Shown here piece by piece: positions 1 through 64,000 of a stretch of DNA of 64,000 bases. How positions within the stretch are numbered: the first letter of the stretch is position 1; every line of letters starts with the position of its first letter. The stretch is from Vicugna vicugna. Its lineage: Eukaryota. The stretch lies in contig MU058000.1 of the NCBI GenBank assembly GCA_013265495.1, forward strand, positions 186,001 through 250,000, given 5' to 3'. The position numbers were made by a program, and so were the translations under genes. A model generated the notes under the pieces. It searched no databases. It was not told the origin of the DNA and was given only the letters and a program-made list of their open reading frames with translations.

Positions 1-1020
1 GGAAAACTATGAAACTCCTAGAAAATAACATAGAGAAAACCTAGATGACCTTGGGAATGGTGACGTCTTTTTAGATACAACACCAAAGACAATCCAGGAA
101 AGAAAATGTTGATAAGCTGGACTAAACTAATATTAAAAACTCTCTATGACAGACAATATCAAGAGAATTAGAAGACAAGCCAAAGACTAGGAGAGAGTAT
201 TTGCAAAAGTCATATCTGACCAAGGACTATTATCCAAAACATACAAAGAACACTTAAAACTCAGCAATGAGAAAATAACAACATGATTTAAAAATGGGCC
301 AAAGACCTTAATAGCAACCTCATCAAAGAAGATACACAGACGGCAAATAAGCATATGAACACATGCTTCATATGGTTGGTCATCAGGGAAATACAAATCA
401 AAATAACAATGATATACCAGTATATACCTATTGGAATGGCCCAGGTCTGGAACACTGAAAACAGCATATGCTTATAAAGATGCACAGCGAAAGGAACGCT
501 CATACACTGCTGGTGGGAATGTAAAATGATATAGTCACTTCAGATGACAGTTTGGTGATCTCTTACAAAACTAAACATACTCTTACCATAAGATCCAAGG
601 ATTGTGGTCCTTGGTATTTACCAAAAGGAGGTGAACCTTAGGTTCACACAAAATCTGCACAGGCATTTTTTAGCAACTTTATTCATCATTGCCAAAACTT
701 GGAAACAATAAAGATGGCCTTCAGTAGGTAAATGGATAAACAAACTATGGGACATCCAGACAATCGAGTTTAATTCAGCACTAAAAAGAAATGAGATATG
801 AAGCTATGAAAAAAGATATGGAGTAAACTTAAATGCCTATTACAAAGTTAAAGAAGCCAATATGAAATGATGTTAATTATATGACATTCTGGAAAAGGTG
901 CAAAACTATGGAGACAGTAAAAAGATCAGTGGTGCCAGGAGGGTGGGGATGGGACGAGATGAAAAGGCAAAACACAGAGGATTTTCAGAACAGTGAAAAT
1001 ACCGTGTATGATATTATAAT
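1..1020 (+). mobile_element. Old L1 (L1MC/L1MB-like) ORF2 end and 3' UTR fragment, truncated by the window start
   Basis: Typical L1 motifs: 'aaactcctagaaaataacatagagaaaacc', 'atatttgcaaa..catatctgac..ggact', 'catcagggaaatacaaatcaaaa', 'aaatggataaacaaactatgg', 'gacattctggaaaagg..aaaactatggagacagtaaaaagatcagtgg'. Frames are broken. Confidence 0.9.
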
Positions 1021-1249
1021 GCTCTTATAATCTGTTTGCATAGTTATTTGCTACTACCATTGATTTAACATTGTTTTAAGGTTTTCTTAACCATAAGAGG
1101 GGTAAGAACCTAATAACGCATCATACAGTAGGTTACATAGACTGGTAAATGTGGTATTATGTTGTGAATACTCAAAACTGTAATTCATGTGGTACTCTCA
1201 TCAATCCTGAATCCTAAGTATTTTTATATAAATTAGGGATAAATCCTTT

Positions 1250-1850
1250 AGTTTAACATTCAAGTTAAATGTATGAGCACTATATTGGTGTACCTATGAA
1301 CATTTTTCATTCACTCCTAGTAGGAGTGTAAATTGGTGTAACCGTACAGAAGGGAATTAACAAAAAGATCAAGCCACATACCTTTTGATTTACCAATTCT
1401 ACCTCTGGGAATTTATTCCACTTTTACTTGTGCAAATGACAAATGTATGTTATTATTCACTGCAGCGTTACAACAAAAGATGAGACTATCTCAAATTCAC
1501 AACAGTGGGGAAATTTGTTGAATAAATTATGATATATTCATGAAAGTGAATTTCTACACAGTTGCTAAAAACAATGGGGAAATTGATTATACATTGATAC
1601 GAAAGGATCTCCAAAAAATATTAAGTAAAAAGTATAATGTTGAACAGTGTGTAGGGTGCCACCACCTGAGGAAAAAAAAAATCAATAGAAAAAGAGTATG
1701 TATTTTCATTTGCTCATATATGCACGTTACTCCAGGCAGGATACATAAGAAAACAGGAGTATGTAAATATATGGAAAAGAAACAGGACAGGGAATAAGAT
1801 TTTTTAATAAATGCTTTAATATATCATCTTAGTTTTAAGCTGTGAAACCA
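1250..1850 (+). mobile_element. Highly diverged L1ME-like 3' fragment
   Basis: 'ggagtgtaaattggt', 'caattcctacctctgggaatttat', 'ttgaataaattatgatatattcat', 'ggatctccaaaaaatattaagtaaaaa'. Confidence 0.7.
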
Positions 1851-4800
1851 ATGGTAAACATAAAATGTTTACTAAGAACCTATTGTGTTCAATGAACCAT
1901 ATGATAAGTAGTTTTCACCTTTGTTATTAAATTATTCAATCCACCTTTGTTAAGCATTAAAAGATTAAAGAGAAAATACTAAGAACCTTACATTGCCATG
2001 AATTACTGAGGGGGGTAAAAAAAAACAAACTGGATACTAGCATCAAGTAACCAAAAAATACGGTTAATTTTTATCTAAAGTAAATTTTAGTTGGAATGAG
2101 AAAGAATTAATTATAGCTTATAAATTATGGCAAGTAAATCAGCAGTGAGTTCTAGTGAAAACACCTTGATGGAAAGATACAGATAATTCAGCTTAACACT
2201 AAGGTCATAGCATCTTAGACTATGGTTTTTTTAAAGTCAAACATATTGCTACAATTACTGCTTAATTTCAAGTATTCCTCAGTGTTAAATAATTAAAAAT
2301 ATTAAATATTTTAAATATAGGAAATGAGTAAATATTGTTCTTGATATTTGTAAATATTGTTCTAGATGTAATAGTATCTGTTAGCATAATAGCAGCTATG
2401 ATCTTGCTATTTTATGTTGTACATATGTTGAAAGCGTAGTCTGCCTTTTAATATTCTGAAATACCAGTAAGCATTTTTGTCCAACACTCTTTTGATAAAT
2501 TTCAGAGTTCTTTTATTGTCTCTGATAAAACTGTGTTAAAATCATCTCAGAAATCTCAAAATGAGTGAAAGGATGAAAGAAGAAAATATAGAGTTATGCA
2601 TATACATATAATGAAAAAATGAAAAGGATGAATTTTAAACTCTAAGATTAGGAATAGCATGGCCAAATAGAATGATCACATTAATTTGGTGAATGTACTT
2701 GTCTTGTTATGTATGGTGCTGCCCCTGGTGACTAGTTACCACATTAAATCTTACTAGGTCAGAACATTATGATTCTTATTCACTTAAAAAAGGGCCATAA
2801 ATTTTCATTTGAGAATTAACCAGAATTTCAATTTCAAAAACACAAAGGATAATCTTATTCTTTGAGAGTCCATGAATTACTTTGTAATACCATATCATGG
2901 AAACTAAACACAAACTGATGTGTCAAAACACTCGTAATCAAAACTAATCCAAAGAGGAAAAATGGACACAGTAAAATTTAGATACCTTTGTAATATTAAT
3001 GAAAATAAAAACAACAATACATCCAGATTTATTTTTGACAATACTGAATTCAACTGAATCCAGGAAAGCTCCAATAGATTGTTATATTTTGAGAATAATT
3101 TCTAAAATCCTTAAAGATCACAAAAACTGGAAACATTGTTCTGAAAAGCTTAAAAATAAAAGTACCCATTAAGTAATGATGGCTGTGATTTCACAATTAT
3201 ATGCAGCACAAACTATATACGTTAACTGACTCTGTCTCAAAACTATTTTGAAGTACCAGAAAGCATTTTTAAAAAGTATTTTTCAAAATCATTATCCAAA
3301 CACCCCTTTACAAGAGATGGTCCATGTTCCTCTCCCCATCTCCCTCCCACTTCCCACCTCTCCCTATATATATTTCTAAATATTAAGTTTAACTGGCTTC
3401 AATATACTTTGATTAAGTTATTTGGAACTGAGATAGCAAGCTACGCAGGAAGAGCACTAGAGTGGAACACTGAGCGTCACTAGAGTGGAACTCTGGGCAG
3501 AAAACAGTAGTAAAAAGGCCTTGCAGGCAATAGAGTTCTTTATGACAGGAAAGTTGAGATAGGTGCCAATCCAAATAGGCCTCTTTATCATCATAATAAG
3601 GAAAGTACAAAGGAAACCATTTAAATGTTTACATAAAAAGCTAATCTCCCTTAATAAAGAAAAGATGATTACAGAAAACATTTTATATATAATTTTCTAT
3701 AGTATAATAATCTCTTTAATATTTCACAGGACAGAGTTTTTAAATAGTAGGCGAGGGAACAGTTAGCGAAAAGGGAAAGCGCTGTAAGAATGAGCAAGAT
3801 ACATAAAATATAAATAAAATGGGGAGGAAAAGATTGAGGTGGTTCTAAAAGAAAGGATTAAAAAAGAGGGCAATGTTTTCCAAGTGACAAAATAACTTAT
3901 TCAGGAATAATACAGTTTATTTTGTTTATAGAATTACATTATCATAAGATAACCTCTATACCGCTGCAGCCAATGGACATTTTCCTGTCCCTACCTTACT
4001 TGGGATCTTGGCAACATTTGCTACTGCAGACCACGTTCCTGCACTCGAGACTCACCCTTTCCCTTGCTCAAGTGACAATGCTCTCCAGAGGTCCTTCCTA
4101 TCCTATGTCACTCCTTCTCTTATCTTTTGAGAATTCACCTTTCCATGGCTAAACCTAAAATATTACCAATTAATGAATTCTGCCCTTAAACTTTTCAGGT
4201 TAACAGCAGGGTCTCTGCAGATCTAGTTGCAGAGAACAATGAGTCTAACCTCAGATCCCAAGATGCACCTTCAACTATTCTGAACCCTGCCCCGCCCAAG
4301 GTAGGCTGTTCCACAAGATCTTGTTTCATAATGCTGTTCCTTCTCTTCTGAATCTCTTTCTTTGCCTGGATATCTTTTACTTAACCTTTAAAACTCAGGT
4401 ATAGTGTCATTTCCTCTAGGAATTTTCTCAAAAAACTCTCAGTATAGGATGACTTTTCTCTCTGTTTCCACAGAAATCTGCTCATGTAATAACAGCATTC
4501 ATCACTGCTTAAAAATCACTAATTCACACATCTGCTTTCCCCCTAGACTATAACTTCATTGAGGTCACATTTAAAAAAAACTTTTTTTACTAAGAAGTAC
4601 AAAGTGCGTAGCAAAGTTATCAAATGTGTAGTTCAATGAGTGATCACCAAGTGTACAGCTATATAACTATTCCGAGAAGGATCATATCTTATTTGAATTT
4701 GCATTCTCTGTGATTAGTATATAATATTAATAAACAAATGACATTAATCAGGTTTGGAGTATATTAATCACTGCAAGAAACCATCCTAGAGCTATGATCT

Positions 4801-5239
4801 CAAAATTAAATTTCAGATACAAAGATTAAATATCATTTATAATGGGGAAACACATTTACAATCATGTAAACTAGCAACAGTATAGAATTGAAGTTTTCAA
4901 TTCAACAAATATGATGTTAAATAACAACTCTGGCACAAAACCAAAATACACACAGCTTGGCATCAAAACCCAGGGAAAGATCAGGGTCCATTAAATATTA
5001 CTTTGTCAGCATATGATCTTCTGAGCTAGCCGGTCACAGGGAATAGCTCTACAAGATTTCTAAAGAGTACAAACCAAAGATGGGTATTCTATCAACAGCT
5101 AAGCAACTCAGCTTCTTAGAACTGAGCATGTCAAAAGAACTGATGAAAACAGAACAGCTACCCAACCTGCCTCATGGTGAGTGGACGTGGGAGACTAAGC
5201 CAGGTCGGCATCTTAGAGGGATGAAAAAGGTAAGACAAT

Positions 5240-6065
5240 TTATTTGTAAAGGAATTACAATTCGACAGACAATGGCAGGAAAACAGCAACAGGAAGACAG
5301 TAAGGTATCTTTCAAGTACTGAGAGAACATGACTGTCAGCTAGAATTCTTTACTCAGGTATACAACCATTTAATAATTAAGGCAAAATAAAAGACATTTT
5401 AAGACAGAGAATTTGCCACTCATTGAAAGAGCTACTAAGTGACGCTTTACAGTAAGAAGGAAACTGAGTCCACAAGAAAATACTGGGTCACCGGGACAAC
5501 GGCGAGCAACAAAAATCATAAATATGTGGGTAAATCTAAATAAGCATTGTGGTTAACAATAATTTAAGAAGGTTTAAGAACAATATGGGACTAAAACAAG
5601 ATAATTTCAATATGCAAAATGGGGTGAGTGAAGACAGTAAAAGTATTCTAAGGTCCTTTTTAATACTTGAGGATCAAGATACTGAGTCACTATATAATTT
5701 AAGGAGACATGTTATAGTTTCAAAGGAACACACTAAAATCATAGAAATAGGATACAACACTTCCAAACATGTAGAGATGAAAAATGTAAAGAAAAGTGAG
5801 ACAAGTTGTGAATATATACATAAAGAGGAAACGTATAAATATATACACAGGAATGATGTGTACAGAGTTCAGGATAGTGGTCACAACTAAAGACGGAAAG
5901 AAGGGAAAGGGATCTGCTCAGGATCCTAACAATATACAGCAATTTTTTCATGCATATACAGCAAAATTTACCATCTGCTAAATCTAGGCTGTGGGTACAT
6001 CAACTTCCATCATTTTTATTTCTGTATACCGTATGTTTAAAATATTCCAGAATGAATTTTTTTAG
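5240..6065 (+). mobile_element. HAL1-like or L1ME ORF1 remnant followed directly by an L1-type 3' end
   Basis: ORF1 C-terminal motifs ('atctttcaagtactgagagaa..ctagaattcttta', 'aggcaaaataaaagacatttt'), then 3' UTR motifs ('ttcaggatagtggtcac', 'ctaggctgtgggtacat') with no recognisable ORF2 between them. Confidence 0.6.
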
Positions 6066-7966
6066 GTGAAGAAAGCAAACATTTAGCTAAGCCAACATAA
6101 TTTTGTTTTTTTAAAAAAAGGCTTAGTTAGCTGGAAGGTACACATGTTTATTTCCCAAAAGAAAAAAAGGGGGGAAAAAAAGTGGGATAAATTAATCATG
6201 TGGCAGGCCCAAGGAAAACTATGTTAAACAATGTTTAATATATGTATATTGTTTCCTCTTGAATCTCCAAGTGGTTTGTCTATGAGCCTTTGATTGTGGA
6301 AGAACTTATAATAAAAAATATATATACCAAAAAGTTGTGTTCTTATTCTAATGATGGTTCCATCAGTGATTAGAAATGGAGACAAGTGAGTAAGACATAG
6401 TATTAGGTGTGATTTAAAGTGAATTTTACAGATCAAGCAAAATTTTGTAAAACTGAAGGATGAGAGTACTACACTAACCAGCTTAAAACATACACATAAG
6501 TAAATTAGAAAGACTAAAAACAGGTTGCATTCTAGATTAGTCTTTGAAATGTACTAGTTTTCTTATTTCTCAAATGTCAAGCTGGAAATTGGCTGTGATA
6601 TATTTCTTTGCTTTGGCTTCAAAGGATCTCTAACCTCAGCATTTTCCACTGATAACTCAATCCCTCTGCTATTTGTAGGAGTGGTTTTTTTTTCCACTCA
6701 ACATCATATAAAAATCATGCTTGTTTTCTTTGATGACTCATGTTTTGCAGTATGTTGTTTATTAATTCCAAAACAATTCCTGTTAGTGACTGTTATTATA
6801 TCCTTAGGAGAATGAAGGCTAAAATTAGACCTTTTGATTTCCACTTCTTTCGTGGGCAGGTACGTGCATGCTTGACCTTTTCCCCCTCCAGCTGCTCATT
6901 TCTTAGGAGGCAGCAGCAGAAGGGCAGAAGTCAGAGAAATGGAGTTGCCTGCCTAGCTTTTAAAATTAAAGTTGACAGGTACAATGGGGTAAAAGAAAAA
7001 TATGTGCACACAGATGTCCTGATAGACTTTAGGGAGCTGTTTATGGCATTATTTATGTGGCTAAAAATAGGTATCTATACTGGAGTGTTTTCTGGTTTTG
7101 TTTTGGGGTTTTTGTTTTTGTCTTTTGTTTTTACCTTCAGACAAAGATGACATCTTCACAGTATTTACTTTCCATTGAAATGAACCTCCAAATTGTTCTG
7201 TCGCTTGCCAATCTCATGTACTAAGGCTTAAAGCTGTGTCTGTTGCAGGTTTTATCAGCTCTGGTCAGAAATGTCATAACTTACATCCATATACAACAAA
7301 AATATATATATTTGCCAATGTCATGAAGCAAAAGAACACGAAACGAAAGCGAATCCTATGAATGAAGTTGCTGAATAACTACTGAGAACTTTCATGTAAG
7401 TTATGTGTCTCCAATTTCTATACCGACAATTCTCATCTAAAAGGAAAATAATTTTAGAAATTATTTGAATACCATGCATCTTCCCTAAATACCCAGTGGT
7501 CTCAACTTTTAGAGTGTAGTCATGAAAAGAGAGCAACATCATCTCTCTAAATACATCCCTTTTACCTTTCCCCTACCAAGCATATGCACATGAAATTGAG
7601 GGACAGGGGAATGATATGAGTAGTCAAAACAGATGCCCTAAAGTCTATGTATGCAGAAAAATCATACATTTTAATCACAGGTAAAATCTTCAAAGCTTTT
7701 CTCAGCGTGTAATAACTTTTATATTCCATAAAATCCTGTCCAACTATTTTTTTAGACCAAAGCATATTTAAAGAAGTCAACCACACTTGGGCACATGAAG
7801 ATTCTGCAGAACCAGTAACAAAACATAGCCTTGATCACTGGACAAAACACCATTTCCAAATAAGAAAGGAAAGAGACAGAGGAAACGCTAGACCATGGTA
7901 CAAGAGTGAGCAGCGCTATATTATCAGTTGATGCTGAGGACCATTACTGTGTTATTTTTATCATAA

Positions 7967-8413
7967 TAAATTGCAATAAATTGGTTTGAGCTTATAGTAC
8001 ATAATTTTCATTCATAATCCAATGCCAGGTAAGAGAAGTATCCAACATAGTTCATAGAAGTATGTGAACATGTTAGAGTAACAGTTGATTATTTTAACAG
8101 TTTTTAATCCCCCAGTGAAACTGGTATGTCTGTATAGATCACTACTAAAGAGACATTGAACAAAGAAGGAACTCTTCTATACCTAATAGCACCGACTTTT
8201 TTTTCTTGAGAGCAGGTAAGAGTAAAATGAAAATATCATCTAGATTGGGTTAAAAGGTAAAGGAAAAATTTAAATATCCTAAATTTTTACACTAGCTGAC
8301 GTGTCCTTAGAAATTTACAAGTTTCTTGAATTAAGGCATTTCTTGATTGGGTCAATGAACAGCAAACTACATGATTAAAACACATTAAATTTACTCCTAA
8401 ATAGATTTGTCTA
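7967..8413 (+). repeat. Left arm of a ~450-bp inverted duplication (partner 10958-11408)
   Basis: Hand alignment to the reverse complement of 10958-11408 gives about 57 mismatches and 2 small gaps in ~447 nt, with two perfect 38-nt runs (AAAAGGTAAAGGAAAAATTTAAATATCCTAAATTTTTA; TGTCCTTAGAAATTTACAAGTTTCTTGAATTAAGGCAT). Confidence 0.95.
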
Positions 8414-9589
8414 TCACAAGTATAGTCTTCAAAGTTGAGAACATTTGTCCCAGGTCCTTAAATATATATTCATCATATTCTGCTTAAGAATGTAAGGGAA
8501 AACAAGAAACTGTAAGGATTATCAAAAAACTCTCAGATGCAACTAAAACAAATATACTTGCTTAAGGAAGTAAGCGTCAAGCACTGCAACATTTATCTGT
8601 GTATTACTAATGCTGTTGGCAAGATACTGTAGATGTTCAATTAATATTGATGGATAAATTCATGAGTAAACAGTGCATTAATTGAATATCATTTGTTGTA
8701 AATATGCTGATAAAAGTATAATAAATTACATACTTATTTCCATTTTATTTAAGAGAAATATTTAGAAATTATCTAGTTCAAGAGAATTTTTGGAAAAAGA
8801 AGAAAATTACAGAACAACACTTAGAAAAATAAATTGAAGTCCATTTCAAAAAAGCTTTAATAAAGTAAAAAAAAGTATCTGCTCACTCAGATTTTTTTTT
8901 TTTGATGTTAGAGATAATAGAACCAGAGCAATACCCCACTAGGCTATAAAATGAAAGTCCCATATCAGAGATTGCATTCGATTTCCCTTAAGAGTTTTTC
9001 AAGTAACCGAACACATTTACCTTGCTCAGGCTGTGTGTGTGTGTTTAAACCATGTTCAAAACCTCCTCAGCACAGCTTTATTGAAGGCAGTTCAGTTCCC
9101 AGGAGTAAGTACACTCATGAAAAAGCTTAAATTGCAAAGGCAGAAAATTCACTTATACTGTATAGAACCATATGGTGGTTTGACAGATCAAACTAACATC
9201 CAAAGGGAACTTTCCATTTGAATAGTAAGTAGACGATTATGGACATGGGCTTGAGGCTTTATTTAGAAACACAGATAATGCATCTGTTATTCTAAATAGT
9301 GAATGTTGGCAATATAGATTTTCCTTTCCCTCACTTGGGAGCACTGTAGATATTTGTTTATTGGTACCCTCTTGTATTTTCAAAATAATATACACTTTCT
9401 TTAGCTTGATTGCATATCTTTAGACACAGCATCAAGTGTCACATTAGGGAAAGCACTCTGCATAAATGGCTACATATAACAGAACCTTAAGAGAAAAGAA
9501 TTTCTTCAGCACATTCAAACCAATTTCAAAATACGACATGGCTTTATTTACCAGGCTCAATTCTCAACATAAAATACAGCTATAATGGA

Positions 9590-10172
9590 TGTGCATTATT
9601 TTTGCCTGCCCAGCAACTAGTTTCTCTTTTTCCCTAAAGAGGGTGCCCAGATTTTGCTTAGGAAACCACCTCTCCCACATTCCTCCTATAAAGTTCTAGT
9701 AGGGTTAACCCCACTGTCCGGTTTTAGCTTTGGACAAGTGACTGAAACCTGGTTACTGAGAGCACCGCAGTCGGGAACAATCGAAGGGCAGCGCTCACCA
9801 TCAGGCAAATCAACACCAGGGAGCATCTGCCCCAGGACTTTTACCAGAGCTACTGGGAAGTAAGGCCTTCCTTGCGTAGGATGAAAGCCTGCAGCTACCG
9901 GGGCTATGTTGTCACTACTTAGAGAACGCCTGGCTGAGAACACAGTTACATACAGGGAACCTTCACTGTTAAAAATGCTGATAGGTTAATGGAGTAAGAT
10001 TTTTGGATGCCCACAAATGAATGTTCTTGTGCCACAGATACACTATCATTTGTATTTTTAGTTCCTAACTCAATAAATAATCCCAGCCCTCTCTTTCTTT
10101 TTCTTCTTTTTGCTTAAGCTAGTTTGTTTTTTTTAAACCAGTTTAATATCACTTCAACCAAGATTCCTAACA
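9590..10172 (+). mobile_element. Old MaLR LTR (MLT1H-L-like)
   Basis: Starts 'tgtgcattatttttgcctgcccagc'; 3' part 'tcaataaataatccc...cttaagctagtttg...tcacttcaaccaagattcctaac' matches old MLT1 ends. Confidence 0.65.
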
Positions 10173-10239
10173 CAATAGCTCCTACAATTCAATACTTCTT
10201 TTCCCAAATGACTGAAATTTTATTATTTTGCAACAATTG

Positions 10240-10345
10240 AAAGAATTGGACTTAGACTTCTCAGTGAAGCCTGAGTTCTAATCCTAGGTTCATCAATGCA
10301 AGTTGTGAGGTCTTTGACAGGCTATGTCCTCTGTGGCTGATTTCT
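10240..10345. mobile_element. MIR fragment
   Basis: 'cctgagttctaatcctaggttcatca...gttgtgaggtctttgacagg..cctctgtg' resembles the MIR core. Confidence 0.55.
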
Positions 10346-10509
10346 TTGTAAAACACACAGCAGAGTATGTATCTTGCAGGGTTTTGTTGGAGAGTGAATG
10401 TACGGTGTGTCCAGCACAGCAGAGACTTGGTAAACTGCATTTCCCTTCCCTTTCTGGAGAAATAGAAGGACTTTTATATACTTATCCTTATATTTTTTAC
10501 ATTTCACAG

Positions 10510-10563
10510 GTGGAATGCGAAAAGGTTCCTCGGAGAAAGGGTTCTCAAATTCAAAAGACAAAG
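10510..10563 (+). other. Candidate 54-nt exon, open in all three frames
   Basis: Acceptor 'tattttttacatttcacag|G' and donor 'AAG|gtaatt'. Peptides not recognised. Confidence 0.3.
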
Positions 10564-10852
10564 GTAATTAATCCTTAACACACCAATAAGAAACTTTTCG
10601 TTTTTAAGGTAAGGACATGCTGTCTCAAGGAACTAAGAAATAAAACTGTAGAAATAGGTCATTAATAAAGGACCTAGTAAATTTTTTTCACACAAGCAGA
10701 AGCCTTAGTAATGTACCTCAGCATGAGGGGTAGTCTAGGCAGGCCTAGGGTTTGTGCTGAAGTTTTCCTGTGTGATTTTTATTGTTTGTTGATTTTAACT
10801 GGCTTGAGGCTTTTGGCTTTTGTTTTTCTTTTCTTTTCCATCAGCGACTTAC

Positions 10853-10896
10853 TCAACCTGAGTGTCTGTAACTTTGAGTCACACATTCCTGAGATA
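10853..10896 (-). other. Candidate 44-nt exon on the minus strand
   Basis: Minus strand reads 'ctaat' (branch-like) 'tctcttgttgttcttacag|TATCTCAGG...CAGGTTGA|gtaagt'. Confidence 0.3.
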
Positions 10897-10957
10897 CTGT
10901 AAGAACAACAAGAGAATTAGGTAGCCCGGTAACAAAACATACTGAGTTGGTTTTAGG

Positions 10958-11408
10958 TAGATGAATCTATTTAAGAGTGAATTTAATGTATTGTAATCAC
11001 GTAGTTTGCTATTCACTGACCCAATCAAGAGATGCCTTAATTCAAGAAACTTGTAAATTTCTAAGGACAAGTCAGCTAGCATAAAAATTTAGGATATTTA
11101 AATTTTTCCTTTACCTTTTAAACCCAATCTAGATGATACTTTCATATTACTCTTACTTGCTCTCAAAAAAAAAAAATCTGTATTATTAGGTATAGAAGAG
11201 TTCTTTCTGCTTTGTTCAATGTTTCTTTAGCAGTTGTCTGTACAGACATACCAGTTCCACTGATGGTTTAAAAACCAATGAAATCATCAACCATTACTCT
11301 AAAATATTCACATACTTCTACAAACTATGCTGGATACTTCTCTAATATGACATTAGATTATGAATGAAAATTAGGTTCTTTAAACTCTAAGTAATTTATT
11401 GTAAGTTA
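10958..11408 (-). repeat. Right arm of the ~450-bp inverted duplication (partner 7967-8413)
   Basis: Reverse complement aligns colinearly to 7967-8413 at about 87% identity (hand count). Confidence 0.95.
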
Positions 11409-12313
11409 CCTAATCTGTGATTTTTGCAGAAATCACAGAATTCTGTAAGCAACTAAGATTGAATACTTGTTACTGAGATTACGTAGTATGACAATGTGAC
11501 ATAATATTTAATATTAAAGTTTTGTATAGGCTTTAGAGTTTACACTTACGTGTGTTATTAGGATAGTGCTTTATGGGTAGTCAATTTAATGGTTAGCATT
11601 ATGGTAGATTCGTTAGCATATGGAAAAGCAGCTCTTAAGAAACACTCCCAAATCTGTCCTTGTAAGAAATTAAGTCATACAGCAAAAACCACAAATTACA
11701 ATAGAAGTTGACTTGCTACAGTAATACACACATTCCTTCTGAATTACATGGACAATAAAAAAACTCTAGCTCTCTAAACCAATAAACAAGTATTTATAAA
11801 TTTTCATTATTTTTTCCCATAGCAGAATTTGTGCAAGTTTTTATTTTGTAAAAACTGGTTAATATAATAAAAATAAGTTAATCAATCTAGAGGAAAAAAA
11901 CAAATAACTCTGCAATAATCTAGAATTGCAAAAAGTCATTATCAGGGCACAACCTAATATATGTGAACAGAGGTAATATTAAGATCACAAGAGATATAAT
12001 CTCACAATTCTCCATAACACGTCTTATTAGTCTTCTATTATTTACATCTGGACAAAAGCAAATGAAATCTGCAATGCTAATTTTCTAAGGGGTAATTTTT
12101 ACCTTTGCACCAAGAGACATAAAAACATTCATACTTTTTTGATCCAGTAATTCCACTTGAAAGAATAATCAGCAATGTACAGAACTATAAATGTACAAAG
12201 ATTATCATTTTCTTGTTACTTATAATAACATTTTCTAAAGGACCTAATGTCTGGCAATAGATTAGATATCACTTCCTTTAAGAATCTGATAAACACTTCA
12301 CCCCAGAAATATA

Positions 12314-12478
12314 CAGTTGACCCCACAGGAATGTGGAATTTGTAGTCAGCCTTCCATATCCTCCACATGAGGATCCAACCAACCACAGGATCATGTAGTA
12401 CTAGAGTATTCACTACTGAAAAATATCCAGGTGTACGTGGACCCACAGTTCAAACTCCTGTTGTTTAAGGGTCAACAA
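12314..12478. mobile_element. Tigger2/MER8-like internally deleted DNA transposon
   Basis: TA|CAGTTGACCC ... 'gtggacccacagttcaaactcctgttgtttaagggtcaacaa'|TA; terminal inverted repeats with TA target duplication. Confidence 0.8.
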
Positions 12479-12959
12479 TACACATTTGTTTTGTCCCTAT
12501 AACACATACATGTACATGCACACATACACACACACACTGAATATGATATAAAAACTGCACTGTCATCTAAGTCTGAAAACTATTAAAGGAGTCAACAACA
12601 ATTTCATACTGTATAGGAATGACTTTTAGGTTGATGAAAGGAAGAGAGCACAAAGTTTTCAGAGAAGAGAAAAAATGCAGCACACTTAATTACTGAAACT
12701 GAAATGCTTCATCTAAATAACTTAGAGAACAAAATTCAAAAATTGAAGGTTACGAAGATGCTTATATACCACCCACAGTGTTTATTCATCTGTTCATCTA
12801 TTCACTCTTCACAGTAAAGAAAACACTACGATATCAGTTTCTACACATGATTCAGTGGCTGTGAAGATCAGCGAGTGAAGCTCTTAGAAGGCTGATCTTT
12901 GATTTGAGGCTCTAACTGTGACAAAACCTGAAGCATTTTGTATTTCTTTCATTCCACAG

Positions 12960-13280
12960 AAGCACAAAGTACAATGTTCATTTACTCAGGCAATTCAATT
13001 CCAAAAACATACCTACTATGTGCCAGATTTAGGTGCCAGATGTACAAAGATGAATAAACACAGAGCCTATATTTCAGGGAGCTCACCATTTTAAGAATTC
13101 ATAAAAAATTATTTCTAACGGCTAGAATGTAACCTGCATAAGGACAGGAATGTTTGCCTGTTTTGCCCAGTGATATATCCTCAGTACCTGGAACAATCTC
13201 ACAATTACTAAAAGAGAGAGGCAAAATTTGAAGCAAAGTTTATCTGACTACAAAACCCATATTCTTAGCCAATATGTTAT
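12960..13280. mobile_element. Cluster of L2 3'-end fragments and a MIR piece
   Basis: 'acctactatgtgccag', 'ctagaatgtaacctgcataaggacaggaatgtttgcctgttttg', 'aaatttgaagcaaagtttatctgactacaaaaccc'. Confidence 0.6.
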
Positions 13281-13384
13281 CTGACTAGCCTGTATTGACT
13301 GTATAACAAACTTCTGATTAAAAATTGGCTTTTTCTAAAATATATAAGTTATACACCTGAAACACAACAGCAGGGACACTTTAC

Positions 13385-13970
13385 ATAATAATGAACACAG
13401 GAAAGTCAGAAAAATAACAAGAACAGACACAATGACCACTAGTATTCAGGACTTTTTTTAGTCTTCTATATATGTATGTATCTCTAAATAATATATTGTT
13501 TCCTTTTCCCTTTAAAATTTGATGAATATATTTATGCTGTATTTTCTGTGCCTTGCTTTTCTTACTCAGCTTTATACTTGACACTACCATGCTGGTGAGT
13601 TGATACAATGTGTTCATTTTAACTTTATGAGTATGAATACACCAGTTTTTAAATTCTTCTATAGGTGAAAAATGTCAGCTATTTTCAATTTGTTCGGCAG
13701 TTACAAGTGGTGGCTCCTTATGTGCATCATCTCCGAGGTTAGGTGTGCAAGGGTTTCTCCTGGGTGTACACCTAGGGGAGGAACCGCCCAGACACGTAGC
13801 CAGCACACATTCAGCTTTTTAAAACAATGCTGTTACTTTCCACTGTTCCTGTATTTATAAATTGGTATTATACATATGTTCTAAAAATGGATGAAAGTTC
13901 CATTGCTATCGTCCTCACATCATTTCTTATTATATATTTAAAATTTTCTTTAATTTTGCTAATCTTAAAA
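13385..13970 (-). mobile_element. Old L1ME-like fragment, antisense
   Basis: 'ttgcttttcttactcagc', 'acacctaggggaggaaccgcc', 'gaaagttccattgct..cctcac' are reverse complements of L1 3' motifs. Confidence 0.65.
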
Positions 13971-14079
13971 AAAAGAAACTAGCTTCCTCTACAACTTTCC
14001 TCTAGAGAGATGACACGTATTGGCACAAGAGGTCTGCTATATTAACAATAATACCTTTCATTGCAGAAGTTTCATTGTA

Positions 14080-14532
14080 AAGTCTCCCATCAGTATTAAG
14101 GTACAAATCTACTCATATCCCCCTCCTGCTTAAAGCATGAAAGACATCACAGGGGATCTACGTTCAAGCCAATACTCCATGCGCAGCTCACAAGCTCCCC
14201 TGGACCTGCTACTAGTTCCTGCCTGCTTCTCCAGCCTCTTCTGTCACCACCCTTTCTCGCTCCCTCTCACGACTGCGAGTGCCAAACTGAACCTCCTCCA
14301 GTTCCTCCAGTGAAACTTCCAAGCTTAACCATCATTGAGTCTCCACCATACCCCTGCCCCCATACCTGGACAAGCAGAACTTCCCACTATGTGCTCTCAC
14401 GGACCAGCTGGACTGTAGAATTTACGAAGTTGGGGATACATCGACCTCAGACCTCATTCATCACTGTATCTCCTTTGTTTAGCTCCCTGTTTGGTCCAAA
14501 TTAAGTCCTCAATAAATATTTCAATGGATGAT
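14080..14532 (+). mobile_element. L2 3' fragment
   Basis: 'ccctcctgcttaaag', 'cttctccagcctc', ends 'ctcaataaatatttcaatggatga'. Confidence 0.65.
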
Positions 14533-17196
14533 TATATGTTCCTAGTTAAAATAAATCTACTCCTTATGAGAGGCATCCTTTACTGGTGCAAAAAAAATCT
14601 GAATCCACAAGTCTAAGTATCAGACCGTGGACTACGGTGAATTTACAAAGGTCGAGGGCTACCCACAGAGCCCTCTTGAGTCAAGAGTCTTCCCTGCGTA
14701 TGTATGTCTACGACAGGAGGGGCCCGTGCCACGTATGTCCTCTTCAATATTTGAAATACTAACAGCTTCCCAGGCTGGAGATCTGCGTACAAAGGAGGCA
14801 AGAGATGAGGCAGAGAAACGTGTGTTACGAGGGGCCCCGTGTGCTGCATTACCCAGTTCAGGCTCTGCCCTCACAGGAAATGGCAACCCTGCAAGAGTAA
14901 CACTTGGGCAAGTTATGACTAATTTAGTGTTTCCAATGAACTTCTTAGGATGCTTTATGGAGAAAAAAGTGTTGAGAAACAAGGCTTCTTACTGGAAACT
15001 CCTGGTACCAACTTCTACTTTATATTGACTACATTCTTATAAATGAGTGAATCCTTCAGGTTTTCCTCCTGGGAATATTTTTTTGGATTTTGAAGTCAGA
15101 GGTTCCTGAAGGGCGATTCTGGGAAGGAAATTTTAAAGCATGAAAATGTTCTCCAAGAATATTTAGGACTATTTTTAAAGATTTGAAAATGGCAGTAACA
15201 TCAGTATAGATGTTCCATGAAGACACAAACAGAAAAGCAGTGTACTTTGTGTGACTTTTCAGTATTTCATATTTTCTCAGTTGGTGGGTTATGCCTGATA
15301 GGTATTTTCTCCAGACTGTATAGATTAGAAAATAGAACTAAAGTTGCCATTCTCCCTTTATCCTGGCTATCATTTCTTCCTAATTTCTAGTTCAGACAAG
15401 CTAACTTCATATGCTTATTTATCTCTTATGTATTTTTCTTTTATTCCTACCTTTCCATCTTCTCCTACAAAACCTTACATGTTTTTTTTTTCTTTCCCTC
15501 TTTCCATAGCTACCATCTTGGTCCATCACGATATCTAGATTGTAATAAAAGCCTTAAGTTTTTAATCTAAATCTTCCCTCTTCTCCAGTATAGCCCCAAC
15601 AGAGCCAACATGGAAATCTCCCTTATACAAATTTCATAACAGTTTTCCTCTAAGATAAGAACCACCAGCAGCTTACCACAGCTTAGCTTATCAGTCTGCA
15701 CTGGAGTTAATATTCTTGGTGTGTCATTAATATATGACCTGCTCCCAAGCCATCAGCCCCTCAAATTCTTAACTTAGTATTTTCTAAGTATCTCCTCTTT
15801 TCTTAGAAGCTGATTTCCTCTGACCCATCCTAGCTACCTATAATGCCAACCCCTCAATAGCCTTAATATTCCTGGTTTTATTTCTTACAACTGATCAGTT
15901 ACTCGGTCTGTAAATGAAAATTCATTACCATGTTCTCTTTGGAACTGATACTCAATTATAGATGAGACATTTGCTAATTGAATTTCCCTTTGATTTGGTC
16001 CTAGAATCGACATGACACAGTGAATCCAATACACAGTACATTACAGGAAGATCTGACATCATCCCTGTCTCTGTGTGCTCCCTCTTCCCTCCCCAGAATT
16101 TCAACTCCACTAGAAAAAAAAGAAATATTAGGCCTTTCCACTATCATCCACAGCGCCCAAACATGGCTTTCTTATTGTGCTCATTAAATTGTTAGTCTCT
16201 GAAACTAAAATTTAAGAGTCTGAAGGCAAGAACAGTGTCTAATCATTATATTCAGAGAAACAATGATGCCACACACTGATAATGACTGATAGTGGTAGGC
16301 TATCAATAAATTAATTAATCTATCCATTTACTGAGTATCCATCATGCGTCAGACATTGAGATAATGCAGATTTGTCAGTAAACAAACAAAAAATTTAATT
16401 CTAGGATCTCCTAAGTAAAGTGCATCTTTGTAGCTCTACTACTTATTGCTACTGATTTGTCCTGTTTTCTGAAACATCTATGGCTCTGACTGTCTTCCAC
16501 CTTCATGATGTGATGTTACTCCACAGATGGGAGACAGATGTATGTATGGTAGTCAGTGACAGCTTGCTAGATGAGCACATGGAACGTGACCTACTCAAAC
16601 AGTTAAGAATGCTACTGCACAGCCTAACACCCAGCCCCACCTCACTTCCCAGCATCACAGCTCTCCAGGAACGCAGGTCATGTTTTATAGCATGAAGACA
16701 TAGTCCCTCCCTCTTATTTTTTATATGCAGTTATCACCTCGTGCCAGTCCTTACTCCAAAATGAGTCTTATTTCATGCTTTTTTCCTTTTTCTATTGTTG
16801 CCTCCCGGCTTTGTTCCCCACAACCTCTTCCTCTTCTCGTGTTCTCTTTGCCAGGGAGGAGCACTGCACACAGTCTTTCGGTTCTGCATGCCCAAAAGAT
16901 ACCCCTCACTATAATCTACCACAGGGTCCCTCGGATTTAAACTCTCAAATCCAGCTGCATCTCACCATTTCCATTACCACTATTCCAAGCTAATATTATA
17001 TCTCCTCTGAGACTAGAATAGCCACTTTTAAGTGGCTTCCTCATTTCCATTTTCTGCTCCCAGCTCTTCTCCATGTTCAGTCAGGATTATTCTTTCAAAA
17101 CACAGATCTGACCATTTGTCCCAAACCTGCCTGAAACCCAGCAATGGACTGTCAGGGCTGTTAGAATAAAACCTGCTTAACACGGTCTATCCTTCC

Positions 17197-17704
17197 TGTA
17201 GTAGGCAGAATAACAGCCTCCCAAAGATGTCCACAACTTAATCCCGGGAACTTGGGACAATGTTCAGTTCCATGGCAAGGGGAAGGTAAGTTTCCAGGTG
17301 GAGGTATGGTTGTTAATAAGCATGACATTAAAATAAGCACATTAGCCTGGGTCACCCAGGTGGACCCAGTGTAATTAGAGGTCCTCAGAAGTAGAAGAGG
17401 GAAGCAGAAGAGGGAGGAAAGGAGGTGAGAGCACAGCAGCAAGGCTGTCAGAGGAACGGAACGTGAGGAGCAGTCAACCCGCTCTTGGGGCCAGAAGCCA
17501 TGGACTGTGGGCTGCCTCTAGAAAACAGATGAGCGAGAAAACAGATTCTCCCCTCGAACCTTCCGAAAGGAATACAGCCCTGTCAACACCTTGATTTCAG
17601 CTTATTTGGACCTCCAGAATCTAAATTTACAGAAATAAATTTGTATTGCTTAAGCAGCGAAGTTTGTGGTAACTTGGGACAGCAGTAACAGGAGACCAGC
17701 GTCA
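17197..17704 (+). mobile_element. MLT1D-like MaLR solo LTR inserted into an L2
   Basis: TG..CA termini; 'tgtagtaggcagaataacagcctcccaaagatgtccac', 'acagattctcccctcgaacc', 'aataaatttgtattgcttaagc'; flanks cttcc/cttca as a degenerate 5-bp TSD; L2-like sequence on both sides. Confidence 0.85.
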
Positions 17705-17970
17705 CTTCACAAAACTCGTCCACCTACTCCTTCCTCAGCAATGCCACGCTGTCTGCTGCCACAGGCCTTGAGAGTATTTGTCACACACATTCGTGTAATC
17801 TTAATAATATCACGTCCCTAACTAGATGGTAAATCCAGTGTAATTACAGTGTCTACATTTTGTTCACCATCCTGTTGCAAGCTCTGAGCCCAGAGCACAA
17901 CAGAGAGTAGGCTAAATACGAATTTGCTGAATGCATGCATCCAAGCATACGTGCACCACAAACCTCTGAG

Positions 17971-17989
17971 TATTGCCCTCTAGTGGACT
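17971..17989 (-). promoter_or_regulatory. CTCF-motif match
   Basis: Minus strand AGTCCACTAGAGGGCAATA fits the core consensus CCASYAGRKGGCR at every position. Binding is not demonstrated. Confidence 0.55.
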
Positions 17990-18564
17990 GTCGCCCCAGG
18001 GTTTCTCTCGAACACATCCTGTACACCAACCCTGGAAACAGTCTCCTAAACTACCAAACACATAATTCTTCAATTTAGGAGTTCACCATGTCTCACTAAC
18101 TGTTATGGATCAAGGTCACTTAGAAGGGTGCACATTAGTGAAGCAACTACTATTCCCCTTTTCTCTGCTTCTTTGCTGAGGTAAGTGGATTTAGACAATT
18201 TAGTTAATCTCCCTGGGCTTCAGGTTCTTCACTCTTAAATCACAATAATCTCACGGAGGGTGGAAGTCTGGACAAGGGATACATGACTCAGTAATTTCCA
18301 AAGTGTGTATTACAGGCTGTCTGTTTTATGTCCCAACCTTCCCTTCATTCCATGTATAAATTCTATAAAGTCAAGGGCTGTGTTTGCTTTTGTGCCTATC
18401 CCATGGCCAACACGGTGTCCATTGCAGACATTCAGAAAATATTTTCTAAATGCATGAAGGCAATCAATAAATATTTGCTAAACATCTGAAGAAAATATCC
18501 TGCATAGGAAATCTTATATTTCTATCAGATCAGTCTCTGCACTGTTTAATATGCTTATCTTCCT

Positions 18565-19074
18565 TGTAGTGGGTGAAGGGTGGCCCCCAAAGGATATCAA
18601 GATCTGAGCCCCAGAAGCTGTGAATGTCACCTTACACAGCAATGTTTTTGCAGATGTGATTAAGTTGAGGATTTTGCAATGAGGGGATTATACAGGATTA
18701 TCCAGATGTAATTGAGTTAAAGATTTTGAGATGAGGAAATTATCCTGGATTATCCAGGTGGGCCCAAAACATCATCACAAATGTCCTTATAAAAGAAAGG
18801 CAGAAGAAGATGAGACACACACAGAAGAAGAGGAGACAATGTGATGACAGACACAGAAATAAGAAGAAAAACAAAAAAATGCCAGCAGCCATCAGAAGCT
18901 CAGAGAAGCAAGGAACGGATTCTCTCTTAGAGCTCGCAGAGGGAATGAGGCCCTGCTAACGCCTTAATTTCAGATCAGACTTCCAGCCTCCAAAACTATG
19001 AAATAATAAATTTCTGTTACTGTAAGCCAGCAGCTTTATGGTAATCTGTTACAGCAACCACAGGAACTAATATA
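18565..19074 (+). mobile_element. MLT1B/C-like MaLR solo LTR with an internal 52-bp tandem duplication
   Basis: 'tgtagtgggtgaagggtggccccc', 'agcaaggaacggattctctcttagag', 'acagcaaccacaggaactaatata'. Confidence 0.85.
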
Positions 19075-19369
19075 TTCTCCTTTGGATTTCTGATCATGTC
19101 CTTGTTGAAATGCCCTTCTTCCTTCTCTTCATGTGTCTGTAATGTTCAGTAAGTAAGTAACAGTAAAGAGCTAAATCATATAATTCCTTCAAGTGTTATT
19201 TCTTCCATAAAGTATTCTCTGAATACTTCAGACCATGTAAATCTATCTCATCTGTGTCTAGAGACAATAAATCCGATAAAATTTCACAGTCTGGAACTTT
19301 GTATACCCACTGATAATTCTTCTCATTATCCTAAGGAAGCAACTTGGTATTTAATTTTTTCTGTGCACA

Positions 19370-19690
19370 AAGCCCTATTTACAAGCAGAAAAGGCCTGGA
19401 ATGCTTTCTTCCCAGATGCCTACAGGGTTTCATGTGTCTCTTCTCTGATGTTTGCTCCACTGACATCTTATCAGAGAAGCCGTATCTGACCACCCAATCC
19501 AAAAATACTCCTCCTCCCTATCTTTCAACTTCCTTACCCTATTTTATTTTTCTCTATAACACTTTTCATACCACCTGTTATAATTTTTGTTTATGATGTC
19601 TCTTCCCCTTCCACAATAAAACAAGAGGGTAGGGACAGTGATTGGCACATAGTAGGAACTCAAATATTTATTGAATGACTGAATGAAAGG
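19370..19690 (+). mobile_element. L2a-like 3' end
   Basis: 'gcctggaatgctttcttcccagat', 'tcagagaagcc..tctgaccaccc', 'tggcacatagtaggaactcaaatatttattgaatgactgaatgaa'. Confidence 0.8.
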
Positions 19691-21218
19691 AAATGCATAA
19701 AATTAACATTTCTATTAGCTTCATGAGACTAAGTAGTTGACTGAAATGGTAGCTCCTAATATACGAAGTACTATCTTTGAATTCAACCAACGCCCAGAAT
19801 TTCAACTCCAGTAGTCCCTTTATTCAGCTTCTTCTAAGGTCAACAACCCATTGCAAAACCACTTAGAGGTTAAAAAAAAAAAAAAACAGTCCTTTTCTCT
19901 TATCATTCCACTATGTGGAAGCTCTGAAAGTTGAGAAGAGAAGAAAGAAATGATGGAACGCAGGGCCACAATTCTGTAATGCATGGATGGTTGGTTATCA
20001 TCTATGAACAAGGCCCAGAATTGACAAACCAACCACTTAACAAGTGTACTATGTTAAAAGATCATATTGAACCAAAGAACCAAATCTGTGTTAAAATCAG
20101 ACTTGTTTATCTATTTCTCTAAATCGGATTTAAATTCATTTTATCTTGAAATAATCAAAATGTTTCTGATTATGAAGTTAAGTGTACAAAAATAAGTCAC
20201 ATAGTACTCATTCTGGCAGATACATAAAAGATACAGTTCGGAAGCTGAGTTCAGACAAAATTATGCAAAGGCTAACAAACATATGGGATAAGTTACCAGG
20301 AAAGAACTGCTAAAGCAAAAAACACCAATATGTTCCATTAAGAGCAAAAAGGGTGTTTACATATAATTCAGATGAAGGATGTGGGAGAAGAGTAAAATAC
20401 AAGTTTAAGAGAACTGGAATTCTCCCCAACAGTGTGTGCCTGAGGTAAACTCATTGTCTTTATTATAATTGAAAGACAATAATGTACTCTATGCTCGTCT
20501 TAAATATGTTTATGGTTCACATTTATTTAGATCCCTTATAATGAAAATCAGTGGACCACCCAGATCTTTTTGTTCTAATGTAATTTGTCAAAAATTAACA
20601 TATTACTGGAAGTAATATTCTTATTTGTATGTCTTAGCAACAGTGATTACCATCTTTCAATAATAACTAGCTTTACCTTGTGAGGTAAAAAAGAGGAGTT
20701 GAGAAGATAATGCACTTGCCCACTCCTTTGAGTAGAACTATAAGCTTATATGGAGCCATAGATGTTTTGATGGAGAGGTGTGTTCTTAGACTGGAACAGG
20801 TAAGAAGAACTGGTAGTAATTACCAGATGCTGACGGAACCAAGGGACAAACAACAAAGTTTAACTCAATCTCTTTAACTACAAAGGCAAATAACATGTAA
20901 TCAAATACTTTCTTATAGAAAGTGACTTTTCCATGGACTGAGACCAACAAAAGCATTTGCTGCATAAATTTTATAAAAATCTTAATAACAAAGCATTGTT
21001 TCTAACCACTGTCCTTTGGAATATGGAAACATCTTTGTTATTTTACTTTGAAAGGGTATTTACAGTAACAGATTTTTATTTCAAAAGCGATAATCTATGA
21101 TTAATCAGTTCAACTGGTTAGACCACAGTGCAAATAAATCTAAGTATAATTCAGGAGGTACCCTCATCTTCCTTTTCTAGATTACAATGTATGTCATTAG
21201 TGATAGGTGGGCTCAAAC

Positions 21219-21813
21219 TGTTAGAGCAGGCAGATAGCTAGATATGAGCAGAGAAAGTGAGGCATGGGCCATGTGGCAGGAAACAATACATCTTGTGAAC
21301 AACAGGGGTCCTCAGGCCGACAAACAAAAGCAGGAACCTTAACACTGACAGAAAGTCACGTATCTTGAGGTGACAGGGGTCCTGGAAGCAGACAAAGAAA
21401 GGTGAGAGAAGGCAGGAATCTCCAGTATCTAAATGCAATCTTTTGCTCATTATGCTGTCACCACAATAAAATTAGCACTGCAGTTAAGAAGTATCCATCA
21501 TGCATTGATGCCATGACACTTCTGATCAAGACTAACTCAGGACAAAAATCTCTCCTCCCCTTGGGAAGGTGAAGCTAGGATGAAAATCAGGAAATACAAC
21601 CCCAAACCCCTCCCTCCCCAATGAATATTCTGCCCATTCATTTTTACACCCCATACAAACAGCTTGCCAAAGAAACTCATGGCAGCTACTCACCTGCCTG
21701 GTCTCCCCTTGAGAGCACACTAGAGCTTAATAAATCTTCCCTTTGCTTTCTTGACCTCTGTGTCTCATCTGTATTCTTTCTGTGACAAGACAAGAACCTA
21801 TTCCTTGGTAATA
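21219..21813 (+). mobile_element. ERV solo LTR (ERVL MER54/MER74-like)
   Basis: Starts 'tgttagagcaggcagatagctagatatgagcag'; AATAAA near 21729; ends 'gacaagacaagaacc..ggtaata'; 'aaac' on both flanks. Confidence 0.7.
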
Positions 21814-21989
21814 AAACCAGAGATGGAGGATAAACTTTTTTTTTTAATAATCTACCATCATTATTCCTTTAAAAAAATCATGAACTATTAGTAGAGGATA
21901 AAGACCATTGCATTCACATATGGAGGACAGTATATTCATATTATTTTACTATCTCATCTACTAATTCTTCAAGCTACTATAAAGGGATC

Positions 21990-23810
21990 CTCATCTCTTC
22001 TTAAAACCACTACCCATTCTCTACCAATGTTGAGTCCAAAGGACATTTTAAATGACTTACCTAACTTGACCTAGATGTTGCATTTGACATTATGAACAAC
22101 TTCTGCAAATTTTTCTCCTAATTTTTTCCCACAACATTCTCTCCTTTTATCTCCTGAATGAATCCTCACTTCTCTGTATGCTTTCCTGGTTCAGCTTCTT
22201 TTATCATTCCTTTAAATGTTGATGCTCCCCAGGGTTCCATCTATAGCTTTCTTTTTCTCTCACTGGAGACTTGGCCTCTGTTTAAGCAGCTCTTTGCAAG
22301 AAACTGAGCTCAGCAGGAAATCCCTTTTCTTGTCACTTTAGCAAAGCTATACTGTAACCAACCTTAAACCAGGCACCCCCGTGCTATGCTCATCGCCAGC
22401 TCAAGCAGATTTTTCAAATCGTTTGATTACACAACACCTTGTCTAACCTGTCAGTTCTTTCCTTAGATCAAAGAAGTAGAACTGAAGAATAAGCAATCAA
22501 TTGAGGAACAGATCTCCTCCCTGGCTTCCCCTTCAGTAATCTCAGGAACAAACTATGCGAGCAGGATAGAGTCTAAAGAAAGATCACAAGGAGTCACAGG
22601 TCTGCAGGCAATGGAAGATGCCTATGTGTTTGATCCCCTATCTCAATGATTAACTGAGGTTACTTCCCTTTTTCCTTTAAAACTTTCATGGCCAATTAGT
22701 ACCTTTGAAGTTGGTTTTGGGGGGACATGAGTCTACCCCCCCAGATTGCTGGCACTCTGATTAAAAGCAACTTTCCTTTCTAACAACTGCCTCTTGGGTA
22801 TTTATTTTCAAGTGGTGAGCAGCTGGACCTCAGTTCAGTAACATCTGGACAATCACAATTATGAAATGTAGCTTTGACAAGGGCCCGTATATAAACAGTT
22901 CCCAAATTGGCCCTCCCAAAAGACATATTCTGTTTCTGAGCTTAAGGTCGAAATTCCAACAGTCTAGTAGCAGACTTGACCTAGATATTTTAAGAGTACC
23001 TCAAACACAGCATCTCAGTCTGGACTCATTATCCCCCACCATCCTCCTAAAAACCCTCAGAGCATGAGAGAAATACCAGGTGAAAACACCCAGTTCTGTC
23101 ACTGCCTAAACTTATTTATATTCACTTATTTACATTCTTTGGGAATTGACTCCTAGCTACTTTGAAGGATTGTTACTATGAGAATAAAGTTACAGTTTAT
23201 AATGGCCCTTCATAAATATGTTTCTAAGTTTCGTCCTACTTCCCTGCAGTCTTTATCTCAGTTGAAGGCACACTGTCCACCCACCTAGACAGCCAAGGCA
23301 GAAACCTGAGACTCATTCTGGACACCTCTCCCTCTCCCTGCATCCACAACCCATCAGTAATAGATTCTGAACCACCCATTATCTGCGTTTCTCTAGCATT
23401 TGCCCCCTTCTCCTTCACTACATTCATTTTAGAGTAAATCTTCATCGTTCCCTATTGCAACTGTCCATTGACACTCATGCTTCTAACTGAACCTTTATAT
23501 AACTGCTCTAAACATAAAAAATAATGTGGCTCCTTGGTTTACAAAAGCTAATGTTTTACATTCGTAGCATGAAGTCTAAGTGCCTTTTCCACTTGGCCTC
23601 CATTCGCCTTTTCAGTTTTCAGTTTTTTCACCAAGTGTCAATTTCCTCAGTACCTTAAGCTTCAGTCACAGACTACGGATGCTGTGTTGTCATTACTTCA
23701 TTGTTTTTCTAGCTTTGGGTTGTGAGTCTGTCTTTCTAACTTTTTCCTAGAGCCTGATACAATACTTGGTGTAAAGGGTGCACAGAATAAATACTTGTCG
23801 AGTTAAAATT
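21990..23810 (+). mobile_element. Fragmented L2 interrupted by an ERV LTR
   Basis: 'catttgacattatgaacaac', 'taaatgttgatgctccccagggttc', 'ttaagagtacctcaaacacagcat', 'caaggcagaaacctgagactcattctggacacctc', end 'aataaatacttgtcgagt'. Confidence 0.75.
22281..22843 (+). mobile_element. ERV1-class solo LTR
   Basis: 4-bp TSD TCTG (22277-22280, 22844-22847); 'cccttttcctttaaaaac', poly(A) signal ATTAAA, ends 'cagttcagtaaca'. Confidence 0.75.
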
Positions 23811-24649
23811 CTCTACAGGTTAAAATCAAATTTTAAAGTATTTACGGCTGCTGAAGAGTACTTCCTGCATCTAATGTGAATGACTGTTAAAAGGTTAAAA
23901 TAGGATATTTTCTCTGTACTCAAGAGTATTTATCTCAATAGTGAAAGAAAGCTCCAACTGTAAGTAATTAAAATAGCCATGTCAGAACAACTTAGCAATA
24001 TAATTCAACCCCATTTAGTACTATTTGTGTGAGATGGGGGAAATACAAATAGGGAGATAGCCCCACCTTGAACTCAGGCTGCAAACTGCTGGGATTCGTA
24101 CCAGCCCAGATATCTGAGGAGTGTGTAGAAAAGGGCCTGCCAGGAACCAGTTCACTTGAAAGATGGAAGTCTCCTGGGAAGACTTCATCCTAAGAAAATA
24201 GTGAGTCAAGCTTTGTCTAGTAATAAAGTTTTAGCATTAATGAAAATCGTAATTCTTAATACAACATGGGATGTGTAATTAGGATTTACAGCTTTAGAAC
24301 CTACTTAAACTGTATAAACTCAAAAGAACACTGTTAGGTTCCACAAGCTTTCTGTGCATCAGCAGTGGTGCCACCAGGGAGGACATGGCAGTCATGTCCA
24401 CCAGTAATGGAGGTTCAGGCACTACAGCAATCAGCAGGGACAGCTGGGAGGCTTCACCAGTGTGGCGCACACCCCAGCTGAGGCAATGAGGCTTACCAAT
24501 GATGGTAATATATGGCATACACAGCAAAATGCAGCCAAAGGGGCACTGATACCCAACAGAGGCAGCGAAGCCTGGCAGGAGCAGCAGCAAATGGCAGAAA
24601 TAAACATAATCCCAGCAAAAGGGGTAGGGGTTGCTTGGCTCATACCAAG

Positions 24650-25105
24650 TGCAGTAAGTTAAATAGTGACCTCCCAAGGTTCCACCTGGGACCTCAGTAT
24701 GTGACCTTATTTGGACATAAAGTTAATTAAAGATCTCAAGAAGAAATCATCCTGGATTAAGTGTGGGTCCTAAAATCCAAGGACTGGTGTCTTTATAAAA
24801 CAAGGGAGAAGGCGATTTGGATGCAGAGACAGAGACACACAAGGAAGAAGGCCACGAGATGATGGAGGTAGAAATTGATGAGTGATGCAGCTATAAGCCA
24901 AGTAATGCCACAGGTTTCCAGTCACCACCAGAAGCTGAAAGAGGCAAGAAAGGATTATTCCCTAGAGCCTTCAGAGGGCGCATGACCCAGGCAGTATCTT
25001 GATTTCTGACTTCTAGCCTCCAGAACTAAGAGGAAATAGATTTCTGTCACTGTAAGCCACCACTTTTGTGGTACTTTCTTATGGCAACCCTGGGAAATCA
25101 GTAGA
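24650..25105 (+). mobile_element. MLT1B/C-like MaLR solo LTR
   Basis: 'atgtgaccttatttgga', 'ccaccagaagctgaaagaggcaagaaaggatt', 'ctagagccttcagagg', 'gtggtactttcttatggcaaccctgggaaa'. Confidence 0.85.
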
Positions 25106-26359
25106 GCATGTGTTACTAATTAGACATGGGTATATGTTCATCAGAAACACACACTCAGACTCCTCAAAATACGTGCAGCAACAGGAGAGAAGACTTTACT
25201 GAGAGGGTGAGACCTGCAAAAACAAGAAAGGAGATGAGCTAGTAAAATAGACATGTTACACTGTCAAGAGAAATAGTCTTTTTTGTTTTGTCTGCATTTT
25301 CTTAGATCACCACTTGTTTCTGTTATCTCCAAAAGAAGATACTGTTATTCTCAGAAATCTCACTGATACAAAATAATGAGAGATCAAAGCTCAAATCTCA
25401 AAGAAGCAATTAGTAATGACCATTAATTTTAGCCTCTTTTGTTAACATTCAACTCAATGAAATGACACAAAATAGTATTAATATAAAACATTTCTTTTAA
25501 GGTAATAATTTAACCACTCTTTATTTCTATAAAATTAAGCTCACTCGAAAATGAAAGGATGTGAGTCACGACAACTGGCCTTTAGTTAATGTCTCATGTG
25601 AATTAATTAATCAGATAATAAAGACACAGAAGAGGCACAGTAACAAACAGTTCACACTGTTATTTCAATGAAGTAGAACACATTCAAGAATACACGCTTC
25701 AATTACCAATTTGCATTTTCTAGGGAAATAACCCATTTTCATGGAACAAAATGTATTCTATCTCATTCAGTGAAAATGAGAGGGCAATAGCAAAGTTTTG
25801 AGGAAAGACTACAATTGGTGAGAAATAAGACATATTACAACTCTACCTATGTGACATGGGCTATATTATCAAAACACTTTGCATCCCAGATTCCTCATCG
25901 GTAAGTTAAAAAGTTAATGAGGTTGCTTTTCACTCTAAAAAGCTATCACTCCATGAACTATATATAAACATAACACTATCTTACCCAATTCGCAACAAAA
26001 ATGAAGCAGTTGAGATATATTATCAGCACATTTCTAAATGATTTTCCTTTTTTTAGAATGACTCATATATGAAAATATAACACCAATCATTTTATTCATT
26101 AAATGTTAGCTAATACTTATATTTTATAGAAATGCATTAAAGTATTGTACCTTGCGTAAAAAAATGGCTGCTGTCACCAAAGAGTTAATATTCTAATAGG
26201 AAAAAATGAGACAAGAAATTAGCAGCCTGCAGTAAAAATGAAGATAATAATTTTAGTATGGAATGTGGAGGTCTTACGATTTAACAGGTTGGTTAAGGCA
26301 ATCTTATGTAGGATGTAGCATTTAAATTGGGCATTAAGATGTAAAGGAATTAAAACAAG

Positions 26360-27215
26360 CGAAGAACACTGACAATACCAAAGGCTGGCAAGGATGTGGA
26401 ACAAGGGGAATTCTCATTCACTGTGGGAATGCAAAGTTCCATACACACTTTAGAAGACAATCTGGAAGTTTCTTACAAAACTAAACATACTCTTGCCATA
26501 CGATCCAGCGATTGTGCTGTTTGGTATTTACCTAAGCAAATTGTAAACTTATGTCCACATAAAAAGCTGCACAGGGATTTTAACAGCAGCTTTATTCATA
26601 ATTGCCAAAATTTGGAAGTAATCAAGATGGCTGTCATCAGGTGGATGGATAAATAAACTGTGGTACACCCAGACAACGGAATATCACTCAGTGCTAAAAA
26701 GAAATGAGCTATCAAGCCATAAAAATGCAAGAGAGAGGAACCTTAAATGCATATTACAAAGTGAAAGAAACCAATCTCAAAAGAGTATATATTGTATGAT
26801 TCTAAATCTGTGACATTCTGGTAACAGCAAGAAGATCAGTGATTGTCAGGGAGAGAGAAGGGCGAACAAACAGAGAGCAAAGAGGATGTTTAGCGCTGTG
26901 AAAACTTTGTACGACACTATAAGGGTGGATACATGTCACTGTATAATTTTCAATACCCATAGAGTGTATAACACCAAGAGTAAAACCCTAATGTAAAGTA
27001 CGGATCCTGGATCACTATGATTCGTCAATGTAGGTTTATCAACAATAATAAATGTACCACTCTGGTTGGGGACTTTGATAAAGAGGGGAGGCTATGCATG
27101 CATGGGAGCAGCGGGTACACAGGAACTCTATGTACTATGTACTTTATGTACTTTTCACTCAATTTTGCTATGAATCTAAAACCACTTTCAAAAATAAGTC
27201 TGTTTTTAAAAAAGT
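26360..27215 (+). mobile_element. L1MC1-like 3' end
   Basis: 'ttcttacaaaactaaacatactc', 'aaaaagaaatgagctatcaagccat', 'acaccaagagt..aaccctaatgtaa', 'aaatgtaccactctgg', A-rich tail; same family type as 1-1020. Confidence 0.9.
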
Positions 27216-27443
27216 AAAAGTTAATGGAAGGACTTGGGAGACAATATATTCCAAGCAAAGACAAATATATTTTAAAAAGGCATAAAGTTAGAAAAGCACA
27301 GTGGCTATTAAGGGTTCTGGTGATGTTCAAATTGATCAAAATACACAGTTCTTCTACATCAGTAGCAGAATTGATCTTTAATGAATACATCTTAAATATA
27401 AAATACACATGTGCTTAGGAAACATACAACTTTATATATGAAA

Positions 27444-27475
27444 ATGTGTGTGCGTGTATGTGTGTGTGTGTGTGT
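27444..27475. repeat. Imperfect (TG)n microsatellite
   Basis: Read directly. Confidence 0.9.
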
Positions 27476-27741
27476 ATAAATGGATGTGTAATATTCCACT
27501 AAATACATTCATGAATGTAATCAACAAATATTATTGAGTGCCTACTGTGTTCAGGCATATTTAAATGTACCAGAACTTATTCAGTATTCTCTCCTTTGGC
27601 CAATTATGTTGATTCCCTATGTTTATTATCATAACACTAAGATGAATATACGTGCATATAAATCTTTCACAAATTTTTTTACTCTTCTAAGAGCAATTTC
27701 TTAGAAGTAGGTCAAGGAATATGTTCATTTATAAGGTCTTT

Positions 27742-27783
<42 letters not shown>
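27742..27783. repeat. (TA)n(TG)n microsatellite within an antisense L1 fragment
   Basis: Read directly; flanks 'aatttcttagaagtaggtcaaggaatatg' are L1-like on the minus strand. Confidence 0.9.
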
Positions 27784-28223
27784 AAAACTTCACTCTAGAA
27801 AGACTGTATGGAAAGTTTAAGAATGCTCATATCACTATCTCCTACCAACACTGTGTATCATCAGCTTAAAAAAAAAAAATCTGTCAGAATTTCCATGCAA
27901 TTTACCTATCTCCTTTCGTCTTTTTACTCCATTTTGCTCACCTGTTTCCTCTGCATGACGTATCTTATTTTCCAACACCTCTCACGTGAGGGCCCTTCGT
28001 TGTGTTCAGCACATCCAATAGTCTAAAAATTATTTTTTCCTGGAACTTGAAGTACATCATTTTCAAAGTCATGCTTTTTTTTGAGCCTTCAAGTAATATT
28101 TTCTTTTCCTTGAACTATAGTATTTTATAAACAGACTCCATATTGATTTCTTCTCCTTTACTTATCCTTAAATAACGCAACGGCTATCAAGATGCAACCA
28201 TGCCCCTTTGAGATCTACTGTTG

Positions 28224-28443
28224 CAGTGGGACCGCAACTGGAGGCAATTTTGCTTTGAAGGGACATTTGGCAATGTCTGAAAATATTTTTGATTGTTGAG
28301 ACTGGGGAGAGTAGGTGAGATGCTGGTATCCACTAAGTAAAGGTCGGGAATATGGCTACATAGCCAGTAATGCACAGCACAGCCTCCCAAAACAAAGGAT
28401 GACACAGTCCAAAATATCTATGTGCTGAGGTTGAGCAACCTCG
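28224..28443. mobile_element. MER20 (hAT-Charlie)
   Basis: 'gggacatttggcaatgtctga..atattttgattgt', 'taatgcacagcacagcctccc', 'gtgctgaggttgag'. Confidence 0.9.
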
Positions 28444-30379
28444 TGTTAAAAAACCAGTTGCTATCTATTGCTTTGGATCTAATTCACAATATTTTGCAGG
28501 CATTCATTAACGTAATGCAGTTTTCCTGAGGTGGACGTTGCTTCTAATCTCACTGCTTGGTTCTCAGGCCCGCTAACTAGCAGAGTATATGGAAAATTGT
28601 ATTTCCTTATCTTCTAAATTTAATTAGATTTAGTATTTTTCCAATCTTTATTAACAGAACATAGGTCAAAATAATGCACATACTAGCCCACCTCTTATGT
28701 CTTGATGAATTAATTTCTGGAAGTTACTGCTTCTCAGTGGACACAGAAATATGGCTATCTCAAAAATCAGAGAGTGAGAGAGTTAACTGGTTTAATGGGT
28801 ACTATAGAATCTGGGTCTCCAAGTTATGAGAAAAGGTGGAGAAAAAGTGTCTTTCTTCTTACCTCTTTTCGGGGTAGGGGGAGGTAGGTGTTTAATCAAA
28901 GAAGTAAAGCATGATTCAGTTTTCCTCAATTCATTTTTACCTGCCTTATGTTTATGAAGTTTAATTCTAGATTTCGTATTAGGTTGTCCAATTAGGTTAT
29001 CTGTTAGTCTTGGTTTTTAGTATTACTGGTATTTTTTGTCTTGTAAGGAGCTTGATAGATATTTGGGTGAGATGCTGGAAGAGACTTCATCAGATGTTGC
29101 AAAGAATACATGATTATGAATCAAAGCCTAAACTATGATGTTCATTTATCAACTGAAAATGTACCAAACTAAACTTACATCATCAGTCCTTCTTTGCTAA
29201 TCTTTACTTACTTTAGTAAAGTAATATCTATTTCAATCTTTCCCTAAAAGAGATCCTAAGATGGGTGCATAAAAATAAAAGTATGCTAATGGAAATATCA
29301 ATTAATAAAAGAAATCCGTAAAAGAGTATCTACATATTTGTAAACTTAAAAAAATACAGTTGTAGAAGCCCATCTGTTAACTCATTCTTTCATTTATTAA
29401 ATAATAATTTAAATATGAAATTGTATTAAACACTACCACTAGTGTTTAATCAAAGGGAAATTAATGGATCATCAAAGGAAAATGAACAGCATACTCCTCA
29501 CCTCACCTTATGATTTTTGCAAGAAGAAAGGTAAGATCTAGTTTCAGCAAACAGAAAACAATGATAAAGTAACACATAAGCTGGTTCACAATAAAGTACA
29601 GATAGTATCAAGTGGGCTTCCACCATGGCTTAGAATTTCTATGAAAGGCTTGGAAAGTGCGTTTGGCTCAGTGGAGCTGGCGGATCTAGCCGATGTAAGA
29701 AAGTGTAAAATAATGACATGAAGCATCAGCAACAACAAATAAGCAGGACAGCTTAACCATAAGGGTGACATGCAATTGTGGAGGAAGGGGCCTGGCAAGC
29801 AGGTAAGACCCTGCAGCTGTTTCATAAAGACGTACAGGGTAGGGAGACGGAAATGGGGTGGGTGCGTCACGGGGGTGGGCTCCAAAGGCAAATATGAAGA
29901 ACTGCGGTTCAAACTGCACTCTCCAATTTCCCTCCTTCCCACTCCCACCCCTGCAACTGACAGGTAGTGCACAAAGAAGTGACAGGTGAGACATCTGTCT
30001 TCTGAGGACCCCCATCACCTTACCTGCTCTACTTGATACTAATCTATCTGGTGGAGGTAAAAAGAAAGAAAAAAAAGTCGAAAGAGCATGTCTCTAAGCT
30101 CTGGATTATGACAAAGAATGTGATATCTAGAGAGCATAAAAGAATTAAATAATCAAAGAATAAAAACCAAAAGAAATAAAAATGCTAACGCAGCAGAGGA
30201 AATGTGAGCCTGGCGAAGAGACTGGAGAGTGGATGAATGAAACAAAAAGATGAAGGGGAAACGGTAGGAACTCTGGGCCTCTGCAACCTCAGAAAGAAAG
30301 AAGCCAAGCTGCCCAAAGTCTGACCTCCAGGACACTAGGATGGGGTTTACATGGGGGAAACTGTTAAACAGCTAATTCT

Positions 30380-30493
30380 AAGGTCTCACATTGCAATTAT
30401 AAAATCAGACTCTCTGGGGGATGGGGCTCAAAAATCTGCATTTTAAAAAAAGCCCTCCAGATATTTATGCATATTAACCTTTGGGAACCACTG
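30380..30493. mobile_element. MER5-like fragment
   Basis: 'aatcagactctctgggggatggggctcaaaaatctgcattttaa..gccctccag..ttgggaaccactg'. Confidence 0.75.
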
Positions 30494-31569
30494 GAATGGA
30501 GGAAGAAACTAATACTTTTGATTTAAAAGTACAGTGTTCTGTTGAGTTTCTTCACTTAGTAAGGACACAGAATGCACAGAACAGTATTTAAAAAAATCAC
30601 ATCCTGGCATAAGTATTGCTTCATGAGACTTTTGTTTCAGTCATAAAAGTGCGTGCAATGCATGTGTGTGTGTGTCCATTGTTACACACGTGTGTACACC
30701 AGGTAGTGACAAAGAGTGCATTTCTTATGGAAAGTCATGTTCAAAAAAATTGAGAAAGACTCTGGTTCACAGAATAATAAAGAAAGTTGAGGAATTTAGT
30801 TCTTAATCTCAGGAAGGAGAGCTGGGTATTTGTGATTGGTGATATCCTGCTCTATAGGCCTGACATGACATATGAGAAAGTTTACTGTTTTCCTGAAGCA
30901 AATATCAGATATGTGACCTGATAAAGCTTATCAAACCCCCTGGCTGGCATCTATCATTTCTGATTCACTTGGCCATGAATAATATAGCCCGGAAAAAAAT
31001 GGAATACCGATAGTGACTCTGAAGCCCAAGACAGGAAGCTGAAGTGCTTGGCAGATACAGTTTTCATTTTTTCTTTTAGTTGAAGGCTAGGACATTTAAA
31101 TAGAAAAGGGGATATGGGAGGTGAAGAACTAGCTACATAGATGACAGAAGACAAAATGGGTTAGGTTTCTGATACCAGGGACATGAAGACAAAAGGGGTT
31201 GCTGGCAGGGAAGGAAGTTTATCTCATCATTATTTGGAAGAAAAATTTGGTGAGATTTTTATCTGCATGCCAGAGAGGATTTTGACCTAAAATGGGGAAA
31301 GTAGAAAAATATTTAAAATCAGACACTATGTGAATCAATATTCAGAATGAGCTAAATATTTCATAAGAGAAAGTAAACCATGGAAAAGTGAAGGAAGGAC
31401 TATATAAACAGCAGTGGACATCTACGTATCTTACTGAGAATACGGGTGACAGTCATTGTGAAATTTAGAGCTGAACAGATGGAGGCAAAAACAAAGTCCT
31501 CAGTTTCATCAATGAGGCTCACTTACACAACAGATACTCGACTCACTCAGTCTCTTACTTAGAGAGGAA

Positions 31570-32760
31570 AGAAATGGGCTTTACTCCCTAGGAAGTTCTA
31601 CTTTAGGAAAACAGGCACCTAACACATAAAATTATATTAATGGAACATTACTGGTCTTCAGAAAGATGCAGATAAATTGCAGTGGGAGTTTAAAGGAAGA
31701 AGAAAAGACCTGGAAGGGAAATTAGGGGACACTTTCTGCAAGAGATAGTTTACTTTGAAATAAGTCTTATAAAAGGAGTTAGACTCAAAAATCATGTCTG
31801 GAATGGGACAATGGAATAGTAAGAATTGTTTTAGAAACCCAGTCTAATGAAGTGGTCAGGTAGCAATATGTTCCAATATATTTATACACTTCTTTGTATA
31901 TTTCACGTTAAGTGTATTCATCATAAATACATGTACAAAAATATGAATAAAATTAGGAAGTATAGAGAGCAGGTTTTTTGTGAATAAAGGAAAGAGAAAT
32001 AAATTGATATTTCTGGGGAGGATACTATATCCTGCTTTGTTAAACAGCTAACATGGAAGATGTCATATCAAAACTCGATGTAAAGCCAGACCACAGAGCA
32101 ACATCTAGTAGTGAAGGAAGAACAAAAATACAATACAAAGCCTCATCTTATCAGCAATTGTGTCTTCTTTATCTTTGCACTTCCTGTACATTACCCATTC
32201 ATTTATTCCTTTCTCCCTACTTTGAGCACTGCACAGTAAACATTCATGGATTTGCCAAGCAAATGACAAAAAGTGGAAAAAAAAATGAATGAAAGTTTCT
32301 AGAAAGAGAGTGCTTGATATATTCTCAACTAGCTGGACTGGGGAGAGCACAGGACATGATCAGAAAACATAAATTCAATTTGGCTGGAACACTGGGAGCA
32401 TGAAGAAGAACATAATGTTCACCAAGGGGATTGATGAGAAATTAACATGTAAAAGTTACATTGACTCTGGTTGGATAACTTGAATCCAGACGTTACCACT
32501 TAGACGTTCTACATTTAGTGATGGGAAGCCACTGAGGATTCTTAAGAAGCGACTTTATTGAAGAGAAGTCTAAGAAAATTAATTTGGTGATAGGTTGGAT
32601 TAGGAAAGACCCTGTGCTAGAGTAAAGGGTGTGAAAATCATCATGGTAGTTGAAATCACGGGAGTAGATAGGTCCCTAGAAAGAAGTCCAACGACAGAGC
32701 TTTAGAGATTTCCTCTCACCTGAAAATTGCCTGAAAGAGTACAGAGTACTTGGTGTTTCC
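31570..32760 (-). mobile_element. Degenerate L2 fragments, antisense
   Basis: 'gatgggaagccactgaggattcttaag', 'ggtagttgaaatcacgggagtagata', 'gtgggagtttaaaggaagaaga'. Confidence 0.55.
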
Positions 32761-33750
32761 ACTTTCCTAACACCTATTTAACCCTTGTACTTTGACTTGA
32801 AATGGTCTCTCAAGTATCAGTGGTGATCTAACTGCCGAATGTAATGTCCCTTCCTTTTCCTCAACGTTCATCTCTAACTTTCTTAAGGTACTTTATACAA
32901 CTACTCTTTCTTAAAACACTTTCTTTGGATTTTTTACTCTTGGTGTTCACCCACCTCTCAGATCAGTATTTTCACACCTTTTTAGTCTCTTCTTCCTACT
33001 TCTCCCCACCCATACAGGTTCGTAATTTTCAAGGTCTTATTCTTGACCTTTCCTTTTCTCTTTGTGAGCTTTTTTTTTTCTTTCATCCATTCTGTGGATG
33101 GGCTTTAACACACCCTCTATAAGCTGCAACTGCTCTTCTAAACTGCAGTTTCCACCACTTGAGCTTATGTTCTAACTGTTCTGAAGATGCAATTTGTGCA
33201 AATTATCACACACCTGACATCAAAATTATTTTTTTCTCTAAATGGCACCACAATTTTCAGTCACACAGTCTAAATAAATGTCCCTTTCTTCTTTCACTCT
33301 CTTAAATGAGTTAGTAATTCCTGTTGGTTCTTTGTTCACATACACTCACATCCAAACCCTTAATGTATCTGAATTGTTTCTACCCCTATTTATGCCCTTA
33401 TTATTTCATATTTCATATCTAGACCTGACTGCCAAATCTAGGCAGGGGGATGGGAGGGGGGATTACACAAGATTATATTTTGGAATTCAGGAATAAAATA
33501 CTGTAACTTCTCTATCCCTATATTTATATTTCTCTCTCTAGCTAACCATCTATCTATCCTCTTTAGATTGCCAGAGTGATCTCATTAAAATATAAATCTA
33601 GTAATGTCATATCCCAGTACATTCTTCAATTAGAGATTTATAATAATGTACAAAATCCTTAAATAACATAAAAGACTGGTCATAATGTGGCTTCTGTATC
33701 CTGTTCCTGTCTAGTCACTCACCACATGCCCTTCACAATTATCATACATG
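32760..33750 (+). mobile_element. Degenerate L2 fragments, sense
   Basis: 'ctctttcttaaaacactttctttgg', 'aatggcaccacaattttcagtcac', 'tgccagagtgatctcattaaaatataaatct'. Confidence 0.55.
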
Positions 33751-33809
33751 TCCTCTATGATTCTCCTATTTTCTCCTTCCAAGCTCCCCTTCTTTGTCTA
33801 CCTGGCATC

Positions 33810-34205
33810 CTCCTAAGAGGCCCAGGGGTAAGCACAGGACCCAGGCTTGGACATTCATAAAATAACTTCCTCTTGGCCACAAGGATTGGCTCCCAGGAAG
33901 ACAGCTGATTGAGTTAAGGAGAAGTCTGCAGAGAACTTCTCTTAGGACGTTCAGGAAAGAGGCATCTTACCACTGGGATTGTATGGCTGGTAGAAGGACA
34001 CGTGGAGGGTGTTGGTTACCTTTGCTGCCACCTGGGAGAAATCCTGAGTAACACAGGAGAAGATGGAGAAGAGATGAAAGCAGATTCCTGACAACAAACC
34101 TATGCTGGGCTTTGGGGTTACGTGAGTCAAGGAAAACCTTCATTTTGTTTAAGCCAATTTGAGTCTATCTTCTTTTTGTTGCAGCTGAAAGCATCCTACT
34201 GATAA
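33810..34205 (+). mobile_element. Old MaLR LTR fragment (MLT1J/K-like)
   Basis: 'cttggccacaaggattggctc', end 'tttgtttaagccaatttgagtct..tgttgcagctgaaagcatcctactgata'. Confidence 0.65.
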
Positions 34206-37200
34206 GATCTACTCTGACATGACTTTGCTGACCTTCTAACCTGTCTTACTCCTCCTGCTTCTGGGTTGCATGCTGCTGTTTCTCCAATCTCGGTGTCATT
34301 CATTTGATCACAGAGTCAGATGAAAACTTGAACCTTTCAAAAACCTAAGGAGAAATCTTGTATCTCTGGCAAATCCCAAAGTTAATTTTCTATAATAAAG
34401 CTCTCCATTGAGATTTAATTAGTAAGGGGTGGGGAGAGAGCAATATAAATATCTATAAATATAGAAATAATTGTGAAGGATTCTCAAGTATTTCTTGAAA
34501 AATCCAACTTTATAAAAGAAAACACATTCAGGACAACAGTTCTGCTGTTTTGAACATTCTCCTTCCCATAGCTTGAGTTACAGGTTCACTGTCTCAACCT
34601 TGTTGAAAGCACAGGCATGCCACCAAGGGTAGAACATTAGAGTGCTCGGTGAAAATAAACTGGACTGAAAAGATGGAACTCCTTTTTCTTTTTCCAGCTA
34701 AAAAGTTCTTACCCTTGTTAACCATGGAATTATTCAGACACTAAATGTGACAAGTTCTAATATGCCTCTGGAGTATATTAAATTTAGCTCTATTCTACCT
34801 AAATCTAATGGGAAAGTTGTGAATATGCATACTTGAAACAAAATCAAAAGAAAACCCAGTCCAAATTTAACTTTTGGTAATGAAGAAAGAGACAAGAATG
34901 AATATTTATAGCATGTTACTAAATTCCCCTCCTCTGGTCATTACCTAATATCCAGGTTCCCATTTCTTTTTACTGGCCTATAGTCCACCTAAGCTCATTC
35001 AGACAGACCTTTCCTGTTCTGAGCTGTCCTGCCCTAACCTTAATGTGGTGTAAATAGCGCTAAACCACTCAGCCAGGTTTGGCTAAGTTGAAAATCCATT
35101 CATTTTCTAAGAATAGATTGAATTTTTTAAAAATGGTGGCATCTCTTTTTTCTCAAAAGGCAGAAATCTATTTTGCTCTTATATCTGGTGGCCATTAAAT
35201 GAAGATCAAGATTTTTTCAGGGAAATGACATAAAGAAGTAGCTGCACTTAATGTACGCCATAGACATGTAATTCCCACTAATACTAGGAAACAAACATGT
35301 AAAAAGCCTTATGGAAGGAAGGGAGGGAAAAAGGGAAGTTCGAAACTCTTTTTAATAAGGCAGCCAAAGGTCAGTTTTGAGCAAGAACAAGAGATCTTTT
35401 CTAACCAAACAAACAAACAGGTGGTATGTACTGATGTCAAGCAAGACAAAAAAATGTACCTTTAAAAATCCTTTTTTGAAGACAAGAACTTTTGAGTAAA
35501 CTGAGATGAAGCTGAAAGTCTCACCGAACATTCTGTCTCATATTACTGTGTATATTTTAAGTTTTGAAAAGCTATCACCAAAGCAAAGTACTTTATTTTA
35601 GATTGATCATTTAGATCTTCCAAGAACATGGGGGGAAAAATGAAAAGTTAATTGGTTTTTAATTCACCTAGTACAAGTTTAAAAAAGGTAATTTGTCATT
35701 TTTGATCTGACATTGCTTATGGGCATGGCAACTATAGAAGAATTATAGTAAGGGATCTAGAAAATGAGAAAGAGGAAATTGGTTTTGAGTCTTCTTAGGT
35801 TTTGCATCAACATTCTTTTGTTGCCTTTGTTTGAAAGCTTTACTGCCCTATTCATATTTATGCTTGTCAGCAAATTTCCCTTGGCTACATTTGAAAGGCA
35901 GCTGTTCATCCACGGTTTCGAATGAATAAAGAATTTATCAAAGCCAATTCTTGGCCCAGTGACATGATCTGATTTCTAGAAGAGTTGCCAGCTTCCTCCT
36001 TTTAAGAGACTCACAGTGTGTCACTTGGACCCAGGCAGCTTGCATATTTATTCTTAAATTAACTATTACTATATTTCAAAGATAATACTGAAAAAGTAGG
36101 ATAATCACTGCTGAGATGTGAAGGCTAGATGCAACTAGTAATGCAGTTTTTTAAACACTGCTATAGACACAGAATGTCTGTAACATGTTAAACTAAGAAG
36201 GATGCAGATTCCTCCCTGAAAGGTGACAATAGGTATAACAGATGTGGCACCCTTGCGAGCAGACTAGGTATGGCTGATTAAGCCAACTGACAAAACCTGG
36301 CTCGTGCAGTATATAAAGAGCTATTTCGATGTGGGAATACCATGGGCAAAATCATATTAGCTATAAAGATCGTCTCCCACGCTAGATGAGGATTCAGTTC
36401 CCAAAGTAATGCTTAAAGCTACATATGGGACCTCTGACAGGTCTCATCATTCAGGGAGCAACCAGCTGGTACAACAAAGTCATGTTTCCATGTTAAGTGA
36501 CCCACATGAACAGAAAGTTCCCGAAGGGGCAGATCTTTTAACTGAAAATAAGTTTTGCTCATTAAGACAAAAGTCATAAAGTACAGATAGGTCACAGTTT
36601 TGTTGGAAAAGATGTACTAAAGAGAAAAGTGGCAAGATTCGGTAATAATTTTGCCTCACAACAGGAATAGTCAAGGAAAAAAAACATAGGTTCCAAAATG
36701 TCCCTCTGCGTATCAAAATAATTCATCTTAACATTACGTTACAATCAATTACTATTACCTATTCAAGGGTCTGTCTTCTCCACCAGACTGTACACTTCCT
36801 GAGGGTGTGGGGCTTGACACACAGTAAATGCAGCTTAAATACTTGTTCAGTGAATGAGGACATGCATGCACCGGTATGTAACCAGAAAAATCACGGCAGC
36901 ACTGCCATCATTCATGGCTTCCCTTCATGTAACAAGCCTGAGCGATGTCTACAATTCCCCAATTTACTCAGCTGGGAAGCTCTACCCCTTTAAAAATTTG
37001 AAATGATTATACTAAATATAATGAAAAGCACTTGCTGATCTAAATAATTATGGTATTATCACTGGAATGTGATGATAACATTTCCATTTGCACTAATAGA
37101 ACAGGCCAGTATCAATCTGTTACACCAGAAACTACTGAATCAGGTATGCACTTCATTAGCAGCATTTGCTTTTTAAAAATTCATGCAAAACTATCCTAAA

Positions 37201-38049
37201 TAATGATGACACCCATTTTCCAAGTCAGATGTGCAGTTACAAGACAAATCAGCAGTACCTGTGATTCCTCAATTACGACGATGGATTCTGACTACCCATG
37301 CCCTTTATCAGGTGGTTTGAGAGTCCTTTTACAGAAGGACAACCCTAAACTTTCCCAGAATCCAAGACTATTTAACCGCAGTGTTCTCAGAGCCACACAG
37401 TGTATTCTAAAGGCTGTGTTTATCAGAGATTGCAAATTTGAGGCATGTGACAAATGCTTACAAATGGATGGGGAGGTCTTTTATGCACATTAAAGATACC
37501 ACGAATTATCAAGATAGTAACATCTTCAGTCTCTCAGTACTGTATTTTCTCCTCTTCTGTGCCCAAATATTCTAAATCCCTCAAAGACAGAATAAAATCT
37601 GGCTTTGAGATATGAAGAGGTCTAAATAACAGGATGGGGCTCACAGCACTTCAAATACTTTGTCTATATTTTGCCTTTGTAAAATTAAAAATCTTCAGTT
37701 TGTACATATCACCTGAATTAACATGCCAACTTATCATATGTTAAAATATTATTTGCTTATTGTATCATATCAATTAGTTCAGAGACACAAATGCAATAAT
37801 TGACACCCATATAATGACTGTTATTCTTGAGTTATGTGGCATTTTCTACATTCGACATTCTTGCCAATTATACAGAACATAAAATTAGTTCTTCTATCAG
37901 ATTTTATAATTGCAGTGATAAATCTAGAAGAGTCCACAACAAACACAAATTTAGCCTACATCAGATTTAGGTATAGAGAAACACGTGCTGAATAGCAATT
38001 TAAAAGCATTAACAGATCATTGTCGTGTCGCCTAGAATGTGTCAACAAT

Positions 38050-38235
38050 AACATTTACTAAGTGTTTGTTATTTTTAGGTACTATGCTAAGTACAGTTAA
38101 TCTGCACAACAGTTTTATAAGGTATACAGTATTATTTTTATCCACTATTTATGCCTGAGAGGAAACCGAGAATCAGAAATGTTATATAACAATGCCAAAG
38201 TCACAGGAGAGGCAATAAAGTGAAGCCAATTTTTT
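38050..38235. mobile_element. MIR
   Basis: 'acatttactaagtgttt', 'gaggaaaccgagaatcagaaatgtta..gccaaagtcacag'. Confidence 0.7.
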
Positions 38236-40855
38236 TAGCCATTTGGCTTTTCTGTGTCTCTGGAATTTTCCTTAAACAGAATTTAAATAAAATTTCCTTA
38301 TCCTGAAACAGAGAGAGAGATTTTGTCCAGATTATCAATTTTTTAAAAGTTCTACACAACCTCTTTAATTGTTTCTTCAGTTGGAAAAAATAAAATACAT
38401 ATTCGTATCCACTGACTTCCTCGTGTCTTTCTACAGAAAGCACACATACCAGGAATAGCTTAAACCCCACCCCAACCCTGTATTGGTAAGAGTAGGGGGA
38501 CTTTCAAAGCCACTTACTTTCCAAGTGGTGTCTGGAATCCCTTTGTGTTAGGGCCTTAAATTGAGCAGCCCACTAGAAAATGTGAGCCTAGGGATGTCTC
38601 TCAGGATGGCGTCATCCTGCCAGGTGGCACTTGGCTGATACAACGTGATTGTTATTGTCATTGATCATTTTTTATTTTGCCATAGCCTGTCTAATAAACC
38701 TCTTGGACTTTTCTTGTTAAAAAAAAAAAAAAAGCATCGTTGAAAACGGAGCAGAAGAGGCAAGACTGATGCTACTGCTTTGTCTGGTAGAGGAATACTT
38801 TTCATTTAAAACTCTTTTCATATTAACTTACTGGTTTCATTTTCAGACTATGGAAAAATTAGTGTCATCAGTATTCAGTTTCTTCAAGAAGCTGAAAGAA
38901 AAAAGTGGACTCAGATAAAAACGAATTAGCCTGGGGTCAAGCTGATGACAGTGTCAGGTAGTAGAGAAATTGTGTACCAAGTTATGAATTTTGCACATTA
39001 GATCGCAGAATGATGGTATTCATTTGAAACATGAAGTCATGGAGGGTGATTCACATATTTAAAACATTTCAATGTGAAAATGGCTAGGAAGCCCCTAAAA
39101 CCCAGGACAGTGCTAAACACTAAGCAAGGTTCAGTGGAGGCTTAATTGTTGAATGAAAGATCATTTGCCAGAACTAAGACTTGGTCACTTAATGAAACAG
39201 AAATATGGGGTTAAAAATTGGAACCAGTAAGTATTATAAAAAGAGGATTAAATAAAAAGTGCACCCCACCAGAGGCAGCAGTAGCATCAATCTTTCCTCT
39301 TCTTCTATTCCACTGTCAACAGGGCTAAGGCATTACTTCCATCTGTTTCAAACCAGAGTGTCCTAGTTTGTTATACTAATACTTGTCATTACTAGGATCA
39401 CCCCGGGATCTCAGAGCCACCATCAATGCACATACTTCATAGACACAAGAGGCCCTGAACAACCACAGAGGAAGCAGGAAATTGCTCTGCCTAGTGGTCC
39501 AAAGTCCTGAATCTATTTTAATTGCAGATACGTTTTTGCTTGTGATAGTAAACTGAAGACTCTCGCTTAAGAATAACAACAAAAAGAGTGCACATTGTTT
39601 TGCTGAATATTTATGTAACTGAGAGATCAGATTGTTTGCAAGAACTTCAGATGCACTTGTTACCTAGATACATTCAAATAAGCTGTAAATACAAACTAAC
39701 ATTGTTGCTTAAGAAAATACTGTGAAATTGTAATTTTATCTTTTCATTAAAGAAGGTTTTTTTTAAAAAAATTTTTTCCTGGGCAGTTTGACTTCAAATT
39801 ACTATATGTATTAAGCGATAATGCTTTATACTCCACAACTCAAAATTTTCACTAATGCTGCCTTGCAACTCCAACTAACGAGATTTAAAAAATGATCAGA
39901 ATAACCAACACACTATGAATTCAAAGCAGTGTTGGGGAGGGTGGATCAAATTGCTTAATGGACTAAAGAACATCAATTGCTTAATTATACAGAACACACT
40001 GGGCTGAAACAATATCACTCAGTTTCTATCAAATCTTCCATCTGCAGAGCTAGAAGCCTTCTGGCTGCTTAGCCAAATGCTCTTTTCCAATTTGGTAGTA
40101 CTACAAGATTTTTAGATACAAGCAACTTAATCTGAGCTGAATGCATGAGAAACAACAGTGACGACGTTTCAAATGACTCCAGCATCAGAGGATAATATTT
40201 GCTGAAAAACAAATAATAATAATTAATAAATAATTAATTAATTTAAACTGGGACTATACATCACTTGTGGGCACTAAAATATTTAGGAAAGTTAGTCTAA
40301 TCACTTTATGTCATGGAAGGTGGCTGACTTACATGTTTTACAGTAGTAACTCTGCTCCTGTTTAGAAAATATTAAGCATACTTTCAAATATTAAATTTTA
40401 AAGTCTAAAATTAAATTTATATCTAAAAATAAATAAGATTTCAGTCTCTAGAGAAGGTTACTTTACTACCTTTTCTGATTAATGACTGATGACAAATTTT
40501 CTTTAAAAATCAACTATCCTTAATGCATTGTTTTTCATTATAACTTTAGACTTTGCAAGGATCAAGATGAACCACCAAAGTCAATCTCTACTTTGTCTAT
40601 CCAATAATATAAAGCATTTAATTTCATAGCATGCAGTTGAATGGAGGATTTGCAACATTATAAAAGCTGGGGTAAAAAGGGTAAACTATGTAATAATAAT
40701 CTGCAACTTAGCATGTACTATACTTTTCACATATGTGATAATTAGATGGTGGGGTAATAGGCTTTTTTAAACACTGAAAGAGGAAAAATAAAACATTAGA
40801 CATGTCCCTGAGCTAGCCTCAGACAGGTCTTAGGGACCACACTGATATTTATATG

Positions 40856-41040
40856 ACACTGTCCAGTAGAACCTTCTGTGGTAATAGAAATGAACTAGAG
40901 CTGTTCAGCATGGAAGTCACTTAGTCACATGTGGCTGTTGAGTCTGGAAATGTGGCAGGTGCAAGTGAAAACCTGAAATTTTAATTTGATTCAGTTTTAC
41001 ATAGTTGCAATGTGGCTAGCGGCTTCTGTACTGGACAGTA
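40856..41040. mobile_element. MER3 (hAT-Charlie)
   Basis: TIRs 'ctgtccagtag'...'tactggacag'; internal 'agtcacatgtggctgttgag..gaaatgtggc'. Confidence 0.85.
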
Positions 41041-41124
41041 TAGTTCTATAGTTGACTTCTCTCTTATCAACTTTGACAATGATATTTTTGAGTGTCTGAA
41101 ATACAAAACAAGATAATTCTGCTA

Positions 41125-41500
41125 CTATGGTAGGCTGTGCTGCATCAATAAACAATCCTAATATCATGAGTGACTAAGGATTATTTTTATCATGCTCTGT
41201 GCTATCTTCATTATATGCTCCAGGCTGAGGGGGCAGACTCTCTCTGGGCTGCCAGCTTTAAAACAGAAGGAACCAAAAGAGAAACTGCTAACTGCAATCT
41301 GGCTTTTAAAATTTCTCTTTAAAAGTAATTCATGTCACTTCTATCCACATTTTATTGGTTAAAACTAACATGGCTTCTCTTGATTTCAACAGGATAGAGC
41401 CTAATGTCTAAGGGCCAACCTGATATCCATGGGACCAGGCAATATAATCTTTCCCCAAAGAGCAGCAGCAGAAATTTTACAACGGTATTAAAATCTACTG
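41125..41500 (-). mobile_element. Old MaLR LTR, antisense
   Basis: 'taggctgtgctgcatcaataaacaatcctaatatc', 'catgtcacttctatccacattttattgg'. Confidence 0.65.
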
Positions 41501-42564
41501 CTAGACTAAAATTTTAATTTCAGTCACTGAACGTATATAGGTTTTTGGACATTTTGCTTTACCCTGTTCACCAGTCAGGATACAAAATGCTTCCATACTT
41601 TTGTAAAGAACTCTTTCTTATCTACGTACCAACAACAACAACAACAAATCCCCCAAAAGTAGCAGCAACAGAAGTCAGGGCAGCAGCAATGACGCCGGTG
41701 CTTACACAGCCCCCTCCTCTGTGCCGGGCACTGTCGCGGGTACTTTGCATGATTCCACTGAATTCTCTTACCAGCTCCAGGCGGCTGGTGTCATTTCCCT
41801 CTGCTTCCTCATAAGAGAAGAAGTAGGGGCTCAGGCCCAAAGCAAGAGTCCCAGGAAACCGCAGTGCTCAATTTCATCACAAACATCTCCGCCAGGACTG
41901 ACTTCAAATCTCATTCTCGTTCCATATTTCAGCACTGTTACTATATGGCTGGCATCAACATTGCTCTTCATTCATTGTAATGTCAGGGTTTAGAGGTTGC
42001 TCCAGTGCAAAACACACCTGGTAACTCCTACTCTGCACTTCTCATCCCGTCTTTCCGTACTTCCATTCAAAGCAGCCCCCAGTGTAACTGTATCCACCAC
42101 TGGTAGAAAGATACTAAATCAATCTTCGCACCACCCTTCTTGGGAAATGTGTACTTCCAAGTAGAAATGTGGAAAATTAGCTGTATAACCTGGAATACAG
42201 GCTGACTTAAATGATGGACGTAGGGATAGAGACCTAGGTAGCACTTAACAACTGGAAATTGGAGATGCCCTTGAGTCTAGATGTTCTGGAAAGATGGTGA
42301 AGGGATGGCCCTAACGCCTCCTGTCAGCAGGAGTCAGAGGGGACAGAGGGAAAGACAGAGTTCAGATCAAAACTGACCCTTGACAGGGCTCAAAAATGAC
42401 TGAATAGATTCTGAAGAAACAACAGCACCAGGAACACAAGTTAGGCAATTAAACAACAAGCAAGCTGGGACAGAGCTATCACAGGGATGTAGCCAGCAAG
42501 CTGATGTTCTGACTAAACAAAGAGAAAGTAGAAAGAGGAAATGAGGGCAATGAGAATAATCCTG

Positions 42565-42765
42565 CATTAATTACTGACCCCGGTGGACAATGTGCTAAAC
42601 AACTGCTTACAACAGCTCTAGGACATGGGCATTATCATCTCCATTTTACGGATGAGGAAAAACAGGCCACGAAAGGAAAACTTCATTGCTTGAGTCACAA
42701 AGTAGAAGAGACAGGATTCAAAGCCAAGGTCTATCTTACTTTGGAGACAGGTTCATAACCTCTAA
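42565..42765. mobile_element. MIR
   Basis: 'attatcatctccattttacggatgaggaaaaacaggc', 'caggattcaaagccaaggtct'. Confidence 0.85.
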
Positions 42766-43907
42766 AGTCAGCATAATTTTTAAAAAGAAATGTTTGGGTG
42801 AGGGCATGCTTAAAATCAGGACCATATAGCGTTATCAGCTGATTTGATGCTAAAAACAAAAAACAAAACAAAACAAAAAAACTGTACCGTATGGCAGATT
42901 TCCCTTCTCAGCTGTCGGAACTGACTCTGGAAAGATGGAAACATGATTCTGCATTTTCAGCTTTCCTTCTGTGAGCACTGGTGATGATCTGACTGCAGCA
43001 TATGTATCTCATTAATGTAACCAGTAACTTAGACAAGCCTTAAAAGTAGGTTTACTTTAACAGCTGGAAGGAAACCAAAGAATAAACACCTCTGCCGGCT
43101 AGGTTTAAAACCAGAGAGAATAGTAAAAACCTACAAACTTAAAATGGATTTACTCTAACAGCACACCAAAAAAGCCAATTCCCAAGTGGCACGTAGAACA
43201 TGCCTACATTGTGCAGGTAGGTCAAAGGCAGGTGTACTTTAATTAGCTAGAGGTCTGTGGGCGTCTGATACAGACCTGAAACCTGACCATATGTTAAAAC
43301 AAACAAGTGAGCATTTCCTGATGGCACCAACAAAAAAACTAACAACATGAGATTAAAGGAAAGAAATGTCCAATTAATTGGTGATGGTCAGGAAACACGG
43401 AAGTTAATTAACTTGGGGGAAAGGGTACAGGGAAGAGACTGGAAGAAGAAAAGGGGGGACCCCAGGTTTAATGACTCTCTTGGCTTCAGCACTCACCCCT
43501 TTATTGTCAGGTACTATGGCTTGTGATGGGGAAAAATCAAACTCATGCTAGCATATACATCCTTATGCAGTGAGTAGAAAAGCAAAAGTTTTAAACTCCA
43601 TCAAAAGAAAAAAGAGATAATTCACAGGTTAAGCCTGAAGAAAACATAGGATATAAGCAACTCCAATTTCCAAATCCTGTCTAAATGGTTACTCTATGCT
43701 CCCTAATCTCTCCTCGGAAAAAAAAAAAAAGAAAGAAAAATTGAACAGATTGAGGTGCCTTATATTAGACAGAAATAAAAAGATCCTTTTTTCAAACAAA
43801 ATTAAAAGAAAGTAGGAGAATTGAACCAAGATAGCTGAGAAAATGCACCATTTTCTGCTCCAGGCCCCCAGGATAAAGCCCTGAGTAATCCTTTTTATAA
43901 ATCACTA

Positions 43908-44410
43908 GTGATCTTGAGAAAGAAAAAGAAAGATGGAGGCATATCATGCTCCCTAATTTCAAACCGTGTTACAAAGCTATAGTAATTAAAACACTAGGGC
44001 AGTGGCATAAAAATGGACACATACATCAGTGGAACAGAACAGAGACCCCAGAAATAAAATCATGCATATATGGTCAACTAATTTATGATAAAGGAGGCAA
44101 AAATAGACAATGAGAAAGGACAGCTTGTTCAATAAATGGATTGGGGAAAAGTGGATGGCCATGTGCAAAAAAAGAAAAAAGAAACTCATCCACTATCATA
44201 TCACACAATAATTAACTCAAAATGGATTAAGACTGTGATCTCTCTTACATGTGGAATCATTAAAAAAACCAAACTCATAGATCCAAAAAACAGACTGGCA
44301 CCGCCAGATGTGAGGAGATGGGGGAGTGAGAGAAGTGAGTAAACTGTGTCTTTTTATAATTTAAATAAACTGAATTAAAATTAAAAGTAAATACATACAT
44401 AAATAAAACA
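43908..44410 (+). mobile_element. 5'-truncated L1 with an internal deletion joining mid-ORF2 to the 3' UTR
   Basis: ORF2 motifs 'tacaaagctatagtaattaaaacac..tggcataaaaa..gacacatacatcagtggaacagaa' run to 'aactcaaaatggattaagac' (~44233), then jump to 'tgatctctcttacatgtggaatc'; A-rich tail. Confidence 0.85.
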
Positions 44411-45874
44411 GATAAAACAATAATATGGCAAGGAAGAAAGACAAGCACAGGTTAAATTTCCAAATTCTGTTGACACTAGAGGAAGAGATAAAGGAAGAGA
44501 AGGACCTGACTCCAGCATACGGGCAAAGCTTTGTCAGCGCTGGAGTTCTGACACCAGGATCTCACAGATTTGATTCTGGGGTATGATAAATAAGACAGGT
44601 CTTGGTAATATCCATCTACCAGGATGTAGGAAAGATTTAATTTCCAAGGAAATCAGTGCGACTCACAGGTCTCTGGTCACGTGCCCTGTCTGCTTCCCCA
44701 GTCAGGACCACTATTCTGTGAGAAGTTAACAGAGTCACAGGTACACATTAAATACAAATCCAATAGCGATTAAACATTTCAGGAAGAAACACCACCATTT
44801 ATTCCTTGACTCTACAAATGTTTATTAAGTACCTACTGCATAAATAACAAGAACTTCTTAAGATCACAGAAACCTAGGAGGGAACAAAACAAAGTTCTGT
44901 CCTTCTGGAATGTATGTTCTAGTGGGAAGGATAAGAATATCCAAATAAAGACATAAATACAATGTACCATGAGTCTGAGGAGAAAACAAAAGTAGGGTAG
45001 AAGGATTAGGGAGTAACAAGTGCCTAACAACAAAGTCAACCTCACAAAAGGGAGAAGAAACAATGTAGATAAAAGAAGGCACTGAAGAGCTTCCAACCAG
45101 GATGGCAGTCATTCCAGGTTTGACTGCTCCCCTTTGTTATAAAAACACACCAGTGATAAGCAATATATAAAAAGAAGAAACCAAAAAGTCCATACCATAT
45201 TCAGGATCCCAAACAAGGTAACCATTTCCATGAACATGAAGCCTCACAGCCCTCCAATGATGAGCATGGATGAAGCCACACACCAGTTTGGCTCCAGATC
45301 ATGAAGCAGGTGGCAGACAGGGAGTACAGTTCCTACAGGTAAGGAGGACCCAAAGTACTCATTCAAGGTAGGAAAATGGGCCCAACATCTTTGCTTAAAG
45401 CCAGAAACTTGGGGTAGGACTACAGACATTAGAAAGGAGGCCGATGGAAAATGCTGCCTAATGTTGCCTGAGGCTGTGAGGCCCACTGAAGCTGAAGAAC
45501 ACAGACACACCTTACAATTGGAAGCAACGGAGTAGCTGAGGGGCTGGGTAATAGGATATGAATCAGCCAATATCTTCCTAGAATCAAGTATCAGAGGTGA
45601 TGTGGGAAAGTGGGATAGTGGTAACTAAAAACTGTCACACAGGAAGCGGGTAATGTAGAGGGAGAGAGTGAGAAAATAATAGCAATAATCACAAATCAAA
45701 ATGAGCTTTTCAACCTCAAACTCAAAAACACCTGAAAAAAATCTCATGCTATAAAGCTGCCCAGCAAAACTGACATTCAGAATATGAACTTCCTTCAGAT
45801 TAGAATTGTATAGAGAGTTGTGAAAGACACTTTTTAAGTGATAAATTTATCATAATCGAAGAAATAATGATTCT

Positions 45875-45922
45875 GATGATGATGATACTGTGGTGGTGGT
45901 GGTGATAGTGAAGGTGATGGTG
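45875..45922. repeat. (GAT)/(GGT) low-complexity trinucleotide tract
   Basis: Read directly. Confidence 0.8.
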
Positions 45923-45944
45923 TCCACTACTAATAAAGAGAGTC

Positions 45945-46230
45945 AACAGTAACTAGAAACTTACTATGTGCGAGGCATTGTTCTCAACACGTTACATGAA
46001 GTAACTCATACATTTTACGCACAACTCTGGAAACAGGGTATATAAGGTTTATTTACTATAAGGTAAATATTTACATTACCCTGATTCTACTGATGAGTAA
46101 ATTGAGGCATGATCAAATTAAGTACCTTGTCTAAAGGGTGAGGGTAAGTCTGCTATGTGAAGAGCTGGAATTCAATTCCAGGGGCAGGCTGCTCCTGGAG
46201 CCTGCACTCTTGAATACACCATACTGTCTT
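45945..46230. mobile_element. MIR nested in the L1
   Basis: 'ttactatgtgcgaggcattgttct', 'gatgagtaaattgaggcat', 'gagctggaattcaattccagg'. Confidence 0.8.
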
Positions 46231-46899
46231 TCTGAAGGAAGGAGTAAGAAGCACTCGATATCATTTTTAAAAGAACAAGAAACTATGAAACACAATGAGG
46301 CAGAAATGAAACAATTTTTAGATATAAAGAATTATCAAAGTGAAATACTGAGAAGTGAAGATAGAATCATTCAGATTACAAACATGATAATTTCTGGACT
46401 GGACAAAATACATTTGAGAATTGGAAAATGAAAAGTGCTGGGGAATTCAGAATGTAGCAGAGACAAATAGACTGTTAAAATGACATGAAAGAGCAATCAT
46501 GTCACATGAAGAGTTCATTGAGAGGTTCTAATAATTGGTTAACAGGAGTTCTGGAGGGAGAAAATGAAAGGGATGTTAGAGATCCAATTTGGGAAGAAAT
46601 AACAGCTGAGAATCTTAAGAACTTAAGAAAGACGTGAGTTCCCAAATCCCAAGCTTGCTTGAAATATGAGGTAAATCACATTTTATCAGACATTATCAAA
46701 GTGAAATTATGAAACATTAACAAAAAGGTGACTATCTTAAAGGTTACTAGGGAGAGGCAGAGAATGCACAGAAGAAAAAAAAAAGACAACTATACCGACA
46801 GCAGATTTCTTGTTGGCAATAGTAACTCCCAATAAATAATGACATAATATTTTAAATGATTAAAAATAGTAAATTAGAATTTACTATTCAAATGAGTTT

Positions 46900-47205
46900 G
46901 TATCATTGATTTATATTACACACTGTCCCTTCTGATAAGAGAGTTATAGTTCCCCACCCCACTGACACAGGCCATACGATTTGTTTTGGCCAAAGAAATG
47001 GGAGGGGAAGTGACATGTGCCCCCTCTGTGGAGAAGCTTTACGAAACATAGTTTGGATCTGCTGTGGTTTTTCCTCCTTGCTACAAAGGTAACAAGTTCC
47101 AAGTTAAGGCTGCTCCAGCCTGATTCCCAAAATGAGCAGACACCAGCAGCTGACTAACAGTCAACTTGTAACATGAGCCAAAAATATACTTTTTCTGTAA
47201 TAGCA
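46900..47205 (+). mobile_element. Old MaLR LTR fragment nested in L1 ORF1
   Basis: 'ttgttttggccaaagaaatgggaggggaagtgacatgtgcc', 'tgtaacatgagc'. Confidence 0.65.
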
Positions 47206-47395
47206 AAAGGCTAAAATAAAAACATTTCCAGACATACACAGACTAAGACTCTCAGTAAAAAGGAAAAAAAAAAAAAAAGAAATATTAAATGACCTATTTC
47301 AGCAAGAAGAAAAATACAACAAGGAGAATGTAGGAGATGTAAGAAACAGATGTAGTTTAAAACTGAAAAAAAACTGCAGTTAAGTACTGAGTCCT

Positions 47396-47432
47396 AAAAA
47401 ACAAAACAAAGCAAAACAAAACAAAACAAAAC
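47396..47432. repeat. (CAAAA)n simple repeat
   Basis: Read directly. Confidence 0.85.
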
Positions 47433-49293
47433 CCTTTGTAATAGTTTTTCACAAATAAATCTAGAATAAAACCTATACTTTTGAAAGCATCAAAGAAAGA
47501 AAAAGTGAAGAATAATAAACAAAAATCACACAAAAAACAATGGCAGTAAGTCCGAATATATTACTAGACACAATACATATAAATGGAATAAATTTACCTA
47601 TTAAAGACTTATTATTTAAAAACAAACAAAAGTTCACTGCTTATAAAAAACACACTTTGGGCAACACAAAGGAGTGAAATTAAATTGATGAGAAAAAAAA
47701 TACAGCAGTCACTGATGAACCACAAAAAAGTCACTGTGGCATTTTTAATACCAAACAAAATTGTACTGAACCTTTGTATGGATAAAGAGAGAGAACATTT
47801 TAAAAAGTACAAGCCACAAAAAAAAGAAGACATAAAAATAGCAACCTTCTATATACCTCGCAACAAAGAGTCAAAATATGGAGAGCCAAACTACCAAAAT
47901 TTCAGAAACAAACACACCTATCCATAATGTTACTAGATATTTTAACATACTTCTATGATGGATTGAGAAAGAAAAAAACCAGAAGATATTCTTACAGCAA
48001 AAATAATAAGCTAAATCTATTATATACAAAATCCTTAATACTACAGACAGAGATGATATATGCATATATATTTTTTAATATATACATGAAATATTTACAA
48101 AACTATGACAAGCATTAGGACATAAAGGAAGTTTCAATATTAAAATATTAAATAGACCACTTATTAATTAAAATATTAAAAAGACCACTTATCTGATAAT
48201 ACTGCAATTAAATTTAAAATTGACATTGGAAAGGTAACAAAACAAAACAAAAACAAAAATTTGTCTCAGAGACTAAAAACAGAATCGGTAATCCTATATA
48301 ACTCATAATGGAAATTATAAAATATTTATAATCAATAGCAATGAAAGCACTACATATCAAAACTGTATTACAAAATGTATTACTTTAATGCATTAACTTA
48401 AAATATTAGAAATAAATTAGTTTAAATATTCCCCTTAAGAAACTAGAAAAAGAAAAACCAACTAAATATTAAGAGTAAAAGGAGTGAAATAATAAGTACA
48501 AGGAGAGAAATTAATGATACAGACAACAAAGAAATTAAAGGGACAAGAATGTCCAAATTTTCTTTTGCAAAGGGAAAAATACTAATAAACAAACTGATCA
48601 GAAGTCGATAATGGAAAAAAGAAAAATAAATAAATGAATTAAATTGTTAGGAAAAAAGTAGGTGCCAGTTAGAAATGCAGTTGAGTTTCTTAAACTATTA
48701 AGAGAATAATAAAATAACTGACTTAACAAATGGAAAACCTCAATATATAAATTTACTGAAAATAAATTTTTCAATAAATAATCATTGAAGGAAGTAAGTG
48801 AGTAGTCAAAGGTTACTGAAGTAACCCTAAAAACTAATTATGATATAACTGCAGTTAAAATGAATTAAAACTACAGTATATGGTCAATGGAGTAAAAATT
48901 AAAAATTTGATTACTGTGGGAAAAAAGTAATCTGTATAAAGCTTAAAAATCTATAATCAATGGTACACTTACTTTGTTGGTAGATAATATGTAGTAATAA
49001 AATTACATAACATGATTAGGAATGATAAACACCAAGTTCAAGACAGTGGTTACTTATAGGTTCTCTCTTCTCAGAAAGAATAATGGAGTTGAGAAGGAGT
49101 TGGTTATAAAAGTATCAACTAACTTCTTTAAAAATAACAGTAGCATAAAGCAGTAAAACCCAAAGATGTTTGTTTCTCTAAAGACCAACCAAATGCAAAA
49201 TTATTCACCAAATCTGATTAAGGAAAAAAAAGACAAATTCAACAACATTGAAAGATAGGAGAAATAAATATTTGTGTTAAGTCCCATACCTCG

Positions 49294-49656
49294 TGTTATG
49301 AGCTGAATTTGTTCCCCCCCAAATTTACATGATGAAGTTAATTCCCAGTACCTTCCCGAATTTGGAGACAGGTTCTTTAAAGAGGTAGTTAAGGTAAAAA
49401 GAGGTCACTAGGGTGGGTCCTAATCTGACTGGTGTCCTTAAAAGAAGAGAGACAGGCACACAGAGAATGAAAAGCATGAAGGCAAAGGGAGAACAAACTT
49501 CCACAAGCCAAGGGAGAGGTCTCAGGATGTATCTAGCCAACCCTGGCAGCACCTTAATCTTGGGCTTTTGCCTCCAGAACTGTGATAAAATAAATTTGTC
49601 TTTTAAGCCGCCCAGACTGTGGGGCTTCATACCGGTAGCACTCGCAAACTAATACA
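49294..49656 (+). mobile_element. MLT1A-like MaLR solo LTR
   Basis: 'tgttatgagctgaatttgttcccccc', 'tagggtgggtcctaatctgactggtgtcctta', ends 'gcaaactaataca'. Confidence 0.9.
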
Positions 49657-51572
49657 CTTGGGCAAAGGAAGTCCCTTCACTAGTTAAGACAGTTGTGTGT
49701 GTGAGCTTTTCTGTCACTAAAACACTTGTGAGTTCTCTAATACACTGTCATTTCATTTTGGTAGAATTTTTTGAAAAATATCTTGAAAGGGTAAGACATC
49801 TGACTACTGCAAATACATTTTAAATGATTCACAAAATGTATAATACTTGAGTAAAGTACTAAGAATAAGTTCTGAGAGGTTCAAAAATTATAAATGAAGA
49901 AAATAAGGTATGGGAGTATCTATTTCAAACCTCTTCCTCCCTAAAGAACTGAAACCCTACTTGACCAACATCTTTGGTGGAATAACATTTATTGATAATT
50001 GAAAGGCTGGTGCCTTTTTAGGATTTATTTTGTGAAGACTGATCAACTGAATTCAATTCAATTACTGACTTTGTTTCAACTTGGTTATAATACAAATCTA
50101 AAAATTAAAGCTTTACTAGTTCAAACACAAACATCCAAATTCAGAAAAAAATTGGCTGCTCACTGTATCTTAAATATAATGAAAATAAATTATCACAACA
50201 AATGATCAATATTTCTAAGTACCCTGAGTTACAAACAGTTTAGAGAGAAAAAAAACAGTATCTTCAAACGAGCAATTGGGAGCTTAAGACTAGATGAATA
50301 TACACTTTCTAGGTATGTTAAAAGCATGAGGGGATCAGAAAATTTTTAAAGGCAAGAATCTGGAAATAATCAGTTGAAAATAAATGTATATATAATTAAT
50401 GTGGCCAATGCTATTATATTTATATGGCTCACTCAGTCCAGCAAAACTGGAAAATGTTATTTTGCTACTCTGGGTTACAGCACTTTTATTGTATTGTATT
50501 GTATTGTATTGTTGGAGGCTTTGTTTTTTTGAGAAAAAAAAATCATCTTGATGCTGCTTTTAAATATAGGAACATAGTTCTAGTTGACTCTCCCAAGGTT
50601 CTTCCTGCTTTGGTTGCTTCCTGGCACTCAGCTTTCTACAAATAAAAAGTATTTAAAAAAAAAAAAAAAGACTTAGAAAATTTGGAAGGACATGGCTACC
50701 GCAACATGATTATCCAATTTCACCGTGAGGTTAATCAAAGGGCACAAGACTAAATGCTTCAGTGTGTCTAACCTACAAATTTGAGACAGAACTAAAATCC
50801 CAGATATCCAGCAGTATTATAATAGATCAATATTTTGAAAACCTAAAACCATCACATATCATCTATCAGCCACTGGTACGTAACCCACCTCCAACTTTCA
50901 ATTCATTTTTATAAAGATTCATCACATTTTAAAAAATTATAGAAATCTTAAAATTATTATTTACAAAGAGTTTTCTCAGTGAGAAAGATTTTATGTTTGA
51001 CTTTTTATACAAATTTGATTCAATGATAGTTATTCAAGCCATAAGTTATCTTGAGCCATATCATATTCAGTTGCTTTTTACCTTCTTACATTTAACTTCT
51101 ACTAAATCAAAGAATCCTTACTTAAACCAAGAAGTCACCAGAGGAATGACTACAAACATCTGGCGACTCCTTAGGATGTTGCAGATAATCAGATCAAACA
51201 CAAACCCAGAAAGAGTATAGGAATTGGTCATAGACAACGACTTACAGCATTTTATCATACGGTAAGTTATCAAATATAACACACTGAAAAGCTAGAATGC
51301 TAAATATTGCCAACAGGGAGATAAAGGTAAACAGATTTATAAAAAGTAGTCTATTAAACTGATTAAGTACTTTTGAATTAAAATAAGGGATGAGAATTAC
51401 AAACCCCTACTTTATAATTAAACAGCCTTGGATTACAGGTAAGGTACTGGTGAGGTCAGACAGTCCTTAACAAATGCCAGATTTTTTGACAGACTTTCCC
51501 ATCAACTAATTGCATATAGTTCATCACTCATAAAAACATCACGCAGCAGAGATCTGGGGAAGAGTATCAAAA

Positions 51573-51652
51573 CTACTGTACACCAAAAATTGACACACTG
51601 TAACTGATTGCACTTCAATAAAAATTAATTAATTAAAAAATTAAAAAAATAA
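51573..51652 (+). mobile_element. Very short L1 3'-end insertion
   Basis: 'ctgtacaccaaaaattgacacactgtaactgattgcacttcaataaaaa' plus A-rich tail; same terminus type as 61318-61479. Confidence 0.7.
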
Positions 51653-54600
51653 ACCTCAGATTAACTCAGTCATTCTCGAACCTCATGTCATGCTAAACCA
51701 GAACACAAAACAATCACCGCCTCTACAATGAAAACAGAAAGCAGAGTCCTTTTCTAGATCTTATAAATAATTAAAAGATAAAATCCCTTTCTGTGCCAAA
51801 AACAAGCTATGGGTAATAAAGAGAACTAATCAGGCAATTGACTGAAAACAAACCAAAAAGAGTCTGGACGTGTGAATAATTAGAATTGGAATTCACCGCT
51901 CTTTCTGCAAGCTGGGCAAATCAAATGCTTTAATGAGCCATGGAGAGGGACTGATTGATTATACGGGATGTTGTTTATGGTTTACTGTTCACAAATCACT
52001 GATCTCCTTATTATATTGTCTGTATACAGTAATCTGTTTTCTCCTTCTTGCTTTTTGGGGAAAGAGCAGAGGGGACAGGATGGGGGAATTTTACACCTTT
52101 AAAATTATCCTCATATATCAAAAGTGACAGGCTCTTGAAGTTTAAAAGCACCTTTCACAATTCCAATTTAGGAAATGCAAAAACAGAGATTTACACTAAA
52201 GAGATGGCACATATAAACTGACCTTGAAGCCCAATGGCCTGCCAATAATAAATGACAGATTTCTAGGCCTATTTTTCTGGCAATATCAATAGGATATATA
52301 AGCTAGTTACTGACTGTAAAATTAACAAGTCTATACAATTTATTACAAGTAAAGAAATTCACACTAGGAGAAAATATTGTTTAAAATAATCTTCACATAG
52401 TAGTCTTCTCTTGTTCTCTAAAATTAACTTTATATTATTAAACAAATTTTGAGATACTTATTAAGGAACAAAAGAAACTGCACTACAAATAAACAGAAAT
52501 GTTTTTAAAACAAATGTCACAGAATGCTAATACTACAGTCAGTATATTAAAATATTTGTTGAACTTAGTTTCTATAAAAAGAACTACAAAGATAATCAAC
52601 AATCAAATAAATAAATCCAATATAGCTATGTTTTGTAAGGTAAAGTATTCAGCTACAAAGTGTAGGGGTAGGGGATGTAAGGAACCACAACAATTTTAAA
52701 CCAAGTTTCAATGTTTTTAACACTTTTCCTGGCCCCTTGTTTTTCACTGCCAGTTACAAGCACGAATTTGTGCTCGGTAAAGTCTCATCTGTACCATGGT
52801 TTATTTTCCAATTTTTTCTAAAATTTCTTTGACCTCTAAATCAATTAATTAGTTTCATATCACAAGAACAGCCTATGCTTTCTAATTCAATAATGTTCAT
52901 TTTCTAATTCAGAAGCACTATAGCATCTGGGAAGAATATTATGTCACACAAAAACTAGGCAAAATCAAAAGATAGTATTTTTCTCCATAATCACTCCATT
53001 GAAGTTTGCATAATTAAGTGAAAGTGATCAGTGACTATTTAATTTCTGTCTTTATCCTCTCAAAATATTTTGTGCTCAAGTTCAAGTTTTTAAATTTTTG
53101 TCTCTAATGTACCTAAGGTTAAAAAAAATGCAATGGTTAGAAATCTTAGAAAAGAAAAGTAAACATTCATGTATAGTATGATCTGTAGACTAGCACTTCT
53201 CATACTCAGGGTGTTTTTTTGTCCTTGAAATCTATTTTAGGACCATGACTAGAAATAACAATGAAATTTATATTCTTAGCCAAATTTCAAAATTACCATT
53301 CCAGTGGAAGATTTACATAATTATAAACCATTTTAAAATAGCTCCATTCTGAAATCGTAAAGGAACCCTTTGTGGTATTTGCTTGCACAATTAAAGAAAG
53401 CCAGAATATTCATTAAAAGAAATATATTATCATCTCTTGCCTCACTAAAACTATTGTTTCATTAGTGAAATGATAAGCATTTTTTAAATACATTAAAGCA
53501 AAGGAATACCACACTCAGAAATGTAAAATTGTTTACAGCCTATAATCCTGCCTACCTTTGTTTTTCCTGAAAAAGATATGTATGCCTTTTTTCCTTTTTC
53601 TTTTTACTAAGCATAAGAATTATAGAAAAGATAACCTTCTATAAACTCCCAGAAATCAATTAATAAATCCAAGAACATGCTCTCTTCACAGCAAAAATAG
53701 TAAATAAAGGATTTCAAATCACTGGTCCTTTATAGAAAACAGACAGTGCTTCTGATGGGCAAATTTTGAAGCAACTCAACAGAGAAAAGAGTTATATAAA
53801 TAGAATTATGAAAAAGGGGACCATTTACCTTTCTTTTTCTAGGCAGAAGATCTTTTAGAAAGTTTCTTAAACATTCATTCTATTTTTTATCCCACTTAGA
53901 GAAAAGTATACATTTTTGGTATAAAGAACTGGTAAACAACTAAAAAATTTTAATCAGAATACCAGGATTCGAACCCTAGCTTTAACACATATCACCTGTG
54001 TGATCTCTGAACTTAAAAGGATAACAGTATCTAAATCAAAGGACATTTAAAAGGATTACCAAAAGCAATTAACACCATGCTTAGTACATAGCCAGCAGCC
54101 ATGAATAATGTTACAATAATAATTATTCCTATAATTATTCACCATCATCATTATCCTTATTATAGACATTTTAGATATCATAACTTCATAAAGATTTTCC
54201 ACTTCCGTTCACCACAGAGTGATCCTACAGCACTCAAAGTCTATGCCATATCCCATTATTTCTATAAAATGGATTGGGGGTTTCTGAAAATATTCAAAGT
54301 CAAATGCAAAACATATTTTGAAACAGGTAAGAGAAAGGTTTAAGGGCTTAAGTTTCTTCTTCTTATAAGAAAATGTTTTTATTGAGTCTTGGAAAACTCG
54401 TTTTCAATAAAAAAAAAGTCTCAAAAATGTATGTGTGATACATTTATTTATATATGTATACATACCAGTATATGTGTGAATCAGATAGAAAAAAGGGGTA
54501 CAGTTCATACTAACATGCTTCATTTTATTTCTACCATATATACTGCTACTGAGCTACCTTTATTACAAAGAGAAAACAGTAAGTTAAAACAGTCACACTG

Positions 54601-54869
54601 GTCTAACCACTAGAGAACTTCCCCTATAAAGTGACCAGCACCTTGCTCCATTGCATGAAAGTAACACACATATTCTCCATTACTTCATAGGGATACTACT
54701 CTGTGCAACACAATACTTACACCTTGTTTAAAGAAAAGAGCTGTTGTAAGGCTCAATGGAAATCTCATTCTACCATTAATTATAGCCATTCTGCTTTAAT
54801 CTCACAATCACTCCCACTCCTTTTTACTCTCTCCTGCACCCTTACATGATCTTTTTAATTTCAATCATT

Positions 54870-56790
54870 CATTCCTTTTTCACTTATGAAAAATTTCAAA
54901 TATATACAAAAGTTGAGATAATATAATACCTTGATTTTCAAAGAGTGGTAATTAATATGTAAGTTCTTTCCTGATTTTTGTTATTCTAAACAGTGACTCT
55001 ATGAATATTCTTAACCATTCCACCTGTTAGAGGTTCTCACGGGTTAAGTATGTAGGACAAATATTACCAGAATAGATGGTATATGCATGTTCAACTTCAT
55101 AAAAGAATACAATTTTTTTATCAAGAAAAGTTAACACTAACTTATAGTACACTAACAATTCATGAGATATTGGTGATTCATATCCCTTCCAGCCTTTGAT
55201 GCTGTTATACTTAAATTAATGCTAAATGAGTGAAAATGAGATTTTATTAAATTAGTAATCTCCAATTGTCTCATTATTTCATCCTGTATATTGAACCTAT
55301 ATGTGTTTTTTATTAAATATTTATTCACGTCTTTTGTCCATTTTTTTATTGTGTTGTCTTTTTCTTACTGATTTTTAGTTCATTTATTCTTGACATTAAT
55401 CCTTAGTAGGTTAAATTTTAGAACTAATATCTATCTTTTTATTTGTAGTTTCTTTTCTTAAGTATCTTTTGATGAAAACCGTATTTAATTTTAAGATAGT
55501 CAAAACTGTCAATAAATAAGGGATTGTTTTTAGAAACTTTTCCACATGGATTAACTATTTTTCCCTACCACTTTTACTGAATAGTCCTCCATTTCCCCCT
55601 AATGGGCCATGTAAACTCCTGTCATTTTACAAAGTTTTATATATATATATATATATGCACACACACATATACACACATACACACACACATATATACATCT
55701 CACATATATCTATTCATCTGTTGCTGAGATTGCTACTGAATTGTTTTGTTTATCCTAGAACCAGTACCAATACCACACAAGTCTTCATTACTATAACTTC
55801 ACAATAAGCTTTGACATGTATTAGCATAGGACCCCATACTTGTTTGCTTCAGAAATTCTCTAGGCTACATTTGTTTATTTACACATCCCTACACATTTTA
55901 GAATCAGTTTGTCAAGTTACATATAAAACACTTTGGTGTTTTTACTAGACTTAATATCACTTAATCTATAGATTAATTTGGAGAGGATTGAACAATTTAA
56001 TGATATAAAGTTTTCCTATTCATAAACATGATATATTTTTATATGTATCAAGATCTTACATATCTTTTCATATATATGAGCCAAAATACACTTCCACTGT
56101 GCTGCTTTTATAAATAGAATCTTAAAAAATTATGTTATCTAACTACTCATTGCCAGTAAAAAGAAATGCAATTTTATATCCAAATACTCATTAATTTCTT
56201 CTATCATTTCTAACAATTTTTCTGTAGATTATTTTTCTTTTAACAGTCAGATTATCTACAAATCATGGCAGTTTTATTTCCACCTTCCTTATCCTTACTC
56301 CATAAATTTCTTTTTCTTATTTTATTGCACTGGTTAGCAGCTCATACTAATATAAGGTTGAATGGAAATGATGATAGTGAGTATTGTTCCCTGTAACTTA
56401 TTTTTAAGTATCTTTTTATTTTAAATGATTTTTAAGGCATACTTTGGCAGATATTTTATATCAGATTTTAACTCTTAATTTATTAAGAACTTTTTATAAC
56501 GTGAATTTGTATAGAAATTAATCAAATACTGTTTTTCTCCAACTACAGATATGATCATGTGGTTTTTCTCATTTAATCCTTTAATATGATAAATGGTACT
56601 CATAGATTTTCTAATATTAAACTACTTTTAATAATTTAATAATTAAACCAACTTGACCATTATATATTATCATTTTCATACAATATTAGATATTTGCATT
56701 TATATTTGAAAGTGAAATGAAGCTGAAATATTCTTTTCTTATACTCCTTTTCTGGCTTTAGTATCAGAATGATAGTGGTCTCATATTTGA
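54870..56790 (-). mobile_element. Ancient L1ME-like element, antisense
   Basis: T-rich; 'tttagaatcagtttgtcaagtt', 'taatctatagattaatttggagagga', 'gttgaatggaaatgatgatagtgag', 'gagatatgatcatgtggtttttctc'. Confidence 0.8.
55638..55697. repeat. (TA)n(CA)n compound microsatellite
   Basis: Read directly. Confidence 0.9.
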
Positions 56791-59700
56791 GAACTCTGAG
56801 AGCCAAAGTGGAAAAGTATTATATGTAAAATAAGGCGTTCATATACGAAGTAGTTCTATTATTAACTTACCTATAAAGAGTTTAATTCAACATTTCTTCA
56901 AACTTGAAGCATGCGTGTGTGTCTGTACTTGTCTGTTGATAATCTGCTCTTTATCTATGGACATATGAGCCTTAAAAAGAATTAGAAAGCAATTCTCCCA
57001 CCCAGGTGGTTTTAATTCAAAGGTAAGTGTAACCAAAAATATGCAACAAAGAGTAAAAGAAAGTAATGTTATTTAGGTCAAAAAAACACCAAAATAACAA
57101 TTTAAGCAAGTTGATACAGTTATACAAAAAAAGAGGAAATTTTTAAGGAAAAAGTATATTTAAAGAAAAAAGTATTCTTCCCTAAGTAACAATCTAGACT
57201 ACAGGAAATACATAACTTGCCTAACTGTGGCTGAGCTTATTGAAAACATAAAGTGAAAGATTTAGATATATATCAAAAGAAAAACACAGCAGTATTATTT
57301 ATCTTATATTAAAACTGCAAAGCTTTCATTGTAACTGGGGTAGTACACTGGCATTAGTACAACAAATAATTCAGGAGTTTTAGCAAGAAAAATGTTTAGA
57401 TGCTCAAAAATATGTTTTTAAGAGACATCTTTCATATGTTTTAGAATTATATAGTACAGTCCCTGACACAGAAAGCTAGGATGAACTAATCTTTATTTTT
57501 CAGATTTTCCTGGCTTAAGAAAAGGCTATTTGTCAACCACTATCTACCCTCTATTTTCAACATGGACAGTTACTCTTTAAGAGATATATATGCTCAAGGG
57601 AAAATTACATAGCAGCCGCAGTCATGAAGAACTGCCCATCAGTTAGCATGGATTCCCACAGGTGACCTGAGAGCCCCATTTCAATTAAAGTTAAATAGAA
57701 CAGCACGTATTCAGTGGATCTAGACCCTCCATCACCTTTTTCTTGGCTACAATCATTGGGGATAATCTGTAAGCTTGCTGGGAAAGGAAATAAACTCAAA
57801 TGTTACTTTCACGTAAAAGATCATCTCTCAAAAATATCAAAACACTTTTTTACATTGTTTAACCTAAAGTGTTATAACTACAGTCCTTAAAAAAAGACTA
57901 TTCTAAATCTGTATGAGCTTAACCAGTTAGAAATTTAAAAGGTAAGAGCAAACTCTCCTCAGAAACGAGATTCAACTCATGCTTAAAAATGAATATCTGA
58001 CTGCCAAATGCCTGTTATTCCCTGATGGCATACCATATTCTTTTAAAAACCTGAATACATTATAGATATTTTCCAGGTGACAGATACAGACTCTATATAG
58101 ACTAGGAATTAATGAAATGTTTTTAATCCCCATATGAAAAATCTTAAACCCAATTATTTACCTCCTTTTTCACTTTCTAATAGTTGCTTTACTTTATTCT
58201 AGCTTAACTTTAATAGATTAAGTCTCTGTCTGATTGTCTATGTCTAGTTCTCTGCCAGATTTTTTTATAAAATAGACAAGTCAGTGTTCAATTTAACCTC
58301 ACCCTTAAGTATTTACCCTCTACCAAAATGCACGATTCTCTAAACTCTACATTGGTTAGAACAAGTATTAAATATTATATCAATTTTATTTAGAACTACA
58401 AAAAATATTGCTAGATGATCAATAACTCCTTCTTGAGGTCTCTAATTTTCCTGATCCTTACGCTTACTGATTTTCCTTACCTGGTCCAGAATCCATACTA
58501 ACCTTAATTCTCTGCTCTCTGATACTTTGTTCTCACTATAAAAATAGCCTTGCCAACAACTACAAAGAATGCACCAATTCAGTTATTCACTAGCCTATTC
58601 TATATCTATTAATAAAAATAAATGAAATCAACATTCTCTACTTTAACTTAATAAATAGCATCAGTATTAGCGAGAAGCCCTAGATAACTGTTTTCCCACT
58701 AAACAAACTTTCATATTTGTTTCATTTTGTTTCCCTGATTGTTAGATTAGATTAAAGCATCACATAGGAAGCTCATGGGAGCCCCTCTCCACCTTGCATT
58801 CACCTTCCTATTAGTTGACGATAGCAGATATTAAGGGTATTAAAATGCTGGAAACATTCCCCAAAGGTGACTTAGAAATAATAAAAGAATTATCATTCCA
58901 TCTCTATTTTTGTAAGAAAAGGAGCAAGAAGAGTCCTCACTTTATAAAGTTTTGGAATAACTAAATCAGATAACGTAATTACTATAAATTAATGATACAG
59001 TTTCTTACTATCAAGTCTGAATTATATCAAATCCTTTGAGGGTAGACCTTAGATGGGTGCAGGAAAAAAGATCAAGAATTAAAGATGAAGGAATCATAAG
59101 GTAGAATTTTTCTCAGCAAACATAATTATCCCAAAACATTCATCAAGAAACTGTTATGGTACCTGACAACATACCAAGCACTAGAGGTACGAGGAGGATG
59201 TGAAACACTTCTCACCCTGAAGTTGCTCACAATCTAAGCAGAAGGAGACCAAGCTACACCAGTCTACAATTTGGAGGCATTACTGAAATGAAATGATCAA
59301 ATGAATTTAGAGGGACCACCTAGTAGGAGAGAACAGACTTGCAGTTAAAGAGGGCAAGAACAGTGGCAAGAATTCTATGCTACTCAAACTGCTACTTATT
59401 TAGGTATTATTCCCAAACTTCAGTAACTATACAGGAGATATAACTGTATTTAAATTATAAAGGGCTCAAAAACATACTGAATATATGTCAGACTGTTAGA
59501 AACAGATATTTAGGCTTTGAAGCTTGAGCAACACTAGGGTACTATAGATGTATGTGTGCGTAAATTTATGAACATATACATACATATAATTTGTGCATAA
59601 TATAAGAGGCTTATATTGGAGACCAAATAAATTCTTTTCTAAAATGGATAATACATAAAAATATTTTAAAGTAAAAGCAATCTTAACCTATGAATCCATG

Positions 59701-60715
59701 AATTAAATTATATAATCATAGAGTCAAAAGATTATAGATTAATTTTAGTGACTTCCTGATCCTTTTTTAAAAAATCCTATTAATAACTGTGGAAAAGGAC
59801 AGTAACAGCGGGAAATGCACCAAAGTAAGAGGGTAGGTTTATGATACTGAATACAAGGCATGGCAATCTCGAAAATATCAAACATCCATTCTGTTCTAAC
59901 CCCTTCCACTTGAATTAGTAAAGTGGTCTTTTTAATAAGTTGTTCCAAGATTTTGAAGTAGAAGACTTAATGTTTAAATTAGGTTCACTGTTTTATACTG
60001 CTTTATGTTTATGACTGATAGAAAACACAGTTTGGCAGACATACATTCTCAGCTACGTTACGCAGGAAGGGAGTTGGACAAGTAGTTTCAGTCTTCAAAA
60101 ATTAAATTGCTCACATTGGTTGGCCCAGGTGTAGACAAAGTCACTACCAACATACTCTGTCCAAGACAGTTTAAGACAAGTATCCCCCCCAAAAAACCCT
60201 ACATCATGACATACAACTGAGTGACAAGAAAATATATTTCTTTTCATGTTTGTGCAATTTCACACTTGTGTATAAACACTTTAATGTAAGAATTTATTAA
60301 CATGAACCCCAACTATCAATATCCCATTTAATACCTTACTTAAATAACTACTAGTTTGGGGCTTTCCCACATCCCCTTACTGAACTGATGTCTCTTCATA
60401 ATAAATTCACTTTGGAACTCAAAATAATTTCATTATACAGTATCCTGAAATACTGCATTATTATTAAATAAAAGATGCTAAATAAGATGAATTTATGGGT
60501 CAGAAAGTTTTTCTTGCATTTTAACTCATTGAAGGTAAGTAAACCCAATGTTAGAAATATAAATTTAAATATTTGTCACAGAATTTTAAAACATACTGTT
60601 AATAGCTGGGATAAAACGTAAATATTGTAATGTCTTTCCTAACATAAATCTACTAACAGTAGAGTATTAAGTAATCCCACAAACTTTTATACGTACAGTT
60701 AAAACATGTATTGTT

Positions 60716-60870
60716 GGAGGAGGATATAGCTCAAGTGGTAGAGCACATGCTTAGCATGCAAGAGGTCCTGGGTTCAATCCTCAGTACCTCTTCTAAAATA
60801 AATTAAATAAGTAAGTAAGTAAGTAAACCTAATTACCTCACCCTTCTTAAAAAAATTTTAATTAAAAAAA
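60716..60870 (+). mobile_element. tRNA-Ala-derived SINE, camelid vic-1-like
   Basis: A box 'tagctcaagtggtagagc', anticodon-like 'cttagcatg', B box 'ggttcaatcc', then (TAAG)n, 'aaacctaattacctc' and an A-rich tail; degenerate TSD aaaacatgtattgt / aaaaccatactgt. Confidence 0.85.
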
Positions 60871-61317
60871 CCCAAAAACCATACTGTGCCATATACATAC
60901 ATGTAGTATGATTTCATTTTGAAACATTAACAAATGTTTGTTATTTTTGTACTAAAATCCACATACAAATAAATATACATACAAATTATTCTTAAATTCC
61001 TGTCCTTCCCAACACATGAAGAATTTTTTTTCTTCTTTAAATAGGGCAAAATTTACTTTAAAACTTACTACAAGTTGAAAAAGACAAATGATATTAATCA
61101 TGGGAGTCAATTCTCTTTTTAGTAAGAATGGCAGTCATGCAGGTACCTGGGGAGAAGACACTATTACAGGTAATCCCAAATCACAGTTAAACCACAGTCT
61201 TCTCCCCACTATCTGGGGTCAGACTCTCAGGGGAGGATTAACTACAACGAAGTGACAGAGAGACCTAGGACAGAGAGACCTAGGACATCACCTCACCCTC
61301 AGGCCTCAGCGACTAAT

Positions 61318-61479
61318 CAACGGTTGACTGGATGGTGAAAAAGAATATGAAAAGGAATGTATGTATGTATACATATGACTGAAGCATTACACTGTACACG
61401 AGAAATTGACACAACATTGTAAACTGAGTATACTTATATATATAAGTATATAAATATATATATATATATATAAAAAAAA
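61318..61479 (+). mobile_element. Short, relatively young L1 3' end with (TA)n in its tail
   Basis: 'gaaaaagaatatgaaaaggaatgtatgtatgtata..tgactgaa..ctgtacacgagaaattgacacaacattgtaaactgagtatactt'. Confidence 0.85.
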
Positions 61480-62894
61480 CAGCTGATTGGGGCTGTCTGC
61501 CTGGCAGGGAGAAAGAATAACATACCATTCTCTCACAAACAATGTAGACTTTCCCAGATTTATAAAATTCCAACTTAAAAATACTACCCAAAGAAAGGAA
61601 AAGAGTAAACTACTTTCTAAAGCTTCATAAATAAACAGCCAATGAAATAACTGTATCCCTCTAGGGCTGAACTAAGGGAAATTGCAGTTCTGTAGGTCTA
61701 AATGATTCAATCTAAGTTTCAGGAAGATTAAAAATTAGGATGAATTAAAACTTAATGACTTTTTTAATATCTTGCATTTATGTAAGATGTAATAATTTAA
61801 AAAAATCTCACATCCAGAAATATGTAATAAAATAGTGTAACTGCTGAATAAGGAAAAGTCATCAAAAATTGTCCAGAAATTTTGACAGAATAAAAGGCAA
61901 ATAAAATATGCAATGCAAATTAAGTAAATAAGATCATCTTATCTTGGTCATAGATAGGGTGGATGCAAAAGGCCCCCAAAAGACAAACTGTTACAACTAA
62001 TCACACATTTAGAGGGTTTTGGACATAAGGTGAAAACTGGATTTGGGGATTTGCCAGTTTGTTGAAACAGAGAAATTGTGGCTAGTTGTCAGGAAAGGCC
62101 AGGATACAAGACTCTGCCAGAAGGAAGTATAAGCATATTATGAAAGTAATTACACAGTATCTGTCAGAGTTGGTGTAGCAAGCAAAGTGGTATATGTAAA
62201 AATTTGGTTGGCTAAGAAACCTTGAAAGAGTTAAGGTCATGGTTCTGAACAATATTCAGAAATCAGCTTCCATTAGTCACCTCTATATCGGCAAATCTCA
62301 GAAAAACTGTGCCGGAAAAGTAAAATCAATCTACCGAGGTTAATTATCTGTATAGCTATCATGATGATACCAAAGAAAGGATGTACTCTGAATGTTCAAT
62401 ATATAAACAGGTACAAGTCACATGAAAACTGGCCATCATAGCAGACTTAGGAGGATGTCCGCATGACACGGTGACACTGAATTCTGGGGACTGGAGAAAA
62501 CCTCACAGGTAAGATTAAAAGCACAAGCAAGGACTGTCCTTTTCTATATCTAGTCATGAAGTGCTACTAACTATTCTAGACTCTACTGAACAGACTATGA
62601 TCTCAGGCAACAACAAATTTTATTCCATAAATATTTAATTTGGGGGACTTAGATTTCTAGTTATAAAAAGATAAGAGTTGGACTAAATCATCTCTGAGGA
62701 TCCTTCCAGATTTAAAACAACATGATTCTGAGTGGGCCATCTCAGTCTTCCACTCATCAACTCATTCCTACCCTGGTTTTCCTTGGATAGGGAGCGTCTG
62801 CTCTTGGGTGCTGTGGAACTCCCCTGAACCGTTCTAACAAAGAGCCTTCTGATCTGTCTCTAACTTGGGAACATAAAATCCCGCTGGCCTAAGG

Positions 62895-63042
62895 CAGTGC
62901 TTCTCACACAGTAATGTGCATTTGAATCACCTGGAGATCCTGTCAACATGCAGGCTCTAATTCAGGAGATTCAGTGCTACTAACAATCTCTCAGGTAATA
63001 CAAATGCTGCTGGTTCATGGACCACACTCAGAATAGCAAAGG
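62895..63042. mobile_element. MER5A-like (hAT-Charlie), internally deleted
   Basis: 'cagtgcttctca..tgcatttgaatcacctggagatcctgt..aatgctgctggttcatggaccacact..gaatagcaa'. Confidence 0.85.
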
Positions 63043-64000
63043 TCTGAGATACTCTAGAGGTCTCAGTGGCTTTGAAAAAAGCAGCAACAGCAAACACTAG
63101 GTTTCCTAAAGTCTGCAGAGTGACAGTGCAATGAAATCGTCATGTTCTAGATGAAATCTAAGGCCTACTTACCAGTTCAATTTGTTTTCAAGTCCTCAGT
63201 AATAAAGATACAATTTGCATTTCACTGCTAATATTTCACTTTTGGACTACAATTTAACAGTGTCAGTGAGAAAGACAGCCATACCTACATGTCGTTCATG
63301 CAGTAGTTCTCAGAAAATACAGACTGTAAATAGCTATGTTCTGTTTCAGAAGCAACAGTATTGACATTTGGGGTTTATTCTAAAAAAACTGACATTATCC
63401 TTTAATGAGACAGAAAGTACTCTTTCAAAGCTCAACTGAAATCCAATTTTTTTCTATACGGAATTTATTTTTGATCATTAAAAGTAAACTGGTCTTATTA
63501 TTTTTGTTTGGGGAGAAAAAATAAAGTCATCAAATATTTTAAAGCTGCTCTACAAACCAAGAATAAGAGGCCATATGTCTTTAATTAAAAAAGAGAGAGA
63601 GAGAACAAGAGAAGTATCCAATACTAACTTATGAAACCTAAAAATAAAAAATATTACAAAAAGGCAACTCCAGACTTACTGATATGTTTAACTGTATCTA
63701 TAAGTTAATTATTAGATAACTAACTTCTCCATTAACTTCTCACTTAAAATTTTTGTTGTCCCTAGATCACAATGCATACTCAAACTAATAGTTCATTTGA
63801 ATTATTGTTATTTGCATTGCTAAAATAAATATACATGAATATACAGAAAAAAATACCGCTGTTAAATAAATTATTTCCAGTTTATATTAGAAGCCAATGT
63901 TTCAGAAGGGACATCTGAGGATGAAGAAGAACATGGGATGCCTGTGTTTTCTCCCACAAGTGCTTTATAAACTCTTCCTGATACATGACTTCAGTTCAAA

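Follow-up and report, generated by a model that had tools for sequence, protein, structure and literature searches.

An inverted duplication of two-copy DNA within a long CEP128 intron of the vicuña, with arms predicted to pair in RNA and probably a neutral relic

Two long arms that are reverse complements of each other, separated by about 2.5 kb on a contig of Vicugna vicugna, raise the question of how they arose and whether their pairing is of any consequence. The DNA considered here (the window) is a stretch of 64,000 nucleotides of contig MU058000.1, and positions are counted from its first letter unless the contig is named. A sequence-only reading of the window had reported the arms as inverted copies that are about 87% identical, and had proposed them as a candidate dsRNA hairpin that might also promote circRNA formation or exon skipping. 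A repeat search of the window recovers the pair as three collinear inverted segments, joined here into two arms, and local alignment places the arm ends at identical positions, which are also those first reported (Table 1). The alignment has 451 columns, of which 390 are identical and 4 contain gaps, giving an identity of 86.5% with gaps and of 87.2% without, so that the earlier estimate holds. The differences comprise 39 transitions and 18 transversions (K2P 0.142). When positions 3000-16000 are compared with the whole window by sensitive blastn, the arm pair has an E value of 2.6e-132 and its edges are sharp, with homology ending at the arm ends and none beyond them. On the evidence of these alignments, chance is ruled out as the source of the similarity. 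Within the surrounding 264 kb, the arms are the sole inverted pair of at least 150 bp within 10 kb. The window has an N count of 0 and contains no CpG island.

Table 1. Positions of the inverted arms, their spacer and the high-identity core within the window
Feature	Position	Strand	Description	Basis
Left arm	7967..8413	+	447 nt; the 3' arm in CEP128 pre-mRNA	local alignment, blastn
Right arm, inverted copy	10958..11408	-	451 nt; the 5' arm in CEP128 pre-mRNA	local alignment, blastn
Spacer, predicted hairpin loop	8414..10957	.	2544 nt, unique DNA, without a CEP128 coding exon	
High-identity core, left arm	8234..8354	+	117/122 aligned columns identical	change-point scan
Partner of the core, right arm	11017..11138	-	8233 pairs with 11139, 8355 with 11016	

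At a distance of 128 kb lies an exon of 240 amino acids that matches isoform X4 of V. pacos CEP128 with 100% identity, and tblastn places the flanking exons of this gene, both on the minus strand, at contig positions 287896-287696 (amino acids 871-937) and 165492-165442 (amino acids 935-951). The inverted repeat, at contig positions 193967-197408, lies between these two exons, and the whole window falls inside one CEP128 intron, about 122 kb in length. Coding sequence is closest at distances of about 28 kb and about 90 kb, and no CEP128 coding exon is found in the window by tblastn using 120 CEP128 proteins (best E 0.09). Since CEP128 lies on the minus strand, both arms should be transcribed into one intron. 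As judged from the placement of the exons, they belong to one transcription unit, which is presumably transcribed in the animal.

This arrangement bears directly on the proposal of a module for circRNA or exon skipping. IRAlus across flanking introns are said, in work attributed to Zhang et al. (2014), to promote exon circularisation. Here both arms occupy the same intron, and there is no CEP128 exon either between them or anywhere in the window, an organisation that fits a dsRNA hairpin rather than circRNA or exon skipping; that part of the proposal is not supported. Pairing within one intron is described, in the cited part of one report, as competing with circularisation instead of promoting it (PMC6283421). 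Human CEP128 does yield a circRNA, circCEP128, according to the portion of another report cited here (PMC6069875).

Of the ways in which such a pair could have come about, one is that the arms are transposon-derived, either as two opposite insertions of a very low-copy family or as the long terminal inverted repeats of a 3.4-kb DNA transposon. Inverted matches within introns mostly pair repetitive elements, as stated in the cited part of a survey of such sequences (PMC7006430), and this would favour a transposon origin. However, a DNA search of the 2.03-Gb genome with either arm, at a sensitivity that leaves families older than about 25% divergence invisible, yields 2/2 matches, namely the two arms themselves, and admitting E<=10 adds nothing. 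The first impression that the arms are unlike any recognisable multi-copy repeat is thus borne out at the scale of the whole genome. The same search finds only one short match to the spacer outside the locus (72 nt, 78% identity), and consequently copies as similar to an arm as its partner is (86%) would show. If two independent copies are 13% apart, their family should lie about 7% from the consensus, and its other members should be about as similar as the partner; none exist. Finding just two copies in the genome, at a sensitivity of 78-86%, means that the pair does not consist of separate insertions of a young interspersed repeat.

The case for an older element is also mixed. No further copies of the arms are detected by nhmmer in 264 kb, where a MIR-like control and pieces of the spacer likewise matched nothing; old families escape the searches used, and the failure of the MIR-like control counts on the side of a transposon origin. 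Against it, no transposon-related Pfam domain, a transposase domain included, is present in the 39 distinct reading frames tested, which cover the arms and nearby spacer. In addition, inspection by eye reveals no clear matching flanks or target-site duplication around the whole unit, and neither TG..CA ends nor a poly(A) end. Spacer positions ~10250-10460 contain what we take to be a MIR-like old SINE, which argues that the spacer is old host DNA and not the interior of a young element. Taken together, these observations make a transposon origin of the arms unlikely. The duplicated segment itself may derive from an ancient transposon fragment, and the arms are best understood as unique DNA copied nearby in the opposite orientation.

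Other coding or gene-like signals at the locus were also considered. An exon-like piece of 54 nt was seen by eye in the spacer, on the strand opposite CEP128. A reading frame at 8290-8457 on the minus strand matches Pfam PCNA_N with an E value of 1.7e-4 and 21.8 bits (cut-off 20.3), which raised the candidate of a PCNA retro-pseudogene. In a whole-genome search this match has 18.6 bits and an E value of 1.8. Exons 1 and 2 of alpaca PCNA have no DNA similarity to 7000-9500 beyond that of shuffles (106 and 191 of 200, respectively, score at least as well), and no PCNA match occurs in the other 34 reading frames tested; the candidate was rejected as probably chance. A 69-aa frame across the right arm gave no candidate when compared with a protein collection for spurious gene calls in other species.

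Identity is not evenly distributed along the arms. It had been noted that a core of about 120 bp approaches 95% identity and includes two perfect runs of 38 nt, and that identity decays toward the outer edges. A change-point scan retrieves this core, with 95.9% identity versus 83.0% (273/329) outside it, but the perfect runs measure 40 nt (8250-8289) and 38 nt (8302-8339). Similarly, the half of the arms far from the spacer is less alike (83.0%; 38 differences in 224) than the spacer-side half (91.5%; 19 in 223; substitutions only, Fisher p 0.010), as an outward decay would have it, but the last 59 nt beside the spacer are again lower in identity (9 differences). The unevenness has a p value of 0.0066 for a fixed window of 120 columns and of about 0.06 once segment size is also scanned, and is thus moderately supported by the alignment. 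It counts against pure neutral decay after a single event. The better preservation of the core would most simply reflect one later tract of arm-to-arm gene conversion, or chance.

Cofolding of the arms as RNA gives -571 kcal/mol compared with -165 to -175 kcal/mol for five shuffled controls, with 408 of 451 nt in arm-to-arm pairs and a longest helix of 49 bp, and the same 408 pairs persist when the entire 3442 nt are folded to minimum energy. As a prediction, then, the dsRNA hairpin that had been proposed stands, with both arms in one intron and most of their length paired in silico. According to these models the arms could pair in RNA; any effect of such pairing would be hypothetical.

A more demanding proposal is that the duplex is a maintained, functional dsRNA in CEP128 pre-mRNA, which would serve as a source of endo-siRNA or as an ADAR-bound structure affecting the processing of the long intron, its core being kept by conversion or selection. 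The extent of the predicted duplex and the contrast between the core and the rest of the arms speak for such an element, and CEP128 matters in spermatogenesis, as described in the cited part of one study (PMC8927350). In addition, words sampled from 7500-11900 occur, at a share of about 0.30, in two RNA-seq runs from one study, which is a hint at most; shares of 0.19-0.20 (X17-X20) are uninformative. Among the transition differences, 25 of 39 would be G.U in CEP128-sense RNA while 14 of 39 would be A.C, an excess in the direction that preserves pairing; however, this excess is not significant (binomial p 0.11) and so gives no sign of selection for pairing. The heterogeneity of the arms is likewise borderline when segment size is scanned, an overall mismatch of 13% indicates that there has been no sustained homogenisation, and the arms enclose no exon. 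A maintained dsRNA is accordingly quite unlikely.

Alternatively, the core could be DNA under constraint, cis-regulatory or of another kind, whose flanks were copied along with it. Both copies would remain under purifying selection, and this would explain why the core alone has stayed similar. The step-like rise in identity at the core is compatible with this idea. So is the finding that the core has no local RNA structure (z-scores of +0.47 to +0.98 for both strands of both copies), since constraint would then act at the level of DNA. Yet redundant copies are seldom both retained, and the case for a discrete segment is statistically modest, which together leave the constrained element very unlikely. 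A miRNA- or snoRNA-like core was also considered, and was rejected because the core has no structure of its own. No Rfam family reaches threshold, and two hits far below it, both to bacterial families, were rejected. Metagenome contigs, scanned twice with exact words of the core in case they contained DNA of other mammals, returned 0 matches, a result that is uninformative. It is likewise very unlikely that the locus represents a camelid-specific dsRNA, maintained as a germ-line source of endo-siRNA or bound by ADAR, whose core is kept paired by recurrent conversion or selection, or else a duplicated regulatory element of which both copies have been kept. Finally, it is most improbable that the pair was produced by the assembly, as a falsely inverted join or through haplotype collapse: the assembly is a draft of 12405 contigs, but arms that are 13% apart are far beyond a haplotype difference, the window is free of N, and 14 DNA runs with six organism codes contain 0.89-0.92 of the sampled words of 7500-11900, a share that would be at most about 0.80 were both arms missing, because the arms make up 20% of that interval.

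The locus is thus probably a local inverted duplication of unique intronic DNA that has become a neutral relic. A unique segment of about 450 bp, deep in the ~122-kb CEP128 intron, would have been duplicated in inverted orientation 2.5 kb away, probably through a template switch during replication or repair. The duplication may be tens of millions of years old, with an estimate of 32-71 My if two arms are present in camelids only, and the copies would since have drifted to their 13% difference. No clear microhomology or target-site duplication points to a mechanism. The sequences TCATAA and TCACAA, seen by eye at either end of the left arm, are a weak hint on this matter. In the intron RNA, the arms would pair during transcription to give an imperfect duplex about 400 bp long, enclosing a 2.5-kb loop. 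This duplex would likely be an incidental nuclear substrate for ADAR and would leave with the intron; given that it brackets no exon, back-splicing or exon skipping is not expected. The duplication, although its identity is uneven, is read here as presumably neutral.

As it stands, the CEP128 inverted duplication matters little, since intronic inverted duplicates are common and, as they do not get as far as the cytoplasm, are tolerated. Its small value is as a clean case in which a micro-duplication with two inverted copies occupies a very long intron and involves no transposon family. With camel and outgroup genomes, the locus could reveal how quickly arms of this kind diverge and whether parts of them are kept paired by short tracts of conversion, and with alpaca RNA data the arms could serve as a simple natural ADAR substrate outside SINE pairs.

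Several known systems have features in common with this locus. The palindromes of mammalian X and Y chromosomes, reportedly described by Warburton et al. (2004) and Rozen et al. (2003) as undergoing arm-to-arm gene conversion, also consist of inverted arms around a unique spacer, and the core seen here is a possible conversion tract. Their arms, however, range from kb to Mb in length, reach an identity of at least 99% and often contain testis genes, whereas those in CEP128 measure 450 bp, have 87% identity and are non-coding; at this identity the whole arms, to judge by the alignment, are not homogenised. The hairpin endo-siRNA loci of mouse oocytes, which Watanabe et al. (2008) and Tam et al. 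(2008) are said to have reported, likewise have a long inverted repeat in one RNA, and the CEP128 repeat could in the same way be diced. The CEP128 arms are less identical, and both tissue and species are different. The intronic complements that promote circRNA formation are also long inverted complementary sequences in the introns of a gene, but they flank exons from two introns, while the CEP128 arms share one intron, in what is termed the 'within' configuration.

The closest likeness is to the inverted duplicated sequences (IDS) of Barak et al. 2020 (Genome Biol, PMC7006430). In the cited part of that work, IDS occur commonly in pre-mRNAs, where their depletion is much weaker than in mRNAs. 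As in IDS, the CEP128 locus has reverse-complement intronic segments of more than 300 bp in one pre-mRNA, recognised by the sequence identity of the arms, and the fate expected from that account, nuclear editing by ADAR and removal with the intron, is the same. The cases described there mostly pair interspersed repeats, whereas the CEP128 arms are a two-copy sequence. With 87% identity, the arms also differ from the 'nearly perfect' class (>96%), which the same source describes as depleted and potentially immunogenic. The CEP128 arms resemble intronic IDS in being reverse complements of high identity within one transcription unit and in their predicted pairing.

The inverted repeat is present where a sequence-only reading of this DNA had placed it, and the arm-to-arm identity of about 87% claimed there holds. 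A repeat search of the window merges three collinear inverted segments into one inverted pair, whose ends were set by local alignment (see table). The arms, 447 and 451 nt long, align with 390 of 451 columns identical and 4 gap columns. Their mismatches comprise 39 transitions and 18 transversions, and identity is 87.2%, or 86.5% if the gap columns are counted. Two uninterrupted identical runs are found, as had been noted, but the one at 8250-8289 is 40 nt long rather than 38 nt; the other, at 8302-8339, has the claimed length. When 3000-16000 is compared with the whole window by sensitive blastn, the pair has an E of 2.6e-132, and homology ends at the arm ends, leaving unrelated flanks. (The window contains 0 N bases.) Across 264 kb, comprising the window and 100 kb on either side, no other inverted pair reaches 150 bp while keeping its arms within 10 kb of each other; the pair is real, tidy and unusual locally. 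Considered as word shares only, 0.89-0.92 of the sampled words of 7500-11900 occur in 14 DNA runs, and about 0.30 in each of two RNA-seq runs from a single study.

Positions of the repeat arms (window) and of the CEP128 exons that bound the host intron (contig)
Feature	Position	Strand	Method
Left arm	7967-8413		local alignment
Right arm	10958-11408		local alignment
CEP128 exon, aa 871-937	contig 287896-287696	-	tblastn
CEP128 exon, aa 935-951	contig 165492-165442	-	tblastn

The host gene was recognized from an open exon of 240 aa on the minus strand of the 264 kb, which is 100% identical to Vicugna pacos CEP128 isoform X4 and 98% identical to Camelus bactrianus CEP128. Using the 1190-aa V. pacos isoform as a tblastn query on the 264 kb, 14 CEP128 exon matches are seen in order on the minus strand. 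The entire 64-kb window (contig 186001-250000) is intronic, falling between the two tabulated exons; the intron is about 122 kb long, and the repeat, at contig 193967-197408, is separated from the upstream exon by about 90.3 kb and from the downstream exon by about 28.5 kb. Within the window, tblastn with 120 CEP128 proteins finds no CEP128 coding exon (best E 0.09), and neither a CpG island nor a long reading frame of note is present. Since the flanking exons lie outside the window and no exon match lies inside it, the two arms share an intron and have no CEP128 coding exon between them. Complementary sequences across two introns that flank an exon favour circularisation, and pairs within one intron compete with it (PMC6283421). 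The arms form such a 'within' pair; consequently, the proposal of a circRNA or exon-skipping module fails. A circRNA is known from human CEP128 (PMC6069875), but nothing ties it to the arm-bearing intron.

Several other features of this region can be described. A segment of the CEP128 isoforms of panda, bears and mustelids is matched weakly by tblastn at 38446-38532 (-), with 35-39% identity over 31 aa and E of 0.09-0.3; an alternative-exon relic in this intron or chance could explain it. In the 2544-nt spacer between the arms, 10510-10563 (+) is by eye an exon-like 54 nt, preceded by a pyrimidine tract and AG and followed by GTAATT; none of its three frames contains a stop, and two CpGs are retained. 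Lying on the strand opposite CEP128, it is not a CEP128 exon, and may represent a pseudo-exon or belong to an antisense RNA. The only CpG-rich 500-bp stretch in the 264 kb (contig 89501-90000; GC 0.56, observed/expected 0.64) comes just after the final exon matches of CEP128, where it could serve as the promoter of the neighbouring gene. Across the spacer-side end of the left arm, at 8344-8436 (-) in reading frame 8290-8457, 31 residues match positions 56-86 of the Pfam PCNA_N profile; the score of 21.8 bits (E 1.7e-4) is barely above the cut-off, and E becomes 1.8 in a genome-wide search. With neither DNA likeness to alpaca PCNA exons nor collinear further pieces, it is probably chance. The protein collection gave no candidate for a reading frame crossing an arm.

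In the window's own assembly (2.03 Gb, 12405 contigs), each arm matches itself and its partner alone, 2 of 2 matches at the locus even at E<=10, and the arms are thus not a recognisable multi-copy repeat, in agreement with the sequence-only reading. The same search with the spacer reported a 72-nt match at 78% identity, so any third arm copy with the partner's level of similarity (86%) should have been picked up. On these searches the most ordinary reading, that the arms are separate insertions from a single interspersed family, falls away: arms differing by 13% imply family members that lie about 7% from their consensus, similar further members are expected, and none was found. Transposon domains are absent from the 39 distinct reading frames tested. 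Ancient families are beyond the reach of these searches: a control piece of the spacer, at about 10250-10460 (+), which resembles the MIR consensus and is a putative old SINE, also has no second copy in the 264 kb. A very old piece of a transposon may thus be the ancestor of the duplicated segment, which would not alter the local nature of the duplication. Also in the spacer, 9600-9990 is a patch richer in G+C with a 99-aa open frame (9686-9985, -); by eye it resembles a remnant of an old LTR or SINE, and the genome search with the spacer gave no other copy of it. Elsewhere in the window, direct-repeat segments at 513-812 and 26423-26725 (113 and 141 nt, 80% identical, 25.9 kb apart) probably belong to a single interspersed repeat, present here twice.

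The hairpin that had been proposed is sound in silico. In CEP128-sense RNA the arms co-fold at -571 kcal/mol, versus -165 to -175 kcal/mol for five one-arm shuffles; 408 of 451 nt of one arm are predicted to pair with the other (longest unbroken helix 49 pairs), and these pairs persist when all 3442 nt are folded to minimum energy. By analogy with known intronic inverted repeats, the duplex may form in cells and be edited by ADAR.

Identity along the arms appears uneven. The best-preserved segment, or core (8234-8354, paired with 11017-11138), has 117 of 122 columns identical (95.9%), and the remainder 273 of 329 (83.0%). How strongly this unevenness is supported varies between tests: 0.0066 of 5000 shuffles reach the observed value if the best window is fixed at 120 columns, about 0.06 of 300 do so when segment size is scanned too, and the two arm halves differ with a Fisher p of 0.010. 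Judged from two sequences of one species, the simplest cause would be a single conversion event at a later time, with a tract of 100-200 bp; a constrained DNA element or chance may instead explain it. The core forms no local structure by itself (z +0.47 to +0.98, both strands, both copies), and it has no Rfam family at threshold and 0 metagenome contig matches in two exact-word scans with core words. The 39 transition differences, read in sense RNA, give 25 G.U versus 14 A.C (p 0.11), showing no sign of selection for pairing.

At neutral substitution rates of 2.2e-9 or 1e-9 per site and year, the K2P of 0.142 between the arms would correspond to an age of about 32 to 71 My for the duplication, and that of the core (0.0425), if reset by conversion, to about 10 to 21 My. 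The event presumably occurred in the camelid lineage, probably before the camel-llama split; camels are consequently predicted to carry both arms.

Taken together, we consider a neutral local duplication the probable origin of the pair, which is an ordinary example of an already known kind. The closest is the inverted duplicated sequences of pre-mRNAs treated by Barak et al. (PMC7006430). Such sequences are abundant in introns, show depletion only if both long and nearly perfect, and should undergo nuclear editing. Most of them pair repetitive elements, whereas the arms described here are two-copy, non-family sequence, and at 87% identity lie far outside the 'nearly perfect' class.
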